A stretch of DNA of 64,000 bases from Dimorphilus gyrociliatus (Eukaryota > Animalia > Annelida), in contig CAJFCJ010000019.1 of assembly GCA_904063045.1 (NCBI GenBank), positions 186,001-250,000 on the forward strand, given 5' to 3'. The notes beneath the pieces were generated by a model. That model ran no database searches. It saw nothing but the letters and a program-made list of their open reading frames with translations, and had not been told where the DNA came from. Shown piece after piece: positions 1-64,000 of this stretch (its first letter is position 1; the number at the start of each line of letters is the position of its first letter). The translations under genes were made by a program, and so were the position numbers.

Positions 1-175
1 AAGACTTCGAAGGACATATCATCGGAAATAAAAAGAAGGGAAAACATATTATATAGATCTATGTGCTCTCTGTAAATGCTAGTCTCAATAATGTCCATAA
101 TATGATCAATATTTGAGAGAACCAAGATAAATCAAGAAAAGAATAGAATTTAATGTATATAAGAAGTATACTTAC

Positions 176-327
176 AATTGTGCAATGCAGGGAAATTGAG
201 TTTGATCGATATTTGAAAATAGTTTCGACTGAAAAGCTTGTGGGCTGGGTTCAGCTGTTTGTGAAATAGTCCTTTTTTTCATCCAATTGGACGAAATTTG
301 AACAAGTAATTTACATCTTCTATTCAT
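176..327 (-). CDS. Probable first coding exon of an unidentified gene continuing off the window start (MNRRCKLLVQISSNWMKKRTISQTAEPSPQAFQSKLFSNIDQTQFPCIAQ..)
   Basis: ATG at 327, 50 open codons ending at a GTAAG donor (cttac at 171-175 on +). The basic, acid-poor N-terminus resembles a mitochondrial presequence. Product not identified. Confidence 0.4.
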
Positions 328-3300
328 TCTGCAGTTTATTCTCGTCTCAGCCGATAAAAATGCCTGCTAAATGCTAAAGTTATATTTTACCATGCAGATC
401 GACCCTATTGTTAACCTCTAAGATTACAGGCTGAACCTTGTGAATGATGATCACGTGCAAATAAACATATATTCCCTAATCAGTTAACTAGAGCAAATTA
501 TTGCTGAATTAACCATGACCATCGATATTTTTTTTACAGTGAACATTCAACTTTTACAATGCCAAGGGCCAAAGATTATAAAGCAAATTGATAATTTTTA
601 AAATACTTTGAATTTTATTCTAAACTTAAATAGATTAGTTAGCCACTTTTTCTTTTTTAAGGCTTTTAAACAATTTGATTAGTGCTTTTGCTAGGATGAT
701 TACACAAAATGCATACAGTATCGCTCAACCATGGAAGGGAGTTAGCATTGAATTGTTTTCAACTTTTTACTTAGGCTTTAAGTTTTTCTTTTAAATATAA
801 AAGAAACTTTTTTTTTAAATAGATCTCTTATATTTAATTTAAAAAAAGCTATACTTCTTTGCAAAATGCGTAATAAAGCGACCTAATTAAACTTTGTTAA
901 ATCATTTAATTTTCCTTCCTCTCTATATAGAAACTTCTTCCGTCAGCTATTTTTAAAAGGGAAAAAAATCGTATAAAGAGCGGTTATTTAACCTTTTAAA
1001 TAGAGTTTACTGTTAACTAAGTTGAACAATAACAATTGATTTTTACTACGTGCCATTCAAAGGGCGATTGTATAAAAGATATCCTTGGGCTTTTTTGCAT
1101 TAATAGACTTAAACGTGAACTTAAATAACACAAAAAATTTAAAAAAGATTTTTAAAAAAATACAATATCATCATTACTATTAAGAATTTGTGATATCTTT
1201 TTATTGGAATAATGTAATTGTACGTTTTTTCATCCTCTTCCAAATAAATGTTAAATAGTTGCTTAACAAACTGTTAGCGTGTTTTCCTCTTTTAAATTCC
1301 CTAAGTTATTCGAGTTCGATTTTTTTTTCTTTTTGTTAGCATTTGGCTAGTTTGTACCCATTTTAATGATACTTAAAAATTCCCATCACCACTTTTTCCA
1401 TACTACTATGTACGATTGGCACTACTAATTTCCTAAAAGTAGTAATGCTCGTCGACACTCTGGGGCATCTAGCTATTTGTATAAAACGTTGCTTTTCATT
1501 TATAAGTCACTATTTACTGTATAAAAAAAAGAAACTAGTTAATTTTTTCCAGATAACAGTTTTGCGAGTTTTGTCTTTGCATAATAAATATCCCACGGTT
1601 TAGCACAAAAAACTAAATTCCCAACGATTAGATGTTGGTAGTCATATGATAAACTTTAAAAAATGTTCATATCGATTTAACGCATGCCCGCCTATTATCA
1701 AATCAACACTATCCAACCCATCTCATGCACCACTTATCCAATTCTCTTGATAAAATAGCTATGACATACTTGTTTTTTCCTTCACTTTTACACCACTTCC
1801 ACAGTAAATATTCGATTGAGATAACAATATTGCTACGTCCTTGTTTCTCATTTTAAAATATTCTATTCTGCCTATTTAACCATATTGTAAATATATATAA
1901 ATTCCTTTCTTCCTTCTTTCTATGATACTTTATCAGTCATACTTGTTCTATTAGCAAGAAAAAACTAAATATTTTAGTTTTGTACTATTGATCTTTCTTT
2001 CTTTCTTGCTTTCTTTTATAACGAAACTGTGATATATAAACTTTAGCAATATTTACTTTTAATAAGTATAATGAGCAATATTTTACAAATTAAACCATAA
2101 ATAAATATATATCTTTCTATACGTGACATTAAAACTAGTTTACGCATTATCTTATTATAGGAATATTTCAAAATAAATAATAATAGATTAGATATCTATT
2201 CTATTAAAGTGATACTTATAAGCCATTTAGGCCTAATGTATTTTTCTTTCCTATTTCGGATAAGAATAAATATATATATATATAATGTATATACAGTATA
2301 TAATTGATTAATTTTCTAAAAAAAGCGTAAGTTTAATAGTTTCACCCAGGGACAGAGGGAGGCAGGGGATATGTTTGAAAGAGTAATATTTAAGCCTATT
2401 CCTATATCTTTCATATATCTTATTACATTTCTAATTAATATATATTTATGAAAACTATTTATTAAATTTAAGTAGAAAATTGATAAAATATTATATAGTT
2501 TATAATCTTCGTATATTAATATTTTATTCATTTTTAAATTACATCCCTTTTTTTCTCACATAAGTTAAAGTTTTTGAATTCGTATGCTGATGTCGGCTCT
2601 CAATCGATAAATTGATAAAAAGGATATTAATTTGTCTATAATTATCCAGAAAACTTATTGCATTTGCTCTTTTCAAAATGATTAATTAGACGAAAATCTT
2701 AATTAAATCGTATAGCTTTGGATAGTATTTTTGTTCGATGCTATCCAATTCTAATATTATATGAATATGATAGTCTTCCTCTTTATTATTATTAATTAGA
2801 GTTTAGCGTATATCGTTAGTTAGAAATCTCTTTTTATTTTTATCTATAATCTAATATACACTTATTACTTAGCACATTTTTAATAGTTTGACAAGATAAT
2901 GATTGTTTAAAGGCAGTAAATGGACTTTATTCCAAAATATAAAGCCAATTGGGTCAAATATATCTTATATAGAACTTTTTCAAATCGATAGAAAAAAATT
3001 TTCCGCTGGACAATTGATTTAATATCGAATTGAAACTGATTAAAAGTTTCAGGTGAGTAGATTAATCAGATTATGCATATATTCCTGAATAGGATTAGCG
3101 TGTAAACAAATTAACTTTTAAAAAGCAATTGTAATATTAGTCAATAGTATTTTTCAATAAATCACAACCTTTTAAAAGCTTATTATTATAATTAGAAACT
3201 AACTACATTTCGAATTCAATCCTTATAAGTCAAATGATTTAAAGTTCTCTCTCTGTTCATTCTAGCTATCTCTCCTCTCAACACCCTCCCTCGTTCAGTT

Positions 3301-3732
3301 GATCGCTCATACTCTGACATATGCACAAACAAACAAATACATATGCACACATACATAGAGACAAGCACAAACATTACAATCTAATAGAATACAATTAGTA
3401 AATATTGGAAAAAATTATAAAGAACAATAAATAGGGAACCACTTGGAAATCTAATAGAATATTTACAAACTAAAGGCCATTTTTTCCGCTTTCAAATCTT
3501 AAAACTACCGTATGATGAGCTTTTATTGAATTTTTGTACACACTGTTCATTTTACTCAAAACGGAAAATGTAATTTATTTTAGAAAGATATTAAATATTA
3601 ACGAACAATAAATAAACCTTTGACCTACATAGAACGAATTCATTTCCTTTGTTCGAGACAAAAATAGAATATGCATAAAAAAGAAAAAATTTATTTATTG
3701 AAGAAATCGGATAAAGTGTCGGCCTATATTTA

Positions 3733-3891
3733 CCGGAAGTTCGATTTTAGAATATTATATTGCGTAGAAATATATATTTAATTAAATAATTTTATATTTT
3801 AGAAGACTCGCCGATTTTTTTTAGAAATTTTGTATATTTTTACGAAGTGTTTGTTTTGGTCGCCATTTTTATGAGTTGGTGTACCTTCCGG
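3733..3891 (+). promoter_or_regulatory. Putative core promoter of ARFGEF3: ETS (CCGGAAGT 3733-3740; CTTCCGG 3885-3891) and YY1-like (CGCCATTTT 3861-3869) motifs
   Basis: Consensus motif matches in a GC-enriched patch about 250-400 nt upstream of the start codon, in otherwise very AT-rich DNA. Confidence 0.5.
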
Positions 3892-4133
3892 TGGCACATC
3901 TGTTAGCGATGCAGATCGTTTTGTATATAGAAATTCATGCAATCAGGAATTGACAGTCCGAACAAAGGAACCATATTTACGCGCCTCCCGTTTGAAATGC
4001 TCACAGAGCAAAAAAAAAGTTACTTTATGGGCTTTTTTAACTAATTTACGATCGAGGGAAAATCGCCTTCGTTGGCAAACATATTTTTTTGTGTAATTTA
4101 TATAACTAATCCCACATCGTAAAGAATTAAAAG

Positions 4134-7100
4134 ATGACAACTAGCAAAAGCATGAGTAAGTTTCAAAAGTCCCGTTTTTTAATCTCTCCTTTAAACTAAT
4201 TTTTCATGTTAATAGCTAAAAAAAACCGATCAATTGAGGATATTTTGGGAGATATCAAAGAAAATAGCTCTAGTAAACCTCTCAATCTTCAACAAAAGTG
4301 TACAGAGGCTTTAGGTTTCTATCTTAGAGCAATATTTTTGAATAAACTGATTGATTCTTTCTATTGATTATAGAACTTCTTTCAAGTGAGGAATCGATGA
4401 AACAAAAAGAAACATGGCAGATACGGTAAGCTGCTTGAAATGTTATAATAATTATTGCTATAATAACGATAACAATAACTATGATTTATTATTAGTAATA
4501 AACGTATTCAAATTTTTTCCAGGCATGTTATATTACAAACACTAAAACACGCTTTAGAAAGTAAAACCTCCCGACTAACCGCGCTTGCTGTAGCTGGTAT
4601 TCAAAATTTCTTATACGATGATCGTTTCTATTCGGCATTGGAACCTGAAAATGAAGAAAATTTGATGCCTATGCAACTTCTTGGCATACTTAAATGTATA
4701 CCAAATCTTCCTGAAGAACTACAAATGGAAATGATGAAGATTCTCTTGAATCTAACTTGTTCACCAAAATCAATAGTTACAGCACGAGTGGTTATACGAG
4801 TAGCTGAGGTAAATAAAACAATTTCATTTTACTGTTTAGATTTTGTCGTTAAGTTACGGGCTTGCAGTTAAGTTTAGAAACATATATTAGTACCGCGAAA
4901 CTGAGCTTAAGAAGGGCTATTGAAAGTACGCTTATGCGTCTTCTTGGGTTTTTTTATCATCATCAACTTGTACGGTTTGCCGCTTCTGAATCAAAGGTAA
5001 CACACAAAACAAATCCACAATTTCGGTGAAGGATATATGATTTAGTTTAATAAGCATTTGGGCCATTGAGCTAACCCCATAATGAAAGCGATGGGCTATA
5101 GAGGCTTATTATTTATTCCTTTTTATATTTTCTTTAATTGTAAGAGTGATTAAATCTATTGAAATAAAAAGGCGTGCTTGCTAAGAGTGCATTAATTAGC
5201 CTATTCGATTTCAATTTATATACAGGTATGCCTTGATTCGTATTCTGCTAATTCTGGTGGTTGTGTGCGTACAGCAGTGCGTGCTACTCTTACACAATTA
5301 TTAACGGCCCTTACTGATAAATTAGATATTCCCTCGGTGAGTGATTCAGCTTTTTTCGTTCCTTTAATTTCTCCCCCTCCGTTAATTTATCATTTATAAA
5401 ACATTACACTTCCCGCTCTTTTCCGTAACAACTGTAAAAGGGGAACAATCGGTTCAATCATAATACTTCATACAGATAAATGACACCGAACATTGCCATA
5501 ATGATATGATAGAAAACAACGAAGGTCATTTAATGGATGACCTAGGATTAGGACGTATGAACTATTTTTTTGTTAATAACCAATTATCTATATATTAATG
5601 AGAATCTATAATTTTTTTAGCCAACTTCAAAGAAATGAATGCAATAACAAAGGAGAACGCTGACTCTTTAGCTAGGGACGTTATTAGTGTCTTGTGCTTT
5701 ATCTCCGCGAAATTGCACGAATTATCGACTGAAGCTCATTTGATACATTTATTATTGGAAGCTTTATTGGCTGTTTTAGACAATCTGCCACCTATAGTAG
5801 GACATCGAAAGGATTTTGTCGATTTAACATGGAAAACGATTGTCCCAATTCTCGTATCATTCCTTAGCAATCCAACTACGGATAAATTAATTTCGAGAGA
5901 CGGTCAGGGGGAGAGGGGTGGCGGTTACTCTTCAACAAACAGTACTACTATTTTATCCGAACATTCCGTAAAAACAGTGTATCAAATTGCCGTTCAATTA
6001 ATAAGAATAGTAGGTGACATTCATTCACTAAGAGCGCCTCTGGCATCATTGCTACATAGTAAGATATTATCATTTTAAAAAACAATGTCTTCTCTGCTTT
6101 CTAAATGAAAATTCTTTATAGGAATCTACCTCTATTCTCCTCCCTCTTCAAGAGTCGAGGCTCTGAAATGCCTTAAAGATGTATTAACCTCTCCGTACCA
6201 ACTCACTCGGTTAGCCAGTCCGACCGTTAGTATCCAAAGGGGAGATGACAAACAAAGACTCTACGCTGCTGATTTAATGATAATCAAAATGTAATTATGA
6301 TACAATTTATACTTGTGTATTATATATACAATAAGTATATTACTAATATATACTAATATATATATATATATATAGAACACAAGTCCTTGATTAATAACCA
6401 ATTAATATTTAATTTAATGATATTTTTGCATGTTTACTAATTAGAATCAGTCGATCTCTTCGGGAATGTTGCAGTTGTAAAGACAGCACAGTTGTTCTGA
6501 ATTCTGTTTCACTTATGTGTGAATTAGTCAGCTCATTAAGTAAAATAACCAAAGGCAATTGTATCACTGATGAAATTATGATTAATTTACTGTCATCTGC
6601 CTCTGCAAAGCCGGTTGCAAGTGAATCCTCTGATAGTTTGCAGCCAAGTGAGAATTTGGATGTTCCGGGTAAAATAGTTTTACCTCATTATACATGTATA
6701 TTATATAACATATGTAATATATAAAAAAAAAGCCTATATCAGCATTTGTTTTTCTAACGGGTTTGTATTTTGTTTCAGATTGGAAGTCAGACGATAGCAG
6801 CGATTCAGAAATGGATCAACGCCTAATGAAAGCTAGTCAATTATATGAGAGAAGAGATGTAGAAAGTATTTTTGCCTCTAGACAGGAAGTTGAAGAGCTG
6901 GAAAGAGATAACGCCAGGCATTTTATTGACAGTCTCATTCATTTAGTTCCAGAGCTGTTAGATGCCAGCTCTATATCAGAAGTAGATGAATTATTACTAA
7001 GTTTTTCTTCGAACTTTTGCAAAGAAATGGAAAACAGTTCAAAAAAGGACTCCTACGCCATCATACTTAACGCTGATGCTATTTATGTTACCACCATTTA

Positions 7101-10100
7101 TGCTTTGCATTTAAATCTTATTCTCATGACTTCTTCGTTCTATTCGTCGGATGACGTCAATCCGTCCATAAAACAAGAAGAATTTTGTGACGAGATTCTT
7201 AACTGCGGTCTCCTCTTATTTGTATCACAGACCTGGTTAGAAGAAGTTTGGATGCAGATTATTAGTAGATCGATTTTTAAGTCATCTCAAATTAAATTAA
7301 ATGAGGAGGATGAACCTATTCTAATTACGACCTTAACTGATATAGATGGCTTAAGAAGTAGCGAAATGGGTGGCCAATTACTTAGAAGTGCTAATACGGA
7401 GAGAATCAAATTATCTTCTGGTAGTGCCGTGAAGGCCGGCCAGATTGCCGCGAAAAACGTTTTATCCACCATTTGGAATGATATGATGGAAGTTTTGTCC
7501 ACTTTAATCACATGTAAACATAGTATTGCAGGTTTCGGTGAAAGTTTAGCCCTGTTATTTAATGCCAAAGAAGAAAATAGAAAGGCTCGAGAAGCCATAT
7601 GTACTAGTTTAGACGCCCTAAGAACTGCAGCTGGTTTGGCGTACGGTTTAGGCTTACAGAATTTATGTGGAAGCGTTCTAGCCCAGTTGGCTGACGCTTC
7701 CTGCAGGTTGGCAGATGGTGAAGCTCGTTTACACGCGGCTCACGCTCTAAGTTTAGATTCTGTTTTATCTATGGGATTGGAACTCGGTTCTCATTCACCA
7801 GATTGTTGGCAACATGTATTCCGATGCTGCGCACACGTGGCTCTGCTAGAGCACACGACTTTTTCAAAAGGTCAGCACCAATCCGTACTTCCACAAGTCA
7901 CACAGAAAACGGGAATTGATGAGGAAGAACAGGAAGCTGTCGACGTTGTTATTCCTAGTGAGCCAGTTGCTCCCAGTATAGATGTCCTTCACTTAGTTAA
8001 GGAAAGCTCAACAGGCTGGCAGTTAGATGCTGGTGCTGTGGGTGGTGTCCTTAGCGTCGAACAATCAGCCAGAGCATTATGCGGTCTATCGCAACAAGTT
8101 GATAGACTTTTTGATGAGGCTGCTGCAAAATTGAACTTGCAATCTCTAACATCATTTATTTTTGAGCTATGCCGGTCAAGCAGAGAACAATTAACTCTAA
8201 GAAAAACTTCTCAATCTCCCGATGAGAAATTACCGGCAAACGTTATATTCGTTTATAGATTAGGCGATATATTAATGAATTTAATAGACTCTTGTCGACC
8301 AATGTTACACGTAATAAGGAGTTGGAGTTTGGTAGCGGCTCATCTTGTTGAGGCTGCCTGTGAGAAGGAAATGGACATTTCTAGAAGAGCTGTTGAATCG
8401 ATACATGGAATTGTTTCTTGTATATTAAATTCCAGACCGGAAACTTATTATTTTCATTTTCATGAAGCGCTCTGTAAACCTTTTGAGAACTTACTGTCCT
8501 TGGAATTGTGCGATCCTGAAGTACAAGATCAGGTTATATGTTCTTTATGCTCTTTGGTTGAATCATCCGCTTCGGAATTAAAGTCTGGTTGGCGTAGTGT
8601 ATTTAGTGCTCTAAAATCTATAAAATTACATTTAACGGCTGTAGAAGAGATCAACGAAAGTCGAATTAGTCATGTTACTGCAGTTTTAGACGTTTTCAAT
8701 GCTTTTCTATCAACCGACAATCCGAGTGTTATCGCTCAAGCTTCGGTAGATTGTATTCTATGTCTACTTCACTATGCTAAAGGTGAATTAGAAGAAGATT
8801 CCAAAGATGATTCGGATGAGGACGATGACGCGATATTGTCGTTGTCTGCCATGGCTTTAAACTATTTAAAGGAGTGTTCTAACTTACTCTCAAAAATGAA
8901 AATTATGCCAGCCTGTCCAGTGTTTAGTGGGGCTTATAGGATACAATTCGGTTGTAAACCTCATCTTGTCGACGCCCATTTTGGATCCCAAGACCTTGAA
9001 TACATAATAAATCTATATAAGAATAATCAAGATGTCCGTTTGCGACCGGAGTTTGTTGATGAATTTGTCTACAAACTTGGTCTAGAGGCCGCAACAACTA
9101 TCGACGACTTGAATGATTCTAAAGGTGTGCTCAGAGTATGGCTATTAATATTAGATGGACTAGTTCATACAGCAGCTACTTGTCCAAAACAGCCGAATAT
9201 CGTAGGAACTCTATTTGAATTGTTAAGAGAGACAATAAAACCAGAACACGCGGATTTCGGTATACATGTTATAAATCATGTTATTTTACCAGAAGTGCAA
9301 GCGTGGATTAGGAAAGGCGATGAAAATTCGCTAAACTTAGCTAATATTAGACAATGTACTGGACTTATAACAGATTTTATAGTGGAAACCATTGTTCAAT
9401 TAGTAAATGAATCTGAATTAACAGTTAAAGTAGAACTAATGTTGAAACAACTATTGGATGTTCTTATGGAGTGCATTTCACAGCCCATTGAACAATTAGC
9501 TAGAGTTGGCACAGCTTGTATGAGACATACTTTATTAAGTGCTAGCGCTCTATTTACTGAAAGAATGTGGCATATAGCATGCTCGGCAATAGCAAGAGCT
9601 GGAATGATATCCCTTATACCACTTCGAGAAATCCTATCTCCCTTTCACGCTCATTCAGATAATTTTTATGGTGACGTTGGCTCAGTCAAAGTTGCCGTAA
9701 GACAAGAGGGTTCAGCCATCGACGCTGAAAGATTAAGGTCACTGGCAAATCAAGTATTTCTAATAGAAGTACAAAGAAACGCTTCAAAGCCCATCGATTA
9801 TTCAGTAGATACGGATAGGTCATTTGTCTTCTTATTGGAACCACCTGATACAGATATTCTTAGGGTTCCATTCAGAAATGTCGTTATAGGATTGATAGCT
9901 CATCAACAGTTAGTCAAGCTTGTCGCTGCTATGACTCTAGAGGATTATTCTAGTTCCTATTACAATAATATCCTAAATATGTCTGCAAGGAATGTATTGT
10001 TATTGCTGGAGTTGTTGAAGCATTCTCAATCTATTTGTGAAGCATTTGATTCAAGACCCGGCCTAAAATTTCTTGTTCAGAAAGTAGCTAGAGCGAACGT

Positions 10101-11289
10101 TGCTTCCAATCTCTACGCCTTTGCAAGTAGCGCCATCCAACTCAGAATAAGAATTCTTATACATATTGTATCAAACCTAACTGATTTGTCTGTTAATTTA
10201 ACAAAATCCTGCTTGTCCGAAGAGACTAAAGGTAATATAGATTAATTTTCTAGCAAATTAGGAACAAAATATTCTGTAATGTCTAACATCATTATCTAAT
10301 TTTAGAGAAAGAAAACGATAGAGATATTTGGACTAGCTCTGGGAAAGTCTCCGAATACGGCAGCTTTTTCATTAGGTTATTGAAGGAGGCCCTGCAGGAA
10401 TTATGCGTCGCCTATGTTGATTTATATCTTGATAAGTATACAGCTTCTATAGTCGACAAGTAAGTTGGTGTTAGGAACTAATAATTTAGCCCCAAAGATC
10501 ATTAGGGAATAATACCTCCCTCTTAATTTCCCGTATGACTTTTTTTGGGTTTTTTTTGTTTAAAACATACAAATTTATTATCTCTTAACATTGTATAAAC
10601 TCTTAAAATTGCTTTATTATTCCGTTTTTAGAATATCGACAAATCAGACGCTATATTTTCTGTTGGCGGATGAAGGGGAGGAAATAACTGAACTTAAACG
10701 AGATAAGAGCTTAAAAGATATTGTAGCCGAAAAAGTTAAAGAATTTTCATCTCCAACCACCACTGGGCCAGTTCCTCTGGTTGAGCAACAAACTTTATCT
10801 GACGATGAAGAGCTGAAATTAGCTCCTGTTGCACCACTTTCCAATCGAAAAAATAATGATAAAGTATACAGTGTTGCAACCGAAAGTACTATAAATGATT
10901 TAATGAGTCAATATAAAAAGCGTAAAAATCAGCACACACTGCCTTCTCCCTTCCAAAAGCAGACGAGATCCAAACCACAACCAGTAAGAAAGCCTCGTCC
11001 AAAGAGAGATGATAGTAGTAGGGAACGGGAAATTGACGACGAACAAAACGAATCTTTAGTTAAAGATAGTGAAGCAGCTTTAACATGTTGGGTCACAACA
11101 GTTTGTGAAACATTAAATCTATTATATGAATTACCAGATGAAAAGTTTAAGGCGCTTTTGCCTGTTGTTGTGTCTAGTGTTACTCAATTAATATGTCATT
11201 CGCGAGATGCCAAGTTACGAGAATCCCTGGCTAAATGGACGTATAGGGTTTCTCATATTTACGGATTTGCTGAAGATAAACAAAATTGA
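4134..11289 (+). CDS. ARFGEF3: Brefeldin A-inhibited guanine nucleotide-exchange protein 3 (BIG3/ARFGEF3/KIAA1244), multi-exon
   Basis: Spliced N-terminus IEDILGDIK..KCTEAL, LKHALESK..ALAVAGIQ, LPEELQMEMMKILL and TAVRATLTQLL match the BIG3 DCB region. The giant exon 6779-10231 contains ARHFIDSL, ARLHAAHALSL, LSQQVDRLFDEAA and EAFDSRPGLKFLVQKVA. The C-terminus has VYSVAT..INDLMSQYKKRKNQH and KFKALLP. All joins are GT-AG. Start may be 4134 or 4152. Confidence 0.9.
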
Positions 11290-11488
11290 ACTACTTATAC
11301 CTTTTGATAGACTCTTCTTATTTCCAAAAGCTTCGAAAACATTCCTATTATAATCAATTAATACAATACTATGAGAATTTATTTCAATACAAAAACATAC
11401 AAAAACCCATTTAAAATTAAATCTCTAGATTCATTCTTATTCCTCTACAATTCTATATATTATACATAATATATACTGAATAAAATTT

Positions 11489-14400
11489 CTATTTTCGCGG
11501 TGATAGCGATCTCATTGGTTGATAAGTGGACGGTTCATATCCTCCGCTATTCAACAAATCATCATCATAATCCTCATTACCTTCTAAAGTTTTTTTATAT
11601 AGACGAAGTTGATCTGTTGAGTTTGTATCGGAAAATTGTAACTCTTGCTCTGTTGTACTTCTTAAAGAAGATCTTATTCCCCCAATAGTAGTTGTGTCAG
11701 CTGTACCGAATAGTTCTTGGCCTTCTAAAATATTGAGACGTCTTGGTGAAGATGTAGCTGATGATTCTTCTAAATTCATGGCGTCAGGCATTTCACTATC
11801 AGTAGGATCAGTTTTTGCAGTATCAGACAAATGCAAATTGCTGTTGGATTCAGGTGGTAATGGTGTTTGTTCGTCAGTTGAATGAAATTCAACAGTATTT
11901 AATAAAGGCTTTTGAGTTATGATACTGGCCACTTCAGGTATCTTTATTGAATCACGAGGTGGACGACTATCCTCTTGTTTCAACGTAAAAGTTTTTAAAC
12001 CGAATTCCAATGAATTCGTTGTTTCATCATCAAATGATCTTCGCTGCTTTCCCTGATGTCGATTTCTAAGATTATCAGTTGGCATGATTCTACCAAGAGA
12101 TGGCCGTCTAGGTTCAACTCTAACTTGTTTTGGTGTTGAAGTTACCATTCTTGGTGGCGATGCTAAAAATACATTAGCAAATAAACAATTAAAGATAATT
12201 TGAAATAATCAATATTTAAAAATTTTTACTGTTTTCTGGAATGTCATCATTTGTATTTTCTTTATCTTCCTCCATCTCTAAAGGTTTCTCAGGAGTTTCC
12301 GCTTCAAAATGATCTTCAGAGAGCTCTTCTACAGACTTTTTCTATGGGTAATATTTGTAAAATGAGTTTATGAATACAGTAATATACAGAGTTTAATTGT
12401 CACTCACCTCAGCTAGAATTTCGCCTAGACTTTGCTGTGTTTCCAGTTTCTTAATAAATGGTAGATTTTTAAAAGCAATTTGCTGCTTCATTAGATGCAT
12501 TATAGCTTCACTTTGAATATCTATCTCTTTATGAAGAAATTCGCCTTCACTGCGACTTGCTTCTTCCTATTTTGAAAATTTTTTGTAAAGATTCTCTTTT
12601 TTAATTTAAATATGTTAAACTCACTGGTTCCATATCATTTAAGCTTTTATCAAGCTGAGGGAAGGAAGACATTCCTAAGGATGCTTCTACAACTTCACCT
12701 TCGCTCTTATCTAAAACCCATTGCCCTTCGCTCACCAATTCCCCTATTGTTTCAGTTATTTCTTCATTACTCTGATCCTCAGATTCTTCTTCATAATCCT
12801 TTTCATTTCTATCTCTCTCAGAAACAGTTTCTTCACTTTTGAGTGTAGTTTGTATCTGAACTGAAGCTTTTAATACTTCCTCGTAACTATCTGTCCCATT
12901 GGATTCCTCTATTAAGGCATCTTTTTCACTTGGCTGTAGGACCGGAGAGTCGGGGGCAATTTCTGATATTGACTCTGATAGAGATGGAGTTTCCATAAAT
13001 TTTCTTGGTGAGATTGGTGGCGTTGATTTGGGTGTTATAACAGAACCAAAGTCAAATAATTCGTGATCTGGTTGTTTTTCCTCATTTTCGTCCATATCTA
13101 ATAATATTCAAAATAAAGAAACGATACGAACGATTACAGAAAGTTACTTACGTTCTAATTTTTCCTTATTTAATTCTAATATATTATTTGCAAAACTATC
13201 CAATTGCGTATTCCTGACGACATTCTTAACAACAGTTACTGGAGCATTTTCTTCTAAATCCTGAATGCTAGCTTCATCAGAACTAGCGTTTGGAGTTATC
13301 TCAGGTGTTTTTGGTATGTCTATTGTTTGTTTAAAATTTGGTATCTGTGGTCTAGGGCTTGAAACTGGAGTAGTTACTTCCGAGCGAATACCTTCAAAAT
13401 CGTCAGCGTAGCTTTCAGATTTTTCTTCTCCGATTTCTAAAGACTCGACTGGAGTTACCGGTATATTCTGGACCTGGAGGGATTCTGTTTCTCTGGTGTC
13501 ATCAGGAACGTTGGCCGGTTGCTTACATTCCCCGAAGCAATTTCGTAATTGATCTCTAATGATATCACGGGTTAAATTACGGACTAGACTGTCATCTACT
13601 GGACAACCGGCATCCAGGAAAACACGAACACCAGGTTTTCCCAACGTTTTAACTGAAAAAGACTATGCTTATAACGTTATTTTTAGGGTTTTTCGATTAG
13701 AAACCTGTCTCTTCAGATGATTCTCCCTTTTTGTAATATTGATTGGCTAATCTTTGCTTTTCTTTTTCATTTTCTCTTCTCTTCGTTTGGATTTCACTAA
13801 GAATCCTAACCATAATTTCTTTTTCAATCCTAACAAATAAAATATAAAGTTTGCTAAGATTTCTTATGATTATATTTCAATGAATTCTTACCAGTTCTCC
13901 TTTTCCTTTTGCATTTCCTCTTTCCTTCTCATTTCCGCTATAATGGGGCTCTCGGTTGCCGATTTCTTTTCAATTTTTATAGCTGATTTCTTTGCAGATT
14001 TCTTTTCTTCTTGACTACATGTACAATTTTACAAGTTTTTAATAAATGCAAGACGGCTTGAACAATAAAAAACTCACCGTTTAAATCCGACAATATTTAA
14101 AGGCGCTTCTTCGACTTCTTCAGACACTTCTGATTCATCTTGCTCAGAGCTTTCCGTTAAAGTTTCAGAGTCTGAAGAATAATTAGCTTCAGATGAGCTA
14201 ACTTCATCAATTGCACTCTCAACAGGTTTAGCAGCAATTGGCGAAAGACATTGATCAACTTGTTCTCTTTGCTGCTAGAAAAATGATACGTTTAAAAAGG
14301 GAAAATAGGAAATGATTAAGAAGCTATCTTACGTCTTTCGAAACTGTTTGATTGTTTTCCATATATAACTTAGTTGATAGCTGAAAGTCCATATCGAAAT

Positions 14401-16173
14401 TGGGAATCTTTCGAGGTGGCGCTAAGGCTATGGCAGAAGATCCAGGAGTAAATTTATTAAATTTCATTTGAATATCAGCATCTAAAGGATTAATAAGGCA
14501 TATTTAAATAAGGAATTGTTCATTAAGGACGAATACGCACCACCACTTCCATTGTTTCGTCCCTTATTCAGCTCTTGAATTAAAGTGTTCAATTTGTCAA
14601 TCTTTGAGGCTTCTTTTTCCGGCTTCCCTAATTTTTTTTTTACATTTTGTTTATTTGCTTTAACTAAATTAATGTTCTTCTGAAGATGGTTTTTTCCAGT
14701 TATCTTTTTTCCATCACCCTGCAATCGATCAGCAACGTATTGGTCAACTTGAGGTTTTATTTTGGCTATATTCTTATCAACAAGTTTTGAAACTTGATTT
14801 CTTTCTGATAAATCGCCAATAATTGGTTTTTGACGAATAAATAATGTTTCAAAATTATGCTCTATTCTATTACGTCTGTCAGATATATTCTTAAGTTTAT
14901 CTTTAATATCATCAAGTTTTTTACAAGGTTTATAAGAAGATACTTTTATATCCCCTTTCGATGGAATGTATTCACTCTGAACAAAGTAAGCATCTAATGG
15001 TGAAGTTTTCTTCAAAGTTACAGGATTTCTTTCTTGATGCTCATATGCAGTCTCTTTAATTGAATCATTCAAATTCTGAAGTTTATCAACAATACTAGAA
15101 GCTCTTGCAACGGTGCTTGACTTTTCTCTAGTTGGTTTCAAATCATGATACGTATCGTGTTTTTTGGCCAATTCTGCAATTTTAGAATTATTATTCTGAT
15201 TTGACGCTGCTTTTAACATTTCTATTTCATCCAATTTGATAGGTTTAGGAGCTCTAGTTCTAGGAGATGGGGTTGATAGTAAGGACTCTTTGCTAACTTG
15301 AGCTGATCGAGACATTTTCTTTGGTGTGCTTGGTGGTTCTTTTGTTGGACAGTAAACAATGCTTGTTGGCGCAGAGTTTTCTTTTGCTAAACGCTGAAAT
15401 TTCCTTTGAGACTTTATATGTTCAATTTGCAATTGTTCAACAAAATTGAGACGTTTTGATAACATTTCATCAAGTTGATTTTCCAAATGTTTTATCCTGT
15501 TGGTATTTTCTGGCGCATTTAAGCTTTGCAATTCATTTATTCGGGCTGTCATTTCCATCAACTTCACTTCAAGATTCCTCTGAGATTGTAAAATAGGTTC
15601 AGACGCGACAACAGTTGCACTAGCGGCAGCTGCTGCTGCTCTTGCCATTTCATTTATTAAATCAGTATCCTTTTTCTCTTGTTTTTCTTTAAAATTTTCA
15701 TCATAGCAACGATAAGTTGGGACTGATCGTTGATGCATCTTGGCCTCATGAGTTGTTACACAGCATCTGCAGATGTTAAAGCAAGTTTAACAAATTAGAA
15801 TTCACTAAAACCGTTAAACTTACCGTGATGCCAGTTCTTTGCGAACCTCGTTTGCTGATTTACCAAAAGTATTAATTTGAACATCTGAATTGTTGTGCTG
15901 ATCTACTGCAGCTTGCCCTATCAAAACATTTCGATTCAAACCATCATTAGTAGCTGTTTTGAAACCGTCACTGTCAATTGTGTCATCTGTTCCTGCTGTT
16001 AAAAGTATTCAAATATCTTAGTAAAAGAAAATGACAGTATTATGCTTCATCTTACTCATATCATCAGCTTCTACCGATATTATTTCAACATCTTGTGTCT
16101 TGTCCGAAACTGGAATAATGCTGCTAATCACAGGTGAATAAATTGCAGATGGTCTTACTGCCAGTTGCTCCAT
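11489..16173 (-). CDS. KIAA0586: TALPID3 / KIAA0586 centriolar ciliogenesis protein, multi-exon
   Basis: AAAAAASATVVASEPILQSQRNLEVKL resembles TALPID3 [45 protein letters not shown] resembles [20 protein letters not shown]. ORFs 14482-15738, 13144-13644, 12601-13095 and 11489-12148 are linked by short GT-AG introns. ATG at 16173. Confidence 0.8.
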
Positions 16174-17921
16174 CTTAAACTGCTTATGAATGTTCAAGTT
16201 TTTTAGATTAAAATTGATAGAAAAATATAGAGGAAGATTATGGATATAAAAGAAAGATATTCGTTGCTTATAATAAAAGACAATGAATTCTGTTGGATGA
16301 AATCATTATTTTAAAGTATTTATATTGTTTAACTCATGAAATAATATTCACATTCGGTTTATAGTGTACAATAAATTACTTTTAATTTTATCAATGCTAA
16401 TTTTTCGGATATTTCTATAAACGGAAATATTTGTGTTTTGTTGATCCACCGTTCTCACCTTTAATTAAACGATCACTTATCCAGGTAAATAAAATACTCT
16501 TATTTAACTGACACCATGATAATTTTCTTGATGTCTTTTAATAAATTAAAAGAGCCAAATAAATCTCTTCTAAAACAACCGAATACCTTCAAATTTGGCA
16601 CGCTGAGGCCTGTGTTTCGGTTATGACTAAACTCTGTGCATCAATTTCCCTAAACACACACATGAAAAAATTTTTATATCAAATTTTCGTCTTAAATTAT
16701 GATATAATTAAAAAAATGGTATTAATCTTATGTTAATGGACTGACAAACGAAATGCATGAAATCAAAATGACAAAAATAAGCGACCTTTAACTAATTTCG
16801 TGTAAGCTACATTCTGAAATAATTGACAGATTTATTTGTAAAAATAAATTTTTTCTAAAGTACACAATTGATATAAACCCTATAATTATCAAATTATATA
16901 TTAATATTTTGAGCAGATATTCTATATCCAGAAAACAGCTCGCGATTTAGACTGTCCTAACAAGATGGCGGTTCTGGCGGCAGACTAGAAAGTTGAATTG
17001 TTTAGTTTACTTTTCTTTTCTAAGTGTAACTATTTATCATGAATGGTGTATTGAAAAATATATTTATATGTCTTATTACATAAAATTCTATTCAGAATGT
17101 ATCTAACAATTGTTTATTGCTTGTTGAACATATGAAAAGCTACTATGTTTATAAAAAATTATTTTATTAATTACTGTAAAAATAGTTTTAATTCATAATA
17201 AAATAATTATATTACTTAATTAATTCTATCAAATAGTTTTTATTAATGAAGCTTTTCTGCAGTCTAGCTTGGATAGCTGTTGATATCAACGTACATAGAG
17301 TTCGCGTCATATTAATTATTATTGTTCGTCTTGGATAAAAGTCTTAATTACAAATATTATTAATGAGAATTTTTCATGATTGATATATATTAACAAGTTT
17401 GACATTTGATAAAAATAAGTTTGAGACTCTATAATTCAATACTAAAAATTAAAAAAATTGATTATTATTTTCAAATTTAATAATAAATATCCTATTTTTT
17501 ATTTCTGGAAAGCATCTCTGAAAGAGGTTCGTGATACAGATAATATTAAGATTTACCCTAAATGTAAAACATTTTCGAATTTTACAAATAGAGCTATTTG
17601 TAGATGTTTTAAATAATAAAATGGGAATAATAATTTTTGAATAAGATAACTTACTTTTTGAATATGTACGAAAAAAGTATAATTGCCTAATTGATGGGTT
17701 ACCTCGGCCATTTCTACATGAGGTCTCGTGTTGTCCGTATCAGGGAGAAGAAACATAGTATTTCATATAGCTATGGCAAATGAACAGAGCTGCCAAACTA
17801 AAACTGACGAGCAAAAGGGTAATTACAATAACATATATTCACTTTAACTCGTTTTAGCTAAAAGAAAAGTTTGCATTGCGTAATGACGTAAGCTAACCAT
17901 GCCGCATTGCATTATTACTAA

Positions 17922-19679
17922 ATGTCTTTTCTTTTAGATTTCGTCCTGAAAAACTCTGAACTGTTTGACGACGGTGCTCAAGAACCACCGGATTTAGTGG
18001 AACAAGAATGTGGTGGTCGCAGACTTGTTAAAAAATTAAAAGAAACGGTCACCGACAATGGGTATGAATTGGAATTTGAAGAGGCTGAAACTGCATCAAA
18101 CGATGACGAGTATAAATACTACACACAAGAAGACTATTTGAAAGGCACTATGAAAAGTGCTCCGGAATCATTTTTTGATGATATTCGCAAGACAATGTTT
18201 CCGATTGACCCACCTGGAGATCGTGAAATATGGAAAATAGTTGATAAAGAAGGCTATGGTCAACAAATGCCTAAGAAATGTAAGCTAGAATTTCATTGCA
18301 GTTTCTACGCCGAAGGGAGTGATGAACCGTTCGACTCGTCACAGATGCGAGGCGAGCCATGGAAAATCTCCATGCTTGATATTAATTTTGTAGGGCTTCA
18401 GTATGCTCTATTTTCAATGAAAATTGGCGAACAATCTCGGTTTTTGATATATCCGAAATATGCTTTTGGTAAACGTGGGGTTCCCCCAAGAATTCCCCCG
18501 AACTGTACTGTGCTTGCTGAAGTTGAACTGCTGAATTGGGTAGACATAACTGGTCGAAGTGACTTTTTTTCCTTAACTTATGAAGATCGACGAGACGCAA
18601 GTTTCGAGGTTCGCAAGAGTGCTGTTGACAATTTAAATGATGACGCAAAGATAAAATACAAACAAAATTACTTTATGGCCGCGTCGAAAATCTACCGTAG
18701 AGTTCAAAATATTCTCGAAGAAGCCAGACTCGCTAATGATGAAGAGGAGCGCGAACAAAGGCGATTATTGATAAAAGCATACGTTAATCGAGCTGTATGT
18801 AATATTCATTTGAAGAATCCGAAATATGTAATAACAGATACAAAGAACGCACTGTTATTAGATCCTAAATGTGGCAAAGCTCTATACCTTTTAGGGAAGG
18901 CTCATCGACTACTTGAAAATTTTGATAAGGCCAGCAAATGTCTACTACGTGCTCAAAAGTTGGTGTCAAGGCAAGAAGAAGTCTCGAAGGAACTAGAAGT
19001 TCTAGATAAACTGCAAAAGAAATGGCTAGAAAAAGAGAAAATATTATACCAGAACATGTTTAGCAACCATAAACGTATTACCATCAAAACAGAAAAAAAA
19101 AATACAGACAAGAATGATAGAAAAAACGAAAGACAAAAAGCACATGTAAACGAGAACTTAAACAGTGGACATGATAATAATAACTTAAAAACTCAATCTA
19201 AAAATAATAGCTTGAAAACTCAATCTGTCGAGTGTAGGTCGAAAAATGAATCTAAAGACAATAAATATTGCTCAAGTAAGGATCCTGAAAATAAAACATG
19301 TAAAAATCCAAAATGTCAAGAGTCAAATTCTAAATTTAAAGACTGTAATTCAAATAATCAGTATTGTGGGCCAGATAATGGAGATGAAAAAGATACTGAG
19401 AGTAAAAACGTTGAACCTTATAGGAACGTTCCTCTCAGTGAAATGGAATGGATAGAGGATTTCATTCAGGGCATAAATTCTCGAAAAGTTTTAGATATTG
19501 TTGGTTTTACAGCTTTTGAGGTAGAAAGTCTTATAACAGCAATTGAGAGGAAAGGTTTAAACGTAGAATGTAAGAATATGGCTCTAATTGTTTCCGTCAA
19601 AGAGGACCCTACTGAAATCATTGATAAGGAAACTAGTGAGGAAATTGAGGAGGACTTTAGCGTAAAGGAAGTTGAATAA
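17922..19679 (+). CDS. FKBP6: FKBP6 / shutdown-type immunophilin co-chaperone (FKBP domain + TPRs; piRNA pathway), intronless CDS
   Basis: Acidic N-terminus with GYELEFE, FKBP domain (EPFDSS..GLQYALFSMKIGEQSRFLIYPKYAFGKRGVPPRIPP), TPR motifs (YVNRAVCNIHL, KALYLLGKAH). The degenerate PPIase site is typical of FKBP6. Confidence 0.88.
   Translation: MSFLLDFVLKNSELFDDGAQEPPDLVEQECGGRRLVKKLKETVTDNGYELEFEEAETASNDDEYKYYTQEDYLKGTMKSAPESFFDDIRKTMFPIDPPGDREIWKIVDKEGYGQQMPKKCKLEFHCSFYAEGSDEPFDSSQMRGEPWKISMLDINFVGLQYALFSMKIGEQSRFLIYPKYAFGKRGVPPRIPPNCTVLAEVELLNWVDITGRSDFFSLTYEDRRDASFEVRKSAVDNLNDDAKIKYKQNYFMAASKIYRRVQNILEEARLANDEEEREQRRLLIKAYVNRAVCNIHLKNPKYVITDTKNALLLDPKCGKALYLLGKAHRLLENFDKASKCLLRAQKLVSRQEEVSKELEVLDKLQKKWLEKEKILYQNMFSNHKRITIKTEKKNTDKNDRKNERQKAHVNENLNSGHDNNNLKTQSKNNSLKTQSVECRSKNESKDNKYCSSKDPENKTCKNPKCQESNSKFKDCNSNNQYCGPDNGDEKDTESKNVEPYRNVPLSEMEWIEDFIQGINSRKVLDIVGFTAFEVESLITAIERKGLNVECKNMALIVSVKEDPTEIIDKETSEEIEEDFSVKEVE
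19176..19226 (+). repeat. 27-bp tandem duplication within FKBP6 (NNNLKTQSK NNSLKTQS)
   Basis: aataataacttaaaaactcaatct(aaa) followed by aataatagcttgaaaactcaatct. Confidence 0.75.
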
Positions 19680-19818
19680 GTTTCAAAATTTCATATTTCA
19701 ATCAATAAACTACACTTAAAACAATTACCTATGCCAATATGTAACAAATTGAAAGCACTTTTATGTGAGAGTTTCCAAACAACCAAACTTAGATGTCTTA
19801 TAAGTATGTAGTCTATTA

Positions 19819-20328
19819 TTAAGTATTCTCCTCATCGTCTGTTGAAGATTCCAAGCTATCCATATTGCTCGAACTATATTCACTGCTGAAACTTTTGTAA
19901 CGGGTTCGATTGTAGCATACAACTAAATAGAACGTGCTAGTAAATGCAAAAGCCGAAACAATTATTGCAAGAAAATAATATTCATGATAAACAACATTCT
20001 CTTTCTTTTCTTCCATTAATTTTCGATCAAAATCCCAATCATTGTCTAAATCATCATCTGGATCCGCTTGAAGTAGATCATCACCAACAATATACACGCC
20101 TCTCCTAGTAGACAATCGCGAATACAATTTGCGAACAGGTAATTCTTTAACTACGTCATCTACATCTCGTTTTCGTTTCTTACTTTTAGTCTCTTCATTC
20201 TCGTATTGTAGTTTATTCAGAGCCCTCCATCTTTTAAATTTAAATTTCTTTTCAACAATAAAATTTCCATGAGGAATGAAACAATGAAAAAAGAAACATA
20301 TTGAAAAAAAGTATAGTGTTTTAGCCAT
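19819..20328 (-). CDS. Orphan 169-aa predicted type-I membrane protein
   Basis: Single ORF with hydrophobic N-terminal signal (TLYFFSICFFFHCF), basic then acidic ectodomain, a transmembrane segment (YYFLAIIVSAFAFTSTFYLVVCY) followed by NRTR, and a Ser/acidic tail. Confidence 0.65.
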   Translation of the reverse strand: MAKTLYFFSICFFFHCFIPHGNFIVEKKFKFKRWRALNKLQYENEETKSKKRKRDVDDVVKELPVRKLYSRLSTRRGVYIVGDDLLQADPDDDLDNDWDFDRKLMEEKKENVVYHEYYFLAIIVSAFAFTSTFYLVVCYNRTRYKSFSSEYSSSNMDSLESSTDDEENT

Positions 20329-20967
20329 TCTAAAATAGTGTAACGATAATAAAGATTTTTAAACCAGTATTATTTAAATTAGATTATCGGATTAACTAAA
20401 AAAAATAATAAAATATCAATGAACTAATATAAAAAAAGCTTAATCCTTTTAAAACTCCTAGTACGATATTTTTAAAGATTATATAACGTATATGCCTATG
20501 AAAATAGGAAACATCATTTTTTTAAACAGAGAATGATAAAAGTATCATATTATTCATTGTTTTAATTAGTTTCCTGCGTTATAATTAAAGTATTTCTATA
20601 TATTTTACTTGTAATAAAGTAAAAAAAATTCCATTTAAAAGAGAATAAAAAACCTTTTCTTGTCTCTTATAAAAAATCATAAATATTATAGATTGATGAA
20701 GATATTTAATGTGTTTTTTTTTGAATATGGCAAATTAACATTTATAATTCATCTTAATTGTCATGAATAAAGTCAATATTCTTTCATTTTATCAGTATTA
20801 TAATTATCTTGAAAAATAAACGAACAATACGATACTAACATTACTTGGGTTTGGAGAATGTTAACATTTCTAATCTCATTTCTACTATACACGTTTATTA
20901 AAATTCTATTCTATGCTATGTAGATTTATAAATTGTAAATTCTAATTAATTTCAGTTTATACGCTAT

Positions 20968-22147
20968 CTAAAAGAATCTTATATGAGACAATGTTGGTCC
21001 GTATTCGTCATATTCTTCTTTACTCATACAAATTGCTTTAAATGTTGATAATGACGACAATAATGATCCTCCTACCCATGCTGAATATAAACCTTTTCCT
21101 GGTGTTCTTACTTCAATATCATACTCTCCTTTCGTTAATAATTGAAGTTCTTTTCGTAATCGATGTCCAAATCCCGGAAACAGCGTTGAACCACCGTTAA
21201 AAGATATATTTCTATAAAGTTCTTTTCTAATATCACGATCACATCTTGCGATAGAAAAGTTTATTAGTTCATGGACGCCCATACTTTCAACATGAAGTAT
21301 ACTAGGCTGAAAAACACCTTCGGCTGCTTTAAATCTTTCATCTCCAATAGTAATTTTTGAGCCATCTGGTAATTCGTAATCGATTTCAAACAAAGATTCA
21401 CATTTATTCAACTCCTCCTCCAGATTAATAGCAATATAGCAAAATTTCTCTTTCATTTTCTTAATAGTATGATAAATTGAACGGTTTTCATTAATATTAA
21501 TACCTTTCGGTGAAAGCATTAGGCCGAAGCAATAAGTAATATCATCACCGCCGAATAATAATTTCATTGTGCCATTGGGTAATGCATAGCCTTCGTAAAT
21601 CGGTATAGAATAAGTTGCCCATGCTCCCGAATCCAATACCAATCCAGTTGTTCTTCCAGATGAAAGGAGAGATAAAACAGCTTGTATTTTAAGGCATAAA
21701 GCAGGAACATCATATTTTTCGAACATCATCTAGAAATAGCGATTTTTTTTTGCTTTTATAAAACATCTGCTTGAACAGAAAAAGAAAGAAATAACAAACT
21801 TGGACTGCTCTTTCTCTTGTACAGCGTGGACAATTCGGCATTTCTGTCAATAACATGGGATAATCGGACGGATCTACTTGTAAGGACTTTTCAAATGTAT
21901 ATTCCCACAAACATTCTATATCATTCCATTCCGATCCGAAGCCATATTTTATTGGATATTTTAATGTAAGCATATCTCTTTTGGATTGAGCATCATCTCC
22001 TACAAAATATTCTTTTGCATCTTTTACATTTTTCGGTCTTCCAACGATTGATTGAAAAACGTCTCTAGGATTTTCTTCTCCAGAAAATCCGACTTTGCAC
22101 AAATCAGATCCAAAGTCACAAACAATAGATTGTTCGACTTCTACCAT
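20968..22147 (-). CDS. Divergent actin / actin-related protein (about 369 aa, 2 exons; intron 21730-21799)
   Basis: Co-linear with actin: VCDFGSDLCKVGF, VGDDAQSKR..LTLKYPI, IQAVLSL..SGRTTG, IPIYEGYALP, ELPDGSKITIGDERF, GGSTLFPG, AWVGGSLLSSLSTF, EYDEYGP. Confidence 0.9.
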
Positions 22148-23338
22148 CTTTTAACAATTTGGTAGCCTTGACGTATATAATATTATATATATTATATTCA
22201 ATGTTTTCTTTGTACTAAAAAGATATAAACGAATTTTTCTTTGGTAAGAATTTATCATATTAAATTATATTAGTCATCATTTTTTAAGTTATAAGTAAAA
22301 ATCATTTGACTCGTATGACCATATAAGTATAAATGTGACTAGAGATTAAGACTGGTCACAAATTACCTAATCATTACGTATACAACACATGTAAGACGAT
22401 TAATCATTCAAATCGCTAAGAAGCCATACTATAAAATATACAAATGAAAGAATTACCAGGTAAATGATTCATTGAAATTTCCAAAAACATCAAGAAATTG
22501 AATAGCATATTATTATTATTATTGTTATTTAGAAATATTAGATTTAGGCCAAGATGACTAAGTTCTTTTTCTCCGAATGTATTTTCGTTCTCTTTTCATC
22601 CTGGAAAATAATATGGACTTGTTTATATATTGTACAATTTATTGATGAACAATCATGTGACTTTTGCATAGAAATTTTCCGTTCTTATATTAGCTGGCCT
22701 ATTCTGCTAATTGGTCTATAATACTTTTTTTGTATGTTTTGTTCGCAATTAAGTAGTATTATCAATATTAATTTTCAAATATGTCTTGGCTAATTATCTA
22801 TTATTCCCTATCTAGTAATAAGGAATTGAATTTCAAAGTTAATTGATCCTATAGAAAGTAGGACATGGGGGTTACCTACTTGTTACACTCAATACTTTTC
22901 TCTTAACTGGTGACAACATGCTTACGAGTGTCTTTATTCTATGAATAATATGTTTTATATATTAGAGGAATAGCTCGTATTTTATAGTAGATAAATAACT
23001 GATCAATAAACTTTTTCTACTTTACGAATAACATTTACACTTCTCTACTAAAAATCTTTTATGCTAAGAGTATACTTCCTAAGACCTTATATGAAATTCT
23101 ATTAATTATAAACAACAATTTATTATAATAAAATGATATTAGGCAAAGATATGGATATAGATATCAAAGCCGTTTCAAAATAACAGAAATCTAAAATATT
23201 TGTATTTTCGTTCAGATTATTTTCATAAATTTCTTCGAATTAATAACAAATTAGTAATTTTATTTGAGGAAAATCTAAGCAGTTTACCTCTCACAAGGCG
23301 AAAAATAGTTAATGCGAAGATATTTTTTTTGAAATTCT

Positions 23339-23348
23339 AAAATGGCGG
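23339..23348 (+). promoter_or_regulatory. YY1-type motif AAAATGGCGG upstream of CCDC61
   Basis: Exact consensus match 210 nt upstream of the ATG. Confidence 0.5.
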
Positions 23349-23558
23349 ACAAGCGCTTTTGATTTGAAGAATAACTTTGAAAAATGTCCTATCATCAATT
23401 GCTATTTGACGAAGAGTTTTAATAAATTGAAATATGTGATTTGTGCATATAACTGATGAAAGCTTTCAAGTTACTATTTTAAAAAAAGACGTTATTAAGC
23501 AATATACTAACGACTTACAAGTTGAGACTCGTTACCCTGAGCAACTGTCTGAAAAAAA

Positions 23559-25065
23559 ATGCCTCCATCAACTGCCGAATGTTCGTTAGATATTCGGGGC
23601 ACGGAGTATTCGGTAGGAAGCTCGATTGATGATGACTGTTTACATCTCGTAGTTGAAGATGTGGTAACTAATGATGTTTGGAAAGCGTCTTTTAACACTA
23701 ATATAATCGAGGAAATAACTCGACGTACCGGCAATTTTAAGCAATTTTCAGTTTTTTGTAGTATGTTAACATCAGCTATTGAGGGTAGTAGCGATTCTGT
23801 TGATATAGATATAATGACGTATGAAGACCTAGAACATTTAAGAAAGCGTTCCAAAGGTAAAAATGGACCTGGACCAAAACAGTCTCAAAACAAGCGTTAC
23901 CTTATTTTAATATATACCGCAGAATTTGATAGAATTCACTATCCTCTGCAATTGCAGCACGAGGGAAAATCAGAAAATAAAAACGTACATAAAACAATAT
24001 CAAAATTGAGAGAAGATATCATAACTTTACAAAAGAGATGCAAAATTTTGCAAACTAGAAATTCTCAGCTGGAGGATGAAATTTCCCAACAAGTGGAATC
24101 AAATCCTAGTCAGCAGACTGCACTTATGAAAACAGCTTTAAGGAACCTGGAAGAACAAAGTTCGCAAGCCAAAGCAAAGTATCAGAGAGCTGCTCAACGT
24201 CGAAAGACGGAAATAGGTCGATTACGAACTGAAAACGAAGAGCTAAAAGCAAGCGAAAGAAATTTAAAAGCCAAAGTCAAAAGTTTAACAAATGAATTGG
24301 CCATTTATAAAAGAAGAATAGGAGGCCCTGGATCAGGACGATCATCTTACAGATCAAATAATCTATCTGGAACATCATCGCTATTATCGGACCATTCCAG
24401 AAATCGTAGTAGAAGTTTGTCAAATAGTAGGAATCATTCACTCACGTCGGATGCATCTAAGAATTCGCGTGTAAGAAATGTTAGAAGTAGGACACCATCA
24501 CCAGGTCTGCCAAAACCAAGATTTGACCCAACTGCTTACATTAAAGAAAAAGAAAGAAAAAAACGTGAATTGGACATTAGAAGAAAACGAAGAAATCATA
24601 TAAGTTCCAGATCACCATCAATATCACCTAGATCTGTTACTTCGAACGATTCGAGACATAGTTAGTTTTATAACAGTTTTCAACTTATTAACTTATTAAA
24701 CTTTTTTTGTTTTAGGCCGTTCACGATATGGTAATCTTTCTGATTCATCGAGAAATTCAAAATTATCTAGAACACGATACTCTTCTTTTGATTCACTTGA
24801 TAGTGACACAGATCTAGATAAAAGAAGGACAATTCGGAAAACTAGTTTGGATAGAAGGTCTAACTCTTCCAAAAATATCAAGGCAAAACCAAATTTAGAT
24901 AGTTCACAAGATTCTATTGATATCCCAAGATCGCGCTTTGATAGATTTCGCCAAAAAGGAGCTGCTGATAACTTTTTTGACGAACGATCAGCCGAAATTA
25001 GTGAAATAGATGCGCGTTTAAATCGCCTGCAGGAATTTATGAAGGATCATCTAGAGTTAACTTAA
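23559..25065 (+). CDS. CCDC61: Coiled-coil domain-containing protein 61 (SAS-6 paralogue, VFL3); exons 23559-24660 and 24716-25065
   Basis: Head domain IEEITRRTGNFKQFSVFCSML and KRYLILIYTAEFDRIHYPL, coiled coil ending SLTNELAIYKR, RFDPTAYIKEK motif, C-terminal EIDARLNRLQEFMK. The 55-nt intron joins the frames. Confidence 0.92.
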
Positions 25066-25209
25066 ATTGTGTAACAAATGTTTTTAACTATTTTTTTTAC
25101 AAGTATCATGTGAAATTGAATAAAATAACGTTTATTATTCATGTTATTGTGATCTCAAAAAGGTATGCTAACTTTAGTGGTGGAATTACCAAATGACTCA
25201 CTTCATCTG

Positions 25210-25235
25210 TGACGTCATCGGTAAGGCGCATGCGC
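25210..25235 (+). promoter_or_regulatory. Dynamin promoter: palindromic CRE TGACGTCA (25210-25217) and NRF1 site GCGCATGCGC (25226-25235)
   Basis: Two perfect consensus palindromes about 90-110 nt upstream of the dynamin ATG. Confidence 0.6.
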
Positions 25236-25317
25236 ACATGTCATATTATCACCATTTTTGCTTATGGCGAACAATCAACGGTATTAGGTGTTTCAGAAAC
25301 CAGGAAACGTTATAATC

Positions 25318-28300
25318 ATGACCGAAAATCAGGGAATGCAACATCTAATCCCAGTTGTCAACAAACTGCAAGATGCCTTTGCTTCATTAGGTGTTCCGTT
25401 ATCTCTTGATTTACCACAAATAGCTGTCGTTGGCAGTCAAAGCGCTGGAAAGAGTTCAGTTTTGGAAAATTTTGTGGGCAAGTAAGTAAATAACGCTGTC
25501 TAGTGACATTTGAAAAAATATCAACTCTCATTGTCTCATTTTATGGAGATGAACGATAATTTAAATGATATCGAATTTTCGGTGTAATGTCAGGCCACTC
25601 CATAATGATATTGATTCGTTCTCAAAGCGTATTATTCGCGGAATAGATAAGAACTAACTTGGTGGGGTGATTCTTGTTTTTACCAGGTCAACTATTTGTT
25701 GACAATTTCCTCGATTACTGGAAGAGAACACCCAGTAATTAAGTTTTAGGGGGCGGTTTTTTTCTTTCGCGCCAAGTTCTGATCTATATAATTTTCATTT
25801 CATTTTCAACAGGGACTTTTTGCCTCGTGGTAGTGGAATCGTAACTCGGAGACCTTTAATCCTGCAGCTCATCAATAGTAATACTGGTAAGTTGAATGTT
25901 TATAATAAATAGTCATATGCTATGTTTTTGAAGACATGTTTATAAATTTTATTAGTACAATTATGTAATTAGGTCTATTATATACTAACAACAGCACTTG
26001 TTATTCATATAGTTTCATTTTCTTATTAATTTGTACCAGGTAGTTAATTTACCAATTTGGTAGCTAAGAACGTAACTAGTAGCGCTCAGGGTTGCTTTAT
26101 CGATTATTACTAGCATTGAGAAGTACATATAAGGGCTTCAATCTATAACATATATGTTTCAACTTCTCGGATTTGCTATTGGTAAAATGATATTTCTCTT
26201 TTTTCCTTACAGAATATGCTGAATTTTTACACTGTAAAGGACGCATTTTCTCGGACTTTGATCAGGTTCGAGCTGAAATCGAAGCTGAAACAGATCGCAT
26301 TACAGGAACAAATAAGGGGATTTCAAATGTTCCAATTAACCTTCGTGTATATTCACCACACGTTCTTAATCTTACACTCATCGATCTTCCGGGTCTTACG
26401 AAAGTACCTGTAGGTGATCAACCTCACGACATTGAACAGCAAATTAGGAATATGCTTTTGGAATTTATTAATCGGGAAAGTTGCTTAATTTTGGCTGTTT
26501 CTCCAGCGAATACTGATCTTGCAAATTCAGATGCGCTGAAAATTGCCAAAGAAGTAGACCCTCAAGGTGTTCGGACAATCGGAGTTGTGACAAAATTGGA
26601 TTTGATGGATGAAGGAACTGACGCAAGAGATATTCTGGAAAACAAAACACTACCGTTACGAAGGGGTTATATTGGAGTTGTCAATAGATCTCAAAAGGAT
26701 ATTGACGGACGTAAAGACATAAAGGCAGCTCTATCTTCTGAGCGAAAATTCTTCTTGTCTCATCCAGCTTATAGACATATTGCTGATAAATTAGGAACAC
26801 CTTATTTACAGAAAACTCTCAATCAACAATTGACTAACCATATTCGGGACACACTACCTGGTCTTCGAAGCAAGTTACAAGCTCAATTTCTATCGATGGA
26901 AAGAGACGTGGAAGAATACAAGAACTTTAGTCCCAATGATCCGACTATAAAAACTAAGGCCATGATGCAAATGACTACAGAATTTGGTGGTGATTTCGAG
27001 AAGTCAATTGAAGGAACAGGATCCGAAATTTCAACGAATGAACTTTCCGGTGGAGCAAAGATCAATCGGATATTTCATGAGAGATTTCCTTTTGAACTGG
27101 TAAAAATGGAGTGTGACGAGAAAGAATTGCGCCGTGAAATTACTTATGCTATTAAAAACATCCATGGTATACGTACGGGTTTATTTACACCAGATATGGC
27201 ATTCGAAACCATCGTTAAGAGACAAATCGAAAAACTAAAGGAGCCATCCTTAAAATGCGTTGACATGGTAGTTTCTGAGCTAAGTAACGTCATTCAGAGG
27301 TGTACTGACAAAATGAATCGTTATCCTGTACTCCGCGAAGAGACAGAAAGAATAGTAACCATGAAGGTCCGAGAATGCGAGATGAATACCAAGAATCAGT
27401 TAATCCTTATGGTCAACATTCAATTATCTTATATGAATACCAATCATGAAGATTTTATTGGATTTGCCAAGTAAACTATTTTATAATATATTTGTTTTTG
27501 ATCTAACTAACTGAATATACTTTACAACAGCGCTCAACAAAAGTCGGAAACGTCTTCAAAACGTAAACTTGGAAATCAAGTCATCCGAAAAGGTTGGCTC
27601 TCTCTCCATAATGTTTCCTTCATAAAGGGAGGCTCGAAAGAATTTTGGTTTGTTCTTTCTGCCGAAACTTTGGCATGGTATAAGGATGAAGAAGAGAAAG
27701 AGAAGAAATATATGTTACCATTAGACAACTTAAAAGTATATAAACTTTCGCTAGAAATTAGATTTGTAGCTTTTTTTTATTATTAATCTTTTATAATTTC
27801 AGGTCAGAGACATTGAATCGGGCTTTATGTCTCGTTCTCATAAATTTGCTTTGTTTTCCACCGACACCCGTAACGTCTATAAAGACTATAAGCAGTTAGA
27901 ATTAGGAGCAGAGTCCCAGGATGACGTTGATAGCTGGAAAGCGTCTTTCCTAAGAGCTGGAGTATATCCTGAACGGAATACGGATGTAGAGAGAGAATCT
28001 GTAAGTTAAGATTTTGTTTTACGCATCCTTCTGGAGTTCATAATCTTGCTATTAATACTTTATTTTACAATTTCTTTATTTTTTACAGAGTAATTATGTA
28101 CGTTTTATTTGAATATTTACATCTGTTTTAAGTAGTATCTAACTCTGCACAGAGATTTATACATATATAGATATGTATATATATATATATATATATATAA
28201 AACATATATAATTAGTTATTAAAAAAAAAATTAGAGGCAGCCTATATATTATTTTTTTAAACAATTAATAACGATATTCTTTGTTTAATTAATTCAAAAA

Positions 28301-30993
28301 AAAAAGATTATTTATTTTTTACTCACAATCTTTTTTCTTCCACATGAAATCTATCAATATAAAAAAAATTTACCGTTTTAAAGCTAGTAAGTTTCGTACT
28401 GATGGCTATATCACAATTATTATTTTATTCTTTTTTTTTTGCTGAGTGATTTTCTCATTGTCAGAGTGAATTAAAAACAAAAACAATATCAACATTTTAT
28501 AAAATATAAATCTTTCGAAAAATTTCTTTTTTTTTTTTTTTCCCCCAAATAATCCAAAAAAAAGATTAATTTAATGGAATGTTCTTTAGTTTTTATTTAT
28601 TTATTTATTTACCTATTACTAAATTTTGTCAGTGTAGCTCACAATAAACATTATCATTTACCCTGCTCTCTCTGTCAAGAAAAAAAAAAAGAAAAAGAAA
28701 GAAATATTTTTATATTTAATGATAATAATAATAATAATATCAATGGCAACAACAAAACAGAATAGCTTCCGCTATTTCAGCTTTCATATATTTTAATGTA
28801 TAATTATTAAAAACAAAAAAAAAACAATACTTAAAAAAAAAACAATGATTAATTAATTGTTCCAAGCAGGCAATTAAAGTCAGCTTATGTGGCTTACATG
28901 TTTTGGAAACTAAAAAGTAGTTAAAATATTCAATTTTGACTATTAAAAAAATATCTATTATTTCTATTTTCATTTATTTTTATTTTGTTAAACAATTTTT
29001 TTTTTAAATAATAAATTAACAGCGAGGTGAAGAATTAGGATCAACCGATCCTCAACTAGAAAGACAAGTTGAAACTATTAGAAATCTTGTGGACAGTTAT
29101 TTAAAAATTATTCATAAAACTGTTCGAGATTTGGTCCCAAAGACTGTGATGTACATGATAATAATGGCAGTAAGTGTAATAATTTTTATTTCCTCGTCGA
29201 CAGGGTTCGCGTGACTCAGAAATGGGTTCCATCGACCCACAATTAGAAAGACAGGTGGAAACAATCAGGAATCTCGTCGACTCTTACATGCAAATAGTGA
29301 ATAAGACCCAACGGGATCTTGTTCCCAAAGCCGTTATGCATATGATAATTAATGAAGTGAGACTTTCGATCTAAGACATTTAGTTCACTTTTTTTACGTT
29401 AGAAAAATTTTTATTAAGCTTATCTGGCTCTTGGTTTAAATGTCGTATTCTTTTACTATATTTTACTCCTAGCTTTCCTTACGCATGAAATATATTTACA
29501 CTAGCAATGTAAACTTTTGGGATTTGCACTACTTTTTACTATGGTTGGGATTTCCAGGAAAAAAATATAATTTAGGCTTAGTCTAACTTTTTGTTAGTTT
29601 CAACCTGTAGTGGTTATGCTCCCTGTCGACTTGTTAACTTTGTTAATGTTTCATCACTGTATTTTTTTTCCAAAGACAAAAAGCAATTTTATACTTTTCT
29701 TTTACAGTTAAAGGCATTTATTTCAAAGGAACTATTAGCCCACCTTTATTCATCAGGAGATCAGGTAAAAATGAGATAAGCAACTTGAATGTTTTTTAAC
29801 ATATTAGCAATCTACGTCTTAGAATAATCTGATGGAGGAAAGTCCAGAAGAAGCTCAAAAACGAGAGGATACTCTTCGAATGTATCAGGCAACTAAGGTG
29901 ATTTATCTGAAAACTTTTATAAAAAATATATTCAGACTAACTAATAATTAATTACACTCGTAATAGGAAGCGTTAAAAATCATTTCGGAAGTCTCGACAC
30001 AAACAGTATCGACTCCATTGCCACCACCGGTAAATGACGAATGGCTGGCAAATAGCGGATCAAATTCTTCGTAAGTACAGAATAGACAAAAAAAAGAAAG
30101 AGTTAGATAAGATTTTCTATGCATCGAAAACTAGTAAATCGTAGACTTGATATTGTAGTTCTTTAAACGTTCTTTTTTTATGGTTTTTTTTGTCTCTGTT
30201 TACTACTTTATTTCGTATATCGATGAATTATTTTGCACGAGCACGTATATTGCATGCAGACCTCATTATCACCATAACCATGAAATTTCGAACGGTCCTG
30301 GATCGTGGTCACATATGCATAGTAAGCCTGCAGTTCCAGCAAATAAACCTCCACACGGGTAAGTTCGTTGTGACTTTGAAACACTAGATGATTGATAGGT
30401 AGAATTCTGCTTGTCTGAACTCCGTTGATTTTAGTGACTAAAACTTGGAATGACGAATGATATTTTCTAACAATTTTTTCGTCTTTTTTTTTTTATTGCA
30501 ACCGATTTTACAGGCAAGCTAAGTATGTATTTCTGTCATCTAGACTCTGTAGTTTTTAGTTTGATTGAAGTTATTCTTTCCATTATCTTTCTTTTCCTTG
30601 AAAATCTTTGTTGGAGAAATTTTCCTTCTATTTACACTTCAATTTGTCATGTGGAAACATTTTGTTTTTTTTTGTTAGAATGAACAGTCGTGGACCGCCG
30701 TCAGCTTCTACCATGCGAAGTGCACCTGCACCCCCTTCAGCGAGACCCGCTGTAGGGGCACCTTCAAGACCAGCGCCATCACGACCAGCTCCAAGTCCAA
30801 CCCCAGTTCAGCAAGGAGGTGGTCTACCACCTCCTCTAATACCTCAGTAATACAAATTATACTTTGTACTTGAAATAATTTTATACTTTTAACACTTTTT
30901 CTCTTGTTTATTTCTTATAGACGTCCTGTTCCTGGAGGAGCGGCGCCGCCACCAGTGCCAGGCCGACCGAGTATGCCATCTAGACCGCAGTAA
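25318..30993 (+). CDS. DNM: Classical dynamin (GTPase, middle, PH, GED, PRD). Exons 25318-25481, 25813-25886, 26213-27470, 27531-27735, 27803-28000, [28089-28097], 29023-29169 or 29204-29356, 29708-29764, 29823-29897, 29967-30070, [30260-30358], [30514-30522], 30679-30846, 30921-30993
   Basis: [56 protein letters not shown] domain [33 protein letters not shown], Pro-rich tail. All splice phases were checked and are consistent. Confidence 0.96.
28164..28210. repeat. (TA)n microsatellite within an AT-rich low-complexity dynamin intron
   Basis: atatatatatatatatatat run; flanking poly-A/poly-T tracts through about 29000. Confidence 0.75.
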
Positions 30994-33507
30994 ACGAACA
31001 GAGAAGAGAGAGAAATTGTACATTGTTACTAGTCAACACACGCTTAAAAAGTTGCTTCTCTCTTTAGATGATACTACATAGGCAGTGCGATAATTATTAC
31101 ATATTTTGCGAACTTTTAATCGATTTAGCATAGCAATAAAATATATGTTTAGTGACGTGTATTGAATCAATCATTGCTGTTGATGCATTGATCAATTACA
31201 TTCCAGATATATAGTTTACAGTGACACTGTAGATCAGTGGTCGTTTCTATCCTGTGCACGAAAGGAACATTAAGTGTCATTCGTTAAGTCGACGTACATT
31301 TTGATTAAAATATTTGTCTTAAGCTATACATACCAACTGATCAAATAAAGTATTTATGATTAGTCAGATTACTCACATCGTAATGTCTCCTAACAGTATG
31401 TGCATAAATCAAATAAAAGAATCTTGCAATGTACGATTATTTCTCGAAATTCACTGTTCAAAAACTCTTAACATTTGACACTAACTCTTGTCCAAATTTT
31501 CCAACAGATTCATGGTATAAAAAGTGATAAATTCGTTCATAACTTTCATTCAAAAACTGAAACAGTCAAAATTATAGTTGAACTTTTTCAGCCATATTTA
31601 AAAATGTATTATTGAAATTTCTACCAATAAAAAATATTTTTGCCAAATGAAATAATTTCTTTATTTTACCAGTTTATCGTCATATTTTCCACAAATATAT
31701 ACACCACACATACACGGCAAACACTGAATAAGAGTACGAATTATCCGATATCATACTTTTGAGGTTTTATCACGAATGTTTATATAAAAAACGGATATAT
31801 TTCACGTTGTAGAGATATTAATATTCACTTAATGAATTAATGAGTAAGAGAAAACTTTTTCGTAATTAGTCTCATTACAGTAAAGAAATTAAAAGCCCGT
31901 TGAAAGGAAACTGCTACTATTTCTCGTTAAAGAATATTGTAGGAAAACAACAATGGATTATCAATAGAGATTATTAGCATAGGAGTAAATGTAACAACAA
32001 AAACAATAACCTAAATTATATAAGCTCTGACAAACATTGATGGAAAACAGTGTACACTATATCCGAATACTACAGTTTTTTTTTCTGCACATATTTAATA
32101 GTTTTAAAAAATGACCATAACAAAATGACAAAATTAACATCTTTTGTTACCATCAAAGGATGTAAAAATCGATAATAATATGGAGAAAAATGTTAAATTA
32201 GAAGCATTGCTTAATGGAATCCTTTCTGTGTTCTTTTCTAATTTTACTTTAAACTACAAAGCGAATTTGATTAAAATAATATTGTCTATTTAGAGCTATA
32301 AATAAATAGATAATCCTTTTTAAAAAATAACGCTAATAAAGTCTTTTACAGTAGCAAAGGTGAATAGTACATTTTATAGAATAAAGAATAAAGTAATAAT
32401 GTGATAAATATTTTCACATGTAAATAAATTGCGATTATTTATTAATAGTAATAATGATATATTTATATCTATGTTTAAAGATTACATAAAAAAGGAAGTT
32501 TCTCAAGGTGATCTTAACCCAAAAATAAATAGAACGTAGTGATAAAAGGGAAAATTTCATGAGTTAAAAAATTATTTTTATTGTGTTTTTTTCTTTTCTT
32601 CTCTTACTTTTTACTTTTTTTTGTTTTGTTCTTTAACTCTGTTGGACATTTTTATTTCATAAGAAAGTTAAAGGTTAACATTTCAATTTTCAATGTAACG
32701 ACTGTTTAAATTTTACACTTGACAAGGATAATAAATAATTACATTCAGCTGCAAGTTAGTGTATATACATTTTTCACTTATTGTTTATTTTAACTAGTAT
32801 GGTTACGGGATCTCAATCATGTCTACAAAGTAAAGGATCTAATGATCAAAAGAGACTGTTTAGAACATTTACTCATTTGTAATGTCGTTCAAACATGTTG
32901 TTATTGCAGAACTTGTACGTACACGTACGCTATTATACTTGTTTATATTTTTGAAGTACCTTTCGCCCTTCCGATATTTAAACAACACTTTGTATAGTCA
33001 TTTATTTTCTGACTTTATGACAAAATATTTCACACTTTCTAGGTTTTCTCTTTATTATGAGTATAGAAATAACGCTAATCGGTTTATAATCCCCAAGCTA
33101 TGCTTATGTAAGCTGGTCATATGTCGGCCTATATGTAGAGTAGCGTATATTTTTCTGAATTATGAAAGTTTCTTTTTATTTTTTCGGTAGCTTATTATCT
33201 TTTAGACTTTAAATATCATCATTAAGCTGTAATCTAATACTTCTGCAAGGGCTGAGAAAACAACGTTTTTAATACGCAAAGGCCTACCATGGCGGCCTTG
33301 CGTAGTAATACATTAGAATTCCAACCCGCCGCAAGCGCCACTACTATCGGCGAACTAGTTCCAGGTGCAGTGTTGTATAACTCGCTTATAGAATAACAAC
33401 CATCTCATATAATTTTAAATTACAATTTAAAATTTTATTTTTAAATATGTAATTTCACTTTTGCCAGATAATATTCATCGAAATCGTATAATTTAGACAA
33501 AAGCTAA

Positions 33508-33555
33508 CCGGAAGTATCGAGTAGTTATGCGTATGTTATGAATCCAAGATGGCGG
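33508..33555 (+). promoter_or_regulatory. PPP4R3 promoter: ETS CCGGAAGT (33508-33515) and YY1 CAAGATGGCGG (33545-33555)
   Basis: Exact consensus matches, followed by a GT donor at about 33587 that suggests a 5'UTR exon. Confidence 0.55.
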
Positions 33556-33908
33556 ACTGATTGAGTTCATGTTGCGTTGTTTTCAGGTCAGTAGTTTTAC
33601 GTTTAAATCTAGAGCTTTTTCTCGATCGGTGACAGTCTTATAATGTGATTTATATGTGTTTTTGTTAGTATGTTAAAAATCAAGTAGTTTTTTTTAATTA
33701 ATGCCTTTGAAAATAGAGCATGTTTACACGGTGAATTCAATTTCTGTGCAGTTCCTTCGATTTATGTTCCATGTTCTGTAAAATTCGTTTTAAATCTAGG
33801 CAAAACGGTGGGTTATCTGGTTTGCGAATTAAGTTTGAAGCGTTATGAAGAAGATTGTCTTGGAAAAAGAGTCACCATTTTCGATATCTTTAAAAGACTA
33901 ACGTGATT

Positions 33909-36532
33909 ATGGCGGCAGAAAGTCAACAAGTTGGCACTACTCGAAGACGTGTAAAGTTATACACATTAAATGAAGAGAGGCAATGGGATGATCGCGGAAC
34001 TGGACATGTTTATTCCACTGATAACGGATCTCTCGAAGGAGTGACTCTAATAGTCAAATCTGAATCTGATAGTAAGTTACCGAAATACGACATGTTTTTT
34101 TTAATCACAATTTTTTTGAAAATATAGTGAGTATTCTCCTCGAATCGAAAATTCAAACCGATACGGCGTATCAAAAACAACAAGAGACTCTTATTGTTTG
34201 GGCCGAAACAGATTCTCATAATCTCGCTCTTAGCTTTCAAGAGAAAGCAGGATGTGATGAAATTTGGGAAAAAATTTGTCAGGTACAAGGCAAGGACCCC
34301 AGTGTGGAGTCTACCCAGGAAGGTGATGAATCCGAAGATGAGCGATACGAAGAATCGATATCGGATACTGGTCCTGGTGCAATATCGACTTCTCCAGTCT
34401 TATTACCTCCTTGCGAGGTTTCTAAACTGCCACAAATTGCCGAAATAGTACAAATGGCCATAACGACACCTGTAAAACGGGAACAGCTCGCTCTTGAAGT
34501 CGAAAACGAAGGATACATTCCGAAGTTGCTAGAGGTTTTTAGAATGTGCGAAGATTTAGAAAACAAAGAGGGATTGCATAAAGTGCATGACATTATTAGG
34601 AATTTAATTTTATTAAATCGTACGCCATTATACGAAGTTATGTTCTCGGAAGATAACATTATGGATGTTGTTGGAGCTTTAGAATATGACTCGAATACCG
34701 ATCAACACATGCAGCACAGGGAATTCTTAAAAGATCGGGTTCAATTTCGACAAGTTCTTCCTATGACTAATACTGACCTGTTGAATAAGATACATCAAAC
34801 TTACAGAGTGCAATATGTGCATGATGTCGTTATGCCGACGCCATCAGTGTTCGACGAGAACGTTTTAACAGCACTTAATTCTTTCCTATTTTTTAATAAA
34901 GTTGATATTGTAACCATGCTTCAAGATGACGACAATTTCCTTCAAATGCTCTTCTCTCAGTTGGTTGAAGAATCGACGGATGACAGTCGACGCTTGGAAT
35001 TGCTTCTATTTTTGAAGGAATTGTGCAGTTTTGCCCAGACACTTCAACCAGTCAATCGAGAAATGTTTTTCAGGACTCTCTCTAATGTCGGATTTCTATC
35101 GTCACTTGAAGTTATACTGGGATTCGAAAAGGAGCAGCTACGACAAATATCAATTGACATTTTAGCATTGGCTGTCGAATACTGTGCATCGGCTATAGTA
35201 GAATATATTTTGAAGGAGGGTCAGCAAAAGTCAGAAGACGATGAAATGCTGATCAATATTCTTATTGAGCAAATTATTCATGATACTGATTCGGAATTGG
35301 GACTTGCAGCCCAGATAACGGGCATTCTAAAGATGTTAATAGATCCCGATAACGCAATTGATTCAACGAGTAGTTCGAAGTGCGAAAAGAACGACTTGAT
35401 TAAATTTTTTTATAAGCACAGTATGCACAACCTGACTGCTCCCTTATACGCGAACACTGCTGACGGAAAGCCTAGCAGGGATGACTACAAGACGGCAATG
35501 CTGCTCTCTCTAATTTTGGATTTGATTACGTTTTGTTTAGAACGACACTCTTTTCATATAAAAAATTATGTGCTTAATAAGGACTTATTTACAAGGGTTC
35601 TTATTTTAATGAAATCTAAGCACTCATTTTTGGCACTGACTGCTTTAAGGCTTATCAGGAAGGTTGTAGCACTAAAAGACGAATTTTATTTAATGTGTAT
35701 AGCAAGGACTAATCATCTAAAATTCGTTGTGGATGCTTTTCTATTAAATGGTCCACGATATAATCTTCTCAATTCGGCAATAATTGAATTGTTTGAATTT
35801 ATAAGAGTGGACGGAATTAAGACATTGGTCACTAATATTGCCGAAGTTCATTGGCCTCGATTAGAGCATGTGAAATATGTTACAACTTTTAGGTTGATTA
35901 GAGATCAGTACGAGCAACACAAACAATTGTCAGATGATTGTACTTCCGTGACAGCAACTCCAGGTTCAGCTCCTCTAGATGGCGTTAGACAAAGATTTAG
36001 GAGAGATGATCGAAGTCCCGACGTCGATGAGGAAATGTGGTTCGAGCAGGATGATGAATCAGATTTAGCAACTGCTGTACCAGAACTACTTAGACCAGAG
36101 CCTAATAGGATCGAACAAAACTTTACTAAAAAATCAGGTAAGTTATTTTTGAAAAAGTTCTCTGTTTATAATACTGATAAGCTTTCCTTTATAACAGTGA
36201 ATGATGTAGAGGATATTGTTACTGCGCCACGCATATTCTCCAGAAACTCTCCAATTCAAATTCATTTAAGGACTCCTCTACCCTTAACGCCTTCACCACC
36301 ACCGTCCAGTCCAAATTCAAGCCCGAGCACACAGGCTGATGTTAAAGGCCCTATCAAAAATGGACAGTCGGAGGTAGTTAGCGAGAATACCACTGAAGCT
36401 CAAACTAGTTCAAGCACTTGTCCCCAGAGCGTTATTGGACTAGTTGATTATCCGTCAGACGAAGACGATGACGATGATAATAATTCTGACGAGACTCAAT
36501 CGAAACGTATTCGTTTGGAAAATCCGTCTTGA
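33909..36532 (+). CDS. PPP4R3: Serine/threonine protein phosphatase 4 regulatory subunit 3 (SMEK/falafel/Psy2); exons 33909-34071, 34128-36137, 36198-36532
   Basis: EVH1 domain [111 protein letters not shown]. Confidence 0.95.
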
Positions 36533-36758
36533 GTGAATATTTTTGCCTTTTTGGTTTTTGTCTGTTATTTGTTAAGCAGTGTCCGCTTTGTACAGTTTGT
36601 TTTGTGATGTTTGTAAAAGTGTATAGAAGAACCAATAACACGTTTGTTTTATAGTTTTACAGTTCATGTAATATGAGGGCGAGCTGTATAGAAAGACAAA
36701 ATTGTACATGGAGACAATGTGTGTCGCATTTATCTTTTTTATGACAAAGTAGTACATT

Positions 36759-36892
36759 TAATATATAGATATATATATGAATATATATATATGTATATAA
36801 AACGCAAATATAAAGCATATATATACCTGCATATATATATATAAACATATTGTATATATATATATATGACTGTATTTATGTGTATATATACA
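36759..36892. repeat. (TA)n-rich simple repeat between the convergent PPP4R3 and FRMD6-like 3' ends
   Basis: Multiple atatat runs. Confidence 0.7.
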
Positions 36893-37248
36893 TAGGTGTC
36901 TAATTTATTAATACGTTTCCATCGAGGATTTAGTTTTTATTATCGCAGCGTGTTACGGTGTATGGTTGGACGACATTCATTTAAGAAGAAGACGTCAATG
37001 TATTGCATTCTGACAAAAATGATCAGCTGAATAAATATAAATCTATAAAAAAAATTAATCAGCAATAGTCTTGAAACTTCCATTTAACACAAACTCACAA
37101 CACACTAAAACGGAATAGTTTCTGGTCCCTGTATACGTAGAATGTTAATTATGTGGACGGCTTTTTAGAGAAACCCATATTGATATCGTTATTCTTAAAT
37201 TGTTTAAAAAAATCACACAATGCTATAATTATCATTTTGTAAAAGGAA

Positions 37249-39874
37249 TCAGGCGCTTGAATCACTGCCAATTATAGTTCGTTTGCCCACTTGATGTAAA
37301 TTATTTACTGTGGTAGACAATAGTTCAATGTCATTGCTTTTCTTTTTATCTATACAAAGGCATTGAGTTGAGAGTGCGGCAATAATTGGCGCTTCCTGGC
37401 CCCGACTTGCAGCATCGACGATTTCTGAGGAGACCGCGCTGTGAAGGGGACAGAGGGAATGAGAAGTTGACGTCATTGATCTTGCCCTAGGTCGTCCGCC
37501 ATTTGCAACTGGTTTCTAAAATGAAGTTTATTTAAGTGCTTTTTCTTAAAAAGAATTAAGTTACTTACTGATTGTTTGTGTTGTGAGGATGGAGTATGAG
37601 GAGCGGAGGCAACTCGATCAGTTAAAAACTTTTGCATATCTTCCTGCGAAAGGTTTGTTAACCCTGGGTCAGTTATATTACGAGCAGGTGGCCGATTTGG
37701 AGTTGTTAATGGTTTACTACTGGCTGTCATAAATTCAGTTGGTTTTGAACGTTGCACACTCATCTTGGCTGGTTGAAGTGATGACGGTTCATTAAAATAA
37801 CTATGAACATGAGAAGTATGCTGAGGAGTAGGTAGACGATTAGCTAATTCTTGTTCGGCTTCATTACATTCTTTCAATGCTTGATTCATTTGCTGTCTTT
37901 CATATTGAACATGCTGTAATCTCTGTAATACCGTTTGTTTGTCTATTGGTCCCGTAGTTTTTAAATCTAAACGATGAGGTGACTGCTTGTAAACTACCAG
38001 ATCTTTGTCAGGTGGAAAAAGGGTTCTCTGCGCCGGATTCATATTTTGACGAACTGGAGTTGGTTGATAAGTGTTTCCAATAACAAAATTATTATTTTCA
38101 TTCTGAACTTGATTTGGCGGTAACCTATTTTGGCGAGGTAGAGTAGTGGCAAAAGCATTTGTAGGACTATTTATAGGATAATAATTCAGTGGGGCGCTTT
38201 GGTTTGACTGATTACTGTTCGTTCGTGAAGGAGAACCCGACCAGGGCATTGCTGTTGGACTACAGGTCCACCGAAGTCCCCTTTCATATAGTGGTGATTT
38301 AAAGCGATCTTCGTCTGGGGGACCATTAATCATTATTTCTCTTTCCTTTTCTTCTGTAAAAATATTCAAAAATATATACTTCTCTTTTACTTAATGTAAA
38401 GAAAAATTGCTTACCATCTCGAGCAGAATCACTTGCAATACCGGATGTTGTTGCACTTGATGCCGAAGACTTACGCGACACGTAAGAGGTGGGTGCGACA
38501 AGAGCTTCCCTGTATGCCTTTCTGTTATCATCGTTTTCCGACAAGTGCTTTAAAGCAGCAAGGCGAGGGGCAAACATTCTTTTTGCTTTGTGCGTGTCTT
38601 CGCACAATTTTAACAATTTTAGAGCTCGTAATTCTGAGAAAGCATCGTATGAGAATTTTCTTTCCGATTTGCCACCAGCAACAGAAATTTGAAATTTCTT
38701 TTTCTTTAATAAATAAATCGTAATTACCGTTATTAATGAAAAAAAAATAAATTAAATTTACCTTGCAGTGCAATTTCGTAATATCTTCCCAGTTTAAATG
38801 AGAAACATAGCTTTTCCATCCGTTTATTTGCTCATAAAAAGATATTCCACTTGGTGTAACTCCCAACCAAACTTTATCATCATCCACTTTTCGTTTTCTG
38901 TCCTTGTCTGTGGTATTCTTTGATTGGACGGCGTAAAGGTGAAGGTTGTGCGCTGTTGGAATTTCAGATGCATCGCTGATGAAGCGATAATGAGCGCGAC
39001 TGGCGCTTAAGCCGTTTAAATCTCCGTGAATATTTGGTAATTCACGTTGTATATAGGCTGTCCCGCGACTATGCACAACCCATGCAGGGAAATATTCTCG
39101 AGGGTCGAAGGTCATTTCGGCCGTACTGTTTCCAAGATCGGCTTGTAAAGCATGAGCGGCGAGAATAAAGCATTTTTCTTCTGTTACTCTCTGAGAATAA
39201 TTTACTAGATTATCCTTTAATTGTTCATAGTACAATTGCCTGGTGATCTTCTCTCTAAACATATAAAATTTCCTTACTAATCGAACAAGCCCGTGCATGC
39301 TAGCATGGAAATTAAAAATATACTAACCTTAGTAAAGCTACATTTTCAACATAAAATTTTACGCGAAAGTAGAGCACAAAGGAAATTCCATTCTGTGAAC
39401 TTGTCTAAGGGAAAGAAAAAAAATCAGTTTTCAAAACCTGCATACCTATCATTGTTAAGACGTAATATTACGTAATAGAAGCACATAGTTTTGACCTATG
39501 ATTACATCATACAAACCTTTTGGCTTTTAATTAGCCTTTGCACTTTTAAATTCAAATCGACAAAATGAAATTCGTCATCTGTAACAATTTGAATGATTAC
39601 AATTTAGCACTAAAGAAATGACTAAGCTTTTTACCGATAAGTTGAGCCAAGCCAAAAAATTCAAGTTCATGTAATTTTAAATGGTCACAAACTTCTTGGA
39701 ATATATCTTGACATGTAGATTTCGCCTATTAAACCACAAACAAGGAATTAAATACAAAAATTATACTAATATACAAAAAAATACCTCAGTTGATATAGTA
39801 AGATTATTGCCATTGAGAAGGCGAACTTGAATGGCTCGGCGGTTTTGAGTGGGTGACAAAACAGATGATTTCAT
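37249..39874 (-). CDS. FRMD6: FERM-domain protein, FRMD6/FRMD1 (Willin/Expanded) family, Hippo pathway
   Basis: Spliced F1 lobe: MKSSVLSPTQNRRAIQVRLLNG (39874-39785), KSTCQDIFQEVCDHLKLHELEFFGLA, FRVKFYVEN. F2 lobe: FILAAHALQADLGN..FDPREYFPAWVVHSRGTAYI. After FERM: LKHLSENDDNRKAYRE. These closely follow FRMD6 motifs as I recall them. Confidence 0.82.
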
Positions 39875-40013
39875 CGTCGGAAATCATTTCCACATATCCG
39901 AAGTCTGCAAAAGCACTTTAATAAATAAACCAGGCTCTGAACATCGTAAAAAATAGTTATCAACATTGATCTACACAGGCCAACGCTCGTACAATGACGC
40001 AGCGACAGGCGAA

Positions 40014-40113
40014 AGAATGCCTGGAATGCCACTACTAGCACCAACCTACTTAGGCCTTTGCACTTGCACCTGTCTCGCCTCTTTTTATATTCAACTAACA
40101 CGGCATTCCATTC
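40014..40113. promoter_or_regulatory. TEAD/Scalloped (MCAT) motifs upstream of FRMD6-like: tandem AGAATG-cct-GGAATG (40014-40028) and CATTCCATTC near 40104-40113
   Basis: Direct consensus matches in a GC-enriched island 140-240 nt upstream of the ATG. Confidence 0.5.
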
Positions 40114-42567
40114 ATTACTTTCAAACCGTTTCGAATTAACTGCCGAATTATTTATCACCGAAGTAACATTTATAAACAAGCGATCCTTACCCTATGTGAA
40201 TTTATATTTAGATAAGAAATTTGACCAAATCTGATAAGAGAATGGTGTTTTCGCATCGTCCTATTATATTTTATAGCGATTTATTATCACGCATTTATTA
40301 ATCCAGATTATAAATAGATCTTTAAAGTTGATCTCATATGAAACACATAACATAAGCCGTGTAATAATATTAGTAAATAATAATTGAAAATATTGAATTA
40401 ACGATTAAAAGTGCTAGAATATTTTGTGAACACTAACCGCAAAGGTATTTTAGTTGTAACCCTATTCTCCTCTGAGTACGCCGATTTGTTGTTCGACACG
40501 TATTATCGATCTCTTTCAAGTATGAGAATTCCTAATTCAATCCAATTTAAGGATAAATATTAAGTCCAAAGATACCTATAACTTTCATTCGAAAGCAAGG
40601 GTTAAATAGTTAATAAACCTGTAAATTAGAAAAGAAGTATTCACCTTTTATTCATATAACAATTGACGCTATTGACGTTTTAAAGTGTATAAGCTTTCGG
40701 AGTACAACTGTTTGAATCGTTTTTGTTCAAACGCATCTACAGATAGGGGGAGCCGGAAGCGGTTGTCTGCTTATAATAAAAAAATACATTAATTGCAGCT
40801 GTTACTAATAAAATTCAAACAAATTATATTTATGAACAATTCGTTTAATTTTTTTAGTGGATAAGCACTAAAATGATCAATTATTCTTAGTCATTTTCTA
40901 AAGCAGTAAATAAAACAAAATTTTTTAATTTTTTTCGTTTGATTCCTATAATTCGTTTGCGGCGGCTAATAAACCCATTTCAAACGTCTAATTTAAAGAT
41001 CCCAATCTCACGCTAACATATAATTGTAGGACGAAGAAATCCTTGATAAGTGCAGAGATCAGACATTGAAGGGTCATTGGAAAATTTTATACTCATTCTA
41101 TTTACTACAGGCCTTAGTTGTCTTATGTATTAAGTCATCTGTTAGGTACAATAGTTATGGCTTTTTATAGTATCCTGATCGAATTATCTAATAATAAAAT
41201 AAATAGTGTACCGTAAATGGAAGTTATAGCACATAAAAACAATACTGATAGAAAGTATAATATATTTCGGATATTACTATTATCAATTTACAATAATTGA
41301 AGGAAAAGCAATTTAAAACCATTCATTGAATGGTATATATTTCCGATATTTCTTATCTGAAGAGGTGTAAATTACGGCCGGAAAGTGAAAATTGAAAATA
41401 CTTAGATTTTTTTTTTGGTTTTTATCTTATTTGTTAAGATAGAATGTTATACTATTTATCGGGCAGCGACTTATTTACGTAATAATTGGGTGTCTATACT
41501 GTATATAGCTATAATCAGAAATTTTCTTCTTGCTTTTTATTTTTTGTAATTTTATCTTTGTGTTATCTATTAGATATCATTGAAGCATATTTTCTAATTA
41601 TCTATTTAAATGGAAGTTAATTAAAACAAAGCAAAATATGAAGTCCTACAATTTTTTTACCAGTATCATTATGAACAGTAAACAAGAACAAGTTTATTCG
41701 CTAGGTGGCACTATTTTTCATATCTGTAGTTTCTATAAAGAAAAGTATTAAAATGTAATAAAAAAAAAGCCAAAAGGTAGCCTTAATTACGTATTTAAAT
41801 TGAAAAGAAATATATGATTGATTAGTGTTGCCCTTTAACCTTTATATATATATATACAAATATTTGCATATTGCATAACTTAACTTTATTACAAAAAAAG
41901 TTAAGGAGTTTAAATACTGATATTTAAGTCATTTTGCTAAATGTAAAAGTTAATAGTGTCTTCACTTTTAACCTTTAAACAAAGATTCAGTCATTGAATT
42001 CTAATTCAATCATTTATTATATAATTTCCTCTAAAGTAGATACACTTTCCATATACATTTTATTCTAGATTTTAACCAAAGCAGAAAGCAGCCAGTAGAT
42101 TTCTAATGAAAATCGCATATTGAAATTCATCGCCTTTCAATTGTTTAGGCCAAAACACCATTAAATTGAAGTGAATGTCGTAATATACTTTTTGGCACTC
42201 TAAAAATCTTTTTAAGCCAGTTAATTTCAACACAACTAAAATTTGATCTACTCCATTCAAGTCATTTTCGCCTATCTCCAGCCTACTCGCGAGTAATTGT
42301 ATTCATTTCTAAAGAAGTAACATTTATCATGAAGAAGTCGATTCAAACGATCTATAGGCAGATAGGTATCATTCTTAAATGTAGTTAAAGCGAACAACAC
42401 TATTTCTCTCTTTCGCCAGGTACGGAATGGTGTCGTTTACAATTTCTTTCCCTTTATTATACTATTAACTTGAAGGATTGTTTCTTTTTTACAGTTTCTA
42501 TCAATGGACTATAGAGAATATTAAACTAACTATTCTTTAATGAAATTTACTGAAAAAATATTCCACT

Positions 42568-43092
42568 ATGGATAAAATATCGATATTTTTAATATCTCTT
42601 TGTTTCTATCAATTTAAATCTGAAATATTGCTCCCAAAACCGTTTGTTTCCTCTTTTTTGTTCCTTTTATATATACTTATTAGTTCTGTTTCTATTACAT
42701 TTTTAGGAGTCATGTAATAATAGCTTCGAAATTTATTAGACCCGACATGACCTATAGAATGACGGTTGAAATATTTGAATCAATGTATGAAAAATTTAAA
42801 TTAGCCGCTTCGATTTCAAATGGCCAATCGGAAATTGCATCATCGTCTATTACCGCTTCTAGAAATAGTTTTACAACACTAGAAATGAAAATTCCAAGAT
42901 CTACTGTAAATGGAAATTATACATTAAGATTAAAGTCTTATACGATAGATTATTCAACATTATTGTTTGAAAATATTACGGAATTAACATTCCAATCAAA
43001 ATATATTTCATTATTTGTTCAAACTGACAAGGTTATATATGGAATAGCTCAGAAAAGTATGTATACATTTTCTTCTTATTATATATACTGTA

Positions 43093-43123
<31 letters not shown>

Positions 43124-46100
43124 ATTTAGATTAATAGCATTAGAAATACAAGGGATTTCATTTACTTTCGTATGCTATAAAATCATTATATCTATTATCA
43201 TTAATAGATTGTAGAAAATTCCTTCTGTAAAGATCTTTTAAAGATAGGCAATCAATCATTTGATTGGCTGAATTATTGAATGTTGTATAAAGAAGAAAAT
43301 TTGTGCAAGATTGGTCTTAAAGGACGCTAACTGGCTTTATCTTTTTTTTCCCCTTTACTAATAGTGAATTTTAGAATATTTGCCATAAAACCTAACCTTG
43401 AGCCTGTGGATGAGGGCCAGATTACAATTTACCTGGTCAATCCTAAAGGTATAAAAGTTCATAGAATAAAGGAAAAAATGCTTCGCAATGGTCTGTTATT
43501 ACTTTCTATTAGATGAATTGTTCAATTTAATTTAAATAAACTTTTATTATACAGGCATATATGAAGGTTCTTATTTTTTACCGTATCCCAGAGTGTACGG
43601 ATGGTGGAAATTCGAAATAGACGGCTTTGTTGAGTCATCTTGCATAATTCTTAACGCATTGTTAAATAATTATATGTTTATGTTCTTTTAGGGTACTACT
43701 TATGAGCACAAGTTCTATAACTACGAATATTGTAAGTGACCATTCATTATAAAGAGAAAAATAACAACAATTTTATTTAACGATTAGATCAGCTAATGTT
43801 GGAAGTCAACGTTACAATGCCCCACTATGTCATGGAAAATGAGTTTGGGGTCTATGGGGTACTAACAGCTAAGTAAAGAATTCCACGAGTCAGCACATTT
43901 CAAAATTGATGAAAAAGATAACATTTTTTTAATATAGCTGGACAAAGGGTTACCCCGTTAAAGGTTCTGCAGACTTAGATATAGAAATATTTAAAGATGG
44001 CGGGCAGAATGATATTGGATCATTTAGAAAGCATATACCATACGTAAGTTTTCTTCACTGTGTTATATAATGAAACAATCCATTTACCAGCTGACTGGAA
44101 GCGATTGATTGCAAGCCACTTTAATTACTTAATTAGTTGTAATCAACTATTGTTATCTATCAGTTTTTTTTATTTTTAAACAAACTTTCAGTTTGAAGGA
44201 GTGACAAGCTTTTTAATTACAATGGAAGAATTAAAAGAGGCTGTTAAACTTTCTAAAATTGATGGGTTGAAAAATTGTCGTATTGTTGTTACGGCAACTG
44301 TCAATGATCAAATTTACGTAAATATACCAACAAAGGGAAAAGCTACAACTATAATATTTGAAGATTTGATAAAACTTAGGTTTTTATTACTATTTCTTTA
44401 CAGAAATAATAATAATCTTTGATTTTCCAGATTTCTTGGCGGTGATATTAGAACTTTTAAACCTGGGAAAAATATGGATATTTATGTATATTGAACATAT
44501 TATTTTTATTCCTAAGGAAAGGAAAACTAATTTTTCACTTTTTTTCACTTTTTAAATTAGATTGCAGTTTCGCAGTCTGATAACAAACCTTATTCCCTAA
44601 ACATAAATAGAGCTGTACGCATTCAAACTAATGCAAAAAAACAAAACTCTAAAGCATCAGAAGAAAAGACAGCTTTAGTTTTAATTGGTGATGACGGTAT
44701 TGCACGTTATTCATTCGTACCAGACGACGACGACCTTCAATTAACTATTTCGGTATTACTTTGTAGTCTTTATTAATTTAAACTATGAATCTTTTCTTAA
44801 AGGTCTCACATTTTCGTGGTAACTCGATAAAAATGGTCGCCTATCGGGAATATTCTGAGATCAATCATTATTTGTCTGTTACTACTAGTACTGTAAATCC
44901 AAGGGTAGATAATTACATAGTATTCACTGTACGAAGCACAATACTTATAGCTACTGTAAAATATCTGGTGATATCTCAATTTTTTGATAAATGATATCAT
45001 TTCTAAACATTTTTTTGTCCCCCTGAAGATAATTTCGAAAGGGAATATTCTCGTTGTAAATGAACTACCTATGAATTGTCAACAAAAAACGTTTTCAGTT
45101 GCTATTTCCAGAGATATGATTCCTAATGCTCATATTCTCGTCTATGGTTTATTAAACGATAGGAGGATATTGGCCGATTCTTTAACTTTTCATGTTGATG
45201 GTATAAGAAATACTAAGAAATCTGTATGATTCAAACATTATTTTGCTTCTTACTATTGTGAATATTAATAGTAATTGATTAATTAAATTAAACACAGATT
45301 GAACTAAAAGTTAACAAGGGCAAAGACTTTAGCCATAATACTGTGGAAGTTGTTGTAAAAGGAGATCGTAGCTCTATCATTGCAATAAATGCTCAGGACT
45401 ATTCAAATTATGTATTCCAGCCGAACTTCTTCACCAAACATAGGGTTGAACAAGAGTTGATGACGTATAATGTAGGAGCAAATTCAACATTAGATCATAC
45501 TTGGTTACGAAATGAAGGTATCAAGGATACTATGCATTACACTGCATCATCTAGTGCGATAGATGCTAATACAACTTTCCAGTTTTTGGGATTGGAAATC
45601 TTTACTGATGCCAGATTGGATAGGTTGCCAAGCATTGATAAATGCAATAGAACACTTGGTTTTTCATCTTGTTTCGATGGTCAGTGCTATGAACTATCTA
45701 CAGCATGCGATGGTGTCTGGAATTGTCACGATGGAGCAGATGAAATGGGTTGTCCTGACCCCACAGAATCAGCAGTTGAGAAATTACAAAACATTGAAAT
45801 GCTCCATCCGGAATTGCTTTATACATATGACGATACTTCTTGGCTTTGGAAATGGAACTTTACGAAACCGGACGGTAGCTCATTTACAATTGCAGAAGTT
45901 CCACATAGACCCACCACATGGTTAGTAAGCGCAATAACAATGAGTAAAGAACACGGACTTGCTTTTGTTGAAGAACCCTTTAGAGTAAGACATATCTCAA
46001 AATAACTTTAAGTTTCATTTAATATGATAAATATTTCGTTTACTAGTTTTCATCAACGAGAAGCTTTTATATTGAGCTAGAGGCTCCTTTACGAGTTGTT

Positions 46101-48599
46101 ACGGGAGAACAAATTGGTTTAAAAGTGACAATTTTCAACTATTGGCACGAACCTCTAGAAGCTTTAATAACATTACATAAATCTGATGTGTTTAAAAGTA
46201 TATCGGTACCGGATGACGGCTTTGTTACTGCATTTTCGGCTAAGTTAGTAGAAGGAATACGTCAAGTTATGGTTAGATTAGAAGCTGGCGAGACAAAAAT
46301 TATTCATTTTCCTATTGTTACTGAAATAATAGGACGGCATATTGTTACTGTTTCGGGTGATAGTTTTGTCGCAAAGCGAACAAGATCTATATCGATAAGA
46401 GTTACAGCACTGGGAATTAATAACCGTTACTTAACCTGTCACTTGGTTGACTTATTAAATCATGGTACATTATCTGTGCCAGATTTTAAGATACCAATTC
46501 AAGAAAGATTTATTTTACCTGAGCAACAACGCCATATTTACGTTCCAGGTACACCTATTGGCGAATTAAAGATTGTTGGCGGAACGACAGGTCCTGAAAC
46601 TTGGGACTCCGCAAGATATCTGAGAATGTCAATTAATACAGGCGCAGGTTATGCAATAAATTTAGCTTTACATGCTCTTTGGATAAACTTTTTCAAAGAC
46701 CAGAACGCCGCCGATAAAGCTAAAGTCTCTGAATCACTTCAAGGTCTAGCAGAAGGTATAACACAATTAATGGTTTACTATGATTATGCCGGAAATGGTA
46801 GAGGTTATTTTGCCATGTGGTTGGATAAAAAACCTAGTTTATTTGTAACACTTAATGGAGTATATGCACTATCTCAATTTTATAAAAATCCTGAATGGAT
46901 TCAACAATTTCTCTTCATAGATTTGAATGTTGTTCATAACGCTACAAGATGGATTTGTGAACAGCAAACTGCAGAAGGAGCTTTTGGCGAAATGCATATA
47001 TCAACAGACGATAGTTTTAGATCAGTTATCACGGATGAAAAGGGCAATTTTTTAAATATAACAATGACAGCTTATACCTTAACTTTATTACACGATATCT
47101 ATCCTGTTCTAAACGATAATAATGTTTCGTCACTTGCGAGCAATGCTATTAATAAGGGATTAAAGTATATTGCTTCTCATTTGGATAAGATTGATGATCC
47201 ATTTTGCATGGCTTTCGTCGCTTATTCTATGAAGTTGCACGATCACTTTAGTACTGAAGCTGCAGTTGGAAAATTTATGAATATGACAAGAATAAGTAGG
47301 CTAAATATAGTTTTCATTTTTTATTTATCACTATGATTATTAATTTAATCTTCATTTAAATTAGAGGGGGGAAGATACTGGTCCAGAGTAGAAATACCAC
47401 AAGTACAAACCGAATTTACGGAATCTATCCCTGCTCTCCTTGGTAGGAGATCTTCAATTGATGATGCTCAATCTATTATAGCTACAGGAGTAGGCCTTCT
47501 GTTGGATATTGCCACAAACGGTACTGAAAGAGACTTGTCAATTTATACGCCCACTGTAAGCTGGCTTCAATCGCGTCGAAGAACATTTTACGGCTGGACG
47601 TCGGGACCTGCAACGTTTTGGGCTCTAAAAGGTCTTATGACCTATGAAAAGGCAGATAAATTTGTTTCCCATCATTATATTAAGGCTGATATAACATTAC
47701 TTGCTGGCGAAAGAAAGTTTCGAATGAATTTCAATGGTTCAAATTGGTATAATGTACAGGGATTTAAGTTTACAGAAAAAGTTTATGGTAATGTGAGAGT
47801 TTTTGCAGAAGGAACAGGCATGTTTCTTATTGAATTACAAACAATGGCGTTTGTTGAATTTGAAGATCAAATTAAAAGATCGAGAAATAGAGTTTTATTA
47901 GAAGCAGATCAAATACGATACTATGGTCGAAATTATTCATCCATAGATATAACAGTTTGCGCACAATGGTTCCGACCTGATTTAACGCCAATTACTGGGC
48001 AAGCTGATATTGAAATTGGTATACCAAGTGGTTATTACGTTTTAAAAGAAATGCTGAACAATTTCACGAATAGCCATCCCCTGATACAAGATAACGATTT
48101 CAGTACATCAACTCAAAAAGCGACGTATTATCTGGACTATGTAAGTTGTTTAAATATATTCTTACACATTCAGCGATATGTTAGCAAATTGATAATTTGA
48201 AATATTATTTGCTTTCTTTAGCTACCGCCAGAGAGAACTTGTGTTATGGTCACTGCTCATAGATATCATCCCGTAGCAAATTTCTCTATTCCTCATAAGC
48301 TGCAAGCATATAATCATTTCGATATGAGTAAATTTATATACTGTATATACTTTTACATTATTATAAAAAATTCCATTTCAGGCAAAAAGAACAAGTCTCT
48401 TTACGATACGCAAACTCTTTCTCAACTGACTATTTGTCAGGCGTTTGGATCTTATCAATGTCCATACTCACCATTCTATAATCGTGCATCAACAACGGCG
48501 AATTTTAGCCTTTACTGTATTCTCTTTGAAGTATTAGTTGTCATTTTCCTATTCCATTCTTGTTCTTTACTTAACCATCGAACTATTATCAAAATATAA
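42568..48599 (+). CDS. Thioester-protein family member, macroglobulin complement-related (Mcr/TEP6, CD109-like) with LDLa domain and C-terminal hydrophobic anchor; many short introns
   Basis: Signal peptide MDKISIFLISLCFY, LFVQTDKVIY, MG domains, LDLa (45643-45753, CFDGQCYELSTACDGVWNCHDGADEMGC), VPHRPTTWLVSAITMSKEHGLA, TED-like helical region, ICQAFGSYQCPY, hydrophobic C-terminus. Confidence 0.85.
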
Positions 48600-48962
48600 T
48601 TTAAAGTGATATGTTGTCGTTTATTTCTTGAAGTGAATAAATGAAAGATTGAGAAAATATATGTTTATATGGAAGAATTGATAAAATTCATAAATGTAGT
48701 ATTTTGAAAATTCGAGTGTACTTGAAAAACTTTTTACGAAGATTTTCCAAGTAATCGGAAGTTGTTGTCTGCTACAGAAATGTGAACGATGAAATTTTGT
48801 GTTGATTATTATTATTAAAATTATATTCTATAATTGTAATAAACTTCCGAAAATAGAATTTATAAATAAACTGAATAATCTTCATAAAAAGCATCGCAAA
48901 CCCCAAATAAACTAAATACTTTTTAATCGACTCAACAATCGTTCTGAACCTTTAATTCGACT

Positions 48963-51900
48963 ATGACAGAAGTGAATGATAAGTTTGTCGCCGATTGTCG
49001 ACAAAACCTAAAGAATGAATATTGTTTGAACGATTTAGTTGCAAGGATAAACGTTACTCTTTGGAATGGAATTCGCGAAACAAGTATACGAAAATCAATA
49101 TTACAGGTTATACACTACATTAAAAGTTACACGAATTTCTTATATCAATCTCAATTATAGATCTTATCAGAAGTCTATACAAAACACGGTAATAAAATAG
49201 TGTCCTTTGGAGAAATGCTCACAAAGTCAACAGGAACTATAGAAGAATTGCAATATTGTAATCATTTCTTTTTAAAAGATGTTCTGTAACTATAATAAAG
49301 TGTAACCTTTCAGGGTCGAATCTAATAAGCTGTTACAAGCCTCTTAAAACATGGATAAAGGAAAACTTTAAAATGTTCTTGGCTTACTTGTGCAATAGAT
49401 TGGAAAAAGATTATGATAGTCTTATCTTCAATCGAAACCAAAAATTGGTAAAATCATTAGAACTGGAAGTTAAAGTAATAAAAAATAGATTACATTTAAC
49501 ATTATGTTTAAAGTACTAAAGATATCAATTAATTATATAGATATATATGCAAGTGATGCAAGCTCTTAAAGATTTCCCGCAACTTTTACAACAGCATAGA
49601 AATTTTATATTTTCTTTAAGGAGGAATTTAATAAATATTGTTACATGCGATGTAAGGTTTACTTAAAATAAACGCTAATATTCCAATTTATATAAAATGT
49701 TCTTTTTTTTAGATCTGTAAAAGAGATTGTCGCCTTTTGGCGGCAAATGCTTTATTGATGCATATGCAATCTGAAGGTTTGGATGACGAAGAATTTTTGA
49801 AATTTTTCAAATCTCTTTATGATTCTTTTGGTTTTTATTACGAACCTGGTATACATATACAGACATTTATATACGTATTATATATCTTAACAAGTTGCTA
49901 TATTTACAGAAAAGGAAGTTAGAAATAATACTTTTTCTCATGTTGCACTACTTTATGGATTTTTATCTTTAAAATGTGAAAGATATCTTGAATATACAAT
50001 TGATGATATAGTTTTCAGTCAATTCCTTCTAAATAATATACTAGATTTATCAGCTTATGGTGATTTCAAGTATAATGTTTTCAAAATTTGGAAAATACTC
50101 TTTACAAAAATTCAACCGAATTCTTTATCGAAGAAGTCTTTGGATAGTATTTGTAAAGTTCTCAGAGGTAATTTTGATTGTCCAATTGACGGCGTCAGAC
50201 AATTTTCTTTTGATATATTAAATGTAAGTAAAGACTAAATGAACAAATTAATTCTTTTCTTGAATAGTTCAATTGACTATTTTTTTTAATTAAATCTAGA
50301 TTTTATTAAAGAAATTTGATGAAGATAAAGATTTAGCAGAGAATTTCTATAAATTTTCTACAACTCTTGCATGGAACGGAAGATTAAAATATAAATTATT
50401 TTGTATTGTTTTGCAATATATTGAAGTATTTAATTAAAAGAGGAATAACCTTTATTTTAAATCAAATGATGTTTTTTAGAATAATGAAATATTACCGGAA
50501 ATTTTGATTAACAGTTTGGAAGGTTTTACAACGGATTATTTAGCTCCAGCAGCTGGTGACCTATGCAATTTTATATCAAGTAAACTAACGTTTGTAGATT
50601 TATTATCTTTTTAATATAGTCTATTATAAATAAAATATACTATGAATTTTCTTTAATAGATATATAAATGTTCAAGTTGTTATCGAAGCTGTTAAAAAAG
50701 CAATTTGTAACGAAAATAAGTATGTATAATTTCTTTAATCCTTATTATTTAATATAATCTACTTTATTTATCTTTATTAGGTTAACAGCTTCCAGAGCAG
50801 CTAGACTATGGATTCCAAATCTACTTCGTCAACATTCTAATATAAGTAATAAATTGGATGAAAAATTGAAAGATGTTTCAAATGAATACGAATTATTCGG
50901 ATATCTATGCTTTTTGAATACTTGTAGAAGTTTGAATATCATTTCTGATATTTCTAAGGTATATTTCTATTATTCATTTAAATCTTTTTCCATTTTTATC
51001 TTTTTTAAAATAAACAGTTTTCAAATATACTGGAGAAAGTTGTTATTCACGTAGATGAACAAATAAGAATGGAAGCATTGTCATTCGTTACTATTAGTTA
51101 CAAGAAATCAGGTAAAACTATCCAAGTTTTTTTTAAAAAATAATTTAATAAATCCTTATCTTGAATTTTTCTAGAAATTCCTTTAAATATTGAATATGAA
51201 TTGGCAATGAAAGGTATATTATGTAGTTTAAGTGTTGATGATGCAACATTTAGGAAAAATCTGACAAGATGTGTCGAAAATTTCCTATTAAGAATTTGTT
51301 ATAGTTCTACATCAATTATAAAAGCAGATACTTTAGAAAACAAGCAAATATATCAAGCTATTGGTAAATGAATCTTTTCTATTAAAATCAACTTGAAAAG
51401 AATTTTTCTAATTTTTTTTTTTCTTTTTAAATATAGATTTTCTCGATAAATTATGGATCGAATTAATTGAACAGCTGGAACCTTCAAGCAACTTTCAAAG
51501 GCATAAAATTTGTCTTGATTTAATAAAATTATACCTTGATATTATCTTCAAAGGTCCGAGAAAACAGCGCGATGGTAATATTAAACTCAGGGAATGTTTA
51601 AATTTAAGATCTAATCCTTAAATCTTGTTTAACTTAGTGAATGGTTTTCCTCTTTTATTGGAATTTGCAAATTCAAAGGGTAGGATGTTAACAATTGAGA
51701 AATCTAGTTATCGTATTCTTATTTGCCTCCTACATACAACAGATGAAGTAAAAAACTTACATAGAGCTATTTAAGTTTTTATTTTTCATGATATTTTTCT
51801 TCTATTAGATTAGAGAAACGGCATATGACATTTTATCGGATGATAATTATCCAATAAAACTTGAAAATGTCGATGATTTATTAGAAGATTCATTATATTG

Positions 51901-54900
51901 GTTATATAGCTTTAAAGCTCATGAAGCAGATACTGGATCTCTATTATTCTCCTTACTTATTGAAAAATATTATGCTGAAGCTAACAAACAATTACCTATT
52001 AGAATTTTTGGCGACAGTGAAAATGTTTATGTTGTCGCTTTGAACTTCCTAACCAAACAGCTTAAAATCCGATTAAATTCCGTTAGATTGAACACTTTGG
52101 AAGGAGCTCAAAAATCACCTGTACATGGTAAATTTATCAGTAAATGTTTAATTATACACTTATAGCTTTTGTTATCACTTTAGGTATTTTAAAAGCTATT
52201 AGTTTATTGATATCTGTTAACAAATCATTCTGGCTGCCATTCTGGAAAGATATCTTAGATATTGTTATCAGTCTTATTGATACAGCTTTATATAACTTAG
52301 GTGGAAAAGTTTCTTCTCAAGATGGTAAAATGACTGTTACATAATTTATTACCATTGATTTTACTGTAGTAGTAATAAATAACTCTTCATAATAGAAATA
52401 ACACCTTCTTTTGAGCAAATGGGTATTTCTATAATGAATGAATTAGACGACGATGAAGAATCGGCTTGTAATTTGCCAGTGGAATATCAATTGATATTAT
52501 CCTGGTGTTGGCTTTGTATTAAAGTATTTAATTTAAATAACAATTTTCATTCCTAAAGACAATAGTATCCCTCCTATAGGAATCGTCTTATTTATTGGGA
52601 GTTGCTCAAAAGAATATGAAGTTACCGATGAATGAGGTGAAAGTCATGTCAAATGCTTTTTTATTAATAATGAAGAGATGTAGACATAGAGTAAGTTCAA
52701 TGAATTTAAAAAAAGAAATGCTAAAGGATTGAATACGATTAATGTTATCTTTTTGTTTTTTATTTAAAAAGGGAGCAATAGAAAGTTGTAATCTGGGTTT
52801 TAAATTATTTTGCGAAGGATTATTGAAACAGGATGAAATTGAATATAATAATATACCCCATCATCTTCTTAAGGATGTAATGAATACTGTTAGTTTTTAT
52901 AAATTTCTGAAATATTTGTTTTCAAATTATTAACTCTTTATATATATTTTTAGATACGAAATGGCAGTAATACATCAGTTACTAGACGTTCAGCCGGATT
53001 TCCTTATATTGTTCAAACTGTTTTGTCAACTTATTCGAGAACTTCTTTACAGCCAAATCTATTAGATGATACAGTTAAAGAATTGGTTGATATTATTTCA
53101 TCTCCCTTACCTCAAGTTGATATAAAAGTGGATCTACCACATTTTCACGCATTGAATATTTTACATGCTATTCTCAAGAATTCAACCTTAAGCAGTAGCA
53201 TTACAAATTACTTGGATATCGTTGGAATATGCGTTTTAAAAGGGTTTAACTCGGATATTTGGAATATTCGCAATGGTTGCACCCAATTATTTAGCTCTTT
53301 ATTAAAGAGGATATTTGGTCAAAAGAAAGAAGAAGGTGTTCTACTTACTAGTTTATCTATTTTAGAATTTGAGAGAGAATATCGCCGACTTTTTTCGTAC
53401 ATAACTGCAATCTTTCTATCTGCTAAGCCTGTTGATATGAAAGAACTGGAATGGAATATTATTCCATGTTTAACTATCTTATCAAGTTTAGCTACTATTC
53501 AAACAGAGCAAGATGAATTACCGCAAATAATAAGTCTTAGACAAAACGTCCAGAAGATGCTGGAATGTCCAATATACGTCGTACGACATCTAGCGGCTAA
53601 GTCGCTAATTAATTTGTTAAGAAAAAGTGATTATGAACGAACAAGAAATGAAACTTTGAAAAAGCTAGAAAAAACATCAAATACAAATAGACTACATGGG
53701 AATTTATTAGTAATAGACAACTTAATAGCGTTAAATGAAATGTAATATCTTTAATATCGTTTTTAAATTCTATGAATATCGAATATCTCAGTTTTTTTCT
53801 AATTCTATTTTCAGAGAGACGTCACTTCATACGCAAGAGTTATTAATTGAAAAAAAATTCCTATTACGTCACCCATGTAAACTAATAGCTAGTTTGTACC
53901 TTCGAATTGTTGATAAATTATTAAAAGGACAAGACTTTATTGAAAATATCTTGAATACCATTAAATCAATCGATATTAATTCAAATTTGGCTGTATGTTC
54001 TTGAATCTCTTTTGAAAAGATTTACAAGAGGATTGCTTTTATCTGTTTCTTTAATTTTCAGATCGGAAATGATCGTTATCAAATAGATCGTTTGAATTTT
54101 ACAGCAAAAAATGGGTTTTTAAATAATTCAGATATGAGGACATATTTAGGTTAAAATATTCAGATATTAATATTTTAGTATTGTTGTTGTAGAAGTCACA
54201 TTAATTAAGGTTTTCTATTGTATAGATTCATATGATGAGGACGTTGTCAAATGGGCTTTATTATACTTATTAAAAATGGACTACTTATTTGAATTTGATG
54301 TTAGTAATGTTCTATTATTCATATTAAAACTTTTAAACTAAAATTTTAAATATTAAGTTACATAGGATAGGTTGTATAACTCTCTATACACCATTTTTTT
54401 GTAATTTCTATACTCTTTTACATATTAATTCATCAATTAACAACTCTTTATTAATCATATTGATGCTTTCCTATAGGAAATCGTTTGGAAAAAATTTCAA
54501 TCTAACGTTTCATTATCGACCAAGACTGTTTGTTTAGACGTCCTATATCAAATGGCTAGACGAGCTAAGAATCATATTGATTGTTTAAATCGGGCTAAAT
54601 TTTTATTATTCAATCAACTTGAAAGATCATTAAATTCAACTTTAACTGCAAGAACTATTGAATTATCCTCATTATATATTAAATATTTTGATGATGAATT
54701 AGAAGATGAAAGATTTAGGTATCTTTTAAATTAATTAAAATTAGCGAGCAATTTTAATTATTTTATTAAATTTTCCTTATTTTTAGAAACATTTTAGAAA
54801 TTTTTAGTAAAATTGTATATGATTCCTGCATTGGAGATAGGCCTCACCAACTCCAATATTCAATTATTAACGCATTGGAAAGTTGTTTTATTAAAGTTCA

Positions 54901-56728
54901 AAAGAAAGCTTCAAACAAAGCTATTTTTCGGTTTGTATGTGTAGTAGAAAAAAATCGTTTCCAATTCTATATATAAGCTATAACTTTTATTCCTGTTCTC
55001 GGAAATAGATTTGTCGAGGTCATTAACGAACTACTCTTTTCGCAAACATCGGAAATAAGAACAAAATGTTGTTATTTAATAATAGATATCGTTTCAGAGG
55101 TTTGTAACATTTCCATAGTATACCAGTCTAGCAATTTTGCCAAATGTTGTATTCAAATTTCTTATGGATTTTGGTGTAAATTTTTGTTTTTGAATTCTAC
55201 TCCATAAATGTATGGCATAGTTATTGCTCCAGTCGAATTTTGATGAATTATAAATCAAATGCTTCATAGGTCCGGATGGATAATTTAAGCTTTTTTCCTC
55301 AACGTGTACCAAATGAGGATATTTTATAAATAGTCGATAAGTTTCTTGACTACTATGTTCATCCCATTCAGTCCACTTGAAAGTTGAATATGTTTTATGC
55401 CATATTTGAAGAAATTTGGCATTTGGTCTTGAAAGTATAATACCATTATTTAATCTACCAGGATTTCCCCGGTATTCAAGTCCCATTGTAAAATCGTAGT
55501 ATAAAAGTTCTGTAAAAGGCTTCAACGCTAAAACATCCAAATCAAGATAAATTCCTCCACTTTCTTTAAGTATCTCAATTCTAGCAATATCTGATTGATG
55601 TTCTACATAATTTATTGGCGGACCTCCTTGAAATACGCTAAGAGGCGCTTTACGTTTAACTAATATCATACCTTTTACCATACGCTCAGCCTCTTCCCAA
55701 TATCTACCTGATGGTTTCTCATCATGATGAAAATATATTCTCTCTGGTTTAGCTAAATTATAAGCAGCCAGCAATGATAATAAGTTTTGAAATTGAAATA
55801 TGTTAGCCTTATTTGCGAACCATATAAAATGAATATTATGTGGCACAACTGTCACTGCGTTTTTCTCTAAGGATTTTCTCACTTTCTCCTCTTGTATATA
55901 AAAAAACCATATAAAAAAAGGAAATGCTAGTAGTATTATTGTTATTAATAATAATTTTTTCCTGCTCATATCGGTGGTTTTATCGTGATCAATGTGAAAA
56001 TAGCTTTATACTATATCAGCAGACATTTTTCAGGTTACTGGAGATAAAGTTGATTACCTTATTCCTTGTAGTTCTGTGGCATTTGAGGTATATAATATTA
56101 ATTTTTAGCTCTATTCAAATATTATCACCGATGAATCATTCTCTTATCTTTCGTTTATCAGGTATGGATCACCTTTTTAGAAACCCATCTATCGGAATAT
56201 TTTATGCTCTCCTTCCAAGCCGCTATTAACGCCATCTTGTGCAAGGATTGGAAAGTTATGTTGAATAGTTTCAAGTAAGCATAGATTACTTTAGATTTAT
56301 TCTTAGTAATTGTTCTTTATATAGCTCTAGAGTGTTATACGAAGAAGAAGACATAAACATTTACCGAGAAAATGTAAGAATTCTACGCAAGAAGAGTCAA
56401 AAAATAAAAGTTTGTTGATTATTTTGCATAAAGAAACATCTTATTAATTATATAAAACATTAACTTTCATAATTAATAGGCGTTTGGTTTGGATAAAGAG
56501 CAATCACCAAAATGTGAAAAAGCCTTGACAGATGTTGAAAAATTAATTGACAATATTAATAACTACTTAACAAAGATGGAGTCAACAAAGTACTTGGGTA
56601 TATTTTGGAAAGCTGAATGCTATAAACACTGTTTAACCATAAATATTATAGGAGAAGTGTTATGTAATTTATCTCCAGAATTAGTAACAAACGTTAAAAT
56701 GCTGATAGGAAAACCGATGGATTTCTAA
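48963..56728 (+). CDS. THADA: THADA (thyroid adenoma-associated; Trm732 homologue, DUF2428), many exons; final exons 55009-55099, 56034-56087, 56162-56274, 56325-56373, 56480-56728
   Basis: EQIRMEAL, QLILSWCWLCIK, RCRHRGAIE, VTRRSAGFP, HALNILHAIL, WNIRNGCTQLFSSLLKRIFG. The C-terminal LYEEEDINIYREN resembles THADA LFEKAEVNFWAE, and splice phases across the nested gene are consistent. Confidence 0.85.
55094..55969 (-). CDS. Intronless DXD glycosyltransferase, GT32 family (alpha-1,4-GlcNAc/Gal transferase-like), nested antisense in a THADA intron
   Basis: Type-II signal anchor (LLLITIILLAFPFFIWFFY), VPHNIHFIWF, SDIARIEILKESGGIYLDLDV (DXD), LNNGIIL, YAIHLW. Confidence 0.9.
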   Translation of the reverse strand: MSRKKLLLITIILLAFPFFIWFFYIQEEKVRKSLEKNAVTVVPHNIHFIWFANKANIFQFQNLLSLLAAYNLAKPERIYFHHDEKPSGRYWEEAERMVKGMILVKRKAPLSVFQGGPPINYVEHQSDIARIEILKESGGIYLDLDVLALKPFTELLYYDFTMGLEYRGNPGRLNNGIILSRPNAKFLQIWHKTYSTFKWTEWDEHSSQETYRLFIKYPHLVHVEEKSLNYPSGPMKHLIYNSSKFDWSNNYAIHLWSRIQKQKFTPKSIRNLNTTFGKIARLVYYGNVTNL

Positions 56729-57528
56729 ATAAATTAATAATCAATAAAACATTTCAGCACCTCCCCCTATACGTCAATTACTTTTCCCGTTCTGGAACTA
56801 AAAAGATCGATTAATTCAATATTCCCTTCTAAACGAAACCTTTAAAAGTGTAACAAAGCGAAACGTAAAAGCCATTAAAAAAATACATATAAAACAATGA
56901 TTTTCCTACCCTTAGGCTTTAGGTCTTATCTATATCAGATAAATTTGAATTCTATTGAAATAAGCCCCCTTCTGAAGAGTTGATTCATTGTGCCTTTTTA
57001 TGATATTTTAGCCTATTTATTGATCTTTTTTCAGTTGTTGTTCTTCTACTATTCGGCGGCGAAACAATAATTAGTCGAAATTTTGAAGTATTTCAGAAAC
57101 GGATGTTCATTTCTATGAAATCGAAAGGCAATGGTTCAATAGAGTGAACAAATTCGTCGGCTAGCGGCGTAATGATTGTATTGAACCACAATGAAATTGC
57201 AGGAATACTAATCAATGCTTAAAATAAACAGTTGCCATATAGTTTTCTTTTTTTGCAATTTCCCTTTTCTTTTTTTGGCTATGAGGTAATGCAGAAAATG
57301 AGCTTTTTTTTGTATATAAAACAATATACAGATAATAGGAATCATATATAAAGCAAAAAGCTCAATATACGTTCGTAAACCGCTAAATATACTGTATATA
57401 AATGTATATACATATAGAGATAATACAGTAAATACTGTATATATACCGTATAATATAGTAGTATTTTAAATATACAGTATACAGTATACTTTTAATATAA
57501 ATAGCTTAATTTGGAAAATAATCGTACA

Positions 57529-58560
57529 TCACACTAGCGGTTGAGCACCGGTGGCTTTAGGCGTCGTTGTGGAATCCGCCACTTGGACTGGTGGTAGCTT
57601 CAATACAGTTATATGTCGAGGAGCTTGTGCAGCTCTAACCCTACGAGGATTACCTCGCGGAGCTGCCTGTTGATTGATGTTTTCTGATCGGTCGCCTGTC
57701 TCACCGGTAGTCGGATTGTGCAAATTCAAGGATATGATGTGTCGATGACGTTGTTGGGGATGTACTTCATCCTTACTAGACGTTTGGTACATTGGCTTCG
57801 CTCTCTGTCGTCGTTCGGATTGTAAACGTACAACAGTTTCGCTATTTTGTTCTTCGGTCGAATCCACAACTTTTGAAGGCACATAGTTCTGCAAGCGTTC
57901 AGAGCCGGTTGTCACTGCTGTCGTAAAAACACCTTTTATGTAGGAAGCGTAACCAACACGATTTTTTGATTTGGCTGTCGGAGAGGATTGTTGTTGCGAC
58001 TGCTGTAGCGACTGCTGAGATTGCTGAGATTGCTGAGGTTGCTGCTGTTGCTGTTGTTGTTGAGATGGAGGTTGTTCGTCAGTATTTGAAATTTGAGGAA
58101 CAGTTGACAGCTGCTTATCATTCCACGATATCCTTCTACTCCGACCGCTTGGAGCCGGTTGAAGAGTGGAAGTAATTTTACGTCCATTTTTATTAGTCGT
58201 AACTCGTTTACAAATAATATCCTCTGTAGACTGCCTAGTTTCGCTTGCAGTTCTCGGTCGGACGTCTTTTATCGGAAGTGTTTTCTTTCGATTCAAAGCA
58301 GGCGTTCTGGAAGTCCTCTGAAGTTCTTTACAAGCGGATTGAGGTCTGACCTTGTGTAGCGCTAAGGTCTGTGCGTATAAATTTTCTGTTTCTCCATCAG
58401 AATTACTGCTAACTTCTTCTGTATCGTCTTTTAATCGAAATTCCTCAAAACGTTTATTTAATTCCTGCTGATCGCTTAAAAACTTAGCTATTTGTTCCTT
58501 TTTTGATCTTTCAAAATTGTCATCTAGCTGTCTAAGTAGAAATTCCGTCGTATCCGTCAT
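57529..58560 (-). CDS. Uncharacterised 343-aa low-complexity protein with poly-Gln tract
   Basis: Single long ORF with raised GC, short N-terminal coiled coil, RPQSA/RPRTAS motifs and a poly-Q/S tract. No domain recognised. Confidence 0.7.
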   Translation of the reverse strand: MTDTTEFLLRQLDDNFERSKKEQIAKFLSDQQELNKRFEEFRLKDDTEEVSSNSDGETENLYAQTLALHKVRPQSACKELQRTSRTPALNRKKTLPIKDVRPRTASETRQSTEDIICKRVTTNKNGRKITSTLQPAPSGRSRRISWNDKQLSTVPQISNTDEQPPSQQQQQQQQPQQSQQSQQSLQQSQQQSSPTAKSKNRVGYASYIKGVFTTAVTTGSERLQNYVPSKVVDSTEEQNSETVVRLQSERRQRAKPMYQTSSKDEVHPQQRHRHIISLNLHNPTTGETGDRSENINQQAAPRGNPRRVRAAQAPRHITVLKLPPVQVADSTTTPKATGAQPLV

Positions 58561-59174
58561 GATTGAATTTTTTAATCGCGTTCAAGAACGCGTGTCGGAC
58601 GGTGCGAATTATGATCGAGCGCATTGATCGAGTTGCCACCGACAACTGCAAAACAATTCAGTCTACTTCATACTAATTTCATTATATTCTCTAACTACAT
58701 TCGTTCTTTTTCGATTCAATTATGTACGTCTTAGTACAAAATTTAATATTTCATCTCTTTCATTATGAAGTATTATGAATAATACGAATGATATATTTTT
58801 ATCATTAAAATTATCTATTATGTATATATTCTATCTACTCCTTAGTAGGCCTATGTAATTACTGTCATATATTACGTATGAATATTGTTTATATATAATT
58901 AGTCTGGAATGGAATAGTTAAAAATATAGCATGTTATTCTTTATTCATCGAATATTTTTGTTCGAAAATATTTGCCAATTATCTTTATATAGTAAGAAAG
59001 AAAAGAAGAAAGATAGAGAGAAGAGAAATACAGTATATCTGAATACAGACTATAAAAGTCTTCCATTCTTATGATATATTCATTAGTATTTAATTTATCT
59101 ATTTCTTCTTTTTTTTATCTTTATCGTCTTAATAATTATTTTTAGAACAGAGATATTTATATTGCTTTTTTTTT

Positions 59175-59175
<1 letters not shown>

Positions 59176-59204
<29 letters not shown>
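59176..59204. repeat. (CT)n microsatellite
   Basis: ctctctctctctctctctctctct run. Confidence 0.8.
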
Positions 59205-59205
<1 letters not shown>

Positions 59206-59572
59206 CTGCCTATTTTATCTACTCGGTTTTTCTTCACTCTATCCTTTCAGTTCTCTTTGACTCTCGAAGATTGGAAAATTATGTGTCTTTGCATGTACAT
59301 ATTTACAGAGCTGATTGCCGGTCAAGTAATACAACGTTATGTTTGTTCAAGAGGCGAAAATATCGATTTAGTATAACAACTGATTTATTTTAGCGTAAAT
59401 CACCTATGGTGAAGGAATCTTATAAATTTAATACTTTTTTTCAAGTACTTTCAGGATTAAGAAATGCACGGATTATAAAAAGTATATTCAATATGTAATA
59501 AAACAATTTCGAAAGCAATGTGTAGGATACTAGATGGCGCTAATAGCCATATTCTATAAATCCACTATTCGT

Positions 59573-62500
59573 TTATTCTATTTCTCTTTTACTGGAAATC
59601 ATTCCCGCGTTGAACACACAGAATCTTTTAGTTTTGCAAACGGACGTCTTAGTGTTGCAGACTTCTTCCTGCTGACATTTTTCACCACGATTGCACAATG
59701 AATTCTGTTTAAATAGAAAAAATAATATTATTCATTTTGTTCTATAAGATTAAATTCATTATTAAGAATATTTACCGGGCAATCTCGAACTTTTGGCCTG
59801 GCACAATCACAGATTTTGCAACCATTAGTATCAACTGCAAAACCCCAAGTGTCGCATCTTAAGTTGCCACAGGAACTTTCAACGCAATTATTTCTTGAGA
59901 CAGATTCGACAGCTGAATTTCCCATACATAGACACTTCATACATCCAAATTCATCTTTTACCATTTTGGTATTTGAGCAGGTGCTGTCGCATTTCGGAAG
60001 AGCACAGTTTATGGGAGGAGGATTACATTTGCATATGTCGCAGCCAGTCTCTTCATCCTTAGCCCAACCGTGGTTACAAAACATATCACATAAAACAGGT
60101 TTGCAGACACACTTTCCGTCTTTACATTCAGTATATCTACCACATCTCACTGTGTCACATTTAGGAGCAGGAGCACATTCACATTTGTCGCATCCAGTTC
60201 TCTCATCCTTAGCCCAACCATGTTCACAGTACCTTCTGCACATAACAGGTTTGCAGACACATTTTCCGTCTTTACATTCCGTATATTTACCACATCTCAC
60301 TGTGTCACATTTAGGAGCAGGAGCACATTCACATTTTTCGCATCCAGTTCTCTCATCCTTAGCCCAACCATGTTCACAGTACCTTCTGCACATAACAGGT
60401 TTGCAGACACATTTACCGTCTTTACATTCTGTATATTTGTCACACTTCACTGTCTGACATTTAGGAGAGGGAGCACATGCACATTTGTCACATCCAGTTC
60501 TCTCATCCTTAGCCCAGCCATGTTCACAGTATAATTTGCACAAAACAGGTTTGCAGACACATTTTCCGTCTTTACATTCCGTATATCTATCACATTTCAC
60601 TGTCTGACATTTAGGAGAGGGAGCACATGCACATTTGTCACATCCAGTTCTCTCATCCTTAGCCCAGCCATGTTCACAGTATAATTTGCACAAAACAGGT
60701 TTGCAGACACATTTTCCGTCTTTACATTCCGTATATCTACCACATTTCACTGTCTGACATTTAGGAGAGGGAGCACATTCACATATGTCACATCCGTTTT
60801 TATCTCTAACCAAACCGTGTGGGCAAGCCATTCGACAGGCAAGTGGCTTACATTTTGGAGCTTCAAGACATTTGCAAATTTTACAACCATTTTTATCCAA
60901 TTCATAGCCATATTGACAAAACATTCTGCAAGGAGGATGCCGAGCGCACATGCATTTTCCATTATCGCAAATTTGATTTGGCAAGCAATCAATTAGTGAG
61001 CATGGATCCTTGGCAATGCATTCAGCAACTGGCTCTCCGTTGCATTTTGTACTTTCCGACTTACATTTTGGGTAAGAGATTCTGCATTCTTGATCTTTAC
61101 GACAATTGGCTTTCTTGCACAGTGGATTAACTGTTAAAGAGTTGAAAAATGTCTATTATTGTGTTAAACTTGACAAACAGTTATTCACTTACCGACACAA
61201 ACAGGTACTGGATGGCACGGTTCCTTTACGCATTCTACTTTCTGCATTTCGCATATTTGTCCAACTGGACACAAGATATTAGCACATGTGAAAGTGTTAA
61301 CCTTTTTGCACACTGGAACTGGATGACAATAATAGACGCAAGGCTTTTCATTGCAGAAAGCTGGTGGAGGGGCGCATGGTGTGGGTATCATTTCACATTG
61401 TGTTCCAGGAACAGGACAAGAAAAGTTATCACATGTTGGCTGTGGTGGTGGTGGCTTGCATGTGCATGTTTGACATCCATTCTCGTCTACTTTCATCCCA
61501 TTTTTGCATATAATTTCATCGCAATCAACAATAGGACAATCGTTTGGTTTACATTCACATGTTTTGCAGCCTCTTTCGTCCAAGACATTAATTTCCTTTT
61601 CACTACAAGGTGGACATCTGTAGACAGGGCAGCGTTCACAAATTGGAGTAGATGGAGGGCAATTTGGACCAAGACATGTTACAGACATTTCACAGAATGT
61701 GTCTTTCGGGCAATTTAGGAAATCACATGTTTTAGGTTCAGGTCCATTACAAGTGCAAGTTGTGCATCCGTTTTCATCTGTGGCATATCCTGTAGAGCAT
61801 CTGGTGACACAGTCTACTTGTGGGCATATTGGTTTGCATTGACATGTTTTGCATCCGTGTTCATTAATTACATTTACTTCGCCACGTTTGCATGGAACAC
61901 ATTTAATCATTGGACAACTCCTACACATTGGTCTTGACGGAGGACATCCTATAGCCATGCATGTAATAGACATTTCGCAATATTCGTTATCACGGCATTT
62001 TATATCTTTACAAGTTTTTGGCTCCTCACATTCACACGTATTACAACCATTTTTGTCTTTCTTGTAACCATTTGGGCAGAAAACAGCGCACCTTATCACT
62101 GGACAGGTGACCTTACATTGACAAGTTTTACAGCCTCTTTCATCCCGGATATATTCCTGGCCAATAGGACAAGCCATGCATCTGAAAACTGGACAATTTT
62201 CGCATTTCACTTGCGAATTGGATTCTACGCAAAATTTATCTCTTGGGCATGTGGCATCTTCACAGGAGTCAGCACACTTGCAAATTTCACATCCAGATTT
62301 GCTATCTCTCTTCCATCCAAATTCACAGTACATTTTACAGCGGACAGGTTCGCAAATAGCCCTATTGACACATTTTCCAATTTCATGACAAATACCTCCA
62401 TTATCGCAAACTTTGCTTAATATACAATCTTGGTTATTTTTACAGTTTGCTTCTTTACATGCGCGGTGCAAAATACATCTAGCTTCACCATTCTCTTCTA

Positions 62501-64000
62501 CACAAAAATGTCCAACCTGACATAACATAGCTGCACAGGTAGTTTTTGGTTTAACACAGACAGCATCAGTTGGGCAAGGAGGGACTAAACATGGATGAAC
62601 TTTCTCTTCGCAGATTTCTCCAAGTTCACATTTAATATCATCACATGAATTTTTTGGTGGTTTAATATCATGACATTCGCCAATAGGTCCTGGGCATTCA
62701 CCATTAGCAAGACAACCACGAGTAATAATCATGCAATTTTGGTCTTTTCTACAATTAGCTTTGACGCAAACTGGGTCAAGAACACATCTAGCTTCACCAT
62801 TCTCTTCTACACAAAAATGTCCAACCCGACATAACATAGCGGCACAGGTAGTTTGTTGTTTTACACAAACAGCACTAGTTGGGCAAGGAGGAACTAAACA
62901 TGGATGAACTTTTTCTTTGCAATATTCACCAATGTTGCACTTCTTATATTGGCATTTGTTTTTAGGGACACAGCGTGCAATAGGTTTCTTACAAACAAAA
63001 CCAGGAATGCAAATCGATGTTGCTATTTCACAGCTTTCACCTTCTTTACATTTTTTGCAGAGATCGTTTGGTACGCATTTTAAGAATTGCTTGCAGGGTG
63101 CCTTTTTACATACGACAGTTTCAACTTTGCATTCTTCATTTGGTCTACATCTCTCACAAGTTGCCAATTCACATCGTGGATTTTTGTAGCATGGGGCGGT
63201 TACGCATTCGATGTCATCTTCAATGCAAACTTCGCCTGTACCACATTTCTTGTCTCGACAAGACGTAGGTTCTCTACATTTGCATATAGGACATCCGTTT
63301 AATTGTTCAAATCCATTTTCGCAGAACATTTCACACATGTATTTTGCACAGCCGCACGTTTTTGTTTCTTCATCGCAAACTTGGTTTTTAGGGCAATCGG
63401 AGTTTTTGCTGCAAGTTTCTGATTTCACACAACGGGGGTTTTTGTAGCATGGAGCAGTTACACATTGGATATCATCTTCGATACAAGTTTCTCCGGGACC
63501 ACATCTTTTGTCCAAGCAAGACTCTGATTTTCTACATTTGCATATAGGACATCCGTTTAATTGTTCAAATCCATCTTCGCAGAACAGAGTACACATGATT
63601 TTTGAACAGCCGCATGTTTTTGTTTCTTCATCGCAAACTTGGTTTTCAAGACAATCGGAGTTCTTACTACATTTGGGTACTGGTGATGGGTTACATGTGC
63701 AAGTGGGGCATCCATTTTTATCCATAACGTTACCGTGTTCACAAAAGATTGCGCACACGGGTGGACATTCTAATAATAAAGAAAATATTGGTAATTGAAA
63801 CTAATAATATACTAAGAGAATAATTTATACCTTGCTTGACGCATTGAGCAATCATACGACAAGGAGAGTGAGGGAAACAGTTTGGTTCTGGGAGCACTTT
63901 ACAAACAGTTCCTTGTTGACATGTTACAGCAGCACATGATGTTGGTGGTTGCGGTGGTAGAGGAGGAGGAGGACCATTGCATTTACACTCTTCACAGCCG
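59573..64000 (-). CDS. Large cysteine-rich protein with many antistasin-type and follistatin-N-like modules (5' part beyond window; introns 63771-63830, 61131-61192, 59705-59775; 3' end uncertain)
   Basis: Repeated C-x-x-x-C-x-x-G-[FWY]-x-x-D-x-x-GC-x-x-C-x-C antistasin motifs and C-x4-C-x2-G-x2-C modules. ORFs 61185-63758 and 59728-60984 join in frame via a 62-nt intron. Confidence 0.85.
60030..60780 (-). repeat. Five near-identical 150-bp (50-aa) coding tandem repeats
   Basis: Anchor ttaggagag/ttaggagcag recurs at 60161, 60311, 60461, 60611 and 60761. Confidence 0.92.
62390..62960 (-). repeat. Two about 309-bp coding repeats (EKVHPCLVPPCPT..TTCAAMLC.VGHFCVEENGEARC)
   Basis: Near-identical nucleotide blocks at about 62478-62620 and 62787-62930. 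Confidence 0.85.
63165..63680 (-). repeat. Two 255-bp (85-aa) coding tandem repeats
   Basis: CSKNSDC..NQVCDEETKTCGC...GFEQLNGCPICKC...CVTAPCYKNPRC occurs twice. Confidence 0.88.

Follow-up and report, generated by a model that had tools for sequence, protein, structure and literature searches.

A conserved intronic element complementary to one of two mutually exclusive dynamin exons in the annelid Dimorphilus gyrociliatus

Results

Two mutually exclusive exons in a dynamin gene

The DNA analysed here, called the window throughout, is a stretch of 64,000 nucleotides from Dimorphilus gyrociliatus (assembly GCA_904063045.1, contig CAJFCJ010000019.1, positions 186,001 to 250,000). It is AT-rich animal DNA and carries, on its plus strand, a dynamin gene that extends from about 25310 to past 31100. 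A constitutive exon coding for the end of the PH domain (27803-28000; this and all features below are on the plus strand) is followed by two homologous exons, exon A (29023-29169, 147 nt) and exon B (29204-29356, 153 nt). According to their translations, both code for a segment of the dynamin GED, exon A in a divergent copy and exon B in a canonical-looking one. The next constitutive exon downstream, exon C, occupies 29708-29764.

RNA contigs of four public runs from four studies (one from the same organism, two from marine or coral metatranscriptomes and one from a relative) were mapped on region 27480-31100. [quoted passage not shown] The joint from exon A to exon C (29169>29708) was present in three of the four. 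Neither a joint between exons A and B (29169>29204) nor a joint skipping both (28000>29708) occurs in the contigs of the four runs, which can miss rare forms. From this pattern it follows that A and B are true mutually exclusive exons, both commonly used, though contigs yield no ratios of their use.

Two further variants of the gene were noticed in the same material. Alongside the GT donor of exon A, runs X3 and X5 contain a second donor 3 nt upstream (window 29166-29170; joint 29165/6>29707/8), which reads as a GC..AG intron and drops the last Ala codon of the exon. A cassette exon is located at 30260-30358, between the GED and the proline-rich tail; its inclusion (30070>30260 and 30357/8>30678/9) and its skipping (30070>30679) are both found in a same-species run.

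The intron between exons A and B

Exons A and B are separated by an intron of 34 nt (29170-29203). It contains the GTAAGT donor of exon A and the branch-point-like TGTAAT/TAAT, the pyrimidine tract and the AG of exon B. The distance from the donor to the branch-point-like A is 9-12 nt, and the adenosines of this motif are the sole branch-point-like ones upstream of exon B. Thirty of the 34 positions are identical in a relative, represented by a Logan contig that spans the region (SRR23372228, here L002). Introns elsewhere in the dynamin gene measure 58-74 nt; in D. gyrociliatus, introns have a median length of 66 bp and splicing favours short ones (PMC7854359). Comparable pairs, likewise built of exons with lengths divisible by three, are known from C. 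elegans, namely let-2 exons 9/10 with a 30-nt intron and egl-15 exons 5B/5A with a 14-nt intron (PMC4165533).

By analogy with these cases, the 34-nt intron points to steric hindrance as the simplest cause of exclusivity. Because the donor and the putative branch point are only 9-12 nt apart in an intron of this length, U1 and U2 would be unable to sit on it together. The donor of exon A and the branch point and pyrimidine tract of exon B would then not be occupied at the same time, and the intron would be unspliceable. Reading frame or NMD cannot enforce exclusivity, since the lengths of both exons are multiples of three. A preceding reading of this DNA, made from the sequence only, had put forward a candidate RNA switch; the steric cause that the 34-nt intron offers was left unused there, although it is the simplest one.

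An intronic block complementary to exon B

The 351-nt intron downstream of exon B contains a block, termed D (29594-29636, with a 36-nt core at 29595-29630), which is separated from exon B by 240 nt and from exon C, further downstream, by 77 nt. As many as 31 of the 36 core bases pair with the 3´ splice site of exon B and its first 60 nt. Parts of this complementarity had been pointed out by the sequence-only reading. The segment TAGTTTCAACCTGT lies at 29595-29608 as described, and its reverse complement agrees with exon A at 29064-29077 in 13 of 14 positions and with exon B at 29251-29264 in 12 of 14. The segment CCCTGTCGAC at 29621-29630 is indeed a perfect 10-bp complement of GTCGACAGGG, but the latter is found at 29196-29205, not at 29197-29206; it covers the AG (29202-29203) of the exon B 3´ splice site. 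The two helices with exon B nest in antiparallel order, also as claimed. The 12 nt between the two segments of D, regarded at first as a spacer, pair with exon B as well (8 bp, 29209-29216 with 29612-29619), and the complementarity thus exceeds what had been proposed.

Ungapped helix scores were compared with those of 2000 dinucleotide shuffles of the intron. The best single helix, which is the one with exon A, reached P=0.06, and the score of the 10-bp helix was matched in about 40% of shuffles. Neither helix is significant taken alone. Measured against shuffled sequence, the single helices on which the initial proposal was built stay within chance, whereas the whole 36-nt block paired with exon B lies beyond it. 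RNAduplex of D with exon B gave -38.4 kcal/mol, as against -20.8±3.0 for shuffles (z -5.9, 0/1000). The corresponding duplex of the relative amounts to -38.3 kcal/mol (z -5.5, 0/1000 shuffles). The real locus was not matched by any of 198 control loci that were taken from the window with the same geometry (best -35.5 vs -39.5). Among 41 tested combinations of conserved intronic blocks and targets, D versus exon B alone stands out in both species, and when the intron was scanned, D came out about 24 kcal/mol under the median window. A global RNAduplex of the 334 and 351 nt gave a meaningless duplex; helix scoring and block-wise duplexes were used instead.

D is single-copy in the genome (349 contigs, 77.9 Mb). 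Rfam and tRNA searches of 27900-29900 gave no match, and D is therefore neither a tRNA-derived repeat nor an RNA gene already known. The palindrome GTCGAC is present three times within 430 nt, at the acceptor of exon B (29196), inside exon B (29276) and in D (29625); each copy is directly preceded by C or T, and alternative 6-bp pairings are allowed.

Conservation in a related lineage

All comparisons of conservation described here involve two lineages only, that of the window and that of L002. Two other contigs, L008 and L009, are identical to L002, and a further lineage, L001 (ERR14224706), ends before the region. A protein search with the exon B ORF gave distant animals only, and neither a search with the PRD-exon ORF nor pattern scans of metagenomes found further lineages.

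The two lineages are considerably diverged: third codon positions of constitutive exons differ in 32-44% of cases, and, apart from a single island, identity in the intron following exon B is 54%. This island is D, in which 36 of 38 positions (29594-29631) are identical. The probability of such a block arising anywhere in the intron is about 1e-5, and no other block of the intron has at least 18/20 identity. Two substitutions separate the cores of D. Through the one at 29605 (C>T), a G-C pair with exon B becomes G.U, and the one at 29602 (A>G) affects a base that forms a mismatch with exon B in either species.

Exon B is constrained as well. In the part that pairs with D (29204-29264), one of 20 third positions differs and this one belongs to the unpaired bulge. 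Third positions changed in 10 of 31 cases in the rest of exon B and in 31 of 78 in three constitutive exons. Synonymous change is thus suppressed in the paired part (Fisher p 0.03 against the rest of exon B and 0.003 against the constitutive exons). The segment 29265-29295 is also 100% identical in the relative, synonymous sites included, about 30 nt beyond the paired part. Because synonymous conservation extends to 29295, the constraint on exon B is not due to D alone, and a further constraint, such as an ESE or some other pairing, acts on 29265-29295. Covariation was sought in the relative, and no pair had changed on both sides in these two lineages; because the arms in exon B are invariant, covariation cannot separate pairing from coding or ESE constraint.

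Five islands of at least 18/20 identity with L002 are scattered in the diverged 1-kb intron upstream of exon A (U1-U5: 28075-28120, 28329-28358, 28366-28408, 28431-28456 and 28842-28896). One of them contains an acceptor-like TTTTTTACAG and one GTAAGT. No significant pairing of U1-U5 with the exons or with D was detected. In this genome, 29631-29640 can also pair with the donor region of exon A, but L002 lacks this pairing, and it was set aside.

Predicted fold

The predicted duplex of D and exon B is composed of four helices. H2 (29196-29205 with 29621-29630) has 10 bp and lies over the AG of the 3´ splice site. H2b (29209-29216 with 29612-29619) has 8 bp, three of them G.U. H1a (29251-29256 with 29603-29608) and H1b (29258-29262 with 29597-29601) have 6 and 5 bp, respectively. 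H2 contributes -18.3 kcal/mol and, together with H2b, -28.5 kcal/mol. The helices are part of both MFE and centroid folds of 0.7 kb in both species, and a local hairpin of exon B is accommodated in the bulge of the duplex. Base-pair probability of H2 and H2b is 0.94-1.0 in both species, also in contexts of 1.6-1.8 kb, so that the AG at 29202-29203 is predicted to be enclosed in a stable helix with a probability of at least 0.94. H1 (29251-29262 with 29597-29608) is less certain in this genome, with a probability of 0.40 as compared to 0.97 in L002. The core of the original proposal is thus borne out at the level of prediction: a conserved intronic element pairs with the 3´ splice site and the interior of exon B, within a real mutually exclusive pair.

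Discussion

A proposed two-layer model of exon choice

In view of its conservation and complementarity, D probably helps to decide which of the two exons is used. We suggest a model with two layers, to which we would give about an even chance of being correct. In the first layer, steric hindrance in the 34-nt intron would make exons A and B exclusive. In the second layer, the duplex of D and exon B would mask exon B and favour exon A.

The choice could proceed as follows. Over a long range, D would pair, with interruptions, to the final 8 nt of the A-B intron and the initial 60 nt of exon B. In the resulting duplex the AG of exon B would be buried and the remainder of the exon placed in a loop. 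At the same time, the donor of exon A, 26 nt before H2, would be brought near the acceptor of exon C, 77 nt after H2, and the path between them would shrink from 538 nt to about 100 nt. With the AG buried, exon B looped out and the path from A to C shortened, the duplex would favour exon A. At predicted equilibrium, the duplex is nearly always formed, whereas exon B is apparently used about as often as exon A. The model for this reason needs kinetics or trans factors. Exon B might be chosen if commitment to its 3´ splice site precedes transcription of D, which lies about 400 nt further on, or, alternatively, when D is engaged elsewhere.

Exon A as a possible competing partner of D

A bistable switch would be another way to use the same element. 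The 5´ half of D would have two alternative partners, 29064-29077 in exon A and 29251-29264 in exon B, each pairing hiding its own exon; pairing with exon A would free the 3´ splice site of exon B and pairing with exon B would do the opposite. The behaviour of the relative speaks for this possibility. There, the two substitutions in D extend the match with exon A from the 13/14 found here to 14/14 (one G.U), and the helix strengthens from -13.0 to -16.9 kcal/mol. Three positions of the 14-mer differ between exons A and B; D complements exon A at two of them here, and in L002 each of the three is able to pair with that exon, one through a G.U wobble. When the acceptor of exon B is forced single-stranded in L002, D shifts to exon A with a probability of 0.99, and the z-score of D with exon A is -3.2.

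The same manipulation has a different outcome in this genome. The probability of the exon A helix is about 0 even with the acceptor of exon B forced single-stranded, its z-score is -0.85, and D, once its site in exon B is blocked, folds onto a local partner at about 29526-29552. Furthermore, cross-complementarity of D to exon A is partly expected because exons A and B are paralogues, and the exon A helix crosses H2 as a pseudoknot, hence the two are not simple alternatives. The claim that exon A competes for D is accordingly not upheld for this genome and is conceivable for L002; such competition is possible but unproven, and weak here. As an explanation of exon choice, we consider the bistable switch rather unlikely.

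A conserved 15-nt block of the same intron (29519-29533), which contributes to this local partner, may act as a local competitor for D, as its CACUAC can pair with GUAGUG of D. The fold of this block and D, calculated as a consensus of the two species, reaches -9.6 kcal/mol with no covariation, which is weak evidence. One could also imagine D as the hub of a three-way switch, bound to the 3´ splice site of exon B (A chosen), to the interior of exon A (B chosen) or to 29519-29533 (D off). This extension seems doubtful to us. If true, it would place mutually exclusive splicing by competing structures outside arthropods and vertebrates, with selectors in coding sequence over a steric block, and a protein code and an RNA code would share the same bases.

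Possible other roles of D

The two-layer model assumes that the duplex represses exon B. The structural evidence would equally fit an activating role, in which the duplex brings exon B near exon C or hides a silencer in its 5´ part. Docking-selector pairings do activate the adjacent exon in Dscam-type clusters (PMC6071210). In our case, however, the helix covers the AG of exon B itself and leaves the donor of exon B in the loop, and known arrangements of this kind repress; activation is improbable.

D might also be a conserved intronic enhancer or silencer that binds a protein, its complementarity to exon B being incidental. Its conservation as one unbroken block, bases unpaired in the model included, would suit this idea, and so would the lack of covariation. 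On the other hand, 31 of 36 bases are complementary, with z about -6 in both species and beyond all genomic controls, and synonymous change is suppressed in the paired part of exon B. We find this reading distinctly improbable.

Further, the exon-intron duplex might be a substrate of ADAR, with D as an editing-site complementary sequence directing A-to-I change in exon B or A. An element in the downstream intron that pairs with a strongly conserved exon stretch is typical geometry for it, and A29067 of exon A is opposed by an A.C mismatch. Yet no A>G difference was seen in the duplex region in same-species RNA contigs, from which low-level editing could escape (X5 has no difference and X1 only T>C at 27594), and a change of A29067 by editing would leave the amino acid unaltered (CAA to CAG). 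Editing is thus very unlikely to be the purpose of D. Least of all do we believe in chance complementarity without function: although the single helices are within chance, the whole block was reached by 0/1000 shuffles and 0/198 control loci and is conserved at P about 1e-5.

Relation to known systems

Mutually exclusive exons controlled by docking sites and selectors include Dscam1 exon 6, 14-3-3zeta, Mhc and srp, and a model of their origin has been presented (PMC6071210). Several features of our locus are reminiscent of them. As in 14-3-3zeta and Mhc, one conserved element resides in the flanking intron downstream of the cluster. The element shows complementarity to sequence located at the variable exons, and an exon that is looped out is expected to be skipped. 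There are also important differences. The partners of docking sites are in introns, whereas here they are inside an exon and over its 3´ splice site. Our predicted duplex, with interruptions between its 10+8+6+5 bp, has a strong preference for one exon; of the two selectors, that in exon A is weak in this genome, and exclusivity has a simpler, steric cause. The likeness to docking-selector systems noted in the sequence-only reading holds for the exclusive homologous exons and the single conserved element in the downstream intron; as to a selector in exon A, the two lineages differ, its pairing being weak here and stronger in L002.

RNA structure with multiple elements operates also at exons 7a/7b of ATE1 (PMC7797038), and structures have been proposed for exons 10a/10b of mammalian DNM1 (Suyama 2013, as cited in PMC3923563). 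The latter gene belongs to the same family, dynamin, but its exon pair lies in a different domain. Steric hindrance is the cause of exclusivity in alpha-tropomyosin exons 2/3 as well (PMC4165533). Steric pairs resemble ours in an intervening intron far under the usual size, in exons of lengths divisible by three and in the absence of RNA with both exons included. The worm cases have been described with protein regulators, while here a conserved long-range RNA duplex would come on top.

In exon 6B of chicken beta-tropomyosin, RNA structure masks a splice site in a mutually exclusive pair. Here too, a stem made of an exon and its flank is expected to repress one of the exclusive exons. At our locus, in contrast, the arm belongs to the next intron, some 400 nt further downstream, and would bridge the donor of exon A to exon C.

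Our literature search found no paper on mutually exclusive exons in the dynamin GED. Tandem GED exons with a divergent first and a canonical second copy are nevertheless present in sequences from organisms unrelated to that of the window: in L004:2298-2635 (ENA ERZ25070786) the copies are 64 nt apart, and in L005:1097-2635 (ERZ26052287) they are separated by about 1.25 kb. Only one GED copy is present in L006 and in L007. No element like D was found beside the tandem or single GED exons of the unrelated L004-L006 (z -1.4 to -2.8).

Significance

To our knowledge, long-range RNA pairing that chooses between exclusive exons is well documented in insects and in a handful of vertebrate genes, and hardly in spiralians. 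The case described here adds a solid example to a type of RNA splicing switch already known and introduces no new principle. Its value lies, firstly, in the system itself, which is small (0.7 kb), statistically clean and conserved, and is found in an annelid with a compact genome and with splicing adapted to short introns. Secondly, it lies in the combination of a steric block with a predicted duplex that would mask a 3´ splice site and cut a long intron to the usual size of the species. Being small, clean and conserved, with combined steric and duplex layers, the locus makes an easily testable minigene system. The segment of dynamin concerned, the GED, is alternatively encoded in some invertebrates. 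The pair of exons in D. gyrociliatus could show how splicing by intron definition copes with an alternative exon, and how RNA structure constrains coding sequence.

Follow-up and report, generated by a model that had tools for sequence, protein, structure and literature searches.

The classical dynamin gene of the annelid Dimorphilus gyrociliatus contains two adjacent versions, here called A and B, of the exon that encodes the first helix of the GED. These appear to form a mutually exclusive pair, in which co-inclusion would be blocked sterically and a long-range RNA helix probably biases the choice between the two copies, a reading to which we assign a probability of about 75%. Judged from the sequence and its conservation in a related species, both exons are real and each is under purifying selection, and the pair arose by tandem duplication of a single ancestral exon. 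A given mRNA very probably includes one copy and not the other, which would yield two dynamins.

The gene lies on the + strand at ~25.3–31 kb of the window, the 64-kb stretch of DNA that was analysed. Pfam matches to Dynamin_N, Dynamin_M (E 7e-103) and GED fall on separate exons, and a tblastn search with the Ptychodera dynamin revealed an exon order collinear with that of the hemichordate protein and PH exons that are 72% identical to it, while a single 58-aa PH exon alone obtained no Pfam score. Along with these domains, the PH exons and a proline-rich tail at the C-terminus identify the gene as a classical dynamin. The parts of the gene that bear on the exon pair are as follows.

27803–28000, + strand: upstream constitutive exon, the end of the PH domain (sequence reading and tblastn), with donor gtaagt at 28001
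29023–29169, + strand: exon A, encoding the first GED helix in version 1; 147 nt, 49 codons, phase 0/0
29170–29203, + strand: spacer between A and B; 34 nt, containing the A donor gtaagt and, for B, the polypyrimidine tract, a candidate branch point and the acceptor
29204–29356, + strand: exon B, encoding this GED helix in version 2; 153 nt, 51 codons, phase 0/0
29708–29764, + strand: downstream constitutive exon (sequence reading and alignment to hemichordate dynamin)
30608–30850, + strand: proline-rich reading frame of the C-terminal tail (read directly)

The exon pair lies between the long introns, one of 1022 nt on its upstream side and one of 351 nt on its downstream side, and the remaining small introns of the gene measure 58–69 nt (27471–27530, 27736–27802, 29765–29822 and 29898–29966). 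A CCDC61-like gene sits upstream of the dynamin gene. An exact look-up of the window ORFs that cover exons A and B and the CCDC61-like gene matched no record. Over the size range searched, a word search of the protein collection with exon A returned no fragment from D. gyrociliatus or its close relatives, and no RNA-derived fragment containing exon A or B was found among the proteins searched in that range.

The original prediction held that A and B encode the same N-terminal GED helix in phase 0/0 and that both have good AG/GT sites. Its translations are exact, and Pfam GED (PF02212) matches both exons, exon A over profile positions 2–37 (E 1.7e-10) and exon B over positions 2–39 (E 4.2e-11). 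The splice sites can likewise be read at each, with acceptor AGs at 29021-22 before exon A and 29202-03 before exon B and donors gtaagt at 29170 and gtgaga at 29357. The two copies, the only ones that tblastn finds within the window, have the make-up of a mutually exclusive pair: they are adjacent homologous exons of similar length and the same phase, with splice sites on both. A and B are identical at 36/49 amino acids (73%) and at 97/147 nt. Synonymous change has affected 25 of the 36 codons that specify the same amino acid, dS being saturated and dN ~0.2, and this saturation in the face of 36/49 retained residues argues against a long-dead copy.

A related species provides a comparison that does not depend on setting A against B. 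It is represented by a 7.5-kb Logan contig (L088, run SRR23372228), reached via the cluster of the middle-domain exon, that shares 77.7% DNA identity with the window; for the large constitutive dynamin exon, dS between the two is 0.91 and dN 0.013. The first related contig, L005, obtained with the 340-aa middle-domain exon as query, stops before the GED exons. In L088, the orthologue of exon A (L088:6390–6536) is identical at 46/49 amino acids (dN 0.027, dS 0.34, dN/dS ~0.08) and that of exon B (L088:6571–6723) at 51/51, with dN 0 and 12 synonymous differences. Both exons show 92% DNA identity, with open frames and intact splice sites, whereas the flanking introns are only 41–63% identical and contain indels. 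The spacer is again 34 nt in length and is identical at 30/34 positions, against an intron background of 55% (P 3e-5). Within exon B, the 5′ 93 nt are identical at 91/93 positions and only 2/29 same-amino-acid codons have changed, the corresponding figure for the constitutive exon being 35% (P 0.0006); the 3′ 60 nt hold 10 differences, all synonymous, which is a normal rate. The earlier view that both exons are selected is thus borne out at dS ~0.9, beyond the A/B comparison on which it was based, and the dN/dS comparison with a related species that it had called for gives ~0.08 for A and no amino-acid change for B.

Since both exons and the spacer are kept in L088, neither a pseudo-exon nor an assembly artefact explains the pair. 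Were one exon an unused relic, with only the other being spliced in, the many other invertebrate contigs that carry a single copy would be in keeping with this. However, A and B are each 92% DNA-identical in a species in which introns are ~55% identical and dS is ~0.9, their dN/dS values are 0.08 and 0, and the copies have retained 73% protein identity to one another despite being synonymously saturated, which makes a relic very improbable. The original prediction had also allowed that read depth might expose the duplication as an assembly artefact; as the copies differ at 50/147 bases and the same arrangement is found in the independent assembly of the L088 species, the chance of this is practically nil.

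What would keep the two exons apart? As both keep the frame, nonsense-mediated decay cannot police the choice between them, and we infer exclusivity from this frame retention together with the geometry of the spacer and its conserved length. The claim that the spacer is shorter than the other introns was correct: its 34 nt come to about half the length of the shortest other intron in the gene (58 nt), the other short introns being 58–69 nt, and its length is identical in L088. All spacer adenosines are located either within 19 nt of the A donor or within 3 nt of the B acceptor, indicating that U1 and U2 could not occupy the spacer together, and any branch point for B would lie no more than ~20 nt from the A donor. 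The GTAAT that was initially put forward as the branch point reads CTATT in L088 and must be given up; the candidate that is conserved in both the window and L088 is a UAAU at spacer positions 11–14. In alpha-tropomyosin exons 2 and 3, the branch point of the downstream exon is too near the donor of the upstream exon for the two to be spliced jointly. The worm pair resembles it in steric geometry, with the difference that here the whole intron measures 34 nt and, on these grounds, would be unspliceable.

Splicing of a 34-nt intron is unlikely but possible, as the introns of D. gyrociliatus are short (median length 66 bp; PMC7854359). If it occurred, A and B could be co-included to produce a dynamin with a duplicated helix, an outcome with which the exon lengths, both multiples of 3, the open frame and the adaptation of the species to short introns would all be compatible. 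Against it stand the length of the spacer, at about half of the 58-nt next shortest intron, and the position of its adenosines too near the ends. Moreover, no helix duplicate was present among the ~850-aa dynamins seen, and the hemichordate isoforms described below contain one version or the other. Joint inclusion is therefore a long shot, and mutual exclusion remains the reading that we prefer.

The downstream intron contains a conserved island that is complementary to the region of the B acceptor. The two arms of the predicted helix are given below, the slash marking the acceptor boundary.

29195–29272, + strand: arm 1, which runs from the spacer end across the B acceptor (GUCGACAG/GG) into the 5′ part of exon B (RNAduplex -42.3 kcal/mol)
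29587–29634, + strand: arm 2, the conserved 48-nt island in the downstream intron (top partner, conserved in L088)

The island lies ~390 nt downstream of arm 1. Its positions 29609–29631 pair with the B acceptor region, where GUCGACAG/GG and the island sequence CCCUGUCGAC form 10 perfect pairs, and the island also pairs with the 5′ half of exon B. Among all intron windows it is the best partner (-42 vs -27 kcal/mol for the next), and the helix appears in both the MFE and the centroid folds of 29150–29720. Only 1/500 element shuffles (mean -26.9) reached -42.3 kcal/mol and none of 120 whole-intron dinucleotide shuffles (mean -26.7, sd 3.1) reached the observed duplex; relative to island shuffles, the helix has a z of -4.1 to -4.4. 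The island is 42/48 identical in L088, compared to the 55% intron background (P 1e-6), and there too it is the top partner, with a duplex energy of -42.2 kcal/mol. When the 37 predicted pairs are compared with L088, 34 are unchanged, one G-C has become G-U and two peripheral pairs are broken. None of the 37 shows a compensatory double substitution in this comparison of just two species, and hence the support is from conservation, not covariation.

One segment of the island, 29595–29608, has two possible partners, the bases coding for QVET in exon B (29251–29262) or those in exon A (29064–29077). The alternative pairing with exon A covers 13/14 positions in the window and is complete in L088 (14/14), a C-to-U change in the island having kept a G-U pair with exon B and replaced an A.C mismatch with an A-U pair with exon A. 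In the window, the pairing between island and exon A is not significant alone (z -1.6).

The choice between A and B is probably biased by this conserved long-range helix. When formed, it would hide the B acceptor and loop out exon B, and would draw together the A donor, 26 nt ahead of the stem, and the next acceptor, ~77 nt beyond it. The expected direction of the effect is thus that A would be favoured when the helix is formed and B when it is absent. The complementarity beyond chance, which holds for exon B, and the conservation of both arms are properties of docking/selector systems. Like the docking/selector elements of Dscam and 14-3-3 zeta and the FGFR2 IIIb/IIIc stem, the worm gene combines a conserved intronic element with complementary stretches at the variable exons, and pairing between them would loop out one variant. 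Unlike these, it has two variants only, one arm covers the exon B acceptor together with coding bases instead of being intronic, and its pairing with exon A is weak.

The exons might be alternative even if the island acts without base-pairing, either as a protein-bound splicing enhancer or silencer or as a leftover, under selection, from an inverted exon fragment, its complementarity then being incidental. Such a role would be in line with the absence of a compensatory double change and with the island's reverse complement, which resembles a shortened copy of the exon (GTCGACAGGG...ACAGGTTGAAACTA), and the clearest hemichordate counterpart of the pairing is only moderately above background. 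On the other hand, conservation in both arms greatly exceeds that of the sequence around them, the duplex energy is -42 kcal/mol in both species and the sole substitution in the core helix, G-C to G-U, also converts A.C to A-U with exon A. A non-pairing island is thus unlikely, though by no means far-fetched, and we favour biased choice by the RNA helix.

Further conserved elements are present in the upstream intron.

28089–28097, + strand: putative optional micro-exon of 9 nt, AGTAATTAT, between ttttttacag and gtacgt
28328–28458, + strand: conserved islands (alignment of the window with L088), with an AG..GTAAGT motif
28837–28899, + strand: second conserved island (alignment of the window with L088)

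The candidate micro-exon falls within a conserved island (28072–28122) that is at least 87.5% identical to L088, and both of its splice sites are kept. The islands at 28328–28458 showed no significant pairing with other parts, and for the duplex of the island at 28837–28899 with the middle of exon A the z was only -2.7; among the conserved intron islands, none besides that at 29587–29634 pairs significantly. Rfam gave no match in 27900–29800.

The pair is not unique to D. gyrociliatus, as the exon sequences place pairs at the same exon in hemichordates and in a metagenome group. The hemichordate isoforms surfaced in a search with the Saccoglossus partial dynamin, the matches of which were mostly mammalian dynamin-1. 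RefSeq isoforms of Glandiceps talaboti (XP_077986535-38) and Ptychodera flava (XP_070581871-75) contain either version and never both, a precedent for alternative use of this exon, and in each species the sole difference between X2/X4 and X1/X3 is which of the two versions of this exon is present. In the hemichordate genomes the tandem exons are 84 and 91 nt apart, in introns of 2.6–6.8 kb, and comparison of Glandiceps with Ptychodera shows both versions to be under purifying selection. The worm gene resembles these dynamin-1-like isoforms, which are automatic gene models, in having two tandem copies of this exon, bounded likewise in phase 0, and a short spacer between them, but its spacer is 34 nt as opposed to 84 and 91 nt. 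In an exon tree built on 42 columns, which resolves little else, the two hemichordate versions are sisters with support of 98/95, indicating that their duplication was separate from that in the worm. We also considered an ancient single origin common to the worm and the hemichordates but rejected it, the hemichordate versions being mutually closest in this tree. The worm duplication dates back at least to the ancestor of the window and L088.

Three metagenome contigs from one invertebrate group (L007, L018 and L022) also hold tandem pairs, with spacers of 330–520 nt, and each of the two copies is conserved from contig to contig. In most of the remaining contigs, a large JGI metagenome family among them, one copy is present within the available flank. 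With respect to a hemichordate counterpart of the worm RNA helix, the pairing in the Ptychodera downstream intron is only a moderate outlier when set against a fair background (z -5.1, next -3.8), and no convincing counterpart was found in Glandiceps. An apparent full antisense copy of exon v2 in the Ptychodera downstream intron (-99 kcal/mol) was discarded, as blastn found no such repeat.

Vertebrate DNM1 and DNM2 harbor a mutually exclusive pair in the middle domain, exon 10a/10b, which invertebrates are said to lack, having one isoform (Boumil 2010, PMC2916854). The vertebrate and worm pairs are alike in being tandem exons of ~46–50 codons that swap a helical segment of the stalk and differ at about one quarter of their residues (PMC2916854). 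They are unlike in location, 10a/10b being in the middle domain at about residue 408 and the worm pair at GED residues 644–692. The use of a different exon and the reported absence of 10a/10b from invertebrates (PMC2916854) point to independent origins, in agreement with the suggestion made originally that the GED pair arose independently of the vertebrate one. In the literature searched we found no paper that describes a GED exon pair, that of the hemichordate isoforms included. Mutually exclusive exon pairs are known as a class, and the notable features of this one are the recurrent origin of such pairs in one stalk helix of dynamin and the conserved predicted RNA stem over the distal acceptor.

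The swapped exon corresponds to human DNM1 residues ~644–692, and PDB dynamin-1 chains match exon B over residues 644–691. We take this segment to be helix alpha4, which the GED contributes to the stalk and which ends just before K694, and not the BSE helix. Of the proposal that the pair tunes stalk/BSE assembly, the stalk part can therefore be retained (DNM1 644–692, up to I690) and the BSE part cannot. The A and B proteins differ at 13 positions, nine of which are in the helix (DNM1 670, 671, 673, 674, 677, 684, 687, 691 and 692). Six of these nine (670, 674, 677, 684, 687 and 691) have a heptad-like spacing and hence should share one face of the helix. The nine positions adjoin I690 and K694, which are sites of assembly mutants, and positions 670, 673, 684 and 687 recur across lineages among those that distinguish the two versions. 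The stalk determines how dynamin builds the collar by which vesicles are severed from membranes, and the two isoforms may well be functionally different.

Taking the lineages together, we tentatively suggest, at somewhat less than even odds, that a two-state switch in the dynamin stalk has evolved repeatedly by duplication of a stalk-helix exon. Vertebrates would have duplicated a middle-domain exon, whereas in dinophilid-type annelids, in enteropneust hemichordates and in at least one more invertebrate group it would have been the exon for GED alpha4, with the worm switch being set by an exon-looping RNA helix that masks the distal 3′ splice site. In the mouse, the middle-domain pair of DNM1 matters for synaptic function, and the fitful mutation is located in one of its alternative exons (PMC2916854). 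The data point to an analogous switch, in another stalk helix and with more than one origin, in some invertebrates that have a single dynamin gene. If the suggestion is correct, such an animal would make two assembly flavours, as vertebrates do with DNM1a/b. The A and B isoforms could be compared for assembly and for GTPase stimulation. The gene would also represent a compact natural system for RNA-structure-controlled exon choice, in which a 34-nt spacer and a conserved, perfect 10-bp stem over a 3′ splice site would make for a tractable model.

Outside its conserved islands, the 1022-nt intron between the last PH exon of dynamin and exon A, the upstream member of the tandem GED pair, aligns poorly to a Logan contig from a related species (L088, SRR23372228). 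Comparison with this contig marked two islands upstream of exon A, and a candidate micro-exon lies within the same intron:

28089-28097, + strand: candidate micro-exon of 9 nt between the PH and GED exons of dynamin
28328-28458, upstream of exon A: conserved intron island 1
28837-28899, upstream of exon A: conserved intron island 2

Island 1 includes AAAGCTAGTAAGT, which resembles a 5' splice site. Neither island 1 nor island 2 had an Rfam match, and their pairing with the exons or with the downstream island (29587-29634) was not significant. The candidate micro-exon, AGTAATTAT, would code for Ser-Asn-Tyr and has a good acceptor and the donor gtacgt; the island surrounding it (28072-28122) is kept in L088, where its counterpart is AATAATTAT. 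Its end coincides with position 28097, an alternative donor in the original prediction.

In the hemichordate Ptychodera flava (L006), which has its own tandem GED exon pair, the region at the 3' splice site of v2, the distal GED exon (UGUGAUAUAG|CACGGUGG), finds complementary sequence in two intronic stretches. The downstream stretch (33700-33767, -56.6 kcal/mol) and the upstream one (29522-29582, -44.5 kcal/mol) were the two strongest outliers among 923 intron windows scanned, with 53-nt window scores of -46.0 (z -5.1) and -40.0 (z -3.8). No clear counterpart of these stretches was found in Glandiceps (L087). GED-helix exon pairs also occur on three metagenome contigs from one invertebrate group:

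L007:2973-3586, GED-helix exon pair
L018:3362-4135, GED-helix exon pair
L022:3545-4135, GED-helix exon pair

In each pair the upstream exon is divergent (…NLVESYM.IINKT.RD…) and the downstream one canonical, both carry GT donors, and each type is conserved across the three contigs.

Directly upstream of dynamin lies a further gene candidate:

23559-24665, + strand: open frame of 368 aa

The assembly index held no record of its exact product; its orthologues on L088 and on a second related contig (L005, Logan ERR14224706) match Pfam CCDC61_N and CCDC61_coil. Over the dynamin locus, L005 and L088 share 79.6% and 77.7% DNA identity with the window, respectively. They represent two distinct relatives of Dimorphilus gyrociliatus and would be of use in comparative checks on other findings from its genome.
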